Shown here piece by piece: positions 1 to 64,000 of a stretch of DNA of 64,000 nt. This stretch comes from Nitrospirota bacterium. Its GTDB lineage: Bacteria; Nitrospirota; UBA9217. The first letter of the stretch is position 1. Each line of letters starts with the position of its first letter. The translations under genes and the position numbers were made by a program. The stretch covers positions 64,001 through 128,000 of the forward strand of contig CAVVOB010000023.1 of the NCBI GenBank assembly GCA_963749655.1. Reading direction: 5' to 3'. The notes below the pieces were generated by a model. That model ran no database searches. It worked only from the letters and a program-made list of their open reading frames with translations, and was not told the DNA's origin.

Positions 1-332
1 ATCCGACACACAGTTCCTGCTCACCAGCTCCGGCTGTGACAAAACCCGGTGCCGCAGCACCAAACATCAACGCACTAAGAAGGCAAGAGCGGCTACAAAA
101 GTGCACTCTGGTAACCTGGCATTCCCAAAACAGGGGGGAGCTTCTGCTGTTGTGCAGACTTTTACTCTGCCTGAAATAACCATCCTTCTAATATGCGTGT
201 GAATATAAACTCCGACTATCGTCTTTACTCCTAAAGGATCACTCCGTTGGTCAAAAGTATCGGGAAGTGCAGTTTCATCTTGTATGTAATTTCATACACG
301 CTGAAATATCCTGATTTTTCATTATATATCTT

Positions 333-1663
333 CAGTACTGTCCGGTTGTTACGTAAATAGATTCAATTGGTTATCGTCATGCTGCTCCATTTCACGATCT
401 ATGGTTTCCTGAACCACTTGAGAAATAGACTTTTTCTCAAACAGGTTCACCTCCAAAATCTGTAGAATTGTGTGGAGGCTTCCAGGAAGGTTCAAACGCT
501 TCTTGACAATCGCCACGAGAAGATAAACGCTGACGGCTGTCCAGATCTGAATTTTGACCGCGTTGGGCGATGTGCCAAAGAACGATTTGATCCTCAGGTG
601 TTGCTTGATCCACTTGAAGAATAGCTCCACTTGCCATCGCGACCGATAGATGTCCGCTACAGTCTTCGCTGGCAGAAGGAAGTTGTTTGTAAGAAACACG
701 AGGCGCTTGTCCCGTTCGATATCGTAATAGCGAACCCGGCGCATGGGATCGGGATAGGCCAATCGAGAATTGAACCCGACGAGCACAACGGTTTGATCGG
801 CTTGGACTCCGATGGTTTTGTCGACCGGTGCAGAATATATACGACGAAGCCTTTGATTGTGCTTCGTCCGGATCACGAAGTAGGCCGAGAGCTGATTGAT
901 ACGATAAAGCCGTTCGAAATCGAGATAGGCGCGGTCCATGGTATAAACCGAATCGGCTTTTATAGGAACGGCATCCATCATATTGACGTCGTGAACGCTT
1001 GCGGGAGTGACGAAAATAAAGGTCGGAATCGACCCCTGGACATTGAGCAGCGTATGGATCTTGACAGCTGCCTTCTTCTTGCGAAACGTGGCCCATGGGA
1101 ATGTCGAGAGACACAAATCGATAACCGTTGAGTCCAGGGCATAGATCGCGAGTTTTAGGTCCAAGCCAAGTTCCTCGTTTCGGTAGAGGGAACTGGCCTC
1201 GTTGATGAGCATGTACCCGAAGTCTCTGATAGATTCGAAAATCGCGAAGCTCGTTGGCATCCGCCAAGGTAGATTTGGCAATCTTGCCTCGGATGCCCAT
1301 ATGATAGAGTTTCTGGCGATGTGAGTTCAGACACGTTACGATATCGCGCAGGCTTTCTCGATAGGTCAACTGCGCGAATGCCATACAGAGCAATTGATCG
1401 AGACATGAGAAGGTCTTCACCTTGTAGTTGCCCTGATAGCGATTCACGCATTGATTGAACTCGTACCTCGGCAGATATTGAATCAGTTGCGCAAAGACCG
1501 TTTTCCCCGAATTCATCCCTGTCCCTCTCAGGCAATGTTGAGGGTGATTATAAGATGAATTCAGAGAAACGAAGTTCAAATCGAAAAATTGCATTTTGGC
1601 CATTATCTTTTTGTATTACTGTAGGTTATCGCGTTTCAGAAAAACGATAACCGGACACTACTG
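333..1663 (-). mobile_element. IS4-family insertion sequence (1331 bp)
   Basis: 15-bp TIRs with 1 mismatch: CAGTACTGTCCGGTT (333-347) and AACCGGACACTACTG (1649-1663). 9-bp direct repeat ATATATCTT on both sides (324-332, 1664-1672). Encloses a DDE transposase. Confidence 0.93.
349..1516 (-). CDS. IS4-family DDE transposase (DUF4372-type N-terminus), frameshift near 1225
   Basis: N-terminus MNSGKTVFAQL...QLTYRESLRDI in one frame; ALDSTVI, MDRAYLD and YRSRWQVELFFKWIKQHL (YREK motif) in another frame. Confidence 0.9.
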
Positions 1664-1806
1664 ATATATCTTCTTAATTTACTTTCCTGCACACTAATGA
1701 CTGTAGGGGGTTTCATACAATTTCACAAGTCTGAGAGCGTGAGGGAAATGCTGCGAGAACCACTATGTGCTTATTATCAAATGGATTGGAACAACCGAAA
1801 ATGGCA

Positions 1807-1821
1807 TGGCATCTTAAATGC
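1807..1821 (+). promoter_or_regulatory. Putative sigma54 -24/-12 promoter
   Basis: TGGCATCTTAAATGC fits GG-N10-GC; lies upstream of the FGE-domain gene. Confidence 0.5.
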
Positions 1822-2180
1822 AATTGATTGCAATATAATGTACTACTCACATAAACAGACTTTTGAGACCGCCACGCCGGCAACTTTTCCCACCTCTCAG
1901 GCAATCTTAGCCGATACAGATAACCAGGAAGAATGCGCTGCGGACAGGAGCGCTATCTCCCGCCCATGAATAATCACCTTGTCAGGAAAATGCCGACAGC
2001 CACACGCTGTTACCTTCTGCCGGGACCAGGCCGCCGAGCGATTTCAATACGCCGCTTCCGTCACGAGGAGGTGACTTTTCATTATGAGCACATGAATATT
2101 CCACAGGATCTTGCATACTCATCTGGAACCTACAGAAAAGGATTATGTTCACCGATCAATGACTGTAAAGGGGGAGTGCT

Positions 2181-3113
2181 ATGAAAACCATCTTAAGTTT
2201 CATGATCATCGGATTGTTTCAAGCAGCAGGCGTGTCGCAGGCGTGCGTAGATTTGCCCCAAAATATGCCTGTTGTCGTTGCGTCAGCGGCGTACCGGACA
2301 TCGATCGCGCCGGTTTCTCCGGCTACTTCTTTGAAGGATACGAACGTCAACCTGGAATTCGTGCACGTAACCGGCGGTTGCTACTGTATGGGAGTCAACC
2401 CCGGGGAGGGATTGCGCGATACAAGCCCCGCGCACCAGGTATGCGTTGACGACTACTACATAGGGAAATATGAAGTAACGCAGGGCCAGTGGCGGGAGAT
2501 CATGGGGAACTATCCATCCTCTTTCAGCAGCTGCGGCGACAACTGCCCGGTGGTCGATGTAAGCTGGAACGAAGCGCAGGAATTCATCCGCCGCCTGAGT
2601 GAGCGCACCGGAAAGGCATACCGTTTGCCGACCGAGGCAGAGTGGGAATACGCAGTCCGAACCGGCGGAGCACAGGAGAAAAGCAGTGCGGCAAGTATCG
2701 CATCCTCGGAAGCCAAACGCGTTCTCCATCCTGTGGGATTGTCAGAGCCAAACAGTCTCGGCATCCATGACATGCAGGGGAGCGTCTGGGAGTGGACCGG
2801 CGACTGGTATAAGAAAAATTACTACGGAGACAGCCCGCAGTACAACCCCGAAGGACCGACGGCCGGAATGTACAAGGTTCTGCGGGGAGGTTCGTGGGAC
2901 GACAAGCCGCAGTCCATTCAGCCGACCGCACGGGTCAGGTACGCTCCGTCGATCAAACGCCCCTGGGTCGGCTTTAGGCTGATTTCCCCCGACCAGTACA
3001 GCGCAAACTATAAGTTGCCCGAGGTCCTTGTGCAGAAGCAGAGCGAGAAGCTGGCTCGCCAGTGTGGCGGTGCTGAGCAGCAGCCGTTGTTCATAAAAGC
3101 GGAAACGAATTAA
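2181..3113 (+). CDS. Secreted formylglycine-generating-enzyme (FGE-sulfatase/SUMF1) domain protein
   Basis: Signal peptide; motifs GKYEVTQGQW, RLPTEAEWEYA, GIHDMQGSVWEW, RGGSW, VGFRL. Confidence 0.9.
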   Translation: MKTILSFMIIGLFQAAGVSQACVDLPQNMPVVVASAAYRTSIAPVSPATSLKDTNVNLEFVHVTGGCYCMGVNPGEGLRDTSPAHQVCVDDYYIGKYEVTQGQWREIMGNYPSSFSSCGDNCPVVDVSWNEAQEFIRRLSERTGKAYRLPTEAEWEYAVRTGGAQEKSSAASIASSEAKRVLHPVGLSEPNSLGIHDMQGSVWEWTGDWYKKNYYGDSPQYNPEGPTAGMYKVLRGGSWDDKPQSIQPTARVRYAPSIKRPWVGFRLISPDQYSANYKLPEVLVQKQSEKLARQCGGAEQQPLFIKAETN

Positions 3114-3180
3114 GTTGTCGAAAAACAGCTTTTTTACAGGAGAGAGAACCGAGATTTCATGAGAAGACTCTTCCCGGTGT

Positions 3181-3217
3181 AAAAAAAGGCTTGGGGATCA
3201 ATCCTCCAAGCCTTTTC
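3181..3217. terminator. Bidirectional intrinsic terminator between convergent genes
   Basis: AAAAAAAGGCTTGG...CCAAGCCTTTT hairpin with A/T runs on both sides. Confidence 0.75.
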
Positions 3218-3309
3218 TGTGTCTTCTTTTCCTATTTGAAATTTATTTTGCCCGCGTTCTCGACGAATTTCATCCTTTGCACAACCGGCACAGCTGCTGC
3301 AGCGGCGAA

Positions 3310-5946
<2,637 letters not shown>

Positions 5947-6150
5947 GGATTCCTTCCCTGGTCGCCTGAAAAGGGCTTCAGGCTTCGTTGAAATAATTTT
6001 TTATATTATCATTTCTGTGCAGGATTTCAAGCAAATAATGGGAACAGCATGAGGAAAGGGCCCGTTTTCCTTTGATTCGCGGCAGGGAAAAGGCTTATAC
6101 TGCAGCTACTCGGATTCCGGCTCGTGGCCGTGCGGGAAGGGGGACAATCC

Positions 6151-6546
6151 ATGAAAACCGCCATCGCAGTAGTCCTGTCGATCATTGCGCCGACCGCGCT
6201 CAGTCTTTCCGGCTGCACAAAACAGCTTACTCAGGAAAGCCTGGCGAGTGAAAACGTCCCGGCAATCAAGAAGGACTGCGCGGTCTGTCATACCGGCCAC
6301 GCCTTTTCCGGAAAAACCGCGGCGCTCAAAAAACCCGTGCAGGAGCTTTGCATCGAGTGTCACGCCGACCGTGCCGCACCCAATGATCATAAGACCGGTG
6401 TCACGCCTGCGGTATCGGTCACGAGCCTGCCGCTCCTGGACGGCAAGGTCGTCTGCACCACCTGCCACGATCCCCACCGCGGAATCTATCGCAAGATGCT
6501 GAGGGCCCCGCAGAAGGACCTCTGCCTGTATTGCCACGATAAATGA
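6151..6546 (+). CDS. Small tetraheme c-type cytochrome lipoprotein (doubled-CXXCH type)
   Basis: Lipobox LSGC; four CXXCH motifs (CAVCH, CIECH, CTTCH, CLYCH). Confidence 0.88.
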   Translation: MKTAIAVVLSIIAPTALSLSGCTKQLTQESLASENVPAIKKDCAVCHTGHAFSGKTAALKKPVQELCIECHADRAAPNDHKTGVTPAVSVTSLPLLDGKVVCTTCHDPHRGIYRKMLRAPQKDLCLYCHDK

Positions 6547-6560
6547 TAGAAGCAACATTT

Positions 6561-6724
6561 ACCGCAAAGGCGCGAGGGACGCGAGGAAACCAGAGGCATG
6601 AAAAAATCAGATTTTAAGATGTTAGTGACGTCCTCGTGGTCTTGGCGACCTCGCGGTTCAGTCATCGTGATTCTGACTGCAGAATTATCCTATTCCGCAA
6701 TCCGAAATCCGCAATTCGCAATTG
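6561..6724. repeat. Inverted 9-mer repeat arrays plus a 7-mer array
   Basis: ACCGCAAAGGCGCGAGGGACGCGAGG ... CCTCGTGGTCTTGGCGACCTCGCGGT, followed by CCGCAAT-CCGAAAT-CCGCAAT-TCGCAAT. Confidence 0.65.
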
Positions 6725-6727
6725 ACA

Positions 6728-7476
6728 CTACCCCATCCCCATGCCGCATTTCTTTAGCATCTCGATGCTCTGTCTCATCCCATCTTCGGCCGCATCCAGT
6801 TCGAGGATCACGCGCAGATCCTTTTTCTCACGTTCAGTGCTTTCAGCGCCTCGATCTCGCGGCAGCCATCGACGAGCGGTTTGTGGTCCTTGACCAAATG
6901 TGCATCCTGCGGATCATGATGGTGCATGTGCACGAAAACGATCCGATCGAGCAGTTGCTGCGGCATTGACCGCACAAAGGAAAGCGAATCGATCCCGGCC
7001 AGTTCGAGGTGGCCGATGTCCAGGGTGATGGTCACGGCCTGCGGCGCAGTCAGGACGAAGCGTTCCCAGAACCACGTTATGTCGCCGGAGTTGTAGGAGT
7101 TCTCAATCGAGACCGGACAGAGATTGGCGAGCTCACGCACGTTCTTTTCATATTGCTCAGCTTCTGAATCGGAAAGTCTGCTGTGGTTGCCGCCTTCGTC
7201 GTGGATGATGAAGCCGAGGTCCGATGCAGCTGCAAGCCGCCTCATTACCGCCATTGTCCGACCGGCCTCTGCGTTAGTCAGTGGATAGTCAAGAGGATGA
7301 AAGACAGACCTGATGCCCCGGGTCCTGCAGACTGATGCCGTCTCGATGGCTTCGGTTACCGCCTGCTCCCCTTCGGAGACTCCCCAGTTCGCCTGCCGCC
7401 ACAGCGATATCTGAACGAAGTTGAGCGGCTGTGTCCCGACGTCAGCCGGCCGGATTATGCGATAGCCAAGTTGCAT
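6728..7476 (-). CDS. Xylose-isomerase/AP-endonuclease-like TIM-barrel protein, frameshift near 6833
   Basis: Motifs SIEN, LDIGHL, HMHH, DHKPL. Restoring one A continues as REKKDLRVILELDAAE...CGMGMG* ending at 6728. Confidence 0.72.
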
Positions 7477-7492
7477 ATTTAAATTCCGTTTT

Positions 7493-7618
7493 AGCCACGA
7501 ATTTCACGAATTAACACGAATGTAAGAATTTTGAAAAAGTGGCGAAACCAAACCACATCTCGATTCTTTTTCCTTGTTTGCCCCGCTTTATTCGTGACAA
7601 TTCGTGAAATTCGTGGCA
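7493..7618. repeat. Inverted 9-mer repeat arrays (CACGAATTN)
   Basis: GCCACGAATTTCACGAATTAACACGAAT ... ATTCGTGACAATTCGTGAAATTCGTGGC. Confidence 0.75.
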
Positions 7619-7626
7619 TATCTTCT

Positions 7627-9324
7627 TCAGTTGCCTTTTATACCAATTCTATCTCCGGTCTTGACCCCCGACCCTGCTGCGGTCTCGATCACCCATTGGA
7701 CAGGGACGCCGGAAGGAAAGTACTCGCGGCTGCCCGGCTTGCAGTTACTGTAGACCCGCACGACCTTCTGATCAGGGCCGACGAAGATGATGTCGATGGG
7801 AAAGTCTACACTTGCCATCCAGAAGGTCGTCTGCATGGGCATAGGAAACAGGAAGAGCGCTGCTTCATCGTCCTTAAGCTTCCGGAAACCCTGAAGTCCG
7901 CGCTCCCGCAATTCATCGGTGTCGCAGAAGAGCACGACCTTGTACGTACGCGGTTCATGCGCAGGTGAAATTACCGATACCTGCTCAATCTTCCCGCTCG
8001 GCTGGGCAATCTCCTGTTCAGCTCCCTGCGCCACTCGAACCTCGATCGCAAGGACCGCGATCCCGATCGCCATGGTGATGATCGTGATCAGAGCTCCCAC
8101 CCGGAAGTACTCCATGAACCCGATCTCCACGCGCTTCCTCGCCTGCTGCGCAACGATCAGGTTCGCGACGGAGCCGATCAGTGTCAGGTTCCCTGCCAGG
8201 GTGCTGCTCATGGCCAGCGTCAGCCAGAGCGTCCTGTCGCTGCCGAGGGATTCGAGGAGCGGCCTAAGGAGCATAACCGCGGGCACGTTGCTCACCACGT
8301 TCGAAAGAAGTGCAGAGATAAAAGACAGGCCCGCGATCCTGCCGATAAGCGACGTTTCCGTGACCCCGCCGGTCCACCCGATCACCTTTGCGGCAAGGCC
8401 TGAGGTCTCGACGCCGTGCATCACTACGAAGAGGCCGGCAAAAAAGAGGAGTAGGGTCCAGTCCACGTCTTCCAAAATTTTCTCCGTTCTGACGCCGCCT
8501 ACGAGCATGAGCGCAACAGCGCCCGCTACAGCAGTAAGGGAATAAGGATAGCCCAGCGAGAACGCAACAAGCACGCCTGCGCAGATGATGAGAGCCTTGA
8601 TCAGGAGCGGCTTATTGACAACGTATGCCGGAAGCGCCGGTTTCCTGAGAAAGCACTCCTTCTTCATGTCATGGCGATATACGATCCGAATGACCAGGAT
8701 GCTCACACCGAGGCCCAGAAGCGTCACGGGGAAAAGGGCGCCGAAGAAGGAAAGGTAGGAGATCTTCGAGTAGATGCCGATCAGCATGTTCTGGGGATTG
8801 CCGGTCACGGTCATCACGCTCCCGATGTTCGAGGCCGTGGCAAGGGCCAGAAGGTAGGGCATGGGGCTGACCCCGAGCTGGACCGCCATTTCCAGTATGA
8901 TTGGCGTAAAGAGCAGGCAGATCGTATCGTTCACGAACAGGGCTGACAATACGCCTGACGAGACAGTCACGAAGATGAGGAGCTGGACCGGAGTGCGCGC
9001 AAGGGACAGGATCTTGTCCGCCATGAGCTCGAAGAACCCGGCGTGCCTGAGGTAGACGGTAATGATCATCATGCCGAGAAGCAGCAGCAGGGTGTGCATA
9101 TCGATGGCCGCAAAGGCCTGGTCCAGCGTCAGCACGCCGAAGACTATCATGAGCACCGCGCCCACGAGCGCGCCCGCAGGCCGGTCTATGTGCAGCCGCG
9201 GGATCTGGCGGAGGCCGATGAAGAGATAGGTGATGATGAAGATGATGAGGGCGGTTATCACGGGGAGCACTTTACCATGAAGATGAGGAGGATTCAAGGG
9301 AGTAACAGTCCACTCGAATTTCAT
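7627..9324 (-). CDS. ArsB/NhaD/CitMHS-type anion permease fused to a C-terminal DUF192-like domain (true start probably slightly downstream of 9324)
   Basis: SALFVNDTICL, ASNIGS...GNPQN, SNVVSNVPA, GNLTLIGSVANLI; C-terminal RERGLQ...FWMASVDFPIDIIF...WVIE. Confidence 0.85.
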   Translation of the reverse strand: MKFEWTVTPLNPPHLHGKVLPVITALIIFIITYLFIGLRQIPRLHIDRPAGALVGAVLMIVFGVLTLDQAFAAIDMHTLLLLLGMMIITVYLRHAGFFELMADKILSLARTPVQLLIFVTVSSGVLSALFVNDTICLLFTPIILEMAVQLGVSPMPYLLALATASNIGSVMTVTGNPQNMLIGIYSKISYLSFFGALFPVTLLGLGVSILVIRIVYRHDMKKECFLRKPALPAYVVNKPLLIKALIICAGVLVAFSLGYPYSLTAVAGAVALMLVGGVRTEKILEDVDWTLLLFFAGLFVVMHGVETSGLAAKVIGWTGGVTETSLIGRIAGLSFISALLSNVVSNVPAVMLLRPLLESLGSDRTLWLTLAMSSTLAGNLTLIGSVANLIVAQQARKRVEIGFMEYFRVGALITIITMAIGIAVLAIEVRVAQGAEQEIAQPSGKIEQVSVISPAHEPRTYKVVLFCDTDELRERGLQGFRKLKDDEAALFLFPMPMQTTFWMASVDFPIDIIFVGPDQKVVRVYSNCKPGSREYFPSGVPVQWVIETAAGSGVKTGDRIGIKGN

Positions 9325-9345
9325 TGCCTTACGGGATTGTTCTGT

Positions 9346-9600
9346 TCGCGCTGGTTCAATCTTGAAGATTGAACCAAACCTTAACGTTTGGTTCAGGCTG
9401 CAAGCCTGAACCAGCAGAACAGGAAAAAGCCGCTGTCACGAATGACAGCGGCCGGTTTTATGAAAAATCTCGCGCTGGTTCAATCTTGAAGATTGAACCA
9501 AACCTTAACGTTCGGTTCAGGCTGCAAGCCTGAACCAGCGAAGACATAGAAAAAGCAAAGCCACTGTCATTTCTGACAGCGGCCGGTTTTGTGAAAATCT
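9346..9600. repeat. Tandem duplication (124-bp period) of an inverted palindrome pair plus terminator hairpin
   Basis: TCGCGCTGGTTCAATCTTGAAGATTGAACC...GGTTCAGGCTGCAAGCCTGAACCAGC starts at 9346 and 9470; each copy is followed by a GCC(G/A)CTGTCA-loop-TGACAGCGGC hairpin. Confidence 0.9.
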
Positions 9601-9605
9601 GCCTG

Positions 9606-10817
9606 CTACTTCTTCTCGTCGTTATCCATCTTCTTTTTGAGCATGTCCCCGAGGGTCCCCATGTTCTGCGTCTCCGACGAGGCCTGCTGTTTGTACTCAT
9701 GCAGCGTAGCCGCCTCTTCCTGCTCGGCCCTGCGGACCTCGGCCAGGGCGAGCGAGAGCTTTCTCTGGGCGGGATCCACTGCTTCCACCTGCACCTCGAC
9801 CTCCTGCCCTTCTTTTACGATCTCGCGCGGATGATTGATCCGCCGGCCTGCTCCAAGCTTCGAGATGTGAATAAGTCCGTCGATGCCTTCCTTCAGCGTC
9901 ACGAAAGCGCCGAAGGGAGCGAGGCGGGAAACCTTGCCCATGTGGAACGAACCGACGGGAAAGGCCTCGGCCACCTGCTGCCAGGGATCGGGCATGGCGT
10001 CTTTCAGGCTGAAGGAGAACCGGTTCTGGTCCCAGTCGAGTTTTTTAACGATCACCTCGACCGACTGACCCACGGACAGGATGTCTCCCACTTTCTCGGT
10101 GCGGGTCCAGGCGATCTCCGATATGGGCAGCAGGCCCTCGATGCCGCCGATATCCACAAAGGCCCCGAACTTCTGGATCGACGTCACGGTCCCCTTTACC
10201 TTCATGCCTTCGCTCAGCGTGCCGCGCAATTCCGCCCTCTTGTCCTGCTTCTCCTTCTCGAGTATGGGCCTCCGGGAAACGACGATGTTCCGTCCTCCCT
10301 CGGTGAACTCGATGATCTTGAACGGGAGGGACCGGCCGACGATTTCCGCGGTCGGCTCCTCGCGGCGCAGACCCATCTGTGAAAAGGGACAGAACGCTCG
10401 GACAGTACCGGCGATCTTTATCTCGAAGCCGCCCTTCATTTCCTTCACGACCGTCCCGTCCACCGGAACGCCGTTTCTCCAGGCGTCCTCGAGCTGGCTC
10501 TGTTTTCCCGGACCCGATCCGATCTTGGACGTAAAATGCATTTCGTTATTTTCCGCATTCACGAAGTACGCCCGGACTATATCGCCTTCCTTGACCGTAA
10601 GGTTTCCGGCGGCGTCGACCATCTCCTTCTTGTCCAGATACCCTTCCCCCTTGCCGCCCAGATCGAGGAATATCCATTCTCCGGAGATCTTGACGATAGC
10701 GGCCTCTACCATCTGGCCCTGCGAAAGCTTGCTCTGCTTTTTGAAGCTCTTTTCGAACATTTCGGCGAAGCTCTCCTCGCCGTTTGAAGACTGTGAAGAC
10801 TCGTTGTCGTTATCCAT
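9606..10817 (-). CDS. rpsA: 30S ribosomal protein S1-like protein (four S1 domains)
   Basis: SFAEMFEKS, AFCPFSQM, FGAFVDIGGIEGLLPISEI, FGAFVTLKEGIDGLIHISKL. Shorter than six-domain S1, so possibly a paralog. Confidence 0.8.
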   Translation of the reverse strand: MDNDNESSQSSNGEESFAEMFEKSFKKQSKLSQGQMVEAAIVKISGEWIFLDLGGKGEGYLDKKEMVDAAGNLTVKEGDIVRAYFVNAENNEMHFTSKIGSGPGKQSQLEDAWRNGVPVDGTVVKEMKGGFEIKIAGTVRAFCPFSQMGLRREEPTAEIVGRSLPFKIIEFTEGGRNIVVSRRPILEKEKQDKRAELRGTLSEGMKVKGTVTSIQKFGAFVDIGGIEGLLPISEIAWTRTEKVGDILSVGQSVEVIVKKLDWDQNRFSFSLKDAMPDPWQQVAEAFPVGSFHMGKVSRLAPFGAFVTLKEGIDGLIHISKLGAGRRINHPREIVKEGQEVEVQVEAVDPAQRKLSLALAEVRRAEQEEAATLHEYKQQASSETQNMGTLGDMLKKKMDNDEKK

Positions 10818-10839
10818 AGAATCCCTTCCTTGATAAATA

Positions 10840-10928
10840 TAATTTCAAATGAGAAATATCAAATCACAAATAAGATCCAAATTGATTCTGGTGCTTGAAG
10901 CTTATTTGTTATTTGGTGCTTGAAACTT
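10840..10928. repeat. Inverted heptamer arrays
   Basis: TTTCAAAT/ATCAAAT/CACAAAT units facing ATTTGTT/ATTTGGT/GCTTGAA units. Confidence 0.6.
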
Positions 10929-10929
10929 T

Positions 10930-12273
10930 CTATTTATTCTCCGCCGTCCCCACCAGATCATATTCCGTGGCATCGGTGATCGTCACGTCGAGAAACTCGC
11001 CGGGCGCGGCCTCCGTCTCCGACAAGTATACCACGCCGTCAACCTCGGGGGCCTGCGTTTGCATCCTGCCGACCAGGGTCATGTCTTCCATGCCGTCGAC
11101 GAGCACGCGGACGCGGGACCCGACGAGTGCGCTGTTTTTCCGCAGGGAGATCCGGGCCTGCGCCTTCATGATCCGGTCGAGCCGGTCGGCCGCAACGTCC
11201 GTCGGCACCGTCTGCTTCAGGCCCTGCGCAGGCGTGCCCTCCTCAGGCGAATAGGTGAATACGCCGAGGTGGTCGAACTCCGTTTCTTTGACAAAGGACA
11301 ACAGCCGCCTGAATGCAGCCTCGGTCTCGCCGGGGAAACCGACGATGAGCGAGGTCCGCAGCGCGATCCCGGGCACCTTCTTCCGCAGCTGGTCGATCGT
11401 CCTCCGGATGTCTTCCGACGTTCCCCTGCGGTTCATGGCGGCAAGCACCCGGTCATCGAAATGCTGGATCGGAATGTCGAGGTACTTGCAGATCTTCGCT
11501 TCGTCCGCCATTACCGCCATCAGCTCCCTGCTGATCCTGCCGGGATAGGCATACATCAGCCGAAGCCACTGGATGCCGCGCACTCTGGCCAGTTTTGTCA
11601 GGAGCATCGGAAGATCGACGCTGCGGTCCCGGTATGCGGTCGAATCCTGCGCCAGGAGGACCAGTTCCTTCGCGCCTTCGCCGGCCAGCGTGCGGGCTTC
11701 CTCAACGATGGACGACGACGGCCTGCTCGTGAAGTTTCCGCGTATGATCGGGATCGCGCAATAGGAGCAGCGGTTGCTGCATCCCTCGGCGATCTTGAGA
11801 TACCGGTAGTGATGCGGCGTCGTGCTCAGCCGGGGCAGGCCGTAGACCATGGTCGGTTCCGATACCTGGATGGTCTGTTTTCCGCCGGACAGCGTCTTCG
11901 TGCAGATCTCGCCGATCCGGCCGATCTCGGCGGTGCCGATCACGGCGTCGGCCTCGGGAAGCTCGCGGCCGAGCTCCTCGCGGTACCGCTGCGCAAGGCA
12001 GCCGGCAATGATGACCTTTCTGCACTTGCCTTCCTGCTTCAGCCTGGCCGCTTCAAGGATCGCCTCAATGGACTCTTCCTTGGCCGACTGAATGAATCCG
12101 CAGGTGTTCACCACGATCACATCCGCATTGTTCCGGTCCGGTGTGACGGTAAAGCCCGCTCCTGCAAGCACGCCAAGCATCTGCTCGGCATCGACCTGGT
12201 TCTTGGGACAGCCCAGGCTGATCATTCCGATACTATAGGGTTTCTTCTTCACAACGTTTATAAATGGGGACAA
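10930..12273 (-). CDS. rimO: Ribosomal protein S12 methylthiotransferase RimO
   Basis: SLGCPKNQVDAE, VNTCGFI, YLKIAEGCSNRCSYCAIP, C-terminal TRAM domain with APEVDG. Confidence 0.96.
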   Translation of the reverse strand: MSPFINVVKKKPYSIGMISLGCPKNQVDAEQMLGVLAGAGFTVTPDRNNADVIVVNTCGFIQSAKEESIEAILEAARLKQEGKCRKVIIAGCLAQRYREELGRELPEADAVIGTAEIGRIGEICTKTLSGGKQTIQVSEPTMVYGLPRLSTTPHHYRYLKIAEGCSNRCSYCAIPIIRGNFTSRPSSSIVEEARTLAGEGAKELVLLAQDSTAYRDRSVDLPMLLTKLARVRGIQWLRLMYAYPGRISRELMAVMADEAKICKYLDIPIQHFDDRVLAAMNRRGTSEDIRRTIDQLRKKVPGIALRTSLIVGFPGETEAAFRRLLSFVKETEFDHLGVFTYSPEEGTPAQGLKQTVPTDVAADRLDRIMKAQARISLRKNSALVGSRVRVLVDGMEDMTLVGRMQTQAPEVDGVVYLSETEAAPGEFLDVTITDATEYDLVGTAENK

Positions 12274-12397
12274 GACCTTCGACGCACATTGACATTATAC
12301 TACATAATAGAATACGGATACTATACATCTGAAACGTTAACTGAAGCCCTATCGGTTTTGCACCGGTGAAATCACCTTGTTGCACACGGACGGCTTT

Positions 12398-12856
12398 TTA
12401 AAATCCTCCGGACATGGCCAGGAAGCCCGCCATCTTCTCGTTGGTTTCCCGCAGCCTCTTTGAAAGGGTCTTGGTGAAGGCCCAGAGCAGCTTGTAGCCC
12501 AGCTCGCGGTCCATGATCAGGATTTTGTCCAGGTCCGTCTTGTCTATCGCGAGCACCTCGATGTCCGAATTGGCGATGGCGTGGGCCGACCGGGGAAAAT
12601 TGTCGATCAGGGCCATCTCGCCGAAATAGTCGCCCGCCTTCAGAACGGCCAGGGCCTCCTCGCCGATGTTTGGGATGAATTTGCTGATCCGCACTTCCCC
12701 CTTGATGATCACGTAGCACCGGTTGCCGGGGTCGCCCTCGAAGAACATGACCGTGTCCTTCGCATGGGACTCCCTCCTGGCGATCTTCTGAATTTTTTCC
12801 AGCTCGGCCGCGGAAAGGCTTTCGAAGAGGTGTACTTTCTTGAGAAATTCGATCAT
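12398..12856 (-). CDS. Stand-alone cyclic-nucleotide-binding domain protein
   Basis: FFEGDPG...FGEMALIDNFPRSAHA phosphate-binding cassette; no HTH. Confidence 0.9.
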   Translation of the reverse strand: MIEFLKKVHLFESLSAAELEKIQKIARRESHAKDTVMFFEGDPGNRCYVIIKGEVRISKFIPNIGEEALAVLKAGDYFGEMALIDNFPRSAHAIANSDIEVLAIDKTDLDKILIMDRELGYKLLWAFTKTLSKRLRETNEKMAGFLAMSGGF

Positions 12857-12866
12857 CGTCTCTCCC

Positions 12867-13241
12867 TCACATGTGGGTGCGGTCCACCTCGAAGGCGTTC
12901 TGGATCAGCTCGATCTCCTGTTCGTTCGCCGTATTGATGGCCACCACATCGAACCGGCAGGGCACCTGATGGATGCGCTTGCGCTTGATGTACCCCAGCG
13001 CGGTCCTGATCATGCGCATCTGCTTCCGCGGAGTGACCGCCAGCTCGGGAGCTCCGAATGCGCTGCTGGTCCGGGTCTTGACTTCCACGAACACGACTGC
13101 TCCCTCGTGCAGGGCGATGAGGTCGATCTCCCCGGTCGCAGTCCGGTAATTGCGCTCCAGGATCTTGTACCCCCGCCGGGAAAGGTACTGCGCAGCGCGG
13201 TCCTCGCCTTCCCTCCCGAGCAGCTTCCTCAGGAGGCTCAC
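12867..13241 (-). CDS. yraN: YraN family putative endonuclease
   Basis: GREGEDRAAQYL, GEIDLIA, FVEVKTR, RFDVVAI. Confidence 0.95.
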   Translation of the reverse strand: MSLLRKLLGREGEDRAAQYLSRRGYKILERNYRTATGEIDLIALHEGAVVFVEVKTRTSSAFGAPELAVTPRKQMRMIRTALGYIKRKRIHQVPCRFDVVAINTANEQEIELIQNAFEVDRTHM

Positions 13242-13930
13242 CGCCGCTCCTCCCGGAGCATTCGGGCAACGGGATTGAACGTTTTTCTGTGCGCCTCGCA
13301 GGGTCCGTGCTCGGCGATGAGCGCAAGGTGCTCTTTCGTGCCGTAGCCTTTGTGTTTCTGAAAATTGTACTGAGGAAATCTTTTATGGAGCTCAAGCATC
13401 AGCCGGTCCCGCGTCACTTTTGCGAGGATCGAAGCGGCTGCGATGCTGTGACTGCGGCTGTCGCCTCTGATGATCGGCTTCTGCGGAAGAGGAACTCGCG
13501 GGAGCGTCAATGCGTCGAGAAGAAGGAAATCCGGACGGGGAAGGAGCTGTTCGAGCGCCCGCTCCATGGCGATGATGGTCGCCTGCAGGACGTTCACCTC
13601 GTCGATGGTCCGCTCGTCGGCGACGCCGATCCCGAAGCAGACCGCCGATTGTTGCACCTCGTCAAAGAGCCGTTCCCGCAACTGCTCCGGGACCTGCTTG
13701 GAGTCGGTCAGCCCCGGGATGAGAAGCCCCTCCGGAAGCACGACCGCGGCGGCCACGACCGGACCGGCCAGCGGCCCCCTGCCTGCCTCGTCGAGGCCCG
13801 CGATGCAGGTGAAGCCGGAGCTGCGGGCGCTGCGCTCGAAAAAAAGCGGGTCGCACGCCAGCTCATCGCCGAACAGGTCAGCGGTGCGCTCTGAACGCGC
13901 CTCCCCAGGAAAGGAACGGCCACGGGGCAT
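13238..13930 (-). CDS. rnhB: Ribonuclease HII
   Basis: GLDEAGRGPLAGPVVAAAV, DSK, SIAAASILAKVTRD, HKGYGT. Confidence 0.97.
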   Translation of the reverse strand: MPRGRSFPGEARSERTADLFGDELACDPLFFERSARSSGFTCIAGLDEAGRGPLAGPVVAAAVVLPEGLLIPGLTDSKQVPEQLRERLFDEVQQSAVCFGIGVADERTIDEVNVLQATIIAMERALEQLLPRPDFLLLDALTLPRVPLPQKPIIRGDSRSHSIAAASILAKVTRDRLMLELHKRFPQYNFQKHKGYGTKEHLALIAEHGPCEAHRKTFNPVARMLREERR

Positions 13931-14058
13931 AACAACCTCGGAACGACAAGTTTCAAATTACAAATCCCAAATAAGCCCCAAAACCGGGTCCGGCATTGGG
14001 CGCATGGTATTTGGGATTTGCCTGTGCCTTGAAGTCTGGGAATTGATGCCTGCTCGCG

Positions 14059-14454
14059 CTACTTCTGCTCGGCTGCCTCGGCCTGGGTCGCGCCGGCAAC
14101 CTGCGCAAAAACGCGCTCTTTTTCCTTGATCCTGGCGGCCTTGCCGCGGAGCTCTCTCAGGAAGTAGAGCTTGGCCCTGCGGACCTTGCCCTCTTTGGCG
14201 AGCTCGATCTTGTCGATCATCGGCGAGTGGATCGGGAAGAGCCTCTCGACGCCCACGCCGTAGGACAGCTTCCGCACACGGATGATTTCACGGGCGCCCG
14301 CGCCCTGCCGTCCGATCACCAGACCCTCGAATACCTGGATCCTTTCCTTGTCGCCTTCTACGACCTTCGCGTGAACACGGATGGTGTCTCCCACGCGGAA
14401 GCTCGGTATCCCTTCACGGACCTGGGCCTTTTCCAAAGATTGAATGATGTTCAT
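14059..14454 (-). CDS. rplS: 50S ribosomal protein L19
   Basis: [30 protein letters not shown]. Confidence 0.98.
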
Positions 14455-14570
14455 GACAAACCTCCCTCGCTAAATGCAAATTCCAAATTTCAAACTCCAA
14501 AATACAAATAAATTCCAAAAGCCAAATTCGAATTTGGATCATTGAAGCTTATTTGTCATTTGGCGCTTGT

Positions 14571-15335
14571 TTATTGATGCTTTCTTTCCAGCTCTTTCCT
14601 CAATTCTTCCAAAACCTGTTCGTCTTCCCGCGTGAGCTCGGCGGTTTTCAGCAGGTCCGGCCTTTTCATGAGCGTGGCCCTGAGCGATTCGCGCCGGCGC
14701 CACTTCTCGATCTCTGCATGGTTGCCCCCCAGCAGGACTTCCGGCACCTTCCTGCCGCGGAACTCGGCAGGCCTCGTATAGTGAGGATGGTCGAGCAGTC
14801 CGTCTCCGAAGGAATCCCGATACGCGGACTCTTCGTCGCCCAGGACCCCGGGCAGGAGACGGACCGCTGCGTCGATCACGACCAGCGCCGCCAGTTCTCC
14901 GCCGGTGAGCACATAGTCCCCGAGGGAGATCTCCTCGTCCACGAGAGCGTCAATCACCCGCTCATCGATTGCCTCGTAATGTCCGCAGAGCAGGACGATC
15001 CTCCGCGTTTCCCCGGACAGCTCCTCGGCCCTCCGCTGATCCAGGACCCGACCCTGGGGCGAAAGCAGGATCTTCAGGAATTCCTCGCCGGGATGGGCTG
15101 CCTTCATGGCCTCAAAGGCCCTGAAGATCGGATCGGGTTTGAGCACCATACCCGCGCCGCCTCCGTAGGGGCTGTCGTCGGCGGTTTTGTGCTTGTCTTC
15201 CGTATAGTCCCGGATGTTCCTGATTTCGACATCCAGGAGCCCTTTTTCACGGGCGCGCTTCAGAATGCTCTCGTTCAGGGGCCCTGTAAGGATCCCCGGA
15301 AACAGGGTGAGCACCTCAAAATTCAGTCTTCGCAT
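14571..15335 (-). CDS. trmD: tRNA (guanine37-N1)-methyltransferase
   Basis: DDSPYGGGAGM, LCGHYEAIDERV, SLGDYVLTGGE, HYTRP. Confidence 0.97.
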   Translation of the reverse strand: MRRLNFEVLTLFPGILTGPLNESILKRAREKGLLDVEIRNIRDYTEDKHKTADDSPYGGGAGMVLKPDPIFRAFEAMKAAHPGEEFLKILLSPQGRVLDQRRAEELSGETRRIVLLCGHYEAIDERVIDALVDEEISLGDYVLTGGELAALVVIDAAVRLLPGVLGDEESAYRDSFGDGLLDHPHYTRPAEFRGRKVPEVLLGGNHAEIEKWRRRESLRATLMKRPDLLKTAELTREDEQVLEELRKELERKHQ

Positions 15336-15355
15336 TGCCGGAGCCGGTTCCCACA

Positions 15356-15859
15356 TCATTCCAACAGGCCATCGATGAGATGGACGACCATTCGTTTGGC
15401 TCCCCGGTCGACCTGCCTTATCACTTCGCGCGTCGCAGGAAGATAAATCTCCTTCCCTCCGCATTTGACGACGTACACATCGTTGCTGCCTGTTTCGAAA
15501 ATGTCCACGATCGGCCCGAGCGTCTCACCGCTGTCGGAAACGACTTCCATGCCCATGAGTTCGAACCAGTAGTACGAGCCCTCGGGCAGCGGGACCGCTT
15601 CCTCCTCCGGGACCTTTACGAGCCAGCCGTTGAGGGTCTTTGCCTTCTCAGGCGAGTCATACCCCGAAAACAGGAGAAAGGGGATTCCGTTGGCGTAGCG
15701 GACGCTCTTTACTTCGCAGACGGTCTCTTTCCCGGCGGGAGAAATGAGGTAAACGCGGCGGAGCCCGTTGAACCGTTCGGGGAAGTCCGTCAGCATTTCT
15801 ATTTTCATCTCTCCCTTGACGCCGAAGGGTTTGACCGCTTTGCCGATCGTTATCAGCAT
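15356..15859 (-). CDS. rimM: Ribosome maturation factor RimM
   Basis: GKAVKPFGVKGE, YYWFELMG, ETGSNDVYVV; gene order. Confidence 0.96.
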   Translation of the reverse strand: MLITIGKAVKPFGVKGEMKIEMLTDFPERFNGLRRVYLISPAGKETVCEVKSVRYANGIPFLLFSGYDSPEKAKTLNGWLVKVPEEEAVPLPEGSYYWFELMGMEVVSDSGETLGPIVDIFETGSNDVYVVKCGGKEIYLPATREVIRQVDRGAKRMVVHLIDGLLE

Positions 15860-15947
15860 ACCGCAGAGAAGCGGATAAGGGGTTCGCCCTTTTTCAGTTT
15901 GCGGTTTTCACTCCGCATTCCGCATTCCGCATTCCGCATTTTAACGG

Positions 15948-16211
15948 CTACTTCGCTTCCGCGTACTGCTTCATGACTCCAACCTTGGAGAGCAGGGTCT
16001 TGACCGTATCGGACGGCACTGCGCCCTTCTTGAGCCAGCCGAGCGCCTTTTCCTGGTCGACCTTGATCTCCGCCGGCTTCTTGAGGGGGTCATACGTGCC
16101 GACCATCTCGATGAAGCGGCCGTCGCGGGGCGACCGGGAGTCCGCCACTACCAACCGGTAGTAGGGCTTCTTGTGGGTCCCTATTCTCTTGAGTCTGATC
16201 CGTACTGACAT
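15948..16211 (-). CDS. rpsP: 30S ribosomal protein S16
   Basis: [11 protein letters not shown]...[18 protein letters not shown]...GAVPSDTV. Confidence 0.98.
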
Positions 16212-16310
16212 TGTGTCACCTCTTTCGTTAGATACAATTTCCAAATTCGAATTTCTAAACTCTAAATAACTGCCTTTTAGGATTTAGATATTCGGATTTC
16301 GCGCTTGCCT

Positions 16311-17646
16311 TTAAAACGGCATCCTTCCGCCGAACATCTTCGCCATATTTCCCATCTTGCCGCTCGTCATGGACTTCATCATCTTGCGCATGTCGGCGAA
16401 CTGCTTCAGGAGCCGGTTCACGTCCTGCACCTGGGTGCCGCTCCCCTTAGCGATGCGGGCCCTGCGGCTGCCGTTGATGACGGTGTAATCCGCCCGCTCC
16501 TTCTGGGTCATGGAGCTGATGATGGCGTCCACTTTCGTCAGTTCCTTTTCGTTCACCTGGGCATCAGGGAGCTTCATCTTCCCCATCCCCGGGATCATGC
16601 TCATGATGGATTCCAGCCCGCCGAGCTTCTTCACCTGCTTGAGCTGGTTGCGGAAGTCGTCAAGATCAAAGGAGTTCTTCTTGAGCTTCTTCGCTAGCTT
16701 GAGCGCCTCTTCCTTGTCGACGGACTCCTGCGCCTTCTCGATGAGCGACATGACGTCGCCCATGCCGAGGATGCGCGAGGCCATGCGGTCCGGATGGAAC
16801 GCTTCCAGGGCGTCGAGTTTCTCGCCCATGCCGACGAACTTGAGCGGCTTGCCGGTCACCGACCGGACCGAGAGGGCCGCGCCGCCCCGGGCGTCGCCGT
16901 CGAGCTTGGTCAGCACAACGCCGTCGAAGCCGAGATCGGCATTGAACTTGGCCGCGATGTTCACGGCCTCCTGGCCCGTCATGGCGTCGGCCACGAACAG
17001 GACCTCGCTCGGCTTGACCGCAGCCTTGATCTGCTTGAGCTCCTCCATAAGGGGCTCGTCGATCTGGAGCCGGCCGGCAGTATCGAGGATAACGACTTCG
17101 AACAGCGATGCAGCCGCCTGTTTTACCGCGTTCCGGCAGATAGTCACCGGGTCCTGGTCTTCCGTTATGAAGGCGTCGACGCCGACCTGCTTTGCCAGCG
17201 TCTTGAGCTGCTGGACTGCTGCCGGCCTTCTCGTATCAGCAGGCGACCAGGAGGACCCTGCGGCCGTCCTTCTTGAAATTCTTCGCCAGCTTGCCGGCCG
17301 TCGTGGTCTTGCCGGACCCCTGCAGGCCCACCATCATGATGACCGTGGGCGGGTTCGGGGACAAAAACAGCTTGGCCTGGGTGCCGCCGAGCAATCCGAC
17401 GAGCTCATCATGAACGATCTTGATGACCTGCTGGCCCGGTGTGAGGCTGCTCAGGATCTCCTTGCCGACGGCGCGCTCCTGAACACGGCCGATAAAATCC
17501 TTGACGACTTTGAAATTGACGTCCGCCTCGAGAAGCGCAAGCCGCACCTCGCGCATCGCTTCCTTGACATCGTCTTCCTTCAGGACGCCCCTGCCCCGGA
17601 GCTTCTTGAAAACAGACTCTAATTTCCCTGTAAGGACATCAAACAT
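16311..17646 (-). CDS. ffh: Signal recognition particle protein Ffh, apparent frameshift near 17245
   Basis: ALLEADV and GLQGSGKTTT in one frame; DTAGR, TKLDGDARGG and M-domain SRRARIAKGSG in another. Confidence 0.95.
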
Positions 17647-17799
17647 GGCAAGTTCCCGATTGGCAAAGAATATAGAATATATAAAATAAGTCCAGCATTG
17701 TCAAGGATTTTCTCGATTATTTTTATTATAAGGGGGTCGGCTGTTCCCTATTTTAACCCCAAAAGGAAAGGAATACCATTAGTTAAGTAGTTTACAAAA

Positions 17800-17832
17800 C
17801 AAAAGCCCCGGGCGGCCTCCCCGGGGCTTTTC
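17800..17832. terminator. Intrinsic terminator
   Basis: AAAAGCCCCGG...CCGGGGCTTTT. Confidence 0.75.
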
Positions 17833-17849
17833 TGTTCATTCTACCGTCT

Positions 17850-18859
17850 CTATAACGATGTTTTGACCGTGACCTTGGAAGCCGTCAGGACGCCGCCTGC
17901 GTAGGTGCCCTCGACTTCCACGATGCTTCCGTTCCCGAACCCCTGGGGCAGGGTGATTGACGAGGCGTTGACCGAGATGCCGCTCACGGTGAACGTCTTT
18001 GCTCCTCCATTGAAATCAGCCACAATCCCCTCGATCTCGGTCTTGTCATTTTCTGAAGGAGACGACTCCACCTTGTACTCCACGTCGCTTGCAACGAGCG
18101 TATGGGTCCCCGCATTGTACTGGCCGAGCGTGCTCTTGACTTCCACGAACAGTCCGTCGGCGATGCCTCCTGCCGGGAAATCCTTCAACTGGGCAGGACC
18201 GCTTCCGTAGTCAACGATAAGTCCGCCGATCCTGAACGTCTTTGCCACGGTGTTCGTGCTTCCCGATGCAATGGTTCCCTTCAGCTCTATCTCATCGCCC
18301 GCGGAAGGCGAAGACTTCTTCAGCTCGATAAAGGTCGCATGGATCACGCCGGAGCTGTCGGTCATGCCGCTCACCTCCACGATCGGTGTCGTCGTGCGAC
18401 AAGTGACGCAAGCGAGCTCACGGTCGTTCCAGTCGGAGACAAATGGGTGCTCACGTCCACCAGGACCGTCTGATCCAGGACCGTCAAGGTTGAGGTTGCA
18501 CCTGACGCGACCGCGGTCAACGGTCCCTGCAGGTTGTCCTCATAATCGATTTCGGCGCCTTCTCCGTTCACGCCGTCATCGCTCATGCTGCCCTTAACGC
18601 TCACCACCATGCCGACCTGCAGTTCGCTTTCCCCATGGCCTGAAACGCCCTCCACCTTGATCGTCGAACCGGTTGTTTTATACTCAACGCCGTTCACGAA
18701 AATGCTTCCCTTCGCGGTTATGGCTCCTTTGCTGAAAGCCGGTGTACTGACGGTGCCGGTACCGCCGCCTCCGCCACTGCTACCGCAGGAAGCAACATAG
18801 ACTGCGCTCAAACCCAAGGCTGCCAGAAAACTTATGATTGTGATTGCTCTTCTCTTCAT
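17850..18859 (-). CDS. DUF5666-repeat lipoprotein, frameshift near 18400
   Basis: Lipobox VASC; GSIFVNGV, LQVGMVVSVKG, VEVSG, VEVEG OB-like repeats split across two frames. Confidence 0.8.
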
Positions 18860-19503
18860 GCTATGGTCCTCCTCTATCGTAGTTGTTGTATTGCATAAAC
18901 GCATCCAATGGGATGCGGAGATCGCTTTTTCACTCCGGCTATGAAAAATACTACAGACGGGGACCCGCCCGTGCAAGAAATGGGATACCAAAGGTCCTCT
19001 TTCCAAAAAGCATAGGACGTTTAACAGGCGATGTCAAGGGACAAAAAGAAAATCGTACATTAGTAGTAAACCACGTTGCCGACTGGTCCTCAAGCAGGCA
19101 TTATGAACTCTTTTCAAGCGGTAAACACACCGCGGGGTCGAGATCGAATTTCGAGAATCCTTCCCTTAACTTATACAGGTTAATTAAAGTCCGGCTTGAG
19201 CACCGTCTTCCTTGGCCGACACGCGGGACGGCCCGGCTTGCAGCCCGCCGGCGCCTGCTGCATATTGAAGCTATACGGCAAATGGTGAAGGTCCTCTCCC
19301 AGTATGGGGAAATCCGTGCTACGCCGGAGTCAATGCGCCTTCGTTAAAATTCACTGCAGGACAAAAAACGGGCATTCTGGCTGCAGCTCTCGGGAGGGAG
19401 AGGAGCAGGAGCCAGAATGCCCTGCGAGAGGGGGGGGCCCTCTTTTCTGATAGAACTATGACGTACAGCTTCAAGCTGACAGCTGAACGCTGACGGCCGG
19501 TTT

Positions 19504-20454
19504 CTAATACTCCATCACAACTTCATTGAACGGCTCTCGCTTGACCTCATTGCCCATCCTGTCGCGATAGATCAGCTCGTCGGTGTCGAGGTCATACTCC
19601 GGAATGTTCGGATCAAGCCAGCGGGTGACGAAATACTGGTAGAATAAGCTGAACAGATTGCCGCTCTTCCCGTGCTTGAATACATACTCCGGCATATCCC
19701 GCACGTTCGTACCCGCGGGATAATGCTGCATGCTGAGGTAATCGCCGAGAATGGCCAATTTGAGCAGGGGCACGTCCCGGTAGAGCTTCAGCCTCACGTT
19801 CTTCTGCAGGGCCTTGAGCCCCTTCAAAAAATCGATGCTCCTGATGATGTGGTCGCGAAAGCTTTCCGGCGTAATCTCCGGATCTGCGAGGCTCTTTGCG
19901 CGCGCGGTCACGCCGTCCTTCAGCGGATCGAGCAGCATGACCTTTGCCTCCCGGCAGTTTTTAAGGACCTGGTGCAGATCGCCGGCCGGATCGACAAAGG
20001 TCCGGTAGCCCGTTGAGCTGATGAGCATGACGTTCCGCCCGAAGCCCTGCTCTTCCTTGAGCTTCCTGACCTGCCTCCGTGCAAGAAAGGACTTCACGGG
20101 CGCGACATGATGAAGGCCCGCGGTCTTCGCCATCTGCGACTGTTTGCGCATGCGCCAGCTCCTGACCGCGGCGTTGATGCCCACGATCAGCAGGACGGCG
20201 GCGCCGATCTCGGTCACGACGAGAATGAGCTCCTCGTTCTCCACGAGGGACCACGAGAGCAGCAGCTTCCTGCTCAGATATTTCACAATATCGGGAAGCG
20301 AGAGCGCCATGGCCGCGCTCAGTACGACGACGGAGATATGATACAGAATATGAACAGCGTTTTTCCTCATGTCCGCCTCCTTCATCTTTCCCGCGAGCTG
20401 TTCCCCCGGCATCCCGAGGATCGCGATATTTTGGAGAAGCTCCCGCCCGGGCAA
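19504..20454 (-). CDS. Two-TM membrane protein with a DUF5919/PLD-like C-terminal domain (start may be 20370)
   Basis: Two hydrophobic helices, then AKVMLLDP...VRLKLY...LAILGD...YFVTRW. No HKD motif. Confidence 0.55.
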   Translation of the reverse strand: MPGRELLQNIAILGMPGEQLAGKMKEADMRKNAVHILYHISVVVLSAAMALSLPDIVKYLSRKLLLSWSLVENEELILVVTEIGAAVLLIVGINAAVRSWRMRKQSQMAKTAGLHHVAPVKSFLARRQVRKLKEEQGFGRNVMLISSTGYRTFVDPAGDLHQVLKNCREAKVMLLDPLKDGVTARAKSLADPEITPESFRDHIIRSIDFLKGLKALQKNVRLKLYRDVPLLKLAILGDYLSMQHYPAGTNVRDMPEYVFKHGKSGNLFSLFYQYFVTRWLDPNIPEYDLDTDELIYRDRMGNEVKREPFNEVVMEY

Positions 20455-20470
20455 AGTTGCTTTCGCGCCG

Positions 20471-20836
20471 TCATGAAAGCACGATCAGGGCGGCAGCGAG
20501 CAGGAACGCAAAGTCGGTGCCTGATGTGTTTCCTCCCCCGTCGATGCGGTCGCACAGTCTGACGATCAGTCGGAAGTCCCGGCTGTCCATAGACGCCAGC
20601 CTCTCTTTTGCGCGGGAGGGCAGCCGGCGGTTTCCGATCCTGCTCTCCAGCACGGATACGACCCTGTCGATATCACGGTCCGCCTCTGCGTCCTTCATGC
20701 GCAGCTGCCGCCCTGCTTCCCCGCTCACGGCAACGGCCCCTGCATGCTGCGGTGCGGCAAAAAGCGATTCAACCGCGACGGCACTCAGCAGGATTGCAAC
20801 GAGCGGAACCAGCAGCGTCATAATGCCTCTGGCCAT
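20471..20836 (-). CDS. Exported hypothetical protein with C-terminal hydrophobic tail (PA2779-like)
   Basis: Signal peptide; AKERLASM...GG...DFAFLLAAALIVLS. Confidence 0.5.
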   Translation of the reverse strand: MARGIMTLLVPLVAILLSAVAVESLFAAPQHAGAVAVSGEAGRQLRMKDAEADRDIDRVVSVLESRIGNRRLPSRAKERLASMDSRDFRLIVRLCDRIDGGGNTSGTDFAFLLAAALIVLS

Positions 20837-20919
20837 AGCTGTTCTCCCGTTGAAGTTGGCTGCGGAACCGGCAGCCGGATGGGGACCCGTTTCCGGCCTC
20901 TTCACGAATCGAAGCCCCA

Positions 20920-21165
20920 TCAGCAAACCCCGAGAAATTCCATGTCCGGCGAAGCGGTCCATTTGTTTTTGCCCGAGATCTTTGAAATGCCCTGCTGAAC
21001 GCTGCATCTCATGCACTGGGACACCAGGGTGCTCTCATCGAATATCTTATACACGCAGCAGGTACACAAGCTCATCAGCACATCAAGCTTGCTGGATTCG
21101 ATGCACTCTTCTACTTCCTTTACCATCTGTTCCCTGTTCGGGCAAAAATTGACCGGCATTTCCAT
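20920..21165 (-). CDS. Small Cys-rich hypothetical protein
   Basis: 81 aa with CTCC and CMRC; directly downstream of a sigma54 promoter. Confidence 0.6.
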   Translation of the reverse strand: MEMPVNFCPNREQMVKEVEECIESSKLDVLMSLCTCCVYKIFDESTLVSQCMRCSVQQGISKISGKNKWTASPDMEFLGVC

Positions 21166-21246
21166 CTCTCTCTTTCTTTTTCATTCACGGACCCGTGAAT
21201 CGGCGCTGCTGCCGTGGTTTCATTTCGTTTGACTGCTCTGTCTAAA

Positions 21247-21261
21247 GCAATTCGAATGCCA
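21247..21261 (-). promoter_or_regulatory. sigma54 -24/-12 promoter
   Basis: Minus strand TGGCATTCGAATTGC, near consensus TGGCAC-N5-TTGC. Confidence 0.8.
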
Positions 21262-21347
21262 GAAGCGCCGGAGACGCTGATCCTTTTGATTCTAAAAAGT
21301 AAATTGCTGCTTTCGGACAGAGTTGGAGTTTCCGGACTGCGGGCTCC

Positions 21348-21446
21348 TGTATGGATTATCATGCAGCAGGGTGAGGAAAGCTTGCGGTGATATGATTTTT
21401 TGCAGGGATAATCAATTCCTTATGCCTCTGTATGAAATTGCATACA
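21348..21446. promoter_or_regulatory. Two palindromic candidate enhancer (UAS) sites
   Basis: TGTATG-N6-CATGCA (21348-21365) and TGTATG-N6-CATACA (21429-21446), about 90-185 bp upstream of the sigma54 promoter. Confidence 0.6.
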
Positions 21447-21576
21447 GGAGCGATTATCACGATGCAGTGCTGTGGGCGGGAAAAAAAGACAACAAAAGGT
21501 CAGCATTGAGCTGTCAGCTTGAGACTTCAGGGGACGCAGGGACCGAAGAAGAACAGAGACGGGGTGCCCGCGCCTC

Positions 21577-22950
21577 TCAGTCGCTTTTCTTGAAATCAGC
21601 GGGATTGATCACGTATTTTTTCAGAAGATTATACAGGTCCGCCCGGTACTTTCCGGCCAGGTTTGCCGCGCTGGTCACGTTGCCGCGGGTCATTTCAAGG
21701 AGCCGGATCAGATAGCCCTTTTCAAAACTGTCCCTGGCCTCCTTCAGCGGCTTGATCGACTCTTCGGGCCCCGTCTTCATCGGCAGGATGAGGTCCTCTC
21801 CGATGACGTCCTGGCTGGTCATGGCTGCAGCATATTCGATCGTGTTCTCCAGCTCGCGGATGTTCCCGGGCCAGTCGTAAAACATGAGCCGCTGCATTGC
21901 ATGGGCCGTGAGCCCCTTGATCTTCTTGTTCATCTGGTCGCCGTACTTCTTCAGGAAGTGATCGACCAGCACGGGGATGTCCTCTTTCCGCTCCCGCAGG
22001 GCCGGCAGGACGATGGGGATCACGTGGATGCGGTAATACAGGTCCTCGCGGAACTGGCCCTGCTTGACGAGCTCGTCGATGTTCCTGTTCGTCGCCACGA
22101 TGACACGAACGTCCACTTCGATCGGCCGCTCGCCGCCCACGGGATAGAACTGGCGCTCCTGGAGAACACGAAGCAGCTTTGCCTGCAGGGAAAGGGGCAT
22201 GTCCCCGATCTCGTCCAGGAAGATGGTCCCCTCGTGGGCCTGGACAAAAAGCCCCTTCGAAGTTTTTATCGCGCCGGTGAACGCGCCTTTTTCGTGGCCG
22301 AACAGCTCGCTCTCGAGCAGCGTCTCGGGAAGGGCCGCGCAGTTGATGGCCACAAAGGGCTTGTCCTTCCGGTTGCTGTTCAGGTGGATCGCCCGGGCGA
22401 TGAGCTCCTTGCCGGTGCCGCTCTCGCCCCGGACAAAGACCGTGGATTCCGTCACGGCGATGCGGGAAACGGCTTCAAGCACGCGCTGCATCATCTCGCT
22501 CCGGGCTACGATGTTCTTGAAATCGTAGCGGTCGGACAACAGGCCCTTCAGCCGGTCGACCTCGGTGGCGAGCCTCCGGCTCTCCAGGGCATGCTCTACA
22601 TGCATGATCAGTTCGCGGGCGTCGAAGGGTTTGGTGAGATAGGTGAAGGCGCCGCGCTTCATCGCCTCGACGGCGCTCTCGATGCTGCCGTGGGCCGTCA
22701 GGATGATGACCGGCAGGCCCGGCACCATGCGGTGGATCTCCTCCATGAGCGAGATCCCGTCCTGGCCCACCAGCTGCAGATCGAGGATCGCCAGGTCGAA
22801 GACCTGAACGGCAACGGCCTCCCGGGCGACGTTCTCATCGGGCGCCGTGGTCACGGTATAGCCCGACGACTCCAGCCGCATTTTCATGAGCTCCAGGAGG
22901 TTGTAGTCGTCGTCCACGATCAGCAGCGTTCCGGTCTTGTCCTTCTCCAT
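21577..22950 (-). CDS. sigma54-dependent response regulator (GlrR/NtrC-like)
   Basis: REC domain (IVDDD, LTKPF); GESGTGKE, ELFGHEKGAFTGA, FLDEIGD, WPGNIRELEN; Fis-type HTH. Confidence 0.95.
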   Translation of the reverse strand: MEKDKTGTLLIVDDDYNLLELMKMRLESSGYTVTTAPDENVAREAVAVQVFDLAILDLQLVGQDGISLMEEIHRMVPGLPVIILTAHGSIESAVEAMKRGAFTYLTKPFDARELIMHVEHALESRRLATEVDRLKGLLSDRYDFKNIVARSEMMQRVLEAVSRIAVTESTVFVRGESGTGKELIARAIHLNSNRKDKPFVAINCAALPETLLESELFGHEKGAFTGAIKTSKGLFVQAHEGTIFLDEIGDMPLSLQAKLLRVLQERQFYPVGGERPIEVDVRVIVATNRNIDELVKQGQFREDLYYRIHVIPIVLPALRERKEDIPVLVDHFLKKYGDQMNKKIKGLTAHAMQRLMFYDWPGNIRELENTIEYAAAMTSQDVIGEDLILPMKTGPEESIKPLKEARDSFEKGYLIRLLEMTRGNVTSAANLAGKYRADLYNLLKKYVINPADFKKSD

Positions 22951-22952
22951 GC

Positions 22953-23408
22953 CTATTTCCCCATCCCCTTCTTCAGCTTCTCGATTTCGATGTCCACCTG
23001 CTTCGCCTTCTCGAATGCCTGCAGCACGCTCGTCCATATTTTCGCCTCTTCAACCAGGGGGCTGTGCGGGAATTCCCGCTCCACCCGCATGAAATAGCCG
23101 AGTGCCTTCCGGTAGTCCTTCTTCGGATTCGCGTAATGGGCGCTGATGAGCCCCAGGTTCATGAGCGCCGTGTCTCCCGGCGGCGTATTCGGCGAACGGG
23201 CCAGCAGGTCCAGGCTCTCCTTGATCGCGCCGTCAAAGTCCCCCTGGCTCACCAGCCCGTTGACCCGCCTCAGGTGATTGCATTCCTCCACGCGCACCAC
23301 GCGCGCGGGAGGCGCTTTGACGGGCACACAGGCGGACATGACGCCCAGCATCACACAGGCAGCTGAAACAAAAAGGTACTGCCGTTTCCCGGTTCGCTGA
23401 GTACCCAC
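22953..23408 (-). CDS. TPR-like lipoprotein (QseG/YfhG-like position)
   Basis: Lipobox MSAC; helical TPR-like segment; located between kinase and regulator genes. Confidence 0.7.
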   Translation of the reverse strand: MGTQRTGKRQYLFVSAACVMLGVMSACVPVKAPPARVVRVEECNHLRRVNGLVSQGDFDGAIKESLDLLARSPNTPPGDTALMNLGLISAHYANPKKDYRKALGYFMRVEREFPHSPLVEEAKIWTSVLQAFEKAKQVDIEIEKLKKGMGK

Positions 23409-24793
23409 ACTCTTCCTCCATGCGTTTGAATGATATGCTTCACGATCGCCAGGCCGAGACCCGTTCCATGGATCCTGCCCGCCCCGGGCACCTGGCGGAA
23501 CTTGTCGAAGATCGCCTCGGCATGCTCCTGCGGAATGCCCGGACCGGTGTCGGAAACCGAGACGATGACGGTCGACTCATCGTGCCGTGCGGCAATGCGC
23601 ACCGTGCCGCCGCGGGGCGTGAACTTCAGGGCGTTGCCGACCAGGTTGCGCAGCACCTGGAGAATCCGCTCGGAGTCCATGGAAACGTCCACCAGCCTTC
23701 CTACTTCGCTCACGAGCGAGATCTGCTTCGACTCGGCCAGCGGCCCCACTTCCTGCACGACCCGGGCGATGAGCGGCGAGAGATCGGCCCGGGCCAGCGT
23801 GAAGGTCAGCATCCCCGATTCGAGCTTGGAAAGATCGAGAACGGAATTGACCAGCTCGATGAGCCGGTTGCTTTCCTCGGAGATGATCGTCAGCAGCCGC
23901 TTCTGCTTTTCCGTCACGTCGCCGCCCCGTCCCTCCAGGAACAGGTTGGTCCCCTCCTTGATGGAGGTGAGGGGGGTCCGAAGCTCATGGGACATGAGTG
24001 AAAAAAAGTCGGACTTCATCCTGTCCACGACCTTGAGGTTGCGGCACATGGTGTTGAACGCCTGGGCCAGCTCGCCGATCTCGGGCGGCGAGGGCAGCTT
24101 CAGATCGGCCTCGAACACGCCGTCGGCTATGTCTTTCGTCTTCTTCTGCATGATCCTAAGCGGTTTGGTGATGCTCCGGGTGATCAGGACCGCAAGGAGG
24201 AGGCCGAACACCAGGGACAGAGTGCTCACGGTAATGGCAACGGTCCTCGCTTCCGTGCCCGCCTCGCTCAGCTTCCGCACCTTATCGACGATGGCCTGCT
24301 GACCCAGGGCCCGCACCTTGGACAGCTCATCGAGCGCGGCGCCGACCATCTGCTCCTTCTCGGCGTCGTAGAGTGCCTTCGCGTACGACTGCCCTTCCCG
24401 GAGATACTCCGCCTCCTGCGTGAACAGGTACACATAGGTCTGATGCAGGTCGGCGATGGACATCAGCGAAGCGCGGACCTCGCCGGACACGTCGAGGCGG
24501 ATGGATTCGGCGAGCTTCTTCCCGAACTCTTCCTTGGACTTGAGGAATCCATCATAGAATGCCCGGTCTCGTACGATGAGATACTTCTTTTCGTACCTCG
24601 TTTCGGACAGGAGGTCGTCCGTCAGCTCCTTGTTGAGGCTGATGAGCGTGTTATCCGTCAGGATGATGGAGTGCGTGACGTCGTTGACCCGTCCGAGCTG
24701 CACGATCGCGTACACGCTCATGCCCGCCACCAGAACGAGCAGCACGGAATACCCCAGTATCAGTCTTGACAGGATGCTCAGTCTCACATACAC
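23351..24793 (-). CDS. Membrane sensor histidine kinase with HAMP domain (GlrK-like)
   Basis: Two TM helices, HAMP, MSHELRTPLTSI, NLVGNALKFT, DTGPGI, GTGLGLAI. Confidence 0.95.
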   Translation of the reverse strand: MYVRLSILSRLILGYSVLLVLVAGMSVYAIVQLGRVNDVTHSIILTDNTLISLNKELTDDLLSETRYEKKYLIVRDRAFYDGFLKSKEEFGKKLAESIRLDVSGEVRASLMSIADLHQTYVYLFTQEAEYLREGQSYAKALYDAEKEQMVGAALDELSKVRALGQQAIVDKVRKLSEAGTEARTVAITVSTLSLVFGLLLAVLITRSITKPLRIMQKKTKDIADGVFEADLKLPSPPEIGELAQAFNTMCRNLKVVDRMKSDFFSLMSHELRTPLTSIKEGTNLFLEGRGGDVTEKQKRLLTIISEESNRLIELVNSVLDLSKLESGMLTFTLARADLSPLIARVVQEVGPLAESKQISLVSEVGRLVDVSMDSERILQVLRNLVGNALKFTPRGGTVRIAARHDESTVIVSVSDTGPGIPQEHAEAIFDKFRQVPGAGRIHGTGLGLAIVKHIIQTHGGRVWVLSEPGNGSTFLFQLPV

Positions 24794-25254
24794 CGCCCTC
24801 AGCGGCTTTACTCACCGGTCTCTGCAGGTGAAAAAGACAAAAATATATACGAATATATACGGCTGCTACTAAAGAAGGAGAACAGCGCGGCTTCTGGAGA
24901 GAGCATAATACACCAGACCAATATTTTTTTTCCAGTTAAATGACGACCGCCTCATGAAAATCTTCAGTACAGCAGCACAATCCACCGGATTTTTCGTTCT
25001 TCTGTTGAAAATGTTGCTCCTCAATTAAAGATACCACCCTGCTCAACAAAAATTTTTCGCGGGGCACTCGAAGGAGGCCGGCGGTGCCGGTCAATAATCA
25101 ACTATCAGCGGCAAGCTGTCCGCTACCACCGTTTTTCTCCCATGACGAGCGGCCCTCTCCCCGTTGCAGTCGTGAACGGACGTCTTGCTCCCGTGCCGCT
25201 GCAGCACCTCCTGAAAGGCTTTCGCTTTCAGAAGGCTTTCGGGTATAATAGCCT

Positions 25255-26241
25255 ATGCACATCCGCGATGTTCTCATACAGAACCCCCTCGTCCTCGCGC
25301 CCATGGCCGGGATAACCGACTTTCCCTTCCGGAGGATCTGCAAGGAGATGGGCGCCGGTCTCGTCTATTCCGAGATGCTGAGCGTCGAAGCCCTGATCCG
25401 GGACCACAAGCGCACCAAGGGGATGCTCACGACCGACCCCGTCGAGCGACCCGTGGTGTTTCAGATCTTCGGCGGCAGGCCCGCATCGATGGCCGATGCC
25501 GCGCGCATTGTTTCCGAAAGCCCCGTGGATTTCATCGACATCAACATGGGCTGCCCGGTACCGAAGGTCCTGAAGAGCGGCGCCGGCTCGGCGCTGCTTC
25601 GCGACCTGCCCCTTGCCCGGGAGATCATGTCCGCCGTGGTCAAGGCATCGGTCGTTCCGGTTACGGTCAAGATACGCCTCGGATGGGACGCGAAGAGCTT
25701 TGTGGCCGTCGATTTTGCAAAGGCCGCGGAAGACGCCGGCATCGTGGCAGTGACGGTCCACGGCAGGACCAAGGTGCAGGGCTTCTCCGGCGATGCCGAC
25801 TGGAGCATGATCAAGGCCGTGAAGGACGCGGTCAGGATCCCGGTCATCGGCAACGGCGACATCCGCTCGGCCCGCGACGCGAAGCTGATGATGGAGCAAA
25901 CCGGCTGCGACGGCGTCATGATCGGCCGCGCCATCCAGGGCAATCCCTGGATCTTCCGCGAAGCCCGGCACTATCTCGCGACCGGGGGCCTCCTGCCTCC
26001 GCCGTCGCCTGAAGAGCGGGAAGCAGTGATGCTCCGCCACCTGAACGACATGGTCAAAATGACCGGCGAACACATCGGGGTCCGGGAAATGCGCAAGCAC
26101 CTTTGCTGGTACACGAAGGGGCTGCCCGGCGGCGCTGAATTCAGGGAGCGGATCAATCGCATGGATGAAGCGGAAGAGGTGAAGCAGGAGATCGGCGCAT
26201 TTTTCGTAGGTCTGGAAAACAGCGCCGTGGCGTCGCTTTAA
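25255..26241 (+). CDS. dusB: tRNA dihydrouridine synthase DusB (probably leaderless mRNA)
   Basis: LAPMAGITD, DINMGCP, VHGRT, VIGNGDI, GVMIGR. TATAAT at 25244-25249 ends 5 nt before the ATG. Confidence 0.95.
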   Translation: MHIRDVLIQNPLVLAPMAGITDFPFRRICKEMGAGLVYSEMLSVEALIRDHKRTKGMLTTDPVERPVVFQIFGGRPASMADAARIVSESPVDFIDINMGCPVPKVLKSGAGSALLRDLPLAREIMSAVVKASVVPVTVKIRLGWDAKSFVAVDFAKAAEDAGIVAVTVHGRTKVQGFSGDADWSMIKAVKDAVRIPVIGNGDIRSARDAKLMMEQTGCDGVMIGRAIQGNPWIFREARHYLATGGLLPPPSPEEREAVMLRHLNDMVKMTGEHIGVREMRKHLCWYTKGLPGGAEFRERINRMDEAEEVKQEIGAFFVGLENSAVASL

Positions 26242-26337
26242 AGCCGTTGGATCCCCCCTGCCTCAGTCATGGAGGGGCAGGCTTGCACGCCCGGTATGAC
26301 TGCTGCCTTGAAAAAAGTCGCCGGAATAAAGCTCTCT

Positions 26338-26409
26338 GACAGGATAACAGGATAAAATCGGGATAAGATTCCGCTGAATTTCTAATCCTGTTCATCCTGT
26401 TATCCTGTC
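26338..26409. repeat. Inverted ACAGGAT-type repeat arrays
   Basis: GACAGGATAACAGGATAA ... ATCCTGTTCATCCTGTTATCCTGTC. Confidence 0.7.
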
Positions 26410-26441
26410 TATGATTGGGTTCAATTTCTTCGAGCTCAACA

Positions 26442-26813
26442 ATGAAACCGGAAAAGGACAAACAGGACGAGATCATCGCCGAAGCCAGGCGACACCGCGA
26501 GCAGCGGGAGAAGGAATACCGCGAGCGGGCGCTCAAGATGTATCCCCATCTCTGTGCGCGCTGCGGACGGGAATTCGCCGGGAAGAAGCTTCGCGAGCTG
26601 ACGGTCCACCACAAGGACCACAACCACGACAACAATCCGCCCGACGGCAGCAACTGGGAGCTGCTCTGCCTCTACTGCCACGACAACGAACATCAGGAGT
26701 ATCTGGACACGGAGACCTTCGGCAAGGAGTCTCCCGCAGGACCAGGCGGCCGACCCTCCACCTACAAGCCCTTCGAGGCGCTTGCCGATCTCTTGAAAAA
26801 CAAAAAACCATGA
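26442..26813 (+). CDS. YajD family HNH nuclease
   Basis: YRERALKMYPHLCARCGREF...LTVHHKDHNHDNNPPDGSNWELLCLYCHDNEH. Confidence 0.92.
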   Translation: MKPEKDKQDEIIAEARRHREQREKEYRERALKMYPHLCARCGREFAGKKLRELTVHHKDHNHDNNPPDGSNWELLCLYCHDNEHQEYLDTETFGKESPAGPGGRPSTYKPFEALADLLKNKKP

Positions 26814-27149
26814 TCCGAGTGGAGCCCCCTCCGGCATCCCGACCTGTCGGGACTAAAATTGACGCGACCTCCCGCCTGCACCCGGCGTTTACGAGTGCGG
26901 ATGCACGGAGTGCCAGGTGGAACTGCGAACTCGCGCATGCGTGACACGTTCGTGTCACGCGCGAGTGAGCGCTTTCCACCCCCGGCCGGAGCCGGGGGAT
27001 GCCAAGGCGCGGGATAGCTCTGAACCGTTCCTGTTAGCCGCTGCCTTTCTTCAATTCCCGCATTGACATGCCCTGCCCCATTGATTAAACTTATTCGAGG
27101 ACGTGAATGAAGAGAATCCCTTTTTTGAATTGAAAGGACGGACAGCTTC

Positions 27150-27710
27150 ATGAAGAACTTTATTCGGACCACAGCAGCAGTCGCGGCGTTCTGCTTTTTT
27201 GCCGGGCTGGCTATTGCCGAACCTCCCGCAACATCGCCCCGCGATCAGAAGGACGCCGCAGGCGCCCAGGATTCCTTTTCTCTTGTTCCTCCGAAAAAAT
27301 GGTCCGTCAATATCAAAGATGCCAACGCGAGAGGCATGTACGCCTACATGCTGATGGACGGCTACACCTATGAAACATCACCGGCACTCATCTACGTCAG
27401 GATAATGGACAAAATGGGCGTTGGCGTGGATGAACACCTGAAAGAGGACATGAAGGAGTCTCGCAAGGCAAGTCCCGACGTCACCTTTCAACCTTTCAAG
27501 GTCGACGGCCTGAAATATTCCTACGCAGCCAAAAAATACACTTACGGCAAGACCTCGTGCGACTACCTCTGCTATGTCGATCCCGGAAAGGACGAGCAGA
27601 CCTTCCTGATCTTTGTTCTGTCCTCGGACTATAAGAACTGCGGAAAATATTCGGAAGAATTCAGGACCGTGCTCAAATCCTTTGTTTGGGGCGGCACGTC
27701 AGGCCAATAA
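27150..27710 (+). CDS. Secreted hypothetical protein
   Basis: Signal peptide ending AIA; no recognised motif. Confidence 0.7.
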   Translation: MKNFIRTTAAVAAFCFFAGLAIAEPPATSPRDQKDAAGAQDSFSLVPPKKWSVNIKDANARGMYAYMLMDGYTYETSPALIYVRIMDKMGVGVDEHLKEDMKESRKASPDVTFQPFKVDGLKYSYAAKKYTYGKTSCDYLCYVDPGKDEQTFLIFVLSSDYKNCGKYSEEFRTVLKSFVWGGTSGQ

Positions 27711-27746
27711 AGACCAGCAGGCCGCCGGAAGAGGGGGGAGGGTTCA

Positions 27747-28202
27747 TCATGCCATTTTGTGATTCTTCATCTCCCGTTCTTGTTGTCTCTTGAATCTTCT
27801 CAACTCGCTGATCGTCATGCACCGTGCCGAAGCCTCCCGCACGAAACTGATGTCTTCTTCAGCCTCGTCCATCCCGAGATCAGCGCAGATGGAAGCAAGG
27901 ATTTCCTTTTGCAGGACAGGAAAGTCACGCGACCTTATCATCGAGAGAAGCGCCTTTCGCACGCCGGCTCTGGCCTCTTCCGACGGAAGCTTGTCGTAGT
28001 ATTTTTTCCTGAAATTCAGAGGCGTACCGTTCGCGCCCATTCCGTTGAGACGAGTACCTGCTATCTCCATCCATAATTCTTTTCTCAGTCTCCTGGACGG
28101 ATCTTTTTCCCGTTCTGCCGGACGGTAGAATCGAAAATAAAAAATCCAGTCCCTGATCACATCAAGGACCAACACTATGCCGGAACGGACGGGATTTTCC
28201 AT
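27747..28202 (-). CDS. Hypothetical protein
   Basis: AGGAGG RBS before ATG; co-oriented just downstream of the NAD-kinase-like gene. Confidence 0.65.
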   Translation of the reverse strand: MENPVRSGIVLVLDVIRDWIFYFRFYRPAEREKDPSRRLRKELWMEIAGTRLNGMGANGTPLNFRKKYYDKLPSEEARAGVRKALLSMIRSRDFPVLQKEILASICADLGMDEAEEDISFVREASARCMTISELRRFKRQQEREMKNHKMA

Positions 28203-28232
28203 GGCTCCTCCTTTTTTGTACCTGCTTGCGCG

Positions 28233-29168
28233 TTAGACCACAAGACGCCCCTTCTTCTCCGACACGCTCACTATCGCCTGTGTCCCGGAATTGAACTCCA
28301 GGTAGTCCGCCTCGATTCCATCACTGAAAATGACGCCGTTTTCGGGCATCTGGGAAACGAGACTCATCGGTTCTTTCGGAGTGACCTTGCCGAAGACCAG
28401 CGTCGCGGCCGATGCTTTGCTGGGGAACGGTTCCCGCACCGTGTAGTAAAGGTAATCCGATTCCCACTTGAAATTTTTCAGGACATCGGCATCAAAGGCC
28501 TTCCCGAATGTACTCCCGATCCCCCGTGCGCCCGCCAGGATGCTCGTGAGCCATCCTGTCGAGCCGAGACCTGTTGAGACAATGATCCCGCTCGACGACT
28601 GCTGCTCATGCTTAGTTCCGATACCGAGCAGATACCGTGCCGAGACGTGCGACCGGGGACCGATAAAAAGATCGTTCACGCCGTAAAGGACCTGTCCGTT
28701 ATTGAGCCCGACCTTGGCCATGGTGATCTCCCGTACCTGACGCCTGCGCGCAAAAACATCGGGCACGACCCCGGCCACGTCGCCTACGCCGAAGGGAAGC
28801 AGAACCCCGTCGTAACGCGCGGGATCGGGATTCACTGCGATGACCGGCTGGCCGTGAAGGTATTTGAGCGTATTCGCCACGAGGCCGTCCTGCCCAAGGA
28901 CAACGATGGTGTCTTCATCGCCGAACACGAAGTTCGTTAAAAATGCCCGGTCCAGTACCTGTACGCGCCCGAGGTCGCGCAGCTGGGCTTCCATTGTCTG
29001 CAGGGAACTCTTGTAGTTCCTGTGCTCGATCTCATAATCGGTAAAATCAGCGCCGAGGTGTTCTACATAGAATTTCGCCTGCCCGGGAGTATTGAACCGG
29101 ACGATGAGCTCTTCCAAACGCGTCGTCCTGGTGATCAGGATGATCTTATTTTCCGTCAGCCGTTTCAT
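28233..29168 (-). CDS. NAD-kinase-like protein (NrtR-associated)
   Basis: VLGQDGLVAN (variant GGDG), GVNDLFIG, SSSGIIVSTGLGSTGW, FSDG. Confidence 0.85.
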   Translation of the reverse strand: MKRLTENKIILITRTTRLEELIVRFNTPGQAKFYVEHLGADFTDYEIEHRNYKSSLQTMEAQLRDLGRVQVLDRAFLTNFVFGDEDTIVVLGQDGLVANTLKYLHGQPVIAVNPDPARYDGVLLPFGVGDVAGVVPDVFARRRQVREITMAKVGLNNGQVLYGVNDLFIGPRSHVSARYLLGIGTKHEQQSSSGIIVSTGLGSTGWLTSILAGARGIGSTFGKAFDADVLKNFKWESDYLYYTVREPFPSKASAATLVFGKVTPKEPMSLVSQMPENGVIFSDGIEADYLEFNSGTQAIVSVSEKKGRLVV

Positions 29169-29172
29169 GCGC

Positions 29173-30189
29173 TTACCTGCTTTGTTTTGCCAGCTCCCGC
29201 AGAAGATCCGGCGAAATGTTCAATTCTCCGATCTTGGCTGCGCTCCCCGCCAGTTCGCGGAACGAAGCGGCGATCAGCTGGTTCGGCTGCATGCCCATGC
29301 TTGCCAGAGAATTGAGGACCTTGGGATCGATCCTGGCGATCGCTTCCATGACCGCCGACATGCTGTAGGCCTTGGCGTCGGCCTCGACCCGGGCGTTTTC
29401 CGCGCTCAGCTGGACGAGTTCCTTGTTCTTCTCTTCAAGAGAGACCTTTCCGGCCATCTCTTCTTCCATGAGCAGCCGTTTCTTCTCCTGCACCGCCCGC
29501 TCGGCATCCATCTGGGTTTCCCGGATCTGGCGCTTCTTGTTCTCGACGGCGATGTCGGTATTGAGTTCATTTTCCTTGATCGCCCGCTCCTGCTCGATAG
29601 CCGAGTTTCTGCGGCCGTAAATGGCCTCGTCCGCTTCCATAAGAAGCTGTTCCCGAACTCCCGCCTCCAGCGCCCGCGCCGTCTCAGGGGTCGGTTTGAT
29701 CGCGAGAATGGAAAGATCGAGAATTTCGATCCCCAGCGAGCTGAGAACTGTCGATTCCGACATGGCTGCCTTGACCTTTTTCACGAGCATGTCAAAGGAA
29801 ATCAGCACATCGCGCAGCGGAAGCGCCTGGAGTTCGGCCCGGATGAGCACCTGCACCTGGTTGATGATCCGTGCCGGGAACTTTTCCGGATCGTCGGAGA
29901 CGTATTTCCGGTTCATAGCATCCAGGGTGAAGTTCAGCATCTTCGCGAGCCGGCCCGGGTCCGCTACGCGGTAGACGACCTGGCCCTGGACCGTCACATC
30001 CTGAAAATCGGACGTCACTTCCTTGAAGATAAAGGGGATGTCCGTACTGGCGATCGGCACGGCTACGAGTGAGGTCAGGGGTGCGAAGTAAAAGAAAGAG
30101 AGACCGGTTCCCTCCCGCACCAGTCTGCCTTTGCGGTACTGCATGAGATACATCGTGGGGTCGACTTTAATGAATTGCATTCCGATCAT
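29173..30189 (-). CDS. SPFH/Band 7 domain protein with coiled-coil C-terminus
   Basis: GLSFFYFAP, TSDFQDVTVQG, ARALEA...RRNSAIEQERAIKENELNTDI. Confidence 0.88.
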   Translation of the reverse strand: MIGMQFIKVDPTMYLMQYRKGRLVREGTGLSFFYFAPLTSLVAVPIASTDIPFIFKEVTSDFQDVTVQGQVVYRVADPGRLAKMLNFTLDAMNRKYVSDDPEKFPARIINQVQVLIRAELQALPLRDVLISFDMLVKKVKAAMSESTVLSSLGIEILDLSILAIKPTPETARALEAGVREQLLMEADEAIYGRRNSAIEQERAIKENELNTDIAVENKKRQIRETQMDAERAVQEKKRLLMEEEMAGKVSLEEKNKELVQLSAENARVEADAKAYSMSAVMEAIARIDPKVLNSLASMGMQPNQLIAASFRELAGSAAKIGELNISPDLLRELAKQSR

Positions 30190-30210
30190 GGCGTCCTCCG
30201 TTTCGGTCCG

Positions 30211-30891
30211 TCAGATTTCAAAATCAAATCCCTTTTCCTTCAGCTGCCGGTACTTCTTCTCATCGAACTGGTACAGCCGCGCTGCGCGGTGCGCCACGTC
30301 CATCTGGACCTCGTCGAGCTCTTTCAGGAGCCCCATGCCCAGGATCTTCTTGCGAAAGTTCCGTTTATCAACATCCTGTTCCAGGACCTTTTCGTACAAC
30401 CGCTGCAGCTCGGTGAGCGTGAACTTCGCCGGCAAAAGCTCGAACCCGACAGGTTCATAGCGGACTTTCCCCCGAAGCCGCCTCAGCGCAACGTCGAAGA
30501 TCCGGTTGTGGTCGAAAGCCAGCTTCGGCACGTCGTCTATGGAAAACCAGGCTGCGTTACGCGCGTCCGTGGCGGCCTTGATCTTGTGGTCGCGGAGGTT
30601 GACCAGGGCGTAATAGGCGACGGAGATCACCCGATCGCGGGGATCGCGGCTGACGTCGCCGAAGGTATACAGCTGCTCCAGGAACACGTTATCGACCCCC
30701 GTTTCCTCCTTAAGCTCCCGCATGGCTGCGGCCTCCAGGGATTCGTCGATATGCACGAATCCTCCGGGCAGGGCCCATCGGCCCTTAAAGGGCTCGAGAT
30801 CGCGCTCGATGAGAATGATCTTGAGGTCCTTCTCGTCGAGGCCGAAAACCACGCAGTCTACGGTAACGCCGGGTTTCTTATAGGTTGTCAT
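30211..30891 (-). CDS. nrtR: Nudix-related transcriptional regulator NrtR
   Basis: [15 protein letters not shown]...[16 protein letters not shown], wHTH FTLTELQ...DKRNFRKKI. Confidence 0.92.
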
Positions 30892-30903
30892 TATTGTTCC
30901 TCA

Positions 30904-30952
30904 ATGGTGTTTCTTTAACACTAAGTATAGTGTATTAATTACACTTTGTCAA
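30904..30952 (-). promoter_or_regulatory. sigma70 promoter overlapped by two 21-bp NrtR-type operators
   Basis: TTGACA (30947-30952)-N17-TATACT (30924-30929); boxes ATGGTGTTTCTTTAACACTAA (30904-30924) and ATAGTGTATTAATTACACTTT (30927-30947). Confidence 0.88.
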
Positions 30953-31063
30953 GAAAAAATTTCTGACCGTCTGGGATATGATCGCGCACATCCCTTCTTG
31001 ACAGCCTCCTGCGAAACCTCTACACTCTTATCCACAATAAGACGACAACAGCGGAGGGACGGC

Positions 31064-32275
31064 ATGAGCGTGTTCGCAAGGATCAGGGAGCGTTTCGCAA
31101 AGGTCAGGAGCAACCTCACAAGCCTCGACAGCCAGCCCTTGAGCAAGGCGGCGCTGGTCATCATTCTTTTTCTTGACGTCTTTATCCTTACCTCGATCTT
31201 TCACGGCCTCGAGGAGCACACCCGTCAGCTCAGCACCCCGGACGCCTACATCCCTCATTCCTGCAGAGACATGGTGATCAACAGGGACTGGAACCCCACG
31301 AACCGGATCGACAACCTCGCTTCCCTTGTGCCCTCCTACGGGGGAGGCTATTACCTGGCGCCTGGTAAAAAGCAGGACATCCATCCTCTCTGCGCGCCCT
31401 ACGTCGACCTTCTGGACCGGATCAAAAGCGACAAGGAGCTCGTCGCCTCGTTCGAAGACCGGGGCAAGTTTTTGAATGAAACAAGGGAGCTCCAGCGCGA
31501 AATCGGGAGCACCAAGGGCGCCTACGACACGTCGCTCTTCGAAACCATCGCAAAACAGAAACAGGGCCAGGCCAATGTCGGCAAGATCAAGCAGGAGGTC
31601 CGAGACAAGACCAATGCCCTGAACACCTTAAAAGAACGGATCGCGGCCCTGGAGCTCACGATCAACGGGAACGCGCTCGTTCAGGCGCTCTGGGAAAAGC
31701 TGCAAACTCTCAGACCCGAGGACCGGGAGAAGTTGAGGGATGACCTGAGCAGGCTGTACTTCTGGTACCCGGTGAAGCGTCTGGCTATGCAGATGGTCTT
31801 CCTCCTGCCGATCTTCGTCGTCTTCTACATATGGAACAACGTGAGCATCAGGAAAAGTCGAGGCCTCCAGGTCCTCGTCTCGTCTCATCTCCTCGTGGTT
31901 TCGTTCATCCCGGTCTTCTTCAAGATCATCGAGACGGTCTACGACATCATTCCGAAAAAATTCCTCGTGAAGGTCATCGCCCTCCTGGAATCCCTCAAGC
32001 TCGTCGGCATCTGGTATTATTTCGTCATTGCCCTTTCCGTGGCCGCGGCCCTATTCCTTATCTATATCTTCCAGAAGAAGCTCTTCTCGCGCGAGAAGAT
32101 GATCGAGCGGAGGATCTCCAAAGGCCTGTGCCAGAACTGCGGCAAGCACCTGCCCCCGGGATCGCAGGCCTGCCCCTTCTGCGGGTTCGGGCAGTTCAAA
32201 AGCTGCCCGGCATGCACAAAGCAGACGCATGTGTACGGAAAGTACTGCAGGGAGTGCGGTAGATTGATGGAGTGA
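31064..32275 (+). CDS. Membrane protein with coiled-coil region and C-terminal double zinc ribbon
   Basis: N-terminal TM, coiled coil, three further TMs; CQNC, CPFC, CPAC, CREC. Confidence 0.8.
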   Translation: MSVFARIRERFAKVRSNLTSLDSQPLSKAALVIILFLDVFILTSIFHGLEEHTRQLSTPDAYIPHSCRDMVINRDWNPTNRIDNLASLVPSYGGGYYLAPGKKQDIHPLCAPYVDLLDRIKSDKELVASFEDRGKFLNETRELQREIGSTKGAYDTSLFETIAKQKQGQANVGKIKQEVRDKTNALNTLKERIAALELTINGNALVQALWEKLQTLRPEDREKLRDDLSRLYFWYPVKRLAMQMVFLLPIFVVFYIWNNVSIRKSRGLQVLVSSHLLVVSFIPVFFKIIETVYDIIPKKFLVKVIALLESLKLVGIWYYFVIALSVAAALFLIYIFQKKLFSREKMIERRISKGLCQNCGKHLPPGSQACPFCGFGQFKSCPACTKQTHVYGKYCRECGRLME

Positions 32276-32365
32276 ATAAATCACGAAAGATCGTTTACCG
32301 CGAAGGCGCGAAGGACGCGAAGGAAACAATTCTTGGTTTGGGTTAAAAAAGCTTTTGATGGTTCC

Positions 32366-32535
32366 CATGCGAAAATTTAGGCAGGCGACTGAGGACGAGG
32401 ATTAAGCATTTCGGACTGTCTGAGCCCGAAGGGCGAGTTTCCGAAATGTACCGAGTACGACCGAGCCTGCCGTAAAGAATTTTCGCCGGGTGCCCTTCTT
32501 TGGGTCCCCTTTCTTGGGCACGCAAGAAAGGGGAC
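32366..32535 (+). repeat. ~170-bp palindromic MITE-like element, copy A
   Basis: Internal hairpin AGGCAGGCGA...CATTTCGGA...TCCGAAATG...GAGCCTGCC; terminal CCCCTTTCTTG...CAAGAAAGGGG; inverted homolog at 35327-35603. Confidence 0.8.
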
Positions 32536-32764
32536 GGGAGCATGAGTCAATTAGAATCATCAAATAAGTATTGCTACTCACCTAAAAAAGAAAAAAACAA
32601 TCCATCCTTTTATTCTTTATCGGGTCTAAAATAATATATAGGCGTCTGCTACAAAGCGGTCGATTGCTTTCCCATGATACTTTTGCACCCACCTTCATGG
32701 AAGCAATGGACAAAGAAGGGCGCCCATCAGCGACTCCAGGTTGGAAAACGAAAGGAGCAGCGCT

Positions 32765-34025
32765 GTGAATAAGACCTTCATAAAGAGTTTTTTTCTTTCC
32801 CTTGTTGTGTCCCTTTCGACGCTCCTGTCCGCTCAGGCTTGGGCGGAGGACGAAGAGCTGATTTACCCAATGCCGTTTACGGCAGAGGAGCTCGACAACC
32901 TCCTTGCTCCGATCGCTCTCTACCCCGATCCTCTGCTCGCCCAGATACTGCCAGCCTCGACATACCCAGATGACGTTGTTGAAGCTGATGCGTGGTTCAC
33001 TAGCGGAGGGGATCCCTCGCGTATCGACGAGCAGAACTGGGCCGAGTCCGTCAGGGCGATTGCCCGCTATCCGGACATTCTGCAGATGATGGCCCGGAAC
33101 ATTGATTGGGCTGCCAACGTGGGAGACGCTTTTCTGAACCAACCGGAAGAGGTGACCGATTCGATCCAGCGGCTCAGGTGGCAGGCCAGAGCTGCCGGCA
33201 ATCTGGCCAGCAATGCCGAACAAAGCGTCATTGTCGAGGGAGACTATATCCAGATCATTCCGGCACAGCCTCAATATATATACCTCCCTCAGTATGACCC
33301 TGCAGTTGTATATGTCGAGGGGCCGCCTATGGGCGCTCCGCCTTTCATCACCTTCGGCGTGGTGCTGGTGATCGGCGACTGGCTCAGCATGGACTTTGAC
33401 TGGCATCGCCGCCACGTTATTTATCACGGTTGGAACCGGCCGGGCTGGGTCGATCACGCCAGGCCCTATGTGCACATCCGGAACGTTTACATCACCAGAA
33501 ACAGGCCCCTTATAAATCAGACGTGGAGGCACGACAGATCGCGGAACGGCCCGGACAGGTATTTGACAAGACGTCCCAGTGGTCCGAACGCCGACCGGTA
33601 CGAGCGCATGGGAGAAGCACGGGGCAGCACAACGATACGGACCAGGCCGCATTACGGAACATTCAGCCCGGCGAAGCGATGCCCGTGCAATCAGTAATCG
33701 CGGCAAAGAAAGCCGCGGCATAGTGACACCCGTGCCGCCATTGCCGACTCAGGGAATTGTGCGGCAGCGTCCCGCTCCGCCTGCTCCCCAGGTCAGAAGC
33801 ACTGTCAAACCGCCGGAGAGCGAACGCGTGCAGCCTGCCAGGATACCGTCGGTCACCTATGGCGGTTATAGGGGATCAGCCGAGGCAAGAGAGCAGAGTC
33901 TTCGCGGCCAGACCAGCCGGCAGAGCACTGTAGGTGGACGCCCGCCAGCCGCGCCTGCAGGCAAAGGCAGCAGCGCACCGGCGGGCCGGGATTCCTCCAG
34001 GGAAGATCAACGCAGGCAGCGATAA
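32765..34025 (+). CDS. DUF3300 domain protein, frameshift near 33670
   Basis: ELDNLLAPIALYPDPLLAQILPASTYP; Arg/Pro-rich tail continues in a second frame. Confidence 0.88.
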
Positions 34026-34051
34026 GAGGAGTGCAAGCACTGCGTTTAAAT

Positions 34052-34245
34052 ACTGATGGTATCAAAAAAGTCGAAGATCACCCCAAGGACAGTCATTCCC
34101 CGCTCCTTGTGAAAAAGATTGATGCGGGGCGGAGCCGGCCTGCCCCGACTAGTCGGGGCTTGTCCGGAATCGTATTTTATCAGCGCGTTATGCGGCACCA
34201 TGATTCCCGACAAGCGGGAATGACGACTTTTTATGACATCATTAA
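34052..34245. repeat. MITE-like element containing CGTC-type REP palindromes
   Basis: TGATGGTATCAAAAAAGTC...GACTTTTTATGACATCA ends; GTCATTCC...GGAATC and GATTCCCGACAAGCGGGAATGAC. Confidence 0.65.
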
Positions 34246-34271
34246 TACTTGATGACAGAAAGGAAAAAAAT

Positions 34272-35246
34272 ATGAAGACAGATCAGCAAAGAGCCCTGTC
34301 CCGCGCCAAAGGGGCCGTTGTTTTTATTACCGCACTCCTGCTAATTGCGACATTGATATCTGCCTGGAATAATCCGCTCATGGCAGCTTCATCACAAAAA
34401 TTCTTCCCCTCTCCCGAAGAAGCCCTGAAAGGACTCGTCGACGCTGTCAAGGCCCAGGACAAGGCTGCGCTCGATCAGGTCTTCGGGCCCGCGGCAAAAG
34501 ACCTCGGCTCGAAAGACGAGGTGCAGGCAGCTGCCGAGTCCAAGGAATTTGCAAAGCATGTTGCCGAAAAAACCAGCCTCGTGAAAGAGAACGATTCAAA
34601 GGTGATCATCCACCTGGGCAACGAGAACTGGCCGTTCCCTATTCCCCTCGTAAAAGCAGCGGATGGCCAGTGGTTCTTTGACACCGAAGCAGGCAAGGAA
34701 GAGGTCCTGAACCGCAGGATCGGAGAAGACGAGCTCACCGCCATACTCGTCTGCCGCACCTACGTCAAGGCGCAGCGTGACTATGTTCTGAAGGACTGGG
34801 ATGGAGACGGCATCGTCGCCTATGCGCAGAAGCTTCGAAGCGATCCTGAAAAAAAGAACGGTCTCTTCTGGCGCCATGCGCAGGGTGAACCAACGAGCCC
34901 CCTGGGCGAGCTCGTGGCGCAGGCAAGGATGGAAGGCTACAAAAAGGAAAAGTCTTTGTTCAAAGATCAGCCGGTACCCTTTCACGGATATTTTTTCAAG
35001 ATCCTGACAAAGCAGGGAGAGCACGCAGCGGGCTGGAAATACGATTACATCATCAACGGCAATATGGTAGGCGGCTTCGCCCTCGTCGCCTTTCCCTCGG
35101 ACTGGGGAAAGTCAGGGGTGATGACCTTCATCGTTAACCAGCTGGGCAAGGTTTATCAGAAGAACCTGGGACCGGATACGTCGAAGATCACCATGGATAT
35201 GCAGTCGTATGATCCCGATGAGACGTGGACTGCGGTTAAGGAATGA
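34272..35246 (+). CDS. DUF2950 domain protein
   Basis: WPFPIPLVK, RRIGEDEL, PFHGYFFKIL, GGFALVAFP...SGVMTFIVN; usual partner of DUF3300. Confidence 0.92.
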   Translation: MKTDQQRALSRAKGAVVFITALLLIATLISAWNNPLMAASSQKFFPSPEEALKGLVDAVKAQDKAALDQVFGPAAKDLGSKDEVQAAAESKEFAKHVAEKTSLVKENDSKVIIHLGNENWPFPIPLVKAADGQWFFDTEAGKEEVLNRRIGEDELTAILVCRTYVKAQRDYVLKDWDGDGIVAYAQKLRSDPEKKNGLFWRHAQGEPTSPLGELVAQARMEGYKKEKSLFKDQPVPFHGYFFKILTKQGEHAAGWKYDYIINGNMVGGFALVAFPSDWGKSGVMTFIVNQLGKVYQKNLGPDTSKITMDMQSYDPDETWTAVKE

Positions 35247-35326
35247 CAAAGCAACAAATTACCGCGAAGGGGATGTGCAAAAAATGCAGATCACAAACTT
35301 TGGGCCTTGAATTCCGAACTATTCTT

Positions 35327-35603
35327 GTCACCTTTCTTGCTTGCCCAAACAAGGTAACCGAAAGAAGGGCACCCGGCGGAAATTCTTTACGGCAGGCTCG
35401 GTCGTCCTCGGTACATTTCGGAAACTCGCCGATAGAATCATCTTTGTCCGACCGTCCCTCTCCCTCAGGGAGAGGGTCCGGATGAGGGTGGGTATCGGCC
35501 TCAGACACCGCGCACTCCGTGCATCCGCACTCGTAGACACCCCGTGCAGGCAGTCCGAAATGCTTAACCTTCGTCCTCGGTCGCCTGCCTAATTTCCCGC
35601 ATG
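35327..35603 (-). repeat. Palindromic MITE-like element, copy B (inverted, with nested insertions)
   Basis: Reverse-complement match to 32366-32535; CCCTCTCCCTCAGGGAGAGGG repeat inserted in the central loop. Confidence 0.8.
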
Positions 35604-35762
35604 CGGTCCAGCGTCAAAAGCTTCAATCAAAACAAAAATGCTTAATTTTATGACTTTCTTTGCGGCTTTGCGTCTTTGCGCGAGAAATGATTTATTTCTT
35701 GACTGACCAGGGATTTTCAGCATATTGTGCTCTTTGCGTTCCAGCGGTGAAAGAGGGTTTTC

Positions 35763-36641
35763 ATGCCCGAATATGAAGGCATCGTCATACGTCCTCCGAG
35801 CGAGGCCGACAGCCTGATCCTCCAGTACACGATCGGCTGCTCCCACAACCAGTGCATCTTCTGCCCTGCGTATAAGGAGAAGCGTTTCCGCATCCGGAGC
35901 CTCGCCGAGATGCAAAAGGACATCGCGGACTGCCTTCCGGCGTTCGCGGACACGCGCCGGATCTTCCTTGCCGACGGCGACGCGCTCGCAGCGCCTACAA
36001 CCGATCTACTTGCCCTCTTCTCGCTCCTGCGGTCTCCCTTCCCCAAGCTTCATAGAATCGGCATGTATGCGAATGCAAGAAACATTCTGTGGAAATCAGT
36101 CGAGGAACTGAGGAATCTCAAGGAGGCGGGACTCGGCATTCTCTACCTCGGCATCGAGAGCGGTGATGATGAGCTGCTTCGGTGGATAAAGAAGGGCGCG
36201 ACAGCAACGGACATGGCAGAGTCAGGCAGACGCGTCAAAGACGCAGGCATAAAACTCTCGGTCACGGTCCTGCTCGGGATCGGCGGAGTAGAAAGAAGCG
36301 CTGATCATGCCCTGTTGACAGGAAAGCTTCTAACCGCAATCGACCCCGATTACGTGGGCGCGCTCACGACTATGGTGGTGAAGGGAACGCCGCTGTACAA
36401 TCTGGAGCAACAGGGAAAATTCAAACTGCCTTCCGCCTTCGCCATACTTTCGGAACTTGCAGAGATGCTTGAGCACACCACGATGACTCGCGGTCTGTTC
36501 TTCGCGAACCATGCGTCAAATTATCTGCCTGTCCGCGTCCGTATGCCTTCGGATCGCGACAGGACTGTTGATATGATCCGCGCGTTTGTGCGGCAGGGAG
36601 ATGCAGCATCGCTGAAACCGGAAGGGCTGAGGAGATTATAG
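35763..36641 (+). CDS. Radical SAM protein
   Basis: RPPSEA, CSHNQCIFC (CxxxCxxC), FLADGDA, YLGIESG, NHASNY. Confidence 0.92.
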   Translation: MPEYEGIVIRPPSEADSLILQYTIGCSHNQCIFCPAYKEKRFRIRSLAEMQKDIADCLPAFADTRRIFLADGDALAAPTTDLLALFSLLRSPFPKLHRIGMYANARNILWKSVEELRNLKEAGLGILYLGIESGDDELLRWIKKGATATDMAESGRRVKDAGIKLSVTVLLGIGGVERSADHALLTGKLLTAIDPDYVGALTTMVVKGTPLYNLEQQGKFKLPSAFAILSELAEMLEHTTMTRGLFFANHASNYLPVRVRMPSDRDRTVDMIRAFVRQGDAASLKPEGLRRL

Positions 36642-36808
36642 ATTTCGTCTTTTTTCATTACTGTGGGGAGGAGAAAGAAATGGGTTGAGGAGTACTCTTA
36701 CAAAGCTGCGCTATGGTGAGAATGTCAATTTTCAAGTCTGACCCGCTTCGGTCCCTTTCGCTTGACGGTGCCTTTTAATGGGTGACCCTCAACAGCCCCC
36801 ATACCTAG

Positions 36809-37213
36809 TTACTGTGCTATTTTCTTTTGTGCCCTACGGTAAAACAAAAAGAAAAGTCCGGCATCCAATACAGATAAAGCAATAATGAAACCGAACAATT
36901 GAAGGAGTTGAAATCCCTTTTCTATTGCAATGATCATAATAACAAGAGACGCTACTTCCACCACTGTAGTAAGAACAAAAATAAATCCTCCAACCATGGT
37001 CTTAAAATCGGTTAAATACCAAGCTTCATACCAGGTGCCTGCTACTACATAAGCTGAGAAGAGAGGGTAGAAAAAATATATGTAGCTCTGCTCTCTTGCC
37101 AGACGAGGAGACCCTAAAAACATTAGCGCCGTCATCAAAATCCATAGCAAGCCCAAAAGTCTCCATTTCTGTTTTGTTGTTAGTTTTAAAAATTTGCTTT
37201 CATTCTTTTTCAT
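36809..37213 (-). CDS. AT-rich four-TM hypothetical membrane protein
   Basis: Four hydrophobic segments; composition clearly more AT-rich than the flanks. Confidence 0.65.
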   Translation of the reverse strand: MKKNESKFLKLTTKQKWRLLGLLWILMTALMFLGSPRLAREQSYIYFFYPLFSAYVVAGTWYEAWYLTDFKTMVGGFIFVLTTVVEVASLVIMIIAIEKGFQLLQLFGFIIALSVLDAGLFFLFYRRAQKKIAQ

Positions 37214-37280
37214 ACTTATTTTTTACCGTGCTGTGTTACCCCAAAACACTCGATTCAAATAACCTAATTTCAACGAGTTA

Positions 37281-37657
37281 GTAGGTCAGGTAGAGCGCAG
37301 CGAAACCCGACAACTCTCATCTATTCCCTGCTGATAAGAGCCTCGAAAACAATTTAACGCCCGTCGCCCCAATCTGCGTGATAAATCCCCTGCTTGACAT
37401 AGCGATGAAAACTTGAATACGGCCCGGCAACAACACGAAAGTGTCTATGGTAAACGGGTGACGGGACCTGACCTTCCGGAGCGTAACGAAAAAACGCGAC
37501 ATTAGCATCGTAACACAGAAATTTTCTTCGCTTATCCCTTATACCGGTGAAGAAGAATGAAGCTTCTTTTGCAATTGATCGTTTGTATCGCATATAGCTC
37601 GAAATTTGGCCAATCATTGCGATTGCGTCAGGTTTCGCTGCGCTCTACCCGACTTCC
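37281..37657 (-). pseudogene. Internally deleted REP-associated tyrosine transposase (RAYT) flanked by inverted GTAG-type REPs
   Basis: Fragments RHPFTIDTFVLLP and YSSFHRYVKQGIY...WG; REPs GTAGGTCAGGTAGAGCGCAGCGAAACCCGAC (37281) and GTCAGGTTTCGCTGCGCTCTACCCGAC (~37627). Confidence 0.75.
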
Positions 37658-37675
37658 CCGGCTTGTCAATTATGT

Positions 37676-37960
37676 TTATGCGGCTCTTTTGAGACTGATA
37701 CGCATTCCAGCCTTCGTTGCGAGCGAGATAAGCATTTCCAAGCTGAATTTTTCCCACTTACCTCTTATGAGATCAGAGACGCGCGATTGACTGACGCCAA
37801 GAATCTCAGCCGCTTTTGCCTGCGTCAGCCTCTTGCTCTTGATGAACTTCCGTAGATCGGCCATGATCTCAGAACGCATCTGAAAAATTGCAGCTTCCTC
37901 CGGGGGGAAACCGAGATCAAGAAACACGTTGCTGGTAGATTTGATAACAGGTTCTTTCAT
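37676..37960 (-). CDS. XRE-family HTH antitoxin (HigA-like)
   Basis: SNVFLDLGF, LTQAKAAEILGVSQSRVSDL. Confidence 0.9.
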   Translation of the reverse strand: MKEPVIKSTSNVFLDLGFPPEEAAIFQMRSEIMADLRKFIKSKRLTQAKAAEILGVSQSRVSDLIRGKWEKFSLEMLISLATKAGMRISLKRAA

Positions 37961-37964
37961 AATG

Positions 37965-38278
37965 CTACCCTCCGATTTGTTTGAATCGCTTGCGAGCTAA
38001 TTCAATATCGTGTTGATTCGTTTTTTGACTCTTCTTTTGAAATGCATGAAGTACATGCACGGCATCTTCAAATTTAGCTATGTAGATAATGCGCCATTCT
38101 CCCAATACGTGAATGCGGATTTCCTTAACACCGCGTCCTATGGCGGACATAAGCTTCCAATCGGATGGTTCAAGTCCGCGCTGAATGGCATATAGTTCAA
38201 AGCCTGCTGCTTTTCGAGCTTCGTCCGGGAAGTTCCGAAGGTCATCCAAGCTTGAGCCTATGAAGTTTAGCGTTTCAT
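37965..38278 (-). CDS. RelE/Gp49-like toxin (HigB-type gene order), one A missing just after the start codon
   Basis: MK(T)LNFIGSSLDDLRNF...GVKEIRI...VLHAFQKKSQKT; operator palindrome ATTATATAA-N4-TTATATAAT at 38291-38312. Confidence 0.85.
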
Positions 38279-38369
38279 AGCAACAAGAGCATTATATAAG
38301 TTTTTATATAATATGCAAGGGGAATATCGGATTAGGTTTGCGGGGAGGCTTTTAGGGTACGCGCTACGC

Positions 38370-38819
38370 TCAGAGCTCGAACCAGGCAACCAATATGGAG
38401 AATTTCTGATGACTGTCCCAATAGGGAGGGCGGGGTCCGAAAGCTGTGTCGCAGGCTTTGCTGAGATCGGTCCCTTTCGGCAGACCGATTTTGGATGCTA
38501 CGAACGATTGCGGAGTATAGGGAACGAGCGGCAGGTTGCGCTGGCTCGCTAACAGGTTGAGTATGCCGAAGGGAAACTCAGAGGTAAACAACTGCTCTTT
38601 CCGCGGAGACAAAGCGACGCGGTATGCAATCTTATCCGGCTGCAAGCGATTCAGCAGCTCATGAAATTGGCTCTCGTACCAGGCCATCAATTTCGGCACA
38701 TCCGCAGGGTCCGTGGTGAGTAGACGGCCTTTTTCGACGAGAACAGGCGCCTCTTTAGCTCCGTCGAGAAGAGCATATCGAAACTGACCTTTTGCCAGGT
38801 GAATGCCCAGAACTTTCAT
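38370..38819 (-). CDS. Hypothetical protein, possible RuvC/RNase H-like fold
   Basis: MKVLGIHLA...FRYALL start and QPDKIAY strand resemble RuvC-like topology; first catalytic Asp position is His. Confidence 0.55.
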   Translation of the reverse strand: MKVLGIHLAKGQFRYALLDGAKEAPVLVEKGRLLTTDPADVPKLMAWYESQFHELLNRLQPDKIAYRVALSPRKEQLFTSEFPFGILNLLASQRNLPLVPYTPQSFVASKIGLPKGTDLSKACDTAFGPRPPYWDSHQKFSILVAWFEL

Positions 38820-38845
38820 ACGCAGAACTCCTGTGCTGGACTGTT

Positions 38846-39190
38846 TTAATAGCCAAGCGGCTCCCACGACCTGAACATGTTGACCTCTTCTCCCGGATTC
38901 GGTAAGCCGGCTATCTTCCAGGCCTTGACCGGGTCCATGAACTTGTCCGTAACGCAGTTCTTCGGCTGGTGCACGTTCTTGCACACATACCGCACGATGG
39001 GGAAAAATTTGTGCTTCTGGTAATAGGTCCTCAGAAACTTCAGGATGTCGATCTGGTCCTCTAACAGGTAAGGGATGCCCTCCTTTTCAGCAAGGAGGCG
39101 CGCGATCGATTCATCCCAGTCTTCAAAGCTTACCAGGAACCCGTCTCCGTCGATAATTATTGTCTTTCCTTCATGCTCGAATATCGGCAT
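38846..39190 (-). CDS. TusE/DsrC/DsvC-family protein lacking the C-terminal cysteines
   Basis: IDGDGFLVSFEDWDE...KIAGLPNP; C-terminus ends GEEVNMFRSWEPLGY. Confidence 0.88.
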   Translation of the reverse strand: MPIFEHEGKTIIIDGDGFLVSFEDWDESIARLLAEKEGIPYLLEDQIDILKFLRTYYQKHKFFPIVRYVCKNVHQPKNCVTDKFMDPVKAWKIAGLPNPGEEVNMFRSWEPLGY

Positions 39191-39227
39191 AGGTTCCTTC
39201 TTTTTTAACAACGGGACATGCCGAAGC

Positions 39228-39842
39228 TCATTTCGGTTTATTGTCCCCGTTAAACAACTGCGGGTAGAGCTTATGGGCGCAATCCGGGCAGATGCCGTGG
39301 GAAAATTCCGTACCCGAATGGGCGCTGATATATACTTCCACCTGAGTCCAGTAGCCCTTGTCATCGCGGATCTTCTTGCAGTTTGCGCAGATGGGAAGGA
39401 TCCCTCTCAATTGTTTTATTTCCTTCATGGACCGCTCGAGCTGGCTCAGCAATTTTGTGCGCTCGATGGCATAGCGGATCGCGCGTCCCAGCGCCGGGCC
39501 GGTGACCAGACCTTTGACCAGATAGTCCTGCGCGCCTTTGTGGACCGCTTCGACGGCAAGATCGTCGTCGTCGTGACCGGTCAGTACGATGATCGGGATG
39601 CCGGATGCCTGCGCATATACCGTTTCAAAGGTCTTGATGCCGACGGGACCGTCGGGGAGAGAGAGGTCCAGCAGAATGACGTCAAAAAGAACGCGCTTCA
39701 GGCTTTCCAGGCCACCGGCGAGCGTATCGAAATGGATCACATTGTACCTGATCTTTTTCGAAGCGTTCAGATATCTTGCGATCAGCGTCGCGTCGTCGGC
39801 GTTGTCTTCGATCAACAGCGTATTTATGCTTTTCGTGTCCAT
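39228..39842 (-). CDS. Response regulator with C-terminal Cys/His module
   Basis: LIEDN, LLDLSLPD, QDYLVK; tail LRGILPICANCKKIRD...FSHGICPDC. Confidence 0.9.
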   Translation of the reverse strand: MDTKSINTLLIEDNADDATLIARYLNASKKIRYNVIHFDTLAGGLESLKRVLFDVILLDLSLPDGPVGIKTFETVYAQASGIPIIVLTGHDDDDLAVEAVHKGAQDYLVKGLVTGPALGRAIRYAIERTKLLSQLERSMKEIKQLRGILPICANCKKIRDDKGYWTQVEVYISAHSGTEFSHGICPDCAHKLYPQLFNGDNKPK

Positions 39843-40046
39843 GCGTTTAACTCTTCGCGCGGCATTGGGAACCCTGGGACCGGCGAAACCAGTGCTGGTC
39901 AGCCTTGACGTGTTGACCAGAGACTCACAGGGAACGTCGTTTTTATCTATAACTATCTTAACATATTCTCTGAGGTCAACCGTAGTTATGAGCGCTGATT
40001 TTTGAGAAGGAACAACAAAGGCCCGGGAAATTCCCGGGCCTGCTTG

Positions 40047-40185
40047 TTTGATGGTTTCGTAATAAGTCGTCATTCCCGCCTGTCGGGAATCGTTGTGCTT
40101 TACAACAAGTAGAAAAGAAACGACTCCGGACAAGCCGGAGTGACATCAAAAAAAGGCTTATCGCCTTTTTACGAGGCTATCTTAT
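40047..40185. repeat. MITE-like element with inverted CGTC-type REP pair
   Basis: CGTCATTCCCGCCTGTCGGGAATC ... GACTCCGGACAAGCCGGAGTGAC; ends related to 34052-34245. Confidence 0.7.
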
Positions 40186-40211
40186 TTAAGACATGTTCAC
40201 TACTCTGCTTT

Positions 40212-40745
40212 TTACCACCTGCCGTCTACTGTCTCTCCGTTCGGCTTCGAGATCGGGTGCGGAGCAGCTTCCCGGTAATTGGAGATGCTTACTGATTCGA
40301 GAAAGCGCTGCATTGCTTCGGGATCCAGGTCCCCTGCCGGGACCATGACGTCGGGATGGCTGGCGGTAAGGATCGTCTGGACGAGGTTCCGTGCGCTGAA
40401 ATCGAGTATCTCCTGGACAGCCTCGGGAGATGCATCCTCGATCACAAGGTCATGTTCCTGGTACCAGCCATGCTCGTGCCCGTCTGTTGAGCCGGAGACA
40501 TCGGCGTTCTTCGTCACGATGCCCCGCTTGAGGGCAAAAAAGGAAACATCGGCCCGAAGCTGCTGCAGGCCTTTGAATGCGGCGTTTGAGCAGATGCCGG
40601 TCCGCCCCCAGATGATGGGGTTGAACCTGGGAAGGCTGAGGCCGCTGCTGAAGATGTAGCTGCCTGGGTGCTGCTCGGACTCACGAATGGCGATGGAGAA
40701 AAAATCGTTCCTGTACTCCTGTGAAGCGATGGCTGTCGTTTGCAT
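40212..40745 (-). CDS. Hypothetical protein
   Basis: AGGAGG RBS; host-like codon usage; His-containing GHEHGWYQEH segment. Confidence 0.7.
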   Translation of the reverse strand: MQTTAIASQEYRNDFFSIAIRESEQHPGSYIFSSGLSLPRFNPIIWGRTGICSNAAFKGLQQLRADVSFFALKRGIVTKNADVSGSTDGHEHGWYQEHDLVIEDASPEAVQEILDFSARNLVQTILTASHPDVMVPAGDLDPEAMQRFLESVSISNYREAAPHPISKPNGETVDGRW

Positions 40746-41019
40746 GGTAAGCTCCCTCCTTGATGACGATTAATATAATACCGTTTTCATCCTGGTTAGA
40801 AACAGTATAACCGAAGTCGGAGCCGACTACAAGTAAAAAAGAATGATTCCAATCTGTATTTCTAATTTGATATCTGTTAATAATGAGGGGCAGAAGCCAG
40901 AATTCAGCGGTCAGCTGGCAGTACAATGCCCGTTAAGGCCTCCGAGTGCCGTAAAAGAGATTGACCCGCGCTGTACATTCAATTAATATATGCATGTCAG
41001 CCACAAAGGGGGTGTTTCT

Positions 41020-41283
41020 GTGATATCAAAGCTTATCTTGCGGTTAAACGACTCGGTCATCAAGCAAGCGAGAAAGACCGCGCAGAACAAGGGCGTCAGC
41101 CTTTCGCGGATGGTCGAGGACTATTTCAAGTCAATCGCAGCCCAGAAAACGCGCGATGTATGGGAATCTCCAGTGCTGTATGAAGTGGCAGGAGTGCTGA
41201 CAGGCAAACAGAACGCTGCAGGGCTTCGGGGCCGATACAGGAATCATGTCACTGAGAAGTACCGCCAGAAGGCCACTCAATGA
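41020..41283 (+). CDS. DUF6364-like RHH antitoxin, orphan
   Basis: SKLILRLNDSVIKQAR...GVSLSRMVEDYF; no PIN toxin follows. Confidence 0.7.
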   Translation: MISKLILRLNDSVIKQARKTAQNKGVSLSRMVEDYFKSIAAQKTRDVWESPVLYEVAGVLTGKQNAAGLRGRYRNHVTEKYRQKATQ

Positions 41284-41333
41284 TGTTGTTGCACCCGTTG
41301 CATAGTGCTTGGGGAGCAGGCTAGTATCCCGTC

Positions 41334-42603
41334 TCAAAAAAACATCGAAGCACTCAACCCGAGTCCGTAGGCTACGCTCGTGAAGGCTTCCCGCTGCTGC
41401 ATCTTCTCCTGACCGAAGCGCCGGACAAAGAGGTCCCTGACGATCGGGATATGGGAAGTGCCGCCGGTGGTAAAGATCACGTCGATGTCGCCGGGCCGGA
41501 GCCCCGCCTTCTGCACCGTATCATCGATGCACGCTGAAATCTTTCCAATATGACCGCTGATGGCTTCCTCGAATTCTTTCCGCCCGACCGCTTCTCTGAT
41601 CTCAAGGCCCTGTTCGCGGAAAAATATCATGGACTTCTCGTAGGAAGACAATTCTATCTTTGCCTTTTCGAGAGCCTGGAAAAGCAGGAAACCGTTGTTG
41701 TCTTCGATCAGGTTCTGGAGGTTCGTGATGGCAGCGGGGTCGTCCGCCGTGATCCTTATGCCCTGGAGGGCCTCCCTGACGCTGTTCGTGCGGAGCTGCG
41801 GGACCAGGTGCCAGTTGATCAGCTTGAAGGTAATGGAGCTCGGCATCTCGAGCGTCTGGCCTGTCATGCTTTTATACCGTACGTCTTTGCCGAAGTATTT
41901 GGCGACCTTCTCCCACATGAGCCGGGAATCGAACGCATCGCCGGCTGATGGCGACGCCGCCCAGGGAGAGCACGTCCTTTGCCCTGTCCGCCTGGCCGGA
42001 CTTGCCTCCCGTCAGCCTGATGACCGTAAAATCCGAGGTGCCTCCGCCGAAATCGCCGATCAGGACGATCTTTTCCTCGTCCTTTGCCAGGCTGTTCTCG
42101 AACGTCAGGGCGGCCGCGACAGGCTCCAGCTGGAAAGCCACATGCTTGAACCCGGCGATCTCGGCCGCCCGCTTGAGCCGCCCCTCGGCAAGGATGTCCT
42201 TGTTCCGGTCCTCGGAAAAAACCACCGGCCTTCCCATGACCACATCAGTCACTTCGTGCCCTACAAACTCCTCTCCCCGCTTTTTGACGGTCAAAAGGAC
42301 CAGCGCGATCAGATCTTCCAGCTCGTACCGCTTCCCGTTGACGTAGGTATATTCGAAGGCCGCGCTTGGCAGAAAGGATTTGATCGACTGCATGAACCTT
42401 CCGTGGCCGCGCTGCTCTATATATTGCACGATCGCTTCCTGGCCCAGGTAGACGCCCTGCTCCTGGTCCATGAAGATCACGGACCGCATCGTCTTTTCCG
42501 TGGGATTGTGCGGATCGATATCGATCACTTCCGTGCGGCCCTGCGCATTTACGGCAAGCGCCGAATTCGTGGTTCCAAAATCCAGTCCGAAAACAGTCTG
42601 CAT
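41334..42603 (-). CDS. Hsp70-family protein (YegD-like), frameshift near 41945
   Basis: GLDFGTTNS, SIKSFLP, GRPVVF, EPVAAA, DFGGGTSDF; TGGTS and FTSVAYGL in a second frame. Confidence 0.9.
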
Positions 42604-42718
42604 GTGGTCATCCTTGTGATGTCGTATGGGGAGCCGAAGTCACAAAATACTTGTTTCAAAAACTGCTGTCCAATCAAAAAATAGGCCCCCTCACGGGGTC
42701 CCCTTGATCGAGAAACAC

Positions 42719-42750
42719 AAAAGCCGGCTGGATAAATCCCGCCGGCTTTA
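42719..42750 (-). terminator. Intrinsic terminator downstream of the candidate RNA
   Basis: Minus strand AAAGCCGGCGGGATTTATCCAGCCGGCTTTT. Confidence 0.8.
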
Positions 42751-42758
42751 AATCAAAA

Positions 42759-42988
42759 GGCGTTGCTTCTCGCGATCCAGACCGTTTCGTTGATTCTCGG
42801 GCATTGCCGATGGTTGCCGGTGCTCACGCTTCCGTGCTTTCGCAATTCCTGAAACGGCTCACTTCCATCGTTGTCCGACGCTCTTCGGAGCTATCAGCTT
42901 GCCGGCCGATCTTTCAGGTTGGCAATTCAAGCTCTCAACGAAATGCAGAATACGCGTAACACACTCTTCCGTGTGCTGTAGCAACGCC
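42759..42988 (-). ncRNA. Candidate ~230-nt structured non-coding RNA, family not recognised
   Basis: 9-bp closing helix GGCGTTGCT/AGCAACGCC; nested helices; GNRA loops; TATACT 7 nt upstream; terminator immediately downstream; no ORF called. Confidence 0.7.
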
Positions 42989-43136
42989 TACTCATAGTAT
43001 ACCTCAGTATCGTCAAAAGTGGAGCCCTCAATTCCATCCGACGACATTAGTCTTACACTATAGTTTTTTGCTTCTTCGACGCTTCCTCGTCGATCGAGAT
43101 GAACGCGCTTTTTGATCCCCGGAATCCCGGCTCCTT

Positions 43137-43544
43137 TCAATCCGATGAAGAGACGAGGACAGCCGCCTTTTCAGGGGGCTCCTCCAAGGCGACAGCCGAT
43201 CGCTGACCGCTCACTGCTGCACCTTCATACCCGCCGGCCGATGCCTTTTTCATGCTGAGTACAGCCGCAATCATCCCGAAGATCATGGCAAATAAAAAGA
43301 TGATGCCTCCGCAGACCCGCATGGCAATGGCGACACTCGACCGGACCTTTTCCAGTATCAAAGACGCCGCTCTTTTACCGGAGGTAGTTTGGTCTGAGCT
43401 GAAGGCTGACTGCTGATCGCTGACTGCTGCCTTTTCAACCCCATTCATAGTCTGCGTCCCCCTTACTATTACCAAAGTATCGCCATGTTTAATGGTAAGT
43501 GTGGAGCAATCGCCACATGAGTCATTATCGCCACAAAGCAGCAT
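43137..43544 (-). CDS. Hypothetical single-TM protein containing heptamer-repeat-derived peptides (start uncertain)
   Basis: One hydrophobic helix; AVSDQQSAFS and AVSGQRSAV are encoded by TCAGCNG-type heptamers. Confidence 0.45.
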   Translation of the reverse strand: MLLCGDNDSCGDCSTLTIKHGDTLVIVRGTQTMNGVEKAAVSDQQSAFSSDQTTSGKRAASLILEKVRSSVAIAMRVCGGIIFLFAMIFGMIAAVLSMKKASAGGYEGAAVSGQRSAVALEEPPEKAAVLVSSSD

Positions 43545-43616
43545 TTGCCAGAACGCTGAAAAAACCGCACTATCGCTATCATAGCGTAGTTCACAGGCGA
43601 TCTACCCTAATAAGGT

Positions 43617-43631
43617 GCATATCATGTGCCG
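43617..43631 (-). promoter_or_regulatory. Putative sigma54 promoter
   Basis: Minus strand CGGCACATGATATGC (GG-N10-GC). Confidence 0.5.
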
Positions 43632-43780
43632 GGGAAGAAGCAGTACGAGTTTTTAGTTATGAGTGTTGAGTTTTGAGTTCAATCGGTATCAGGTCGGGTA
43701 GAACGCAGAGAGCCTAACAGCTTTCAGTCGTTGCTTTAAAGGGTTCCTACACTGACGGCTGACAGCTGACTGCTGAAAAC

Positions 43781-44446
43781 TTACTCCTTGCGCGCCAGCA
43801 TCGCGATATCGCGCACCTCGAGCACCCTTTTTTCCGGTCCCCTGCCCACGCTGTTTATCATGGCCAGCCCTATCTCTTTCAGGGTAAGGAAATACCCCGG
43901 GAAGAGCGCTTTCGAGAACGGGAAGAGCGGCGTGAAGGCGTGATAGAACCAGTGTGTGTTCTTCAGGCCCCTCGTCGGCTGGATAAAAGCCGGCCGGAAC
44001 ATGTAGGCGCTCCGGAAGGGCAGCTGCATCAGATCGTTCTCGGTCCTGCCTTTTATCCTCGCCCACATGATGCGGCCCTTTTCACTGGAGTCCGTACCCA
44101 TGCCGGACACGTAGCAGATCGTCATGTCAGGGTTCAGTTTTGAAAGCATCCGGGCCAGGGCCATCGTAAGATCGTAGGTCAGGTGCTGGTAGGTTTTTTC
44201 CGACATGCCGACGGACGACACACCCATGCAGAAAAATCCGGCATTATATCCGCTGAGTTCTTTTTCGATGCTGCTGAAATCGGAGAAATCCTGATGCACG
44301 ATCTCTTTCAGCTTTCCATGGCGCACCCCGCTGGGCCTCCTGGTGATCGCCAGAACGGACTCCACCTCGGGATGAAGGAGGCATTCGTGCAGCACCCCCT
44401 CTCCGACCATGCCGGTGACGCCGGTTATAATGGCTTTTATTTTCAT
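43781..44446 (-). CDS. NAD(P)-binding epimerase/dehydratase-like (atypical SDR) protein
   Basis: IITGVTGMVGEGVL, FFCMGVSS, YVSGMGTDS, WARIKG. Confidence 0.9.
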   Translation of the reverse strand: MKIKAIITGVTGMVGEGVLHECLLHPEVESVLAITRRPSGVRHGKLKEIVHQDFSDFSSIEKELSGYNAGFFCMGVSSVGMSEKTYQHLTYDLTMALARMLSKLNPDMTICYVSGMGTDSSEKGRIMWARIKGRTENDLMQLPFRSAYMFRPAFIQPTRGLKNTHWFYHAFTPLFPFSKALFPGYFLTLKEIGLAMINSVGRGPEKRVLEVRDIAMLARKE

Positions 44447-44511
44447 GGCATTGCTGCGTGTTTCGCTAAGATATCTGTTCTAAAGGTTGATACATTCGCA
44501 AAGTTTTTTTT

Positions 44512-44593
44512 AGCCACCGAGATCACAGAGAACTCAGAGAAAAGCATTGCCGCATTAAAGCATTACCTCTGTGCTCTCTGTGTTCTCTGCGGC
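44512..44593. repeat. Inverted 9-mer arrays (CACAGAGAN type)
   Basis: GCCACCGAGATCACAGAGAACTCAGAGA ... CTCTGTGCTCTCTGTGTTCTCTGCGGC. Confidence 0.75.
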
Positions 44594-44672
44594 AAATCTT
44601 GACTTCATACGGGTTCATCAAGATTATAGCTCAACTTACCAGAAGATCTCGCTGCAGTCGGGCTCTCAATAT

Positions 44673-46317
44673 CTATTTCCAATCAATGTACCGGATCTTT
44701 GTCTGGTCCGGGATAAGCCTGCCCAGGTCCCGGCCGTCTTTATTCATGAGCCGGGCATCGGTGTACCCTACGCTCTTGAGGTAGACGAGATACTGACCGG
44801 TGGGGTCGTATACCGGCAGCCAGTTGATCCAGGCGTCGGCCACGAGCGTGCGCTCCCCGCTCCCGTCGACGCGCGCCTCGACGATGTTCCATGGCGCAAA
44901 AAGGGCCGAAGGATCGGTGGAGTAATCCGTGCCCCTGGTGAACCGTTCGAAGACAGCGACCGTGCTCGTGGCAGCAGGGTCGTGGTCCGACGTGCCGGCC
45001 GTACCGGTCAGCTGCAGGAGATTTGCTCCGTCTTCGTTCATCACCGCGATGCGGACCTCCGCCGAACCTGCAGCGCCGAAGCGGTCGGTCTTGAATACGA
45101 TCCTGCCATCCGGAAACCAGTCAGGATCGTTGTCGTTCGCGCCCGACGGGGTCAGGTCGGCGATCTCCGAACCGGTGGCGCTGCTCACGATGATCGATGC
45201 TTTTCCCGCCTCGCGGAACGACGCATAGGCGATCTTGCTGTCGTCGGGCGACCACGCCGGATGGCCGTCCAGCAGCGAGTTGGTGGTGATGGATTTCAGG
45301 TTCGAGCCGTCGACGTTCACGACATAGATCTCGTAGTTGGCGTAATCAGTGTTGGTCGGCGCTGCAAAAAATGCGATTCGCGTCCGGTCGTGGGACAAAG
45401 ACGCGCCGTCTATGTAGAGCCCGGTGGTATGCGTCACGCGGGTAACGATCGAGGCTGCGGGATCGAAGGTATACAGCTCGCCCTGCGGATTTTCATGGTC
45501 GCTGATGAAAACAATCAGGCCGGTCAGGCCGGAAGGAATGTTCGGTTGATCGTAGGTTCCCGGCGTCGTGTAAGGCAGAAGCTCCCACGAGGAAGCATCG
45601 GTGCCTGCCGCGAGCGAGGAGCCGTTGTTCAAGTATCCGATGTTGCCGGCAGTACGACGGGGACGCTGAATCTGGACATGGTCATAGATCAGAACGTTGA
45701 ACCGGGAGGCGGCGTCAGGACGCCATCCTGCCCCGCGGCTGTCCACGGTGATCGGTATCAGGAACTCAGCGCTGTATTTTCCCGAAGCATAGGTCATTTT
45801 CCCCCTGCCGTCGGCAACAACATCATCGACCGCTTCCGTTCCCCGGACATGAAGGTCTCCGTACAGGGACCCGTAGTTCGTCATGATCAGGCGATGGGCG
45901 TCTTCGTTCTCATCCAGGACGCCGTTTGCGTTGTTGTCGAAGAAGACGACGATGCCGTCAAAATCGTCCAGAAGAACCGTTCGGATCAAACGCGTTCTGC
46001 GTATCGTCGTCCCAGTCGAAGGCTATATAAAGATTGCGGTCGTCGTTCTGAGCGGCCCATCGGAGCGTGCAGGACTTGACCACGGTCCCGGTCCCAAAAG
46101 TGTCGAGGAGGTTGATGGTCTTTTGGTGAATCGTGCCGACAGCGGCAAGGTCTACGACGCCGTCAATTAGAAAGCGTTCGGCAATCGGAGTCAGGAGTTG
46201 AGGCGGGACGGGCGGGGGAGTCGTCGCAGTCGATCCGCCCTTGGAGCAGGCGCAGGAAAAAAGAAGGGAGAATGCGGCAACGGCAACTGCAGCCCGGGAA
46301 ATATTATCTTGCATCAT
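44673..46317 (-). CDS. Lipoprotein with TolB-like (PD40) beta-propeller, frameshift near 45985
   Basis: Lipobox-like FSCAC; PAWSPDDSKIAY, PDWFPDGRIVF, YVVNVDGS repeats. Confidence 0.8.
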
Positions 46318-46483
46318 CCCCCCTGAAGGTCGGCAATTAGTTGTTAGCTATCAGCGATCAGCTGTCCACGAGAAACAGAGGCTATTCCGATCAGCGCTTG
46401 ACTAATCAAATGGTGACCGCGTCGAGTTTCACGTTTTGCTACCCGACTTACAAAAGCTGACAGCAGAAAGCTGATCGCAGCTT

Positions 46484-46804
46484 TCATTTCCGCTTACTCT
46501 CTCTCCTCTTCAGCTCTTTCCACTTTTCATATTCTTCCCGGGTTTTGAACCTGGACTCCTGCGGAGAATCGGGGCTGTCTGCATCGGTCTTCGCTTTATC
46601 CGCTCCCGGCTTCAGGTATCGCATGTTTTTAATGTCGGAGACTTTTATGCGACTGGCTACTCCTCTGTCATTTTTCAAGTTCAGTAAAGTATTGCCATCA
46701 AGCCCGTGGTGAAAGCGGAAAACAAGATCGGATTCCTTTTTCTCATCACCTAATTCAAAGGTTATCACTTTATCGTTTTTTAGAAAGACCTTGATCATGA
46801 CCAT
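46484..46804 (-). CDS. Hypothetical protein
   Basis: 106-aa ORF with GGGGG RBS-like site; no recognised motif. Confidence 0.55.
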   Translation of the reverse strand: MVMIKVFLKNDKVITFELGDEKKESDLVFRFHHGLDGNTLLNLKNDRGVASRIKVSDIKNMRYLKPGADKAKTDADSPDSPQESRFKTREEYEKWKELKRRESKRK

Positions 46805-46881
46805 TCCCCCTGGGCGAACTGTTTCCCTGTCTCAGTGTCTCACTATAATAATGCACCTTTCTGCAACATACAAGGAGTAAC

Positions 46882-48291
46882 TTATTTCCGCTCTTTGCTC
46901 CTGACGAGCGACGTGACTGCCGCTATCCCGGTCAGAACCGCCCCGGTCATGTACGCGTACTCCAGACCTTTCAAAAAAGCGTCTGATTCAGTGCTGTGAA
47001 GCGAAGGCTTTTGCAGAACAGCGGGAGAAACGTAAAGGGACAACACCGCGCCTCCGGCGGCAATGCCCATCACCATACCGACGGTCCTGACCGTGGAGAG
47101 AATGCCGGAAGCTATTCCCAGGTGCTCCGTCGGCGCGCTCCCCATGGCAGCGCTGTTGTTGGGGGATTGAAAGATGCCGGTGCCGAACCCGAAGATGGCG
47201 ACCCGCCAGACGACATCAGCCTGAAAAGCATGATCAGGCAATTGACTCATGAAGTAGAGCGACAGCGCGCAGAGGCCCGCGCCGATGAAGGCGAGCATGC
47301 TTGTCCCGATCCGGTCGGAAAGCGCTCCGCTGAAGGGCGCGACCGACATCACGGCGAGGGGGAACGCCGTCATGATAAGGCCTACATGGGCCGCCTCGAA
47401 GTGCAGCACCCGCTGGAGGTAGAAGGGCGTGAGAAAGACCATGATGTACTGCGCCATGAAATTGAAGAGCGAGCTGATGTTCGCCAGGGAAAATGTTGCG
47501 CTCCGGAAGAGTCCGAGGTAGAGCATGGGCTCGGCAACGCTGCTTTCGACCTTGATGAAAGCGATGACCGAGGCGATCGACGCAAAGAACAGAAGATAGG
47601 TCATTGGCTGCGAGCCGGGATCGTGAAGACGGTTCAGGAACAGAAGGACGAAGAGCAGGGAAAGGCTGCCGAGGACCACTCCGGGCATGTCGATCCTGGC
47701 CGGCCTTCGCTTGATGCTCGGGATGATGCGGCTTCCCCAGAACAGGGCCGCGATCCCGATCGGAACGTTGATCAGGAACACGAAGCGCCAGCCGAAAAAA
47801 GAGGTAAGAAACCCACCGAGCGAAGGTCCCAGGGCCAGACCGGCAGAGATGCTTATGGCGTTGATGCCCAGGGCTTTGCCCCGCTCCCGGGGCGGGAAAG
47901 CTGAAGTGATGATGGCGAAAGGCATGGACATCAGCATTCCGGCGGCAAGTCCCTGCAGGGCGCGGGATGCGATCAGCCAGTGGATGGATTGGGAAAGGCC
48001 GCAGAGCGCGGAAGTAACGATGAAGCCGGCAAGGCCGATCAGGTAGATCTTCTTGTACCCGAAGATATCGCCCAGCCGGCCGTAGAACATGAGCAGGCTG
48101 CCGATGGTGAGGAGGTAGATCATCGGCACCCACTGCGCCGCCGAAACCCCCACGCCGAAGTACTGCGCGATCGTCGGAAGGACCACGTTCACGATGCTGG
48201 CGTCGATGGGCCCCATGATGTTGCCGACCATGACCGCGGCCAGGATGGCGTAGCGTTTGGAGAAGTCTATTTCAGTTGAAATGTCGTTCAT
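46882..48291 (-). CDS. MFS transporter, DHA2 (EmrB/QacA) type
   Basis: DASIVNVVLP, GRLGDIFG, RALQG, GPSLGG, WRFVFLINVPIG. Confidence 0.93.
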   Translation of the reverse strand: MNDISTEIDFSKRYAILAAVMVGNIMGPIDASIVNVVLPTIAQYFGVGVSAAQWVPMIYLLTIGSLLMFYGRLGDIFGYKKIYLIGLAGFIVTSALCGLSQSIHWLIASRALQGLAAGMLMSMPFAIITSAFPPRERGKALGINAISISAGLALGPSLGGFLTSFFGWRFVFLINVPIGIAALFWGSRIIPSIKRRPARIDMPGVVLGSLSLLFVLLFLNRLHDPGSQPMTYLLFFASIASVIAFIKVESSVAEPMLYLGLFRSATFSLANISSLFNFMAQYIMVFLTPFYLQRVLHFEAAHVGLIMTAFPLAVMSVAPFSGALSDRIGTSMLAFIGAGLCALSLYFMSQLPDHAFQADVVWRVAIFGFGTGIFQSPNNSAAMGSAPTEHLGIASGILSTVRTVGMVMGIAAGGAVLSLYVSPAVLQKPSLHSTESDAFLKGLEYAYMTGAVLTGIAAVTSLVRSKERK

Positions 48292-49002
48292 AGAGTTTTA
48301 GCGCTAAGATCGGGATGAACTCCGGCAGGAATCCAGGGATTTATGAAGAGCTTTCAGATTTCCCAGTCCCGCACGTCCCCAGAAGCGGTCCTTCACCATT
48401 ATGTTCGTCATCTTTCTTGACACGTATGAACGGTAAAAAAAGATAGCACAGTCGGATACAACAGTCTACACAAAATCCTAGCAACCCAAATTGTGGAATA
48501 AAAAAGACTTTCAGCTGATCGCTGAGAGCTGACCGCTGACAGCTGAATTTAACGAATTCGGCAATGTACAAAGAGAAGCACAAAATGACAAGCTACTCTC
48601 CCCGTATTTGGAGGTTCTTTTAGCAAGACCGATTTTTTGTTAGTGTTATACTCTAATTATCGAACAATCCCGATAGCCTGATAGTTGATTCAGCAGATTG
48701 CCTTGGGTTTTGAGGCAGAGGAAACACATCATCATGCGGGATGCCGGACCCGGCCTCTTCAAAGCCCAAAGCAATTTTTGCCACGAATCAACACGGATTA
48801 ACACGAATTAAAAAATCGAGAAGGTTTAGCTGCTCCCGGCGGCGCGTCTCTTTACGGTATCGACCTGCGGCAATTCCTCCCCGGCAGCATCAGCTGCCGC
48901 GTTTACCCGTCCAAGGAGGACGACGAGAGAGCCATTCTTCTTTCAGCAACCTGATGCGAAGCTCGAAAGCTGAAATGCCGGATGGCTTCGGAGTGTGTTG
49001 CC

Positions 49003-49623
49003 ATGAGACTTCTTCTCTTCATCGGCATCTCTGCGGCGTTGACGATGTTCACGGTGCAAGGCTGTTTCGAAGATCCCGGGCAGCAGGCGCTCAGGAACGA
49101 AGTCGACGGTCTGCGGACGTACGTTGAGCGGCTCGAGAGCGAGAACGGAAGCACCTGGCAACAGATCCAGGGGCGCGCGGGGACCGGACCGTACCTCGTG
49201 ATCGATACAGCTGCGAACTGGCTGTATGTTCGCAAGGATGATGAGGTCCTGCTGAAGACTTTGATCTCCACCGGCAGCGGCAGAAAGCTGGAGGTGCAGG
49301 GAGGAAGAAAGTGGATCTTCGCGACGCCCAAGGGCGTGTTCACCATCCTCCGAAAGGAAGCGAACCCCATCTGGTACAAGCCTGACTGGGCGTTCGTGGA
49401 GGACAATCTGCCGGTCCCTCCGCCGGACTCGAGGACGCGGCTGGCCCGCGGCATGCTCGGCAAGTACGCCTTGAGCATCGGCGACAGCTACAAGATACAC
49501 GGCACCCCGTTCCGGAACCTGCTTGGCAGGTCCGTATCGCACGGATGCATCCGGGTCGGCGACGAAGACATGGAGCGGCTGTATGCCCTGGTCTCGGAAG
49601 GGACCACGGTCTACATCTATTGA
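49003..49623 (+). CDS. L,D-transpeptidase (YkuD family)
   Basis: ISTG, TPKGVF, PIWYKPDW, IHGT...SHGCIR. Confidence 0.93.
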   Translation: MRLLLFIGISAALTMFTVQGCFEDPGQQALRNEVDGLRTYVERLESENGSTWQQIQGRAGTGPYLVIDTAANWLYVRKDDEVLLKTLISTGSGRKLEVQGGRKWIFATPKGVFTILRKEANPIWYKPDWAFVEDNLPVPPPDSRTRLARGMLGKYALSIGDSYKIHGTPFRNLLGRSVSHGCIRVGDEDMERLYALVSEGTTVYIY

Positions 49624-49851
49624 ATGTGCAGTTCACGGCAGCGAGCGTCAAAGTCTTTTCAAAAGGAGCGGAATATTCCGCACAAAGCCGTACAGTGCGC
49701 TGAGAGCATCAACCTGACCCGGATGAACCGGAAAAGCTGTCTCGCGCAAAGCCGCAAAGAACGCAAAAAACGATTACAGAAGAAATATCGCTTCTGATAT
49801 TTTTTAAACGACTGGAGACCAGGGCAACAGTCATCCTTGAAAGGTTTCATC

Positions 49852-50475
49852 ATGAACCTGCGGAATGCCGTCTGCTTGCTCTTCGTGATTGCCGCGGTCG
49901 CAGGATGCAACGGCCAGCGACGGGCAGCGGAGCTGGATAGCCTCCAAAAAGAGCGGCAGGCGCTCGTGCATCGCTTGAAGACAGCGGAGGAAGAGCAGCG
50001 GTTTCTTGCTTTCGTAAAGGGAATATATGCTGCCGACAAACGGTATCTCGTGCTCGACACGCAGCTGTCGCAGGGCTCTCTTAAAGTGGGGACCAGAGTG
50101 CTGCGCACCTTCCCCCTGGTCCTCAACGGGTGCAGGAAGCCGGCCTTCCTGACCGCGAAGAAGGCCGACGCATACGTTTTGCCGAAAGGCCGCATCCAGG
50201 TGATCGCCAAGATGAAAGACCCCGCCTGGTACAAGCCTGACTGGTTGTTTGAAAATATGGCTCAGCCGCCGCCGAGCGACTCCCTGGAGCGGCTGATCCA
50301 GGGACCCTTGGGCGGGTATGCGTTGTTCTTCGGCCATGGATTCGTTATTCACGGCAGGCCCATGGACGGCGCGCCGCCGATGGAGCTGGACCACGCCTGC
50401 ATCGTTATCGAGGACGACGATCTCAGGGTCCTGTTCCAGATGCTCGCTACAGGGTCCTTTGCATACATCCGATAG
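49852..50475 (+). CDS. L,D-transpeptidase-like lipoprotein with variant active site
   Basis: Lipobox VAGC; PAWYKPDW, GPLG, IHG...DHACI in place of SHGCI. Confidence 0.82.
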   Translation: MNLRNAVCLLFVIAAVAGCNGQRRAAELDSLQKERQALVHRLKTAEEEQRFLAFVKGIYAADKRYLVLDTQLSQGSLKVGTRVLRTFPLVLNGCRKPAFLTAKKADAYVLPKGRIQVIAKMKDPAWYKPDWLFENMAQPPPSDSLERLIQGPLGGYALFFGHGFVIHGRPMDGAPPMELDHACIVIEDDDLRVLFQMLATGSFAYIR

Positions 50476-50484
50476 AGGTGCCTT

Positions 50485-51000
50485 ATGGAGACGATACAAA
50501 CGTACGAGAACTTCCCGGCCAGACTGGTAGCTGCAGCAATCCTGGTCAATGCGGCCATCTACGCCCTGGGCGCATTCATCCTCGCCGGGTTCGGAAGCAT
50601 GATGACGGCATTCTACCTCCTCTACTGTCTCGGCAACGAAGTCCATGTCATGAAAAAGAGCTGTACAGATTGTTATTACTTCGGCAAATGGTGCGCTTTC
50701 GGCAAAGGGAAGGCGGCGGCGCTGTTCTTCAAGCAGGGAGATCCCCAAAGCTTCCCCAAAAAATCCATGTCTCACAAAGATCTGATACCGGATATGCTGG
50801 TGGTGATGTTTCCGCTCGTGGGCGGGATCGCGCTTTTGATAAGGAATTTTTCCTGGAGCATCGTCATCGCGCTCGTCCCCTTCCTGGCATTCTCTTTCTA
50901 CGGCACCTATCTGATCAGAAGCCGGGTCGCCTGCGCAGGCTGCAAACAGCGCGAGCTCGGCTGCCCGGCTGAGCGATTCTTCAGCAAAGGGGCGGCATGA
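50485..51000 (+). CDS. Four-TM Cys-rich membrane protein
   Basis: CTDCYYFGKWC and CAGCKQRELGC motifs among TM helices. Confidence 0.75.
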   Translation: METIQTYENFPARLVAAAILVNAAIYALGAFILAGFGSMMTAFYLLYCLGNEVHVMKKSCTDCYYFGKWCAFGKGKAAALFFKQGDPQSFPKKSMSHKDLIPDMLVVMFPLVGGIALLIRNFSWSIVIALVPFLAFSFYGTYLIRSRVACAGCKQRELGCPAERFFSKGAA

Positions 51001-51106
51001 TGATACGGCACTAGTCCGGATCAGCAGGGTCGAGACCCACCTTCCCTGACAGGATTGTTTTCTGGAGTTGCCGGAGTAAACAAGCGCATCCTGCATAAAA
51101 ACAAGA

Positions 51107-51138
51107 AAAGCAGCCGGAAAAATATCCGGCTGCCTTTT
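51107..51138. terminator. Bidirectional terminator
   Basis: AAAAGCAGCCGGA...TCCGGCTGCCTTTT. Confidence 0.75.
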
Positions 51139-51211
51139 AATTTTTTCATGAAAGATTGAATTCCTGCTGTAGTTTATTTGGACCTGTCGGGACAGGAATG
51201 ACGAATTCGGT

Positions 51212-52963
51212 TTAAATGGTCCCGTTGGATCCGTTCAACTGGTTGATCAGCGTCTGCATGTCCGTTGCCGTGAGTCCCGACTTGTTCGTTGCCGAACCCA
51301 TAAAGGTCGTCATCGCTGTCGCTAGTCCGCTCGTTCCGGCAGTCGAGGACATCATGGTGCTGCCGCCTCCGCCCATCATACCGCCGCTCATCATGCCGCC
51401 CATGGTGATCGACGTGCCGCCCATCATGCCGTTCATGACTCCGTCGGATGCGTCCTCCATCATGTCGGTGATCAGCGCCGCGGGATCGGTCATGCCGATG
51501 GTCTGCGCGTACTGGGACATGGCGGCAATGGCAATGCCGTAGTTCTTCATGTCCGTCGTCGCCGTGCTGCCGGACCCCGCCGTTGCCGCGTTCATCGGCC
51601 CGGTATGGAGGATGTCGGAGACCATGAAGTAGGAGCCCACTGCCGTGTTCCCTGCCGTGATGTTGGAATCCGTCATCCCGCCGGACATTGCCTGGGTCCG
51701 CGCCTGCGCCATGGACGTAAGGGGTGTCATCTGAATGCCCGTTATGGTCGCTCCGCTCGTCATGGTCGGTATGATTGCCGTCATCTCATCAGCCGAAGAC
51801 ATGGTCATGGTCGCAGCCGTGGCCAGGTTCGCGTAGGAGCCGCCGGTCGTCCTGATCATGACGGGACCGGAATACGATCCGAGAGAAAGGCTGAAAATGC
51901 CCATGCTGTCCGTGGTCCCGCTGGCAATCTGCGCGCCCATGGTTCCGCTGCTCACGGAGTAGGCCATGACCGTGGCGGTCTTCATCATGCCGTTGTAGAC
52001 CGTGCCGCTCATCATGCCGTTCATCGGCGTTCCGCCGCCGTTCTGAATCGTACCGGTCGCGGAACCTGTCAGATGGTCCATGAGCGTCTGCATATCGGTC
52101 GCGGTCAGGCCCGACTTGTTCATCGACGACGTCATGAAGGTCGCCATCTCCGTTGCGAGCCCCGTTGTTCCCATGGTTGAGGTCATCATGGAACTGGTCA
52201 TCATGCCGCCCATCATGACCGGCGTGCTGCCCATCATGCCGTTCATGACACCGTCAGCCGCATCGTTCATGAGAGCAGTGACCATGCTTGATGAAGAGGA
52301 CATTCCCATGTCCTTTGCCGTCTGGGACATGGCGGCTATGGCCATGCCGTAGTTTTTCATGTCCTGGGTTGCCGTGCCGCCCGAGCCGGACGTTAGCGGG
52401 TTCATGGGCTGTGTATGGAGAATGTCGCTCACCATGAAGAAACTGCCCACGGATGTATTTGCCGCCGTGATGTTCGCAGCGGTCATGCCGCCAGCCATGT
52501 TGTTGGCCATAGCCTGGGCCATGGAGGTGAGGGGCGTAACCTGGATGTTCGTCATGGTTCCCCCGCTCATGACCGAAGGAGTGATCGCGGTCATCACATC
52601 GCCGGGAGCCATGGCCACGGTGGTGCCGGTTGCTTCATCTATATACGTCCCGCCGCTCATCTGAAGCATGACGGAGCCTGCGTAATCGCCGATCGACAAG
52701 GAGTAATTCCCCGCGTTGTCCGTTGTGCCGCTGGCCAGTTGCGCGCCCATGGTGCCGTTGGTAACGGCGTACGCTGTTACGGTTCCGCCCATGATCGGCC
52801 CTTTGACAGCCGTGCCGCTGATCATGCCGCTTGTGCCGTTCGCGCCCGCTGTCCCCCGCGCAGTTGTTGCGCTGCTGCCTCCGCCGCCACAACCAAAGAG
52901 AGACAACGAACCGATCAAGAGGGTAAGGGTCACCATTACTTTGAACTTATTAAGCCTTTGCAT
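51212..52963 (-). CDS. Met/Gly/Thr-rich lipoprotein built from two homologous halves
   Basis: GGAGG RBS; lipobox LFGC; repeated GTMGAQ(L/I)ASGTTD, TPLTSMAQA, DMKNYG, NKSGLTATDMQTL. Confidence 0.85.
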   Translation of the reverse strand: MQRLNKFKVMVTLTLLIGSLSLFGCGGGGSSATTARGTAGANGTSGMISGTAVKGPIMGGTVTAYAVTNGTMGAQLASGTTDNAGNYSLSIGDYAGSVMLQMSGGTYIDEATGTTVAMAPGDVMTAITPSVMSGGTMTNIQVTPLTSMAQAMANNMAGGMTAANITAANTSVGSFFMVSDILHTQPMNPLTSGSGGTATQDMKNYGMAIAAMSQTAKDMGMSSSSSMVTALMNDAADGVMNGMMGSTPVMMGGMMTSSMMTSTMGTTGLATEMATFMTSSMNKSGLTATDMQTLMDHLTGSATGTIQNGGGTPMNGMMSGTVYNGMMKTATVMAYSVSSGTMGAQIASGTTDSMGIFSLSLGSYSGPVMIRTTGGSYANLATAATMTMSSADEMTAIIPTMTSGATITGIQMTPLTSMAQARTQAMSGGMTDSNITAGNTAVGSYFMVSDILHTGPMNAATAGSGSTATTDMKNYGIAIAAMSQYAQTIGMTDPAALITDMMEDASDGVMNGMMGGTSITMGGMMSGGMMGGGGSTMMSSTAGTSGLATAMTTFMGSATNKSGLTATDMQTLINQLNGSNGTI

Positions 52964-53398
52964 TGAATGCATCCTCCATACCTTAAACTGATTTTGACAA
53001 CAATTGAACATAAGACGAAACAGCGTCGAAAAGGTTACAAACAATTTGTCGACGGGCTGCTTCCATGAAATCGACGAGTGACCGGGGATTGGAATATACT
53101 CCAGGGAGAACAGCAGAGTGTGGCGCGGGAAGAACTCTACAACAGGCCGGTTCTGTGGCAATATTCAATCTTGCAGTAGCTGCAGCAGTGATTTTTCTGT
53201 CTATACTATTACTGGTCTTTTATTTCCTTTCAGTCTGATATCCGCGCATCGCAAAACAGTTGCCTCATGATGCAACTCTGCGCTGACCAAGTCAATCATT
53301 AAAGCGAAACGCTACTATTATACACTGAGCGTTAAGTATGATAAAGGGGTCTGCGACCTTTGACTGTAACGACCTTGAGGTCATGTATGCCGCGTTTC

Positions 53399-55705
53399 TC
53401 ATATTTTCGTCCTTTTCAGTCTTAAAGCGTTCCCGATCACTGACACGGAGCTGAAGCTCATCGCGGCTGCCGCGAAGATGGGGCTGAGAAGGATGCCGAA
53501 GAACGGGTAGAGCACTCCTGCCGCTACGGGGATGCCGAGAGAGTTGTACACAAACGCAAAGAACAGGTTCTGTTTGATGTTCTTCATCGTTGCCCGGGAA
53601 AGAAGCCGCGCACGAAGAATTCCTCTGAGGTCGCCCTTTACCAGGGTGACACCCGCGCTCGCCATGGCTACGTCCGTTCCCGTGCCCATGGCGATACCGA
53701 CCTGGGCCTGTGCCAGGGCGGGCGCGTCATTGATGCCGTCACCTGCCATTGCCACGAACCGGCCTTCTTTCTGAAGGCGCTTCACGACCTCCGCTTTCTG
53801 GTCCGGCAGCACTTCTGCAACTACGTCGTCGATGCCCAGCTTCGTCGCTACTGACTCGGCAGTGGTTTTGCCGTCCCCGGTAAGCATCACGATACGGATG
53901 CCGTCGTCATGAAGAAGCTTCACTGCCTCACGTGTCGTTTCCTTTATCGGATCCGCAACTCCCAGAAGTCCGGCCGATTTTCCGTCAACGGCGACAAACA
54001 TCACGGTCTGGCCGTCCTTACGCAACGCCTCTGCCTTGACGGATAATTCTCCGGGAGCAATGTGCAGTTCATCGAGGAGCGCGCGATTACCGAGCGCAAC
54101 AGCATGACCGGCCACGGCACCCGTGACTCCTTTGCCTGTCCTGGACTGGAAGGACTCGGCATTCTTCGGGCTGATGCCCTTTTCACGGGCTCCCGTCACA
54201 ATGGCCGCTGCAAGAGGGTGCTCGCTGCCCTGTTCGATGCTCGACGCGTACAGGAGAAGCGCCTTTTCGTCGTACCCGTTATTCGAGACCACAAAATTCA
54301 GTTTTGGTTTTCCGACCGTAAGCGTTCCGGTCTTATCCACCACGAGGGTGTCGACGTTTCGCATCAGCTCGATGGCTTCGGCATTCTTGAACAAGACCCC
54401 GGCAGCCGCTCCCTTGCCCATGGCGACCATGATGGACACCGGCGTGGCGAGCCCGAGCGCGCAGGGACAAGCGATGATCAGGACCGCCACGGCGTTGACG
54501 AGCGCATAGACCATCCGGGGATCAGGCCCGACCCAGGCCCATACGATGAAGGTCATGCTTGCGATCGCAACCACGATCTGAACGAAATACCCGGCAATGA
54601 TGTCCGCCAGCTTCTGGATCGGAGCGCGGCTCCGTTGGGCCTCGCCCACCATGCGCACGATCTGCGCAAGAAGGGTCTCGGAACCGACTTTTTCAGCCCG
54701 CATGATCAGCGAGCCCGTCCCGTTCACCGTGGCGCCGACGACACGATCGCCTGCGTGTTTTTCCACAGGGATCGGCTCGCCGGTGATCATGGATTCGTCC
54801 ACGCTGCTGATTCCCTCCACTACCGTGCCGTCCACGGGGACCTTTTCACCGGGCCTCACACGCAGCACATCACCCGCCTGCACCTGTTCGAGCGGAACAT
54901 CCTCTTCCGTCCCGTCCTTTACCCGGCGAGCGGCTTTCGGTGCCAGCCCAAGCAGGGCTTTGATGGCTGCCCCGGTCTTGCTCCGAGCCCGCAGCTCCAG
55001 GACCTGCCCCAGAAGCACGAGCGTCGTAATGACCGCGGCAGCCTCGAAATAGGTCCCCACTTCTCCGTGAGCGCCGCGGAATGCAGAAGGGAAAATGCCG
55101 GGAGCGAGGGCGGCTACGATGCTGTACCCATAGGCCACACCCACGCCGAGGCCGATGAGGGTGAACATGTTGGGGTTCCAGGTGATGATTGACTTCCATC
55201 CGCGCACGAAGAACGGCCACCCGGCCCAGAGAACAACCGGCGTCGCGAGAACCAGTTCCAGCCATTTCAGCATCTCCAGGGGAATAAACTTTTCCGGAGA
55301 TATGGCGCGGATGTAGCCGCCCATTGCGATATAGACCAGAGGAATCGAGAGAAATGTGCTTATTTTGAACCGCCGGATCATGTCCGTGAGCTCCGGATTT
55401 TCCTCCTCCACAAGCGAGATCGTCCTGGGTTCAAGCGCCATGCCGCAGATTGGACATGCGCCCGGCGCATCGCGCACTATCTCCGGATGCATGGGACAGG
55501 TCCATTCGGTTTTTGAGGAAGCAGCTTGCGGTTTGACCGGTTCCAGCGCCATGCCGCACTTGGGGCAGGCGCCGGGGCCGGGCTGACGCACCTCGGGGTG
55601 CATGGGGCAGGTCCATTCGGATTTCACGGCAAGGTCTCCCAGGGCATCTTCGTTCATTTTTTCATGAGCAGGGGAACCGTGTGTTTTCTCGTCCTGAACC
55701 TTCAT
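53399..55705 (-). CDS. copA: Cu(I)/Ag(I)-translocating P1B-type ATPase
   Basis: Two WTCPMHPE...CPxCGMALEP modules, [21 protein letters not shown] and MSFSS. Confidence 0.93.
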
Positions 55706-55922
55706 TTTTTCTCCTCCTGACTGCACGAATGACAAACAATTCCTTATTTTATTGTAGCGCTTTCCCCGGCAGAACTTGAAAAGTGCAACTTTGGAAGTCG
55801 CTAAGCTTCGAGGTCACGGCGGCCAATAAAAAAGCATGCTGAACTCAGCCTGCTTTCTATTTCCTAAGTGATAACCAACCTGCCCCGCCTCGTCCGGGCC
55901 GACCGCCCGCTCACGAACAGTA

Positions 55923-56273
55923 TCACGTGCACCCTGCCGGCTGCGGGACGCCGGCATATCTGCAGGCGCGACGCAGCGGATGATCGGGAAACAGCCCGTA
56001 GAGCAGCTTAACGGAGAATTGCTGCTTGCCGGCGTTCTTGTTCAGCACCTTGATCAGCACCTTCGGCATGGGAACGCTGTCATAGCGGCCGAAATATTCG
56101 CGGATAAACCTGATAACCTGCCAATGACGGCCGTCCAGGGCTATCCCGTCGCTGTCCGCAAGAAGGCGGGCAAGCTCTTCAGACCAGTCGCCTGCATTTA
56201 CCAGGTGGCCGTTTTCGTCCAGGGGAATATGCCGTCCCTCGAAAAGCAACAGATGGGAATCTCCGTCATGCAT
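55923..56273 (-). CDS. DsrC/TusE-family sulfur carrier with both C-terminal cysteines
   Basis: LDENGHL...WSEELA...HWQVIRFIREY...LYGLFP...RACRYAGVPQPAGCT (C-X10-C). Confidence 0.88.
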   Translation of the reverse strand: MHDGDSHLLLFEGRHIPLDENGHLVNAGDWSEELARLLADSDGIALDGRHWQVIRFIREYFGRYDSVPMPKVLIKVLNKNAGKQQFSVKLLYGLFPDHPLRRACRYAGVPQPAGCT

Positions 56274-56442
56274 GCTGGCCCTTCATTGCCCCTTTGTCCG
56301 GTTGTTAATTCAGACAGCCACGGTCTCAATTATGACTCACCAGTCACAAAGAACCGCTCAAAACGAACCGGCAAGATGCACGCCTCTATTCAATTTTACA
56401 TGCAGTCCCCCCATTTTTCCGGAATTGCGTCCATTTTTGGAA

Positions 56443-56457
56443 CGGCACGGGTCTTGC
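56443..56457 (+). promoter_or_regulatory. sigma54 -24/-12 promoter
   Basis: CGGCACGGGTCTTGC matches YGGCAC-N5-TTGC. Confidence 0.75.
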
Positions 56458-56557
56458 TTAATACTAAGTAAAGAGCGGATGGGAATCATTGCTCACGAAA
56501 GTTTACTCTGCAGGAAAGAAATCGAGGGCAGCAAACGCCTGGAAAGGAGGAGCGAAC

Positions 56558-56728
56558 ATGTACGCGTGCATATGCGGCTTCGACGCTGAGTCGGAAGGCG
56601 ATCTCATGTCCCATGTTCTCGAGCGCCACTGCAAGTCCTATGGACTCGAAACATGCTCGATCACGGGGTCGGATTGGTCTGCAGGAAGCACGGAGCCGGA
56701 TTTTGGTCATCCAAGAGGCCAGACTTAA
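56558..56728 (+). CDS. 56-aa C2H2 zinc-finger-like microprotein
   Basis: AAAGGAGG RBS; MYACICGF...LMSHVLERH (CxC-x12-H-x4-H). Confidence 0.6.
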   Translation: MYACICGFDAESEGDLMSHVLERHCKSYGLETCSITGSDWSAGSTEPDFGHPRGQT

Positions 56729-56920
56729 ATTGGCAAGCTAGTAAGCTTTGGAGACATGCCCGGCTGGGGTGGCCGGGCAGAGCGGTTAGTCGTCTGCGTT
56801 TTTGTCTTCACCGCGAAGGCGCAAGGGTCGCGAGGAAGGCAAATACATCGCAGTATCTCAGTTCAGATTTTCTTGCCGGCCCATCCAAAGTGCCGGGTGA
56901 TCGAATCACAGCCACCGGAA

Positions 56921-57378
56921 TCAGTGGTTGTCAAAGTCATTGTATTTTGCCTTGGTCCGCATGGCGGCGCAGATTTCCAGAAGAGCCTGCCTGTTTGCAT
57001 CAGCTTCGGCAATAAACCGGACATCCATTTCACGAATAGCAGCACGAGCCTTGGTAAACGCCTTGAAAAATTGCGGTTGGGTCAAAAGATCGTTGCGGGA
57101 GTCCGCCTCTTATAGGAGGCTTTCATTTTGCCTGTTTTGTGACGGGCAAGCAGGAAGGCGAACGTCGCCTGGTTATGATTTATTGCGGGTATGGTACTGA
57201 AGACGCTTGCGCAATTGTTCGTTCGTCCGACATAGAGATACTTCTGGTTCTGCGAGAACAGGTAGACTCCCTTCGCAGGCATTGCTTTCGGTAACGCACC
57301 TACTTTGTACGTGCGGACGTTCAAGAGCGCTGAACATTTCTTTTCTACCGCTGCGATGGCTTTCGTAAAAGAATCCAT
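56921..57378 (-). CDS. GIY-YIG nuclease-family protein, multiple frameshifts
   Basis: KGVYLF...YLYVGRT; later frames give NHNQATFAF and QALLEICAA...YNDFDNH*. Confidence 0.75.
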
Positions 57379-58978
57379 TTATCCCCTCTCTGTGCCGCTG
57401 CGCGAGGACAGATCGGCAGTTATTTCCCTGAACTGCTCCAACGCCGCTTCCAGGTCTTCCACGATCTCCTGGGCGATCACGTCGGGATCGGGGAGGTTGT
57501 CGGAGGCTTCGAGGGATTCGTCCTTGAGCCAGAAGATGTCGAGGCTGGCCTTGTCGCGGCTTACGAGTTCATCATAGTTATATGACCGCCAGCGGCCTTC
57601 ATTTTTAACTTCCTCTCCCCTCGTGGGAGAGGACTGAGGTGAGGGGGACTTTTGCTTCTTCTTTCCCTTCTCCGTCATTCCGGCCCCCGAGCCGGAATCC
57701 AGTTGCAACCTTCCAGGTAGCCTTACGATGATGCCGATTCTCGGGATTGTAGCATTTCACAAACTCGTCGAGGTCGGAGCGCTGGAGGGAGCTTCGTCTT
57801 GAGCGTGAAGTGCATGTTCGTGCGGAGGTCGTAGATCCAGAGCTTCTTGGTCCAGGGCGTTTCGCTTGCCGGCTTTTTGTCGAAGAACAGCACGTTCGCC
57901 TTCACACCCTGGGCGTAGAACAGGCCCGTGGGCAGGCGCAGGAGCGTATGCACGTCGCACTCGTGCAGGAGCTTTCGTCCTGACCGTCTCCCCTGCCCCG
58001 CCTTCGAACAGGACGTTATCCGGCACGACAACTGCCGCGCGGCCGTTCTGTTTTAAAAGGGTCTTTACATGCTGGATGAAGTTGAGCTGTTTGTTCGATG
58101 TCGTGGCCCAGAAGTCCTCGCGCTCGATGATATCGGTCTCCCGTGATACCTTGCCGTTCTCGGCAACGATGGTGGTGCTGCTCTTCTTGCCGAAGGGAGG
58201 ATTGGTCAGTACGATATCGAACCGGTCTCCCGGGTCGGCGGCAAGAGAGTCCGAAACGATGATAGGAAGGTCCTTGTCGGTCCCGATGCTGTGGAGCATC
58301 AGGTTCATGGCGCAGAGCCGGGCCGTGCTCTGGACCAGTTCCCAGCCCTTGAAGGTCGAGCCTTTGAGCTTGCGCTTCTCGTCGGCGCTCATGTTCGGAT
58401 TGTGCTTTACCACGTAATCGTGCGCGGCCAGGAGAAACCCGCCGGTCCCGCACGCAGGATCGCAGAGCGGTCTCTTTCGGCTTCGGCTGGATCACGTCAA
58501 CCATGGCCTGGATCAAAGGACGGGGAGTGAAGTACTGGCCTGCGCCGGACTTGGTATCCTGTGCGTTCTTCTCCAGGAGGCCTTCGTATGCGTCCCCTTT
58601 TACATCAGCGCTCATCACCGACCAGTTTTCCTTATCGATCAGGTCGACGACAAGACGTCGTAATTTCGAAGGGTCCTGGAACTTGTTCTGGGATTTGTTG
58701 AAGATCAGGCCGAGCAGACCTTTTTCATTGCCCAGGCTTTCGAGCATGTGGCGGTAGTGGTCGAACAGATCGTCGCCGTCCTTCTTTAAGAGCGTGGGCC
58801 AGTTGTACTTCGCAGGCACGGCACTCGGCTGATTGTACGGCGGCTTCGTGCGCTCGTCGGCCATCTTGAGGAACAGCAGGTACGTAAGCTGCTCCACGTA
58901 GTCGCCGTAGCTCATCCCATCGTCCCGGAGGACGTTACAGTAGTTCCAGAGTTTTGAAACGATTGCGGCAGGTGTCAT
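57379..58978 (-). CDS. hsdM: Type I restriction-modification N6-adenine methyltransferase (HsdM-like), frameshifts and a palindromic insertion
   Basis: KLWNYCNVLRDDG, GAGQYFTPR, DPACGTGGFL, TNPPFG, LRLPTGLFYAQGVKANV, LDIFWLKDESL. Confidence 0.9.
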
Positions 58979-59011
58979 TGATAATTCCTTTTCAGGGTCA
59001 AAGATACTCGA

Positions 59012-59335
59012 TCAAACAGCGTGTAATTCCTTGCCACGCAGGATCCTCTTGAGGAAGGCGATCCGTTTCTTCGCTTCAGACAGAAGGGTGCGGTACCGCG
59101 CCCGATCTTCCTTGAGGGCGTCATAATACTTGATATCTTTGCCGAACAGCTTGCCTTTGTACGCAAACTGCACCTTGCCCTTTTCCCGCGACATGAGGTA
59201 GCAATACTGGCGTCCCTTTACATACTTTTTTACCAGGACCCCGCGCGGAAGCGCTGCCAGGGCCTTCTCATATTCCCCCTGGGCAAGCATTGCCTTCTTG
59301 AGTTCTTCTTCCAGGACGTTCTTAATAATTTTCAT
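59012..59335 (-). CDS. Small basic hypothetical protein (helix / beta-hairpin / coiled coil)
   Basis: LPRGVLVKKYVKGRQYCYL...KGKVQFAY; directly downstream of a TTGACG-N17-TATAAT promoter. Confidence 0.75.
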   Translation of the reverse strand: MKIIKNVLEEELKKAMLAQGEYEKALAALPRGVLVKKYVKGRQYCYLMSREKGKVQFAYKGKLFGKDIKYYDALKEDRARYRTLLSEAKKRIAFLKRILRGKELHAV

Positions 59336-59348
59336 AACAACCTATCCC

Positions 59349-60081
59349 GTTACCATACAGTGGCTCGATTATATGATGCTGTATGGTAACCGTCAAGGGA
59401 TCATTGAAACTCCGGCTTACGGCAATTCAGACCGGAGCACCCGCGAATGGTTGTTCAGGATGAGTACTTTATCCCCAGTATATTCCGGTCGGATCGCGGT
59501 CAAGCTCTGCAAAGACAAGGTCAAGGTTCTTAACAGGCGACAGATTTTCGTCCTCATGCCATTTATTATTTCGATCACTCCAATAGAGCATCCAGGTTTG
59601 CGCTTTCGGATTATAACGGAGCTGTGCGACTGCGGATTTTGTCCATTCCGTCATAGCCGGCGTCCAGGGGACGCGATTTTCCCATATCGTCACCGAGTTG
59701 CCGCGGAACGTGTACGAAAGCCTGATCTTATCCGCGACCCGCGGCGGCACCCGCTTCGCGATAAAGGCATCCAGTTTCTTTGCGACCGAGTTTTTCGCTG
59801 CTGCGGGAAGAGGCATCGATACTCCTCGCTTCGTTTGCTCACCAAGTAAACCTTACCGGTTACCATACACGTGCGCTAATTATGTCTTCTGTATGGTAAC
59901 GGGCAAGAGGTGTCTGATACCGAGACTACGGGAGGACAGTTCATTTGCGCAACAGGTCGCCGCAGCCTGAATGATCGATGACACATGAGTCCTGAACCCC
60001 TTTGACCTCAATCTATTATTCGCCAAGAGACCCTTACCGGTTACCATACACGCTCCCTAATTATGCCACCTGTATGGTAAC
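59349..60081. repeat. Three copies of GTTACCATACA-N20-TGTATGGTAAC
   Basis: Copies at 59349-59390, 59859-59900 and 60040-60081; identical arms and spacing. Confidence 0.92.
59469..59816 (-). CDS. DUF3024-like protein
   Basis: RVPP...IRLSY...VAQLRY...WMLYWSDRNNKWH...ELDRDPTGIYWG. Confidence 0.8.
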   Translation of the reverse strand: MPLPAAAKNSVAKKLDAFIAKRVPPRVADKIRLSYTFRGNSVTIWENRVPWTPAMTEWTKSAVAQLRYNPKAQTWMLYWSDRNNKWHEDENLSPVKNLDLVFAELDRDPTGIYWG

Positions 60082-60137
60082 GGCCAAAGAAGTTCTGTGT
60101 TTCTGAATCTGGTGAAACATCCTGCAGGTTTTTGATA

Positions 60138-60420
60138 GCCCAGGCTTTCGAGCATGTGGCGGTAGTGGTCGAACAGATCGTCGCCGTCCTTCTTTAAGAG
60201 CGTCGGCCAGTTGTACTTCGCGGGCACGGCACTCGGCTGGTTGTACGGCGGCTTCGTGCGCTCGTCGGCCATCCCCCTTCTATCCCCTCTCCCTCTGGGA
60301 GAGGGCGAGGGTGAGGGTGAGGGCGGTCAGCTGCTCCACGTAGTCGCCGTAGCTCATCCCATCGTCCCGGAGGACGTTACAGTAGTTCCAGAGTTTTTGA
60401 ACAATTGCGGCAGATGTCAT
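60138..60420 (-). pseudogene. Truncated duplicate of the hsdM 5' end, interrupted by a CCCTCTCCC/GGGAGAGGG repeat
   Basis: Near-identical to 58730-58978; insertion at ~60274-60325 replaces the YLLFLK codons. Confidence 0.9.
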
Positions 60421-60716
60421 GGTAGTTTCAGAAGCCTTTCACTTCGCCAGACTCGAACGATGCGCACCTTGTTTTTATCATGCCGATAAACGATGCGAAA
60501 AGGCGGGTAAATGATCTCTCGCAGATGTTCGACATTGAACTCAGGTACGACACGGCCGCTCAGCGGGTGTGCGCCCAGCCGCTCGATCTTGGCGACGATC
60601 TCTGCAATAATCCGCTTCCCCACATCAGGCACGCCTTCGCCCGAGTACCATGCCTGCATTTCTTCAAGGTCCTTGATCGCTGATGCAGCAAACGTTATCC
60701 GTGCTTGTTCAGCCAT
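60417..60716 (-). CDS. RelE/ParE-family toxin
   Basis: AIKDLEEM, PLSGRVVPE, REII...RIVY. Confidence 0.88.
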   Translation of the reverse strand: MAEQARITFAASAIKDLEEMQAWYSGEGVPDVGKRIIAEIVAKIERLGAHPLSGRVVPEFNVEHLREIIYPPFRIVYRHDKNKVRIVRVWRSERLLKLP

Positions 60717-60720
60717 GGGA

Positions 60721-60990
60721 TCACTTCAGACCAAGGCGTTTTTTCGCCTCGGAGAGCGAGATCTCGCGGCCTTCTTCCAGGTCCATCAGTCCCTTCACCA
60801 CTCCCTGCATAAAAGCGCGCTCTTCGGTTTCTTCCTCGTAATCCTTGAGCGATCGGACCACGGCAACCCCGCGGCCCCTGCTCGTGAGCAAAATAGGCCG
60901 GTGCGTCTCTTGCGCATGGGAAACCACCTTGCCGGGGTTCACCTTCAGGTCGCTGAGAGGGACGATGTCTTCGGAAAACTTGGTACTCAT
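60721..60990 (-). CDS. Phd/YefM-family antitoxin
   Basis: DIVPLSDLK...RPILLTSRGRGVAVV. Confidence 0.9.
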   Translation of the reverse strand: MSTKFSEDIVPLSDLKVNPGKVVSHAQETHRPILLTSRGRGVAVVRSLKDYEEETEERAFMQGVVKGLMDLEEGREISLSEAKKRLGLK

Positions 60991-61071
60991 AGTAGACCTC
61001 CTTAATGGTACTCTTAACAGGTCTTATTATAGCACTTATAGACAGGTCTGTATATAGTAGCGCTCCCTTCG

Positions 61072-62006
61072 TAGGGTCAGGTCCATACTCTTTACCTTTT
61101 ATAGTGACCGCACAGAATTCTGCTTACATAGGTGGAATGCACACCGAGGTGATCCGCAATTGAACGCTGCGTGTATCCGTACTTCTCGACAGCCTCGGCG
61201 ATTTTCTTGTCCCGCTTTCCCTTTGTCGTCCAGTATACTCTGACTGAATATTTTTTCAAGTGGCGGCCTGTTGGCGTAACGCTGGCTCTTGGGTATCTCG
61301 GGAATGTCTTTATGCCTTCTGAGATGATCGGCCAGGCTGTCGACAAAATCATCTTCGCCGAGAAGTGCCTGGCCTTTAACCTCGTTCCAGATGGTTTCCT
61401 TACCGATCCCCCATTTTACAAATTGGCGATACTCTTTCTCTGCCTTGGCTCTTGTTCGGCTGAATTGTCCGAGTATCCAGTCCGTGGTAAGACACGGGTG
61501 AGCCGTATCCTTCCCCGCCCGTGGCCCGATAGCTTGACCATCTCCAGTCTTCGGGCTTTTCCACCATCCTGGCGCGGACCGGATTAAGGACCACATAGCG
61601 GCAGACTTCAAGCAGGTGTGTGTCCTTTTGAATGAGGATGGCCTTGTACCTGCCCTGAAAAAGGTGGCCGGTCTTGTTGTAGCGCTTGTTACGCGCCTGA
61701 GTATAAACACCGTTTAACTGTCTCATGCCGAGGGAAAGGTTTCCATCCGGCGTTTCTATCATGAGGTGGTAATGATTGTCCATGAGGCAGTAGGCGTGAC
61801 AGAGCCAGTGATAGCGTTTATTGACGAAGGCGAGGATCTTGAGAAATGTCTCCCGATCCTGGTCGTCTTTGAACACGGCTTTTTTATCGTTGCCGCGGTT
61901 GGTTATGTGATATACCGCACCGGGGTATTCTATGCGGAGAGGGCGTGCCATGAAGGGAGTCTATCAGAAGTTAAAGCAAAAGTCCAACAGTATGGACCTG
62001 ACCCTA
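61072..62006 (-). mobile_element. TIR-flanked HUH (Y1) transposase element 1; CDS ~61092-61951, frameshifted
   Basis: Perfect 18-bp IR TAGGGTCAGGTCCATACT / AGTATGGACCTGACCCTA; MARPLRIEYPGAVYH, NHYH, GHLFQGRY, RYVVLNPVRA; C-terminal HTH. Confidence 0.88.
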
Positions 62007-62052
62007 AGATGTTCAAAAACCTACAACTTGGTGATGCATCACAATCCCGCAA

Positions 62053-62981
62053 AGTGTCAGGTCTTTTATTTTGGCGTTACGCCTTTCCCCTCACCAGATT
62101 GCTGATTGTTGAATAATGCATATTCAGATGAGCGGCTATCTGCTGCTGAGTATAACCATATTTCTGCACGGCATCAATGATCTTCTTATCTCGTTTTTTC
62201 TTGTCCAGTATCACATTTTTCAGGAATATCTTGTCGAGAGACGGCCTATTCACATACCGATGACTCTTGGGTATTTCAGGAATGTCCTGATGTTTCCTGA
62301 TATGGGAGATCAGCCCTTCCACAAAATCGTCTTCGCCCAGGATGGACTGTCCCTTCACCTCTCTCCAGATTGTCTCCTTGCCGATCCCCCATTCGACGAA
62401 TTGCCGGTATTTCTGCTCTGCCGTGATCCTCTTCCGGCTGAATTGTCCGAGAATCCAATCCGTGGTCAGGCACAACGCCGGTGATTCGCGGCCTGCTGTC
62501 GCGAGGTAGCTGGACCATTTCCAGGCTTCCGGTCGTTCTACCATGCGTGCCCGAACAGGGTTTAATACCACATACCGGCATACTTCGAGAAGATGGCTGT
62601 CTTTCTGAATAAGAATCGCTTTGTATCGGCCCTGGAACAGATGGCCAGTCCTTTGATGACGTTTATTGAAAAGCTGTGTATAGACCCCGTTCAACTGACG
62701 CATTCCGAGGGAGAGATTGCCGTCTGGCGTCTCGATCAGCAGATGATAGTGGTTGTCCATCATGCAGTAGACATGACAGACCCAATTGTATCGCTTATTA
62801 ACGTGCAGGAGTGTGTTCAGGAAGTTGATGCGGTCCTGGTCGTCTTTGAAAACGGCCTTCTTTTCATTTCCGCGGGAGGTGATGTGATAGACGGCACCGG
62901 CGTATTCTATGCGGAGGGGGCGGGTCATGCGGCGACAGTATCACAGGAAGGAGAGAATGTCAAAATAAAAGACCTGACCCT
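62053..62981 (-). mobile_element. TIR-flanked HUH (Y1) transposase element 2; CDS 62077-62928, intact
   Basis: 23-bp IR with 2 mismatches AG(T/G)GTCAGGTCTTTTATTTTG(G/A)C; same motifs as element 1. Confidence 0.9.
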
Positions 62982-63122
62982 ATAGGTTCGATTGCGGCAG
63001 GGGGTAACAGTTTAGCCCTTTTTGACTTTTATTGAGATGCAGTCCGCAATTTATTTGACTTGCGGGCTTTTTTAGGGCAACATATATGAGTATTTATACT
63101 CATATATGCAGGAGGCAGACTT

Positions 63123-63401
63123 ATGAAACGAATCGATCTCTTGAGGAAACAGCGGGTTCGGATCAGGGAAGACATTGGGGCAATGCTCGACAGTTTCCTG
63201 ATTGGCACCGTCGCCAAATCCCCTTCCATGTCCGGGCACAACCTGACTACCAAGGTGGAGGGAAAAACCGTTACGCTGTATGTCCGGAAGGACATCGCCC
63301 CCATGGCAACAGAGATGAGTTTGCGGTACACGAAGCTCTGGAACCTCATGCAGAAGCTTTCCAAGGTCAACTGGGAAATTCTGAGCATGGAGAACAAATA
63401 G
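63123..63401 (+). CDS. IS66-associated small accessory protein (DUF6788-like)
   Basis: LTTKVEGKTVTLYV...YTKLW; AGGAGG RBS. Confidence 0.7.
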   Translation: MKRIDLLRKQRVRIREDIGAMLDSFLIGTVAKSPSMSGHNLTTKVEGKTVTLYVRKDIAPMATEMSLRYTKLWNLMQKLSKVNWEILSMENK

Positions 63402-63403
63402 GC

Positions 63404-64000
63404 ATGCCGCGATATCCGTGGCCGCCTCACGATTTTGCCTGCCTTTATGAGCACACTTGCCCGTATCTTGACGGGTTGTCCACGAAGTGGGTGTTGGGAC
63501 AGTATCGAAGCCTGGATGACGACCGGTTGGAGTATCTCCACCTCATCGATATCTACCGTAAGGAGGTGCGGGAGCGGGATGACCGGATACGGGTCCTGGA
63601 GCGGGAGCATGCGGAACTTCGAGCCAAATATCAGGCCTTGCACCGTAAGCAGTTCAAGCCGAACAGAAAACGGGATGAGAACAGCGGAGGGGAAGAGGGT
63701 TCATCGTCAGCCTGCGCGCAAAAGAAGAAACGCGGGGCGCCTGTGGGACATCCGGGGTGGACAAGGCCGGTCCCGTCGCGGATCGATCGGACTATTCCGG
63801 TGCCCGCCCCGGCTGTTTGTCCTCACTGCGGGTCGCATGACTTGACACTTGAGGGTTCAATACATGAGCACATTCAGGAGGACATCGTCGTAAAACCCAC
63901 GACTACGGTTACGAAATATGTGCATGAGGAGGCGTTCTGCCCGCGCTGCAACCGGGCGGTCGTGGGGGCCGGTCAGGACGAGATCCCCAACGCCGCCATC
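63404..64000 (+). CDS. IS66-family transposase, partial
   Basis: Coiled coil, KKKRGAPVGHPG, CPHCG...CPRC zinc finger; frame is open to the window end. Confidence 0.82.
   Translation, partial: MPRYPWPPHDFACLYEHTCPYLDGLSTKWVLGQYRSLDDDRLEYLHLIDIYRKEVRERDDRIRVLEREHAELRAKYQALHRKQFKPNRKRDENSGGEEGSSSACAQKKKRGAPVGHPGWTRPVPSRIDRTIPVPAPAVCPHCGSHDLTLEGSIHEHIQEDIVVKPTTTVTKYVHEEAFCPRCNRAVVGAGQDEIPNAAI

Follow-up and report, generated by a model that had tools for sequence, protein, structure and literature searches.

Large, intricately folded RNAs conserved throughout a bacterial lineage are rare, and past cases have led to ribozymes, riboswitches or RNA-only assemblies. The raiA motif RNA, OLE, ROOL and GOLLD, as well as Acido-1, Chloroflexi-1 and Bacteroidales-1, are orphan structured non-coding RNAs of bacteria that are restricted to particular lineages. 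Here, we analyzed a 64,000-nt stretch of DNA (hereafter the window) from the genome of an uncultivated Nitrospirota bacterium (referred to as G000), whose minus strand carries a gene for a comparable RNA. Like RNAs of the raiA, OLE, ROOL and GOLLD type, it has a free-standing gene and a covariation-supported fold of hundreds of nucleotides, occurs in one lineage and was found comparatively; unlike them, it has no Rfam 15 match to any of these families. The family to which it belongs had not been described before and is confined to a single order-level lineage of uncultivated Nitrospirota. The original prediction for this DNA had proposed a structured RNA; beyond that prediction, the RNA in the window proved to be a shortened paralog within an order-wide family.

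An independent RNA gene in the window

Positions 42988-42759 on the minus strand are an independent gene for a highly structured, non-coding RNA of 230 nt, the ends of which are closed by GGCGUUGCU/AGCAACGCC. Its transcript is ended by the U-run after the closing helix and by two terminator hairpins. The gene and its signals are as follows:

43011-43016, minus strand: TTGACG box, 9 nt upstream of the -10 hexamer (read from the sequence)
42996-43001, minus strand: -10 hexamer TATACT, 7 nt (atgagta) before the first base of the closing helix
42759-42988, minus strand: RNA, "short" family variant, 230 nt (model R1, 267 bits; model R2, 84 bits; fold)
42711-42749, minus strand: intrinsic terminator 1, AAAGCCGGC...GCCGGCUUUUGUGUUU (sequence reading and ViennaRNA fold)
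42675-42701, minus strand: second terminator-like hairpin, GG-A-CCCC-GUGA-GGGG-G-CC, then UAUUUUUU (sequence reading)

The original prediction of a minus-strand structured RNA with its own -10 element and terminator was confirmed in its TATACT 7 nt upstream, in the 230-nt span, over which GGCGTTGCT (42988-42980, minus strand) pairs perfectly with AGCAACGCC (42767-42759), and in its hairpins. It had also correctly stated that no -35 element lies at 17 bp: the TTGACG box is only 9 nt from the -10 hexamer, which is too near for a standard -35. This spacing recurs in homologs: in both accessory and core copies, 8-9 nt separate a TTGACA box from the -10. The -10 of most homologs is of the extended type (TGnTATAnT) and lies equally far from the RNA in accessory copies and about 50 nt upstream in core copies; the -10 in the window, unlike that of most homologs, is without the TGn extension.

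In terminator 1, GCCGGC (42746-42741) pairs with GCCGGC (42728-42723) and is followed by a U-run at 42722-42711; most accessory copies have a similar GCCGGC-type hairpin and U-run downstream. The second hairpin consists of CCCC-GUGA-GGGG and a U-run. A simple terminator scanner reported no terminator in 42550-43200 and flagged neither hairpin, having missed terminator 1 because of the bulges in its stem; the terminator calls are therefore based on the fold, for terminator 1, and on sequence reading.

The RNA had a fold z-score of -3.47, and none of 100 shuffles was equally stable. Because the plus strand folds comparably (z-score -4.75), folding energy alone cannot choose the strand; the minus strand was chosen on account of the promoter, the terminators and the greater number of G-U than A-C cells in the homolog pairings (433 vs 247). 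Sequence lengths were evenly spread modulo 3 (52, 39 and 38 of 129 sequences), which argues against a conserved reading frame. Stop-to-stop frames on the sense strand were not short (median 69 codons), so that a frame-length test alone cannot exclude coding. The generic marks of a stand-alone structured non-coding RNA, namely its own promoter and terminator, a covarying structure and presence in RNA libraries, were all found.

Fold and covariation

The family fold comprises about 16 helices, arranged as a long stem (P1, P2, P4 and P5) with a side hairpin (P3) and a junction with two domains. Every helix covaries except the terminal P1. The main elements in the window copy, from the 5' end, are as follows:

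42980-42988, minus strand: P1 5' strand GGCGUUGCU, paired with 42767-42759; near-invariant in 61 homologs
42958-42977, minus strand: P3 hairpin, AGCACAC, loop GGAAGA, GUGUGUU; 3 of 4 modelled pairs double-changed in homologs
42945-42956, minus strand: P4 5' strand, CGCG-U-AUUC-U-GC, paired with 42782-42771
42935-42943, minus strand: P5 5' strand UUUCGUUGA, paired with 42793-42785; covaries
42888-42934, minus strand: P6 and the enclosed short arm; GAGCU (42934-42930) with AGCUC (42892-42888)
42865-42870, minus strand: P13 5' strand CGAUGG, paired with 42813-42808
42827-42856, minus strand: P15 (CGUUUC with GAAGCG) enclosing P16 (UGC-GAAA-GCA, GNRA-capped); both covary in homologs
42808-42813, minus strand: P13 3' strand CCAUCG (covariation and window pairing)
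42785-42793, minus strand: P5 3' strand UCAACGAAA (covariation and window pairing)
42771-42782, minus strand: P4 3' strand, paired with 42956-42945
42759-42767, minus strand: P1 3' strand AGCAACGCC, then UUUU (sequence reading and homolog comparison)

The sequence of P1 is almost invariant (GGCG-U/C-UGC / GCA-A/G-CGCC): across 61 sequences, four of its nine pairs never vary and three vary on one side only, whereas 68 of the 73 pairs outside P1 changed on both sides. Apart from the protein recognition proposed below, this invariance could arise from a constraint on transcription start or termination, from a processing site or from pairing in trans. All eight modelled pairs of P4 covary (62 sequences). 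P13 is a long-range helix that closes the 3' domain and has the strongest covariation (columns 207-211/286-290 of alignment A4). P13b and P14 are weak in the window, with 2-3 bp that are broken by variants in RNA-library contigs. In the short arm, UUGCC (42925-42921) pairs with GGCAA (42903-42899) around the loop CCUGAAAGAUCGG; long homologs have a 100-nt arm inside P6, made up of four helices (P8-P11) and absent from the window copy.

Most of the pairings originally proposed held up. CACAC/GTGTG (P3), TTTCGTTGA/TCAACGAAA (P5), GAGCT/AGCTC (P6), TTGCC/GGCAA (short arm) and CGATGG/CCATCG (P13) are made of standard pairs alone in the window and covary wherever homologs retain them; a GCCG/CGGC pairing is ambiguous. 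Two GNRA tetraloops had been proposed, of which UGC-GAAA-GCA corresponds to P16 and is GNRA-capped in most homologs, whereas GC-GUGA-GC was dropped: its stem has only 2 bp, conflicts with the covarying P15 and is missing from one homolog (L009).

In a sequence-only MAFFT alignment of 25 homologs, from which the structure was partly derived before being first tested on it, 86.0% of cells pair, compared with 34-42% when the partners were slid. On the same alignment, 42 of 82 pairs were double-changed, against 23.5 ± 3.1 in shuffled alignments, and none of 500 shuffles reached 42. In 62 model-aligned sequences, an alignment fitted to the model being tested, 69 of 82 pairs and 494 cells were double-changed, against 179.7 ± 12.5 cells. 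These results bear out the original reading as a structured RNA. RNAalifold, run on a MAFFT alignment of all 29 first matches, recovered almost only P1, and the model-R1 alignment A3 was too gappy for use. Among the candidate helices, a CCU...AGG hairpin (P12) and a GGAU/AUCC hairpin (P17) both gave way to P13 and P13b (GGA/UCC). P17 pairs in 13-22 of 25 sequences and P13b in 24-25 of 25; it is possible that P17 takes part in a pseudoknot.

Matches in RNA libraries

In four RNA libraries from four studies, all aligned contigs lay inside 42760-42975, and the flanks had none. Two of the contigs, 208 and 209 nt long, were almost wholly within the RNA, and coverage extended over 42762-42972 and 42770-42965. 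Of the 23 positions that differ in these contigs, 16 are unpaired in the fold model. The contigs are relatives 90-95% identical to the window sequence, possibly including DNA carry-over, and so do not give the strand, the exact ends or the transcription of the window's own copy. All eight sequencing runs contained small shares of the query words; contig depths are per-contig values and were not taken as expression levels. The host order has dsr-type genes and is often encountered in wetland, soil, sediment and groundwater data, and the RNA was also seen in RNA libraries from habitats of these types.

Distribution of the RNA family

Covariance model R2 matched 63 of the 64 species-level genomes of the window's taxonomic family, which is its whole order, with 1-5 copies each; the matches include all 32 high-quality genomes and all 19 genera of the order. 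None of 123 genomes from 21 other Nitrospirota families was matched. Model R1, built on two sequences, had matched only 24 of the 64 genomes, and the patchy picture that it gave was overturned by the better model R2. At order level, a search with R1 took in no genomes beyond the 64 of the family-level search and added one locus. In G000, BLAST found one copy and the models two. We collected 129 unique sequences or loci; the RNA ranges in size from 230 to 343 nt. A pattern scan of metagenomes returned 85 stretches, and R2 gave 79 matches among the 80 of them that were listed; viral contigs gave no match. Weak BLAST matches in three genomes (G005, G016 and G022) lay inside coding sequence or on the terminator only and were attributed to chance.

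No match to Rfam 15 (4,227 models) was obtained anywhere in the window at the gathering threshold. At E-values up to 10, the sole overlap in the window region was RcsR1, at 21.7 bits (cut-off 60) and on the terminator hairpin; at E-values up to 1, nothing was reported on the RNA at 15 homolog loci. A full-text literature search, judged from listings and abstracts, found no description of this RNA. The original prediction of an unassigned, tertiary-structured non-coding RNA thus stands, with no Rfam match, conserved and covarying homologs, and library contigs that cover the RNA only.

Core and accessory copies

A syntenic core copy, about 310 nt long, is present in each adequately complete genome of the lineage. 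One to four extra copies occur in many of them as well; each forms a self-contained promoter-RNA-terminator cassette of some 0.5 kb, and these cassettes stand in unrelated surroundings or in tandem. The window copy is such an extra copy, which lost the long P8-P11 arm. The core copy of G000 lies outside the window, at C23:25018-25330.

The core copy was syntenic in 20 of 20 fetched loci, and its sole constant neighbour is a divergently transcribed gene for a chorismate-binding enzyme (pabB/trpE-like), found at 78 of 129 unique loci. In G000, the genes that follow on the same strand encode a thioesterase, a methyltransferase, a pterin-4a-carbinolamine dehydratase, FolB and HPPK. Core copies have different downstream genes in different genera, and in at least 15 of the 78 core loci that gene is convergent. 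Core copies end in P1 and UUUUUU, with no separate hairpin. In other taxonomic families, another gene directly precedes the pabB orthologs, and a search for the RNA beside them gave only two chance-level matches (E-values 3-7).

The resemblance among accessory copies is limited to a stretch from about -105 to +95 around the RNA, a short similar motif flanks the unit on both sides, and their peripheral loops differ from those of core copies. Among the loci compared, no gene was linked to accessory copies. None of the 28 other loci first examined (29 including the window) shares a flanking ORF cluster with the window locus, which is the outcome that had been proposed as speaking against a cis-acting element; the closest homolog (G008) has a convergent gene downstream.

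Proposed function and alternative explanations

Taken jointly, these results are best explained by an independent, lineage-restricted RNA gene whose product acts in trans, most likely as the RNA of a ribonucleoprotein, an explanation that we consider probable but far from certain. The RNA would act as a stable structural RNA, rather than as an mRNA leader or mainly as an antisense regulator. The most likely mechanism would be a ribonucleoprotein with a lineage-specific protein that recognises the invariant terminal helix and the U-rich 3' tail sequence-specifically. The two covarying domains may serve as a scaffold or decoy surface, and additional copies may raise or vary the dose. Our best guess is thus a protein-bound or scaffold RNA recognised via P1. 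A bolder and tentative proposal, which we regard as possible but not likely, is that this is a fifth "housekeeping-grade" structured RNA that arose in one anaerobic, uncultivated Nitrospirota order: a catalytic, self-assembling or new-RNP core with a standing like that of OLE, raiA and ROOL, with 0.5-kb cassettes that have spread between genera and with P1 as the functional site.

Several alternative explanations are less well matched to the data. A YegD-like Hsp70-like gene on the same strand has its ATG at 42603, 156 nt downstream of the RNA, and the original prediction had left open whether the RNA was stand-alone or an attenuating leader of that gene. The stand-alone reading was retained; the leader is hardly credible, given that RNA and gene are separated by two terminator hairpins and by a promoter-like site (TGGACA-17-TATTTT, 42672-42644), that no other locus of the family has this neighbour, that the RNA-library contigs stop within the RNA and that the Hsp70-like gene is itself broken into two frames. 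More generally, a constant 5' UTR position before related same-strand genes, as expected of a cis leader, was not found for this RNA. A riboswitch of the folate/pABA neighbourhood, in which P1 and the U-run would form a ligand-dependent terminator and extra copies would control other genes, is in our view distinctly unlikely. The core copy is indeed divergent from the chorismate-binding gene and, in G000, followed by pterin and folate genes on its own strand, and core copies do end in P1 and UUUUUU. However, the constant neighbour is on the opposite strand, the downstream gene differs between genera or is convergent, accessory copies have a full separate terminator followed by unrelated genes, pabB orthologs of other families are without such an RNA, and no alternative anti-terminator pairing was noticed by eye. 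A DNA-level repeat or MITE-like mobile element with terminal inverted repeats, rather than a functional RNA, would account for the inverted-repeat ends, the 0.5-kb accessory units in unrelated places and tandem arrays, and the motif on both sides of the unit. It is nevertheless very improbable: the original prediction had named many dispersed copies with target duplications as the sign of such an element, and we found two copies in G000 and 1-5 elsewhere, with a terminal motif that is not enriched in the genome, a syntenic core copy, a promoter and terminator in each unit, no viral matches, and compensatory changes that keep RNA helices, including G-U pairs possible on one strand only. The inverted ends also misfit attC sites of integrons in size and motif when compared with the consensus. 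A retron msr-msd or an omega/bridge RNA was rejected since no ORF cluster recurs beside accessory copies; in a Pfam search of 19 neighbouring proteins (9 from the window and 10 from the core locus of G000), the neighbours of the core copy were metabolic or housekeeping genes, as opposed to reverse transcriptase, IscB/TnpB or IS110. Paired 5' and 3' ends and conservation throughout the lineage would also suit a highly diverged representative of a known class (6S, RNase P, SRP RNA, tmRNA or Y RNA), but we give this almost no credence, as no Rfam family scored on the RNA even at E-values up to 1-10 and the four universal RNAs are encoded elsewhere above their Rfam cut-offs in each of five genomes: 6S (RF00013, 86-103 bits; C22 in G000), RNase P type A (RF00010, 265-280 bits; C30 in G000), and SRP RNA and tmRNA (RF00169 and RF00023). 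The original prediction had likewise set aside SRP RNA, RNase P, tmRNA and, from the multibranched fold, 6S RNA. For Y RNA, the Ro/TROVE domain (PF05731) was found in none of the five genomes (four at least 98% complete, G000 87%), while Deinococcus and Bacteroides controls matched.

Two further explanations accept the RNA gene and differ in how the RNA would work. It may function without a dedicated protein, as a ribozyme or a self-assembling particle with the invariant P1 as reaction or docking site; self-assembly into higher-order particles has recently been described for other large orphan bacterial RNAs. A length of 230-343 nt, about 16 covarying helices, GNRA-capped peripheral hairpins, a long-range helix and order-wide conservation with no linked protein gene are all in keeping with this, yet it seems rather unlikely to us: apart from P1 and a handful of junction bases the subfamilies have no conserved unpaired core in common, core copies have other peripheral loops than accessory copies, short variants do without a whole arm, and no hammerhead or other ribozyme family scored on the 15 homolog loci. 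A CUGAUGAG-like, hammerhead-like motif on the opposite strand of the accessory downstream flank was discarded, with no hammerhead family scoring there. Alternatively, the RNA could be a base-pairing regulatory sRNA, with a conserved single-stranded seed and a chaperone at its U-rich 3' end. Several paralogs per genome are common among regulatory sRNAs and are found here too; the gene also stands alone, with its own promoter and terminator, and the last stem is followed by a U-run. This explanation is unlikely, as typical seed-pairing sRNAs are far smaller and less intricately folded, almost no unpaired stretch that could serve as a seed is conserved across 62 sequences, and the window copy has 134 of its 230 nt in pairs. 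A CsrA sponge was rejected as well: each RNA has 4-12 GGA motifs, which are not conserved between core and accessory copies. The trans-acting ribonucleoprotein RNA remains our preferred explanation.

Comparison with known systems

The RNA is new relative to Rfam 15, and the absence of a match in the window agrees with its original description as unassigned. The contrasts within the family, between syntenic core and movable extra copies, long and arm-deleted variants, and an invariant P1 and covarying helices, constitute a natural experiment. The covariance models would also allow the annotation of a feature that has been left blank in hundreds of metagenome-assembled genomes.

Y RNA, the partner of Ro60/Rsr, resembles this RNA in its conserved terminal stem of 5' and 3' ends, U-rich tail, variable inner modules and several, sometimes adjacent, paralogs. 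However, the RNA described here has two to three times the size, it is not matched by any Y RNA family, no TROVE/Rsr gene was found in the five genomes searched, and its sole conserved protein-gene neighbour is the chorismate-binding enzyme gene. 6S RNA (RF00013) is likewise abundant, stable and free-standing, with paired ends and, in some bacteria, two paralogs; it is a rod with a central bubble, whereas our RNA is multibranched and co-occurs with canonical 6S RNA in five of five genomes. Riboswitch aptamers, such as that for cobalamin, share the multi-helix junction and GNRA loops, and the G000 core copy lies among folate and pterin genes, as a folate-pathway riboswitch might. In contrast to riboswitches, this RNA has no Rfam riboswitch match, no constant downstream gene, and constitutive-looking terminators after its accessory copies. 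Compared with the orphan RNAs, finally, it is confined to one Nitrospirota order and essentially universal there, and differs from them in its combination of core and accessory paralogs, tandem arrays, arm-deleted variants and an invariant terminal helix.

Features of the RNA locus

The 230-nt RNA is encoded on the minus strand, and the elements of the original prediction (a TATACT box, a 7-nt spacing, paired ends of the 230-nt span, and a GC hairpin with a U-run) are all present there. The features, in window coordinates, are as follows.

43016-43011, minus strand: TTGACG box, 9 nt before TATACT, read from the sequence
43001-42996, minus strand: TATACT (-10 element), 7 nt before the closing helix, read from the sequence
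42988-42980, minus strand: 5' strand of the closing helix P1, GGCGUUGCU, read from the sequence
42767-42759, minus strand: 3' strand of P1, AGCAACGCC, ending the 230-nt span, with UUUU next
42746-42741 with 42728-42723, minus strand: terminator hairpin, GCCGGC with GCCGGC, U-run to 42711
42701-42675, minus strand: second hairpin, CCCC-GUGA-GGGG, plus U-run
42672-42644: promoter-like site TGGACA-17-TATTTT between the terminators and the Hsp70-like gene, from a promoter/terminator scanner
42603, minus strand: ATG start of the Hsp70-like gene
41872-42603, minus strand: Hsp70-like frame 1, 243 aa, HSP70 profile positions 1-218
41334-41918, minus strand: Hsp70-like frame 2, 194 aa, HSP70 profile positions 256-372

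The two terminators, whose stems are bulged, were called from the fold and from reading the sequence, and the scanner flagged neither. ViennaRNA predicts for the minus strand a closed fold with multiple branches and, after it, the terminator hairpin (-108.8 kcal/mol, z = -3.47, 0 of 100 shuffles equally stable). Because the plus strand folds about equally well (z = -4.75), folding energy does not settle the choice of strand.

The promoter spacing is odd: a TTGACA-like box lies just 8-9 nt 5' of the -10 element in the window (43016-42996, minus strand) and in most homologs, and the -10 hexamer of most homologs bears a TGn extension. The Hsp70-like gene (41334-42603, minus strand) is broken into two overlapping frames, suggesting that the reading frame shifts near 41900 through an assembly error or because the gene is a pseudogene. 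Also within a few kb of the RNA are a response-regulator gene (39228-40133, minus strand) and a DsrC-like protein gene (38846-39364, minus strand), in agreement with a sulfur-cycling Nitrospirota lineage.

Homologs and phylogenetic distribution

By BLAST, the window's own genome (G000, a MAG in 39 contigs with 87% completeness) showed one copy, and G008, from the same genus, held one clear relative of 289 nt, with the same closing helix, a TGTTATAAT -10 element, two insertions and a convergent downstream gene. A covariance model of these two sequences (R1) matched in 24 of the 64 genomes of the window's family, which are also the 64 genomes of its order. A second model (R2), built on the structure derived from 25 long homologs, detected the RNA in 63 of the 64, the lone miss being 68% complete. 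Every one of the 32 high-quality genomes and 19 genera was positive, and copy number ranged from 1 to 5 per genome. Across an evenly drawn sample of the phylum, R2 matched 27/27 genomes of this family and 0/123 genomes from 21 other families.

Scanning one genome for each GTDB species with a sequence pattern yielded 13 loci, 10 titled Nitrospirota/Nitrospirae MAGs and three otherwise labelled. The RNA-bearing MAG records L040, L044 and L048 bear the titles Betaproteobacteria, "uncultured Rhizobium sp." and Sedimentisphaerales, respectively; L040 appears to be the G008 contig, placed in the window's own genus by the genome collection, and the deviant labels are probably due to mis-binning or mislabelling. 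In metagenome contigs a pattern scan picked out 85 stretches, with 79 R2 matches in the 80 listed, and viral contigs gave none with the same pattern. The 140 collected hits comprised 129 unique sequences (237-343 nt) in 42 clusters at 80% identity.

Across the 64-kb window, no Rfam 15 family reached its gathering threshold. In a permissive scan of 42400-43300, the sole overlap was RcsR1, scoring 21.7 bits (cut-off 60), on the terminator hairpin, and permissive scans of 15 homologous loci placed no family on the RNA, in keeping with the novelty originally proposed. Known housekeeping RNAs were rejected, since 6S RNA, RNase P RNA, SRP RNA and tmRNA were each located elsewhere above cut-off in 5/5 lineage genomes, including G000; the lack of SRP RNA, RNase P and tmRNA hallmarks and of a 6S-like shape noted at first agrees with this and with the multibranched fold. 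The TROVE/Rsr protein required by Y RNAs turned up in 0/5 genomes. In the full-text literature searched, judged by titles and abstracts, the family does not appear. By Rfam 15 and this literature, the window RNA belongs to a family without described relatives. At L008:617-696 (minus strand), about 0.8 kb from an accessory RNA copy in a relative's genome (G010), lies a c-di-GMP-I-GGC riboswitch (RF03167) that scores 67 bits, above its cut-off; it is unrelated to the family.

Secondary structure and expression

The consensus structure runs from P1 through a short P2, the side hairpin P3, P4 and P5 to a two-domain junction. The first domain consists of P6, which in long forms encloses an arm, P8-P11; the second is closed by P13b/P13 and holds P14, P15 and the hairpin P16, usually GNRA-capped. 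The homologs covary as the prediction anticipated. In a sequence-only MAFFT alignment of the 25 homologs, 86.0% of 2020 cells were standard pairs, against 34-42% with partners slid by 1-3 columns, and 42/82 pairs had two-sided changes, against 23.5 +/- 3.1 in shuffled data (0/500 reached the observed value), the helices having been picked with help of covariation in this same alignment. Among 62 sequences aligned to R2, and hence fitted to it, 37 of them independent of its building, 80.8% of cells were paired (34-44% slid), and two-sided changes occurred in 69/82 pairs and 494 cells (shuffled, 179.7 +/- 12.5 cells). The excess of G-U cells (433) over A-C cells (247) supports the assigned strand.

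P1 behaves differently: across 61 sequences, four of its nine pairs never vary and three vary on one side only, against two-sided changes in 68/73 non-P1 pairs. Outside P1, just scattered junction bases are conserved across all subfamilies. In the window copy every mapped helix contains standard pairs only (134/230 nt paired), and a 27-nt hairpin replaces the P8-P11 arm; such short forms (237-257 nt) are present in several genera.

Small portions of the stretch appear in eight public runs, half of which are recorded as RNA. In four metatranscriptome runs, one from each of four studies and all available as contigs, the matching pieces are all located in 42760-42975 and none in 42600-42751 or 42980-43140; two contigs (208 and 209 nt) map almost wholly to the RNA (42762-42972 and 42770-42965). 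The contigs derive from relatives, being 90-95% identical to the window. Library contigs confined to the RNA suggest that it is expressed; they carry no strand or exact-end information and may include DNA carry-over. Sixteen of the 23 differing positions are unpaired in the model; three of the seven in helices keep the pair, and the four that disrupt pairing are confined to P13b, P14 and the inner pairs of the short arm, which are the weakest helices.

Core and accessory copies

The core copy, a syntenic form of about 310 nt, has the same surroundings in all 20 loci examined with 5-kb flanks: a chorismate-binding enzyme gene (Anth_synt_I_N + Chorismate_bind) is oriented divergently from the RNA at a distance of about 115-150 nt. 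Past that gene come SMC-like ATPase, tmk and holB-like genes (named from sequence alone). The core copy of G000 lies on the window's contig (C23).

C23:25018-25330 (= L071:5019-5331), plus strand: G000 core copy, 313 nt, R2 69.8 bits, 39 kb before the window start

It sits between the divergent chorismate-binding enzyme gene and a same-strand run encoding thioesterase, methyltransferase, oxidoreductase, pterin-4a-carbinolamine dehydratase, SDR, FolB and HPPK. Core copies have a TGnTATAMT element about 50 nt 5' of P1 and terminate in P1 plus UUUUUU without an additional hairpin. Those at L071-L090 carry a conserved (G/A)TCTTTGA(A/G)A box about 13-20 nt 5' of P1, in the presumed leader, which is absent from accessory copies and could be a processing or regulator site. 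The pabB-like gene adjoining the core copy has an apparently ordinary TTGACC-17-TACAAT promoter on the opposite strand. Outside this family, orthologs of the chorismate-binding enzyme gene (51-62% identity) lack an adjacent RNA of this kind and have another same-strand gene immediately 5'.

A constant downstream gene had been proposed as the mark of a cis element. What is constant is the divergent upstream chorismate-binding gene of core copies (78/129 unique sequences); downstream genes vary (thioesterase in 35 loci, methyltransferase in 33, a 416-aa protein in 17), are convergent in at least 15 core loci, and accessory copies, the window's included, have no neighbour in common. Fourteen long accessory copies, drawn from several genera, resemble one another only between about -105 and +95 relative to the RNA, a span that takes in promoter, RNA and terminator. 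Tandem arrays are also seen, with pairs in several metagenome contigs and three copies in contig C90 of a relative's genome, G015.

L032 (G015 C90), same orientation: tandem copies at 1501-1810, 1896-2211 and 2377-2697

Two or three same-orientation copies, 70-350 nt apart, also occur at L077, L109, L132, L155, L156 and L162. A similar motif, TTTTCGTT(T)CCCT.CATC, flanks the accessory cassette at about -85 and +75 relative to the RNA, bracketing a 0.5-kb promoter-RNA-terminator unit; it may be a tandem-duplication trace or a border repeat.

The window copy is an accessory, arm-deleted paralog. Of the two options first offered, the stand-alone gene is upheld by its own promoter element and terminators and by the lack of a neighbour common to accessory copies; an attenuating leader of the Hsp70-like gene is contradicted by that same lack and by the intervening terminators and promoter-like site. 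Dispersed MITE copies, raised as a counter-reading, did not appear, with at most five copies per genome and no enrichment of the P1 motif in G000. The window RNA is neither a leader of the Hsp70-like gene nor a MITE nor a known housekeeping RNA.

Possible functions

A free-standing, conserved, structured ncRNA gene is very probably real, and we infer that its product is a stable structural RNA that functions in trans. P1, which has a U-rich tail, is invariant while the other helices covary, and sequence-specific recognition of P1 is the best explanation for this contrast, a protein being the simplest candidate to recognise it. The most likely mechanism would be that of a ribonucleoprotein scaffold or decoy, a tentative choice held with less than even confidence. 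An RNA-only function, as a ribozyme or through self-assembly, and seed-pairing regulation are less likely rivals, as is a folate-linked riboswitch, which is suggested only by the gene neighbourhood of the core copy and is contradicted by the strand, by the variable and convergent genes downstream of core copies, and by the accessory copies.

The RNA represents a new family within a known kind, the lineage-restricted, orphan, structured bacterial RNAs. Its near-universal presence in one order, its core-plus-accessory gene system and its invariant terminal helix are unusual for such RNAs.
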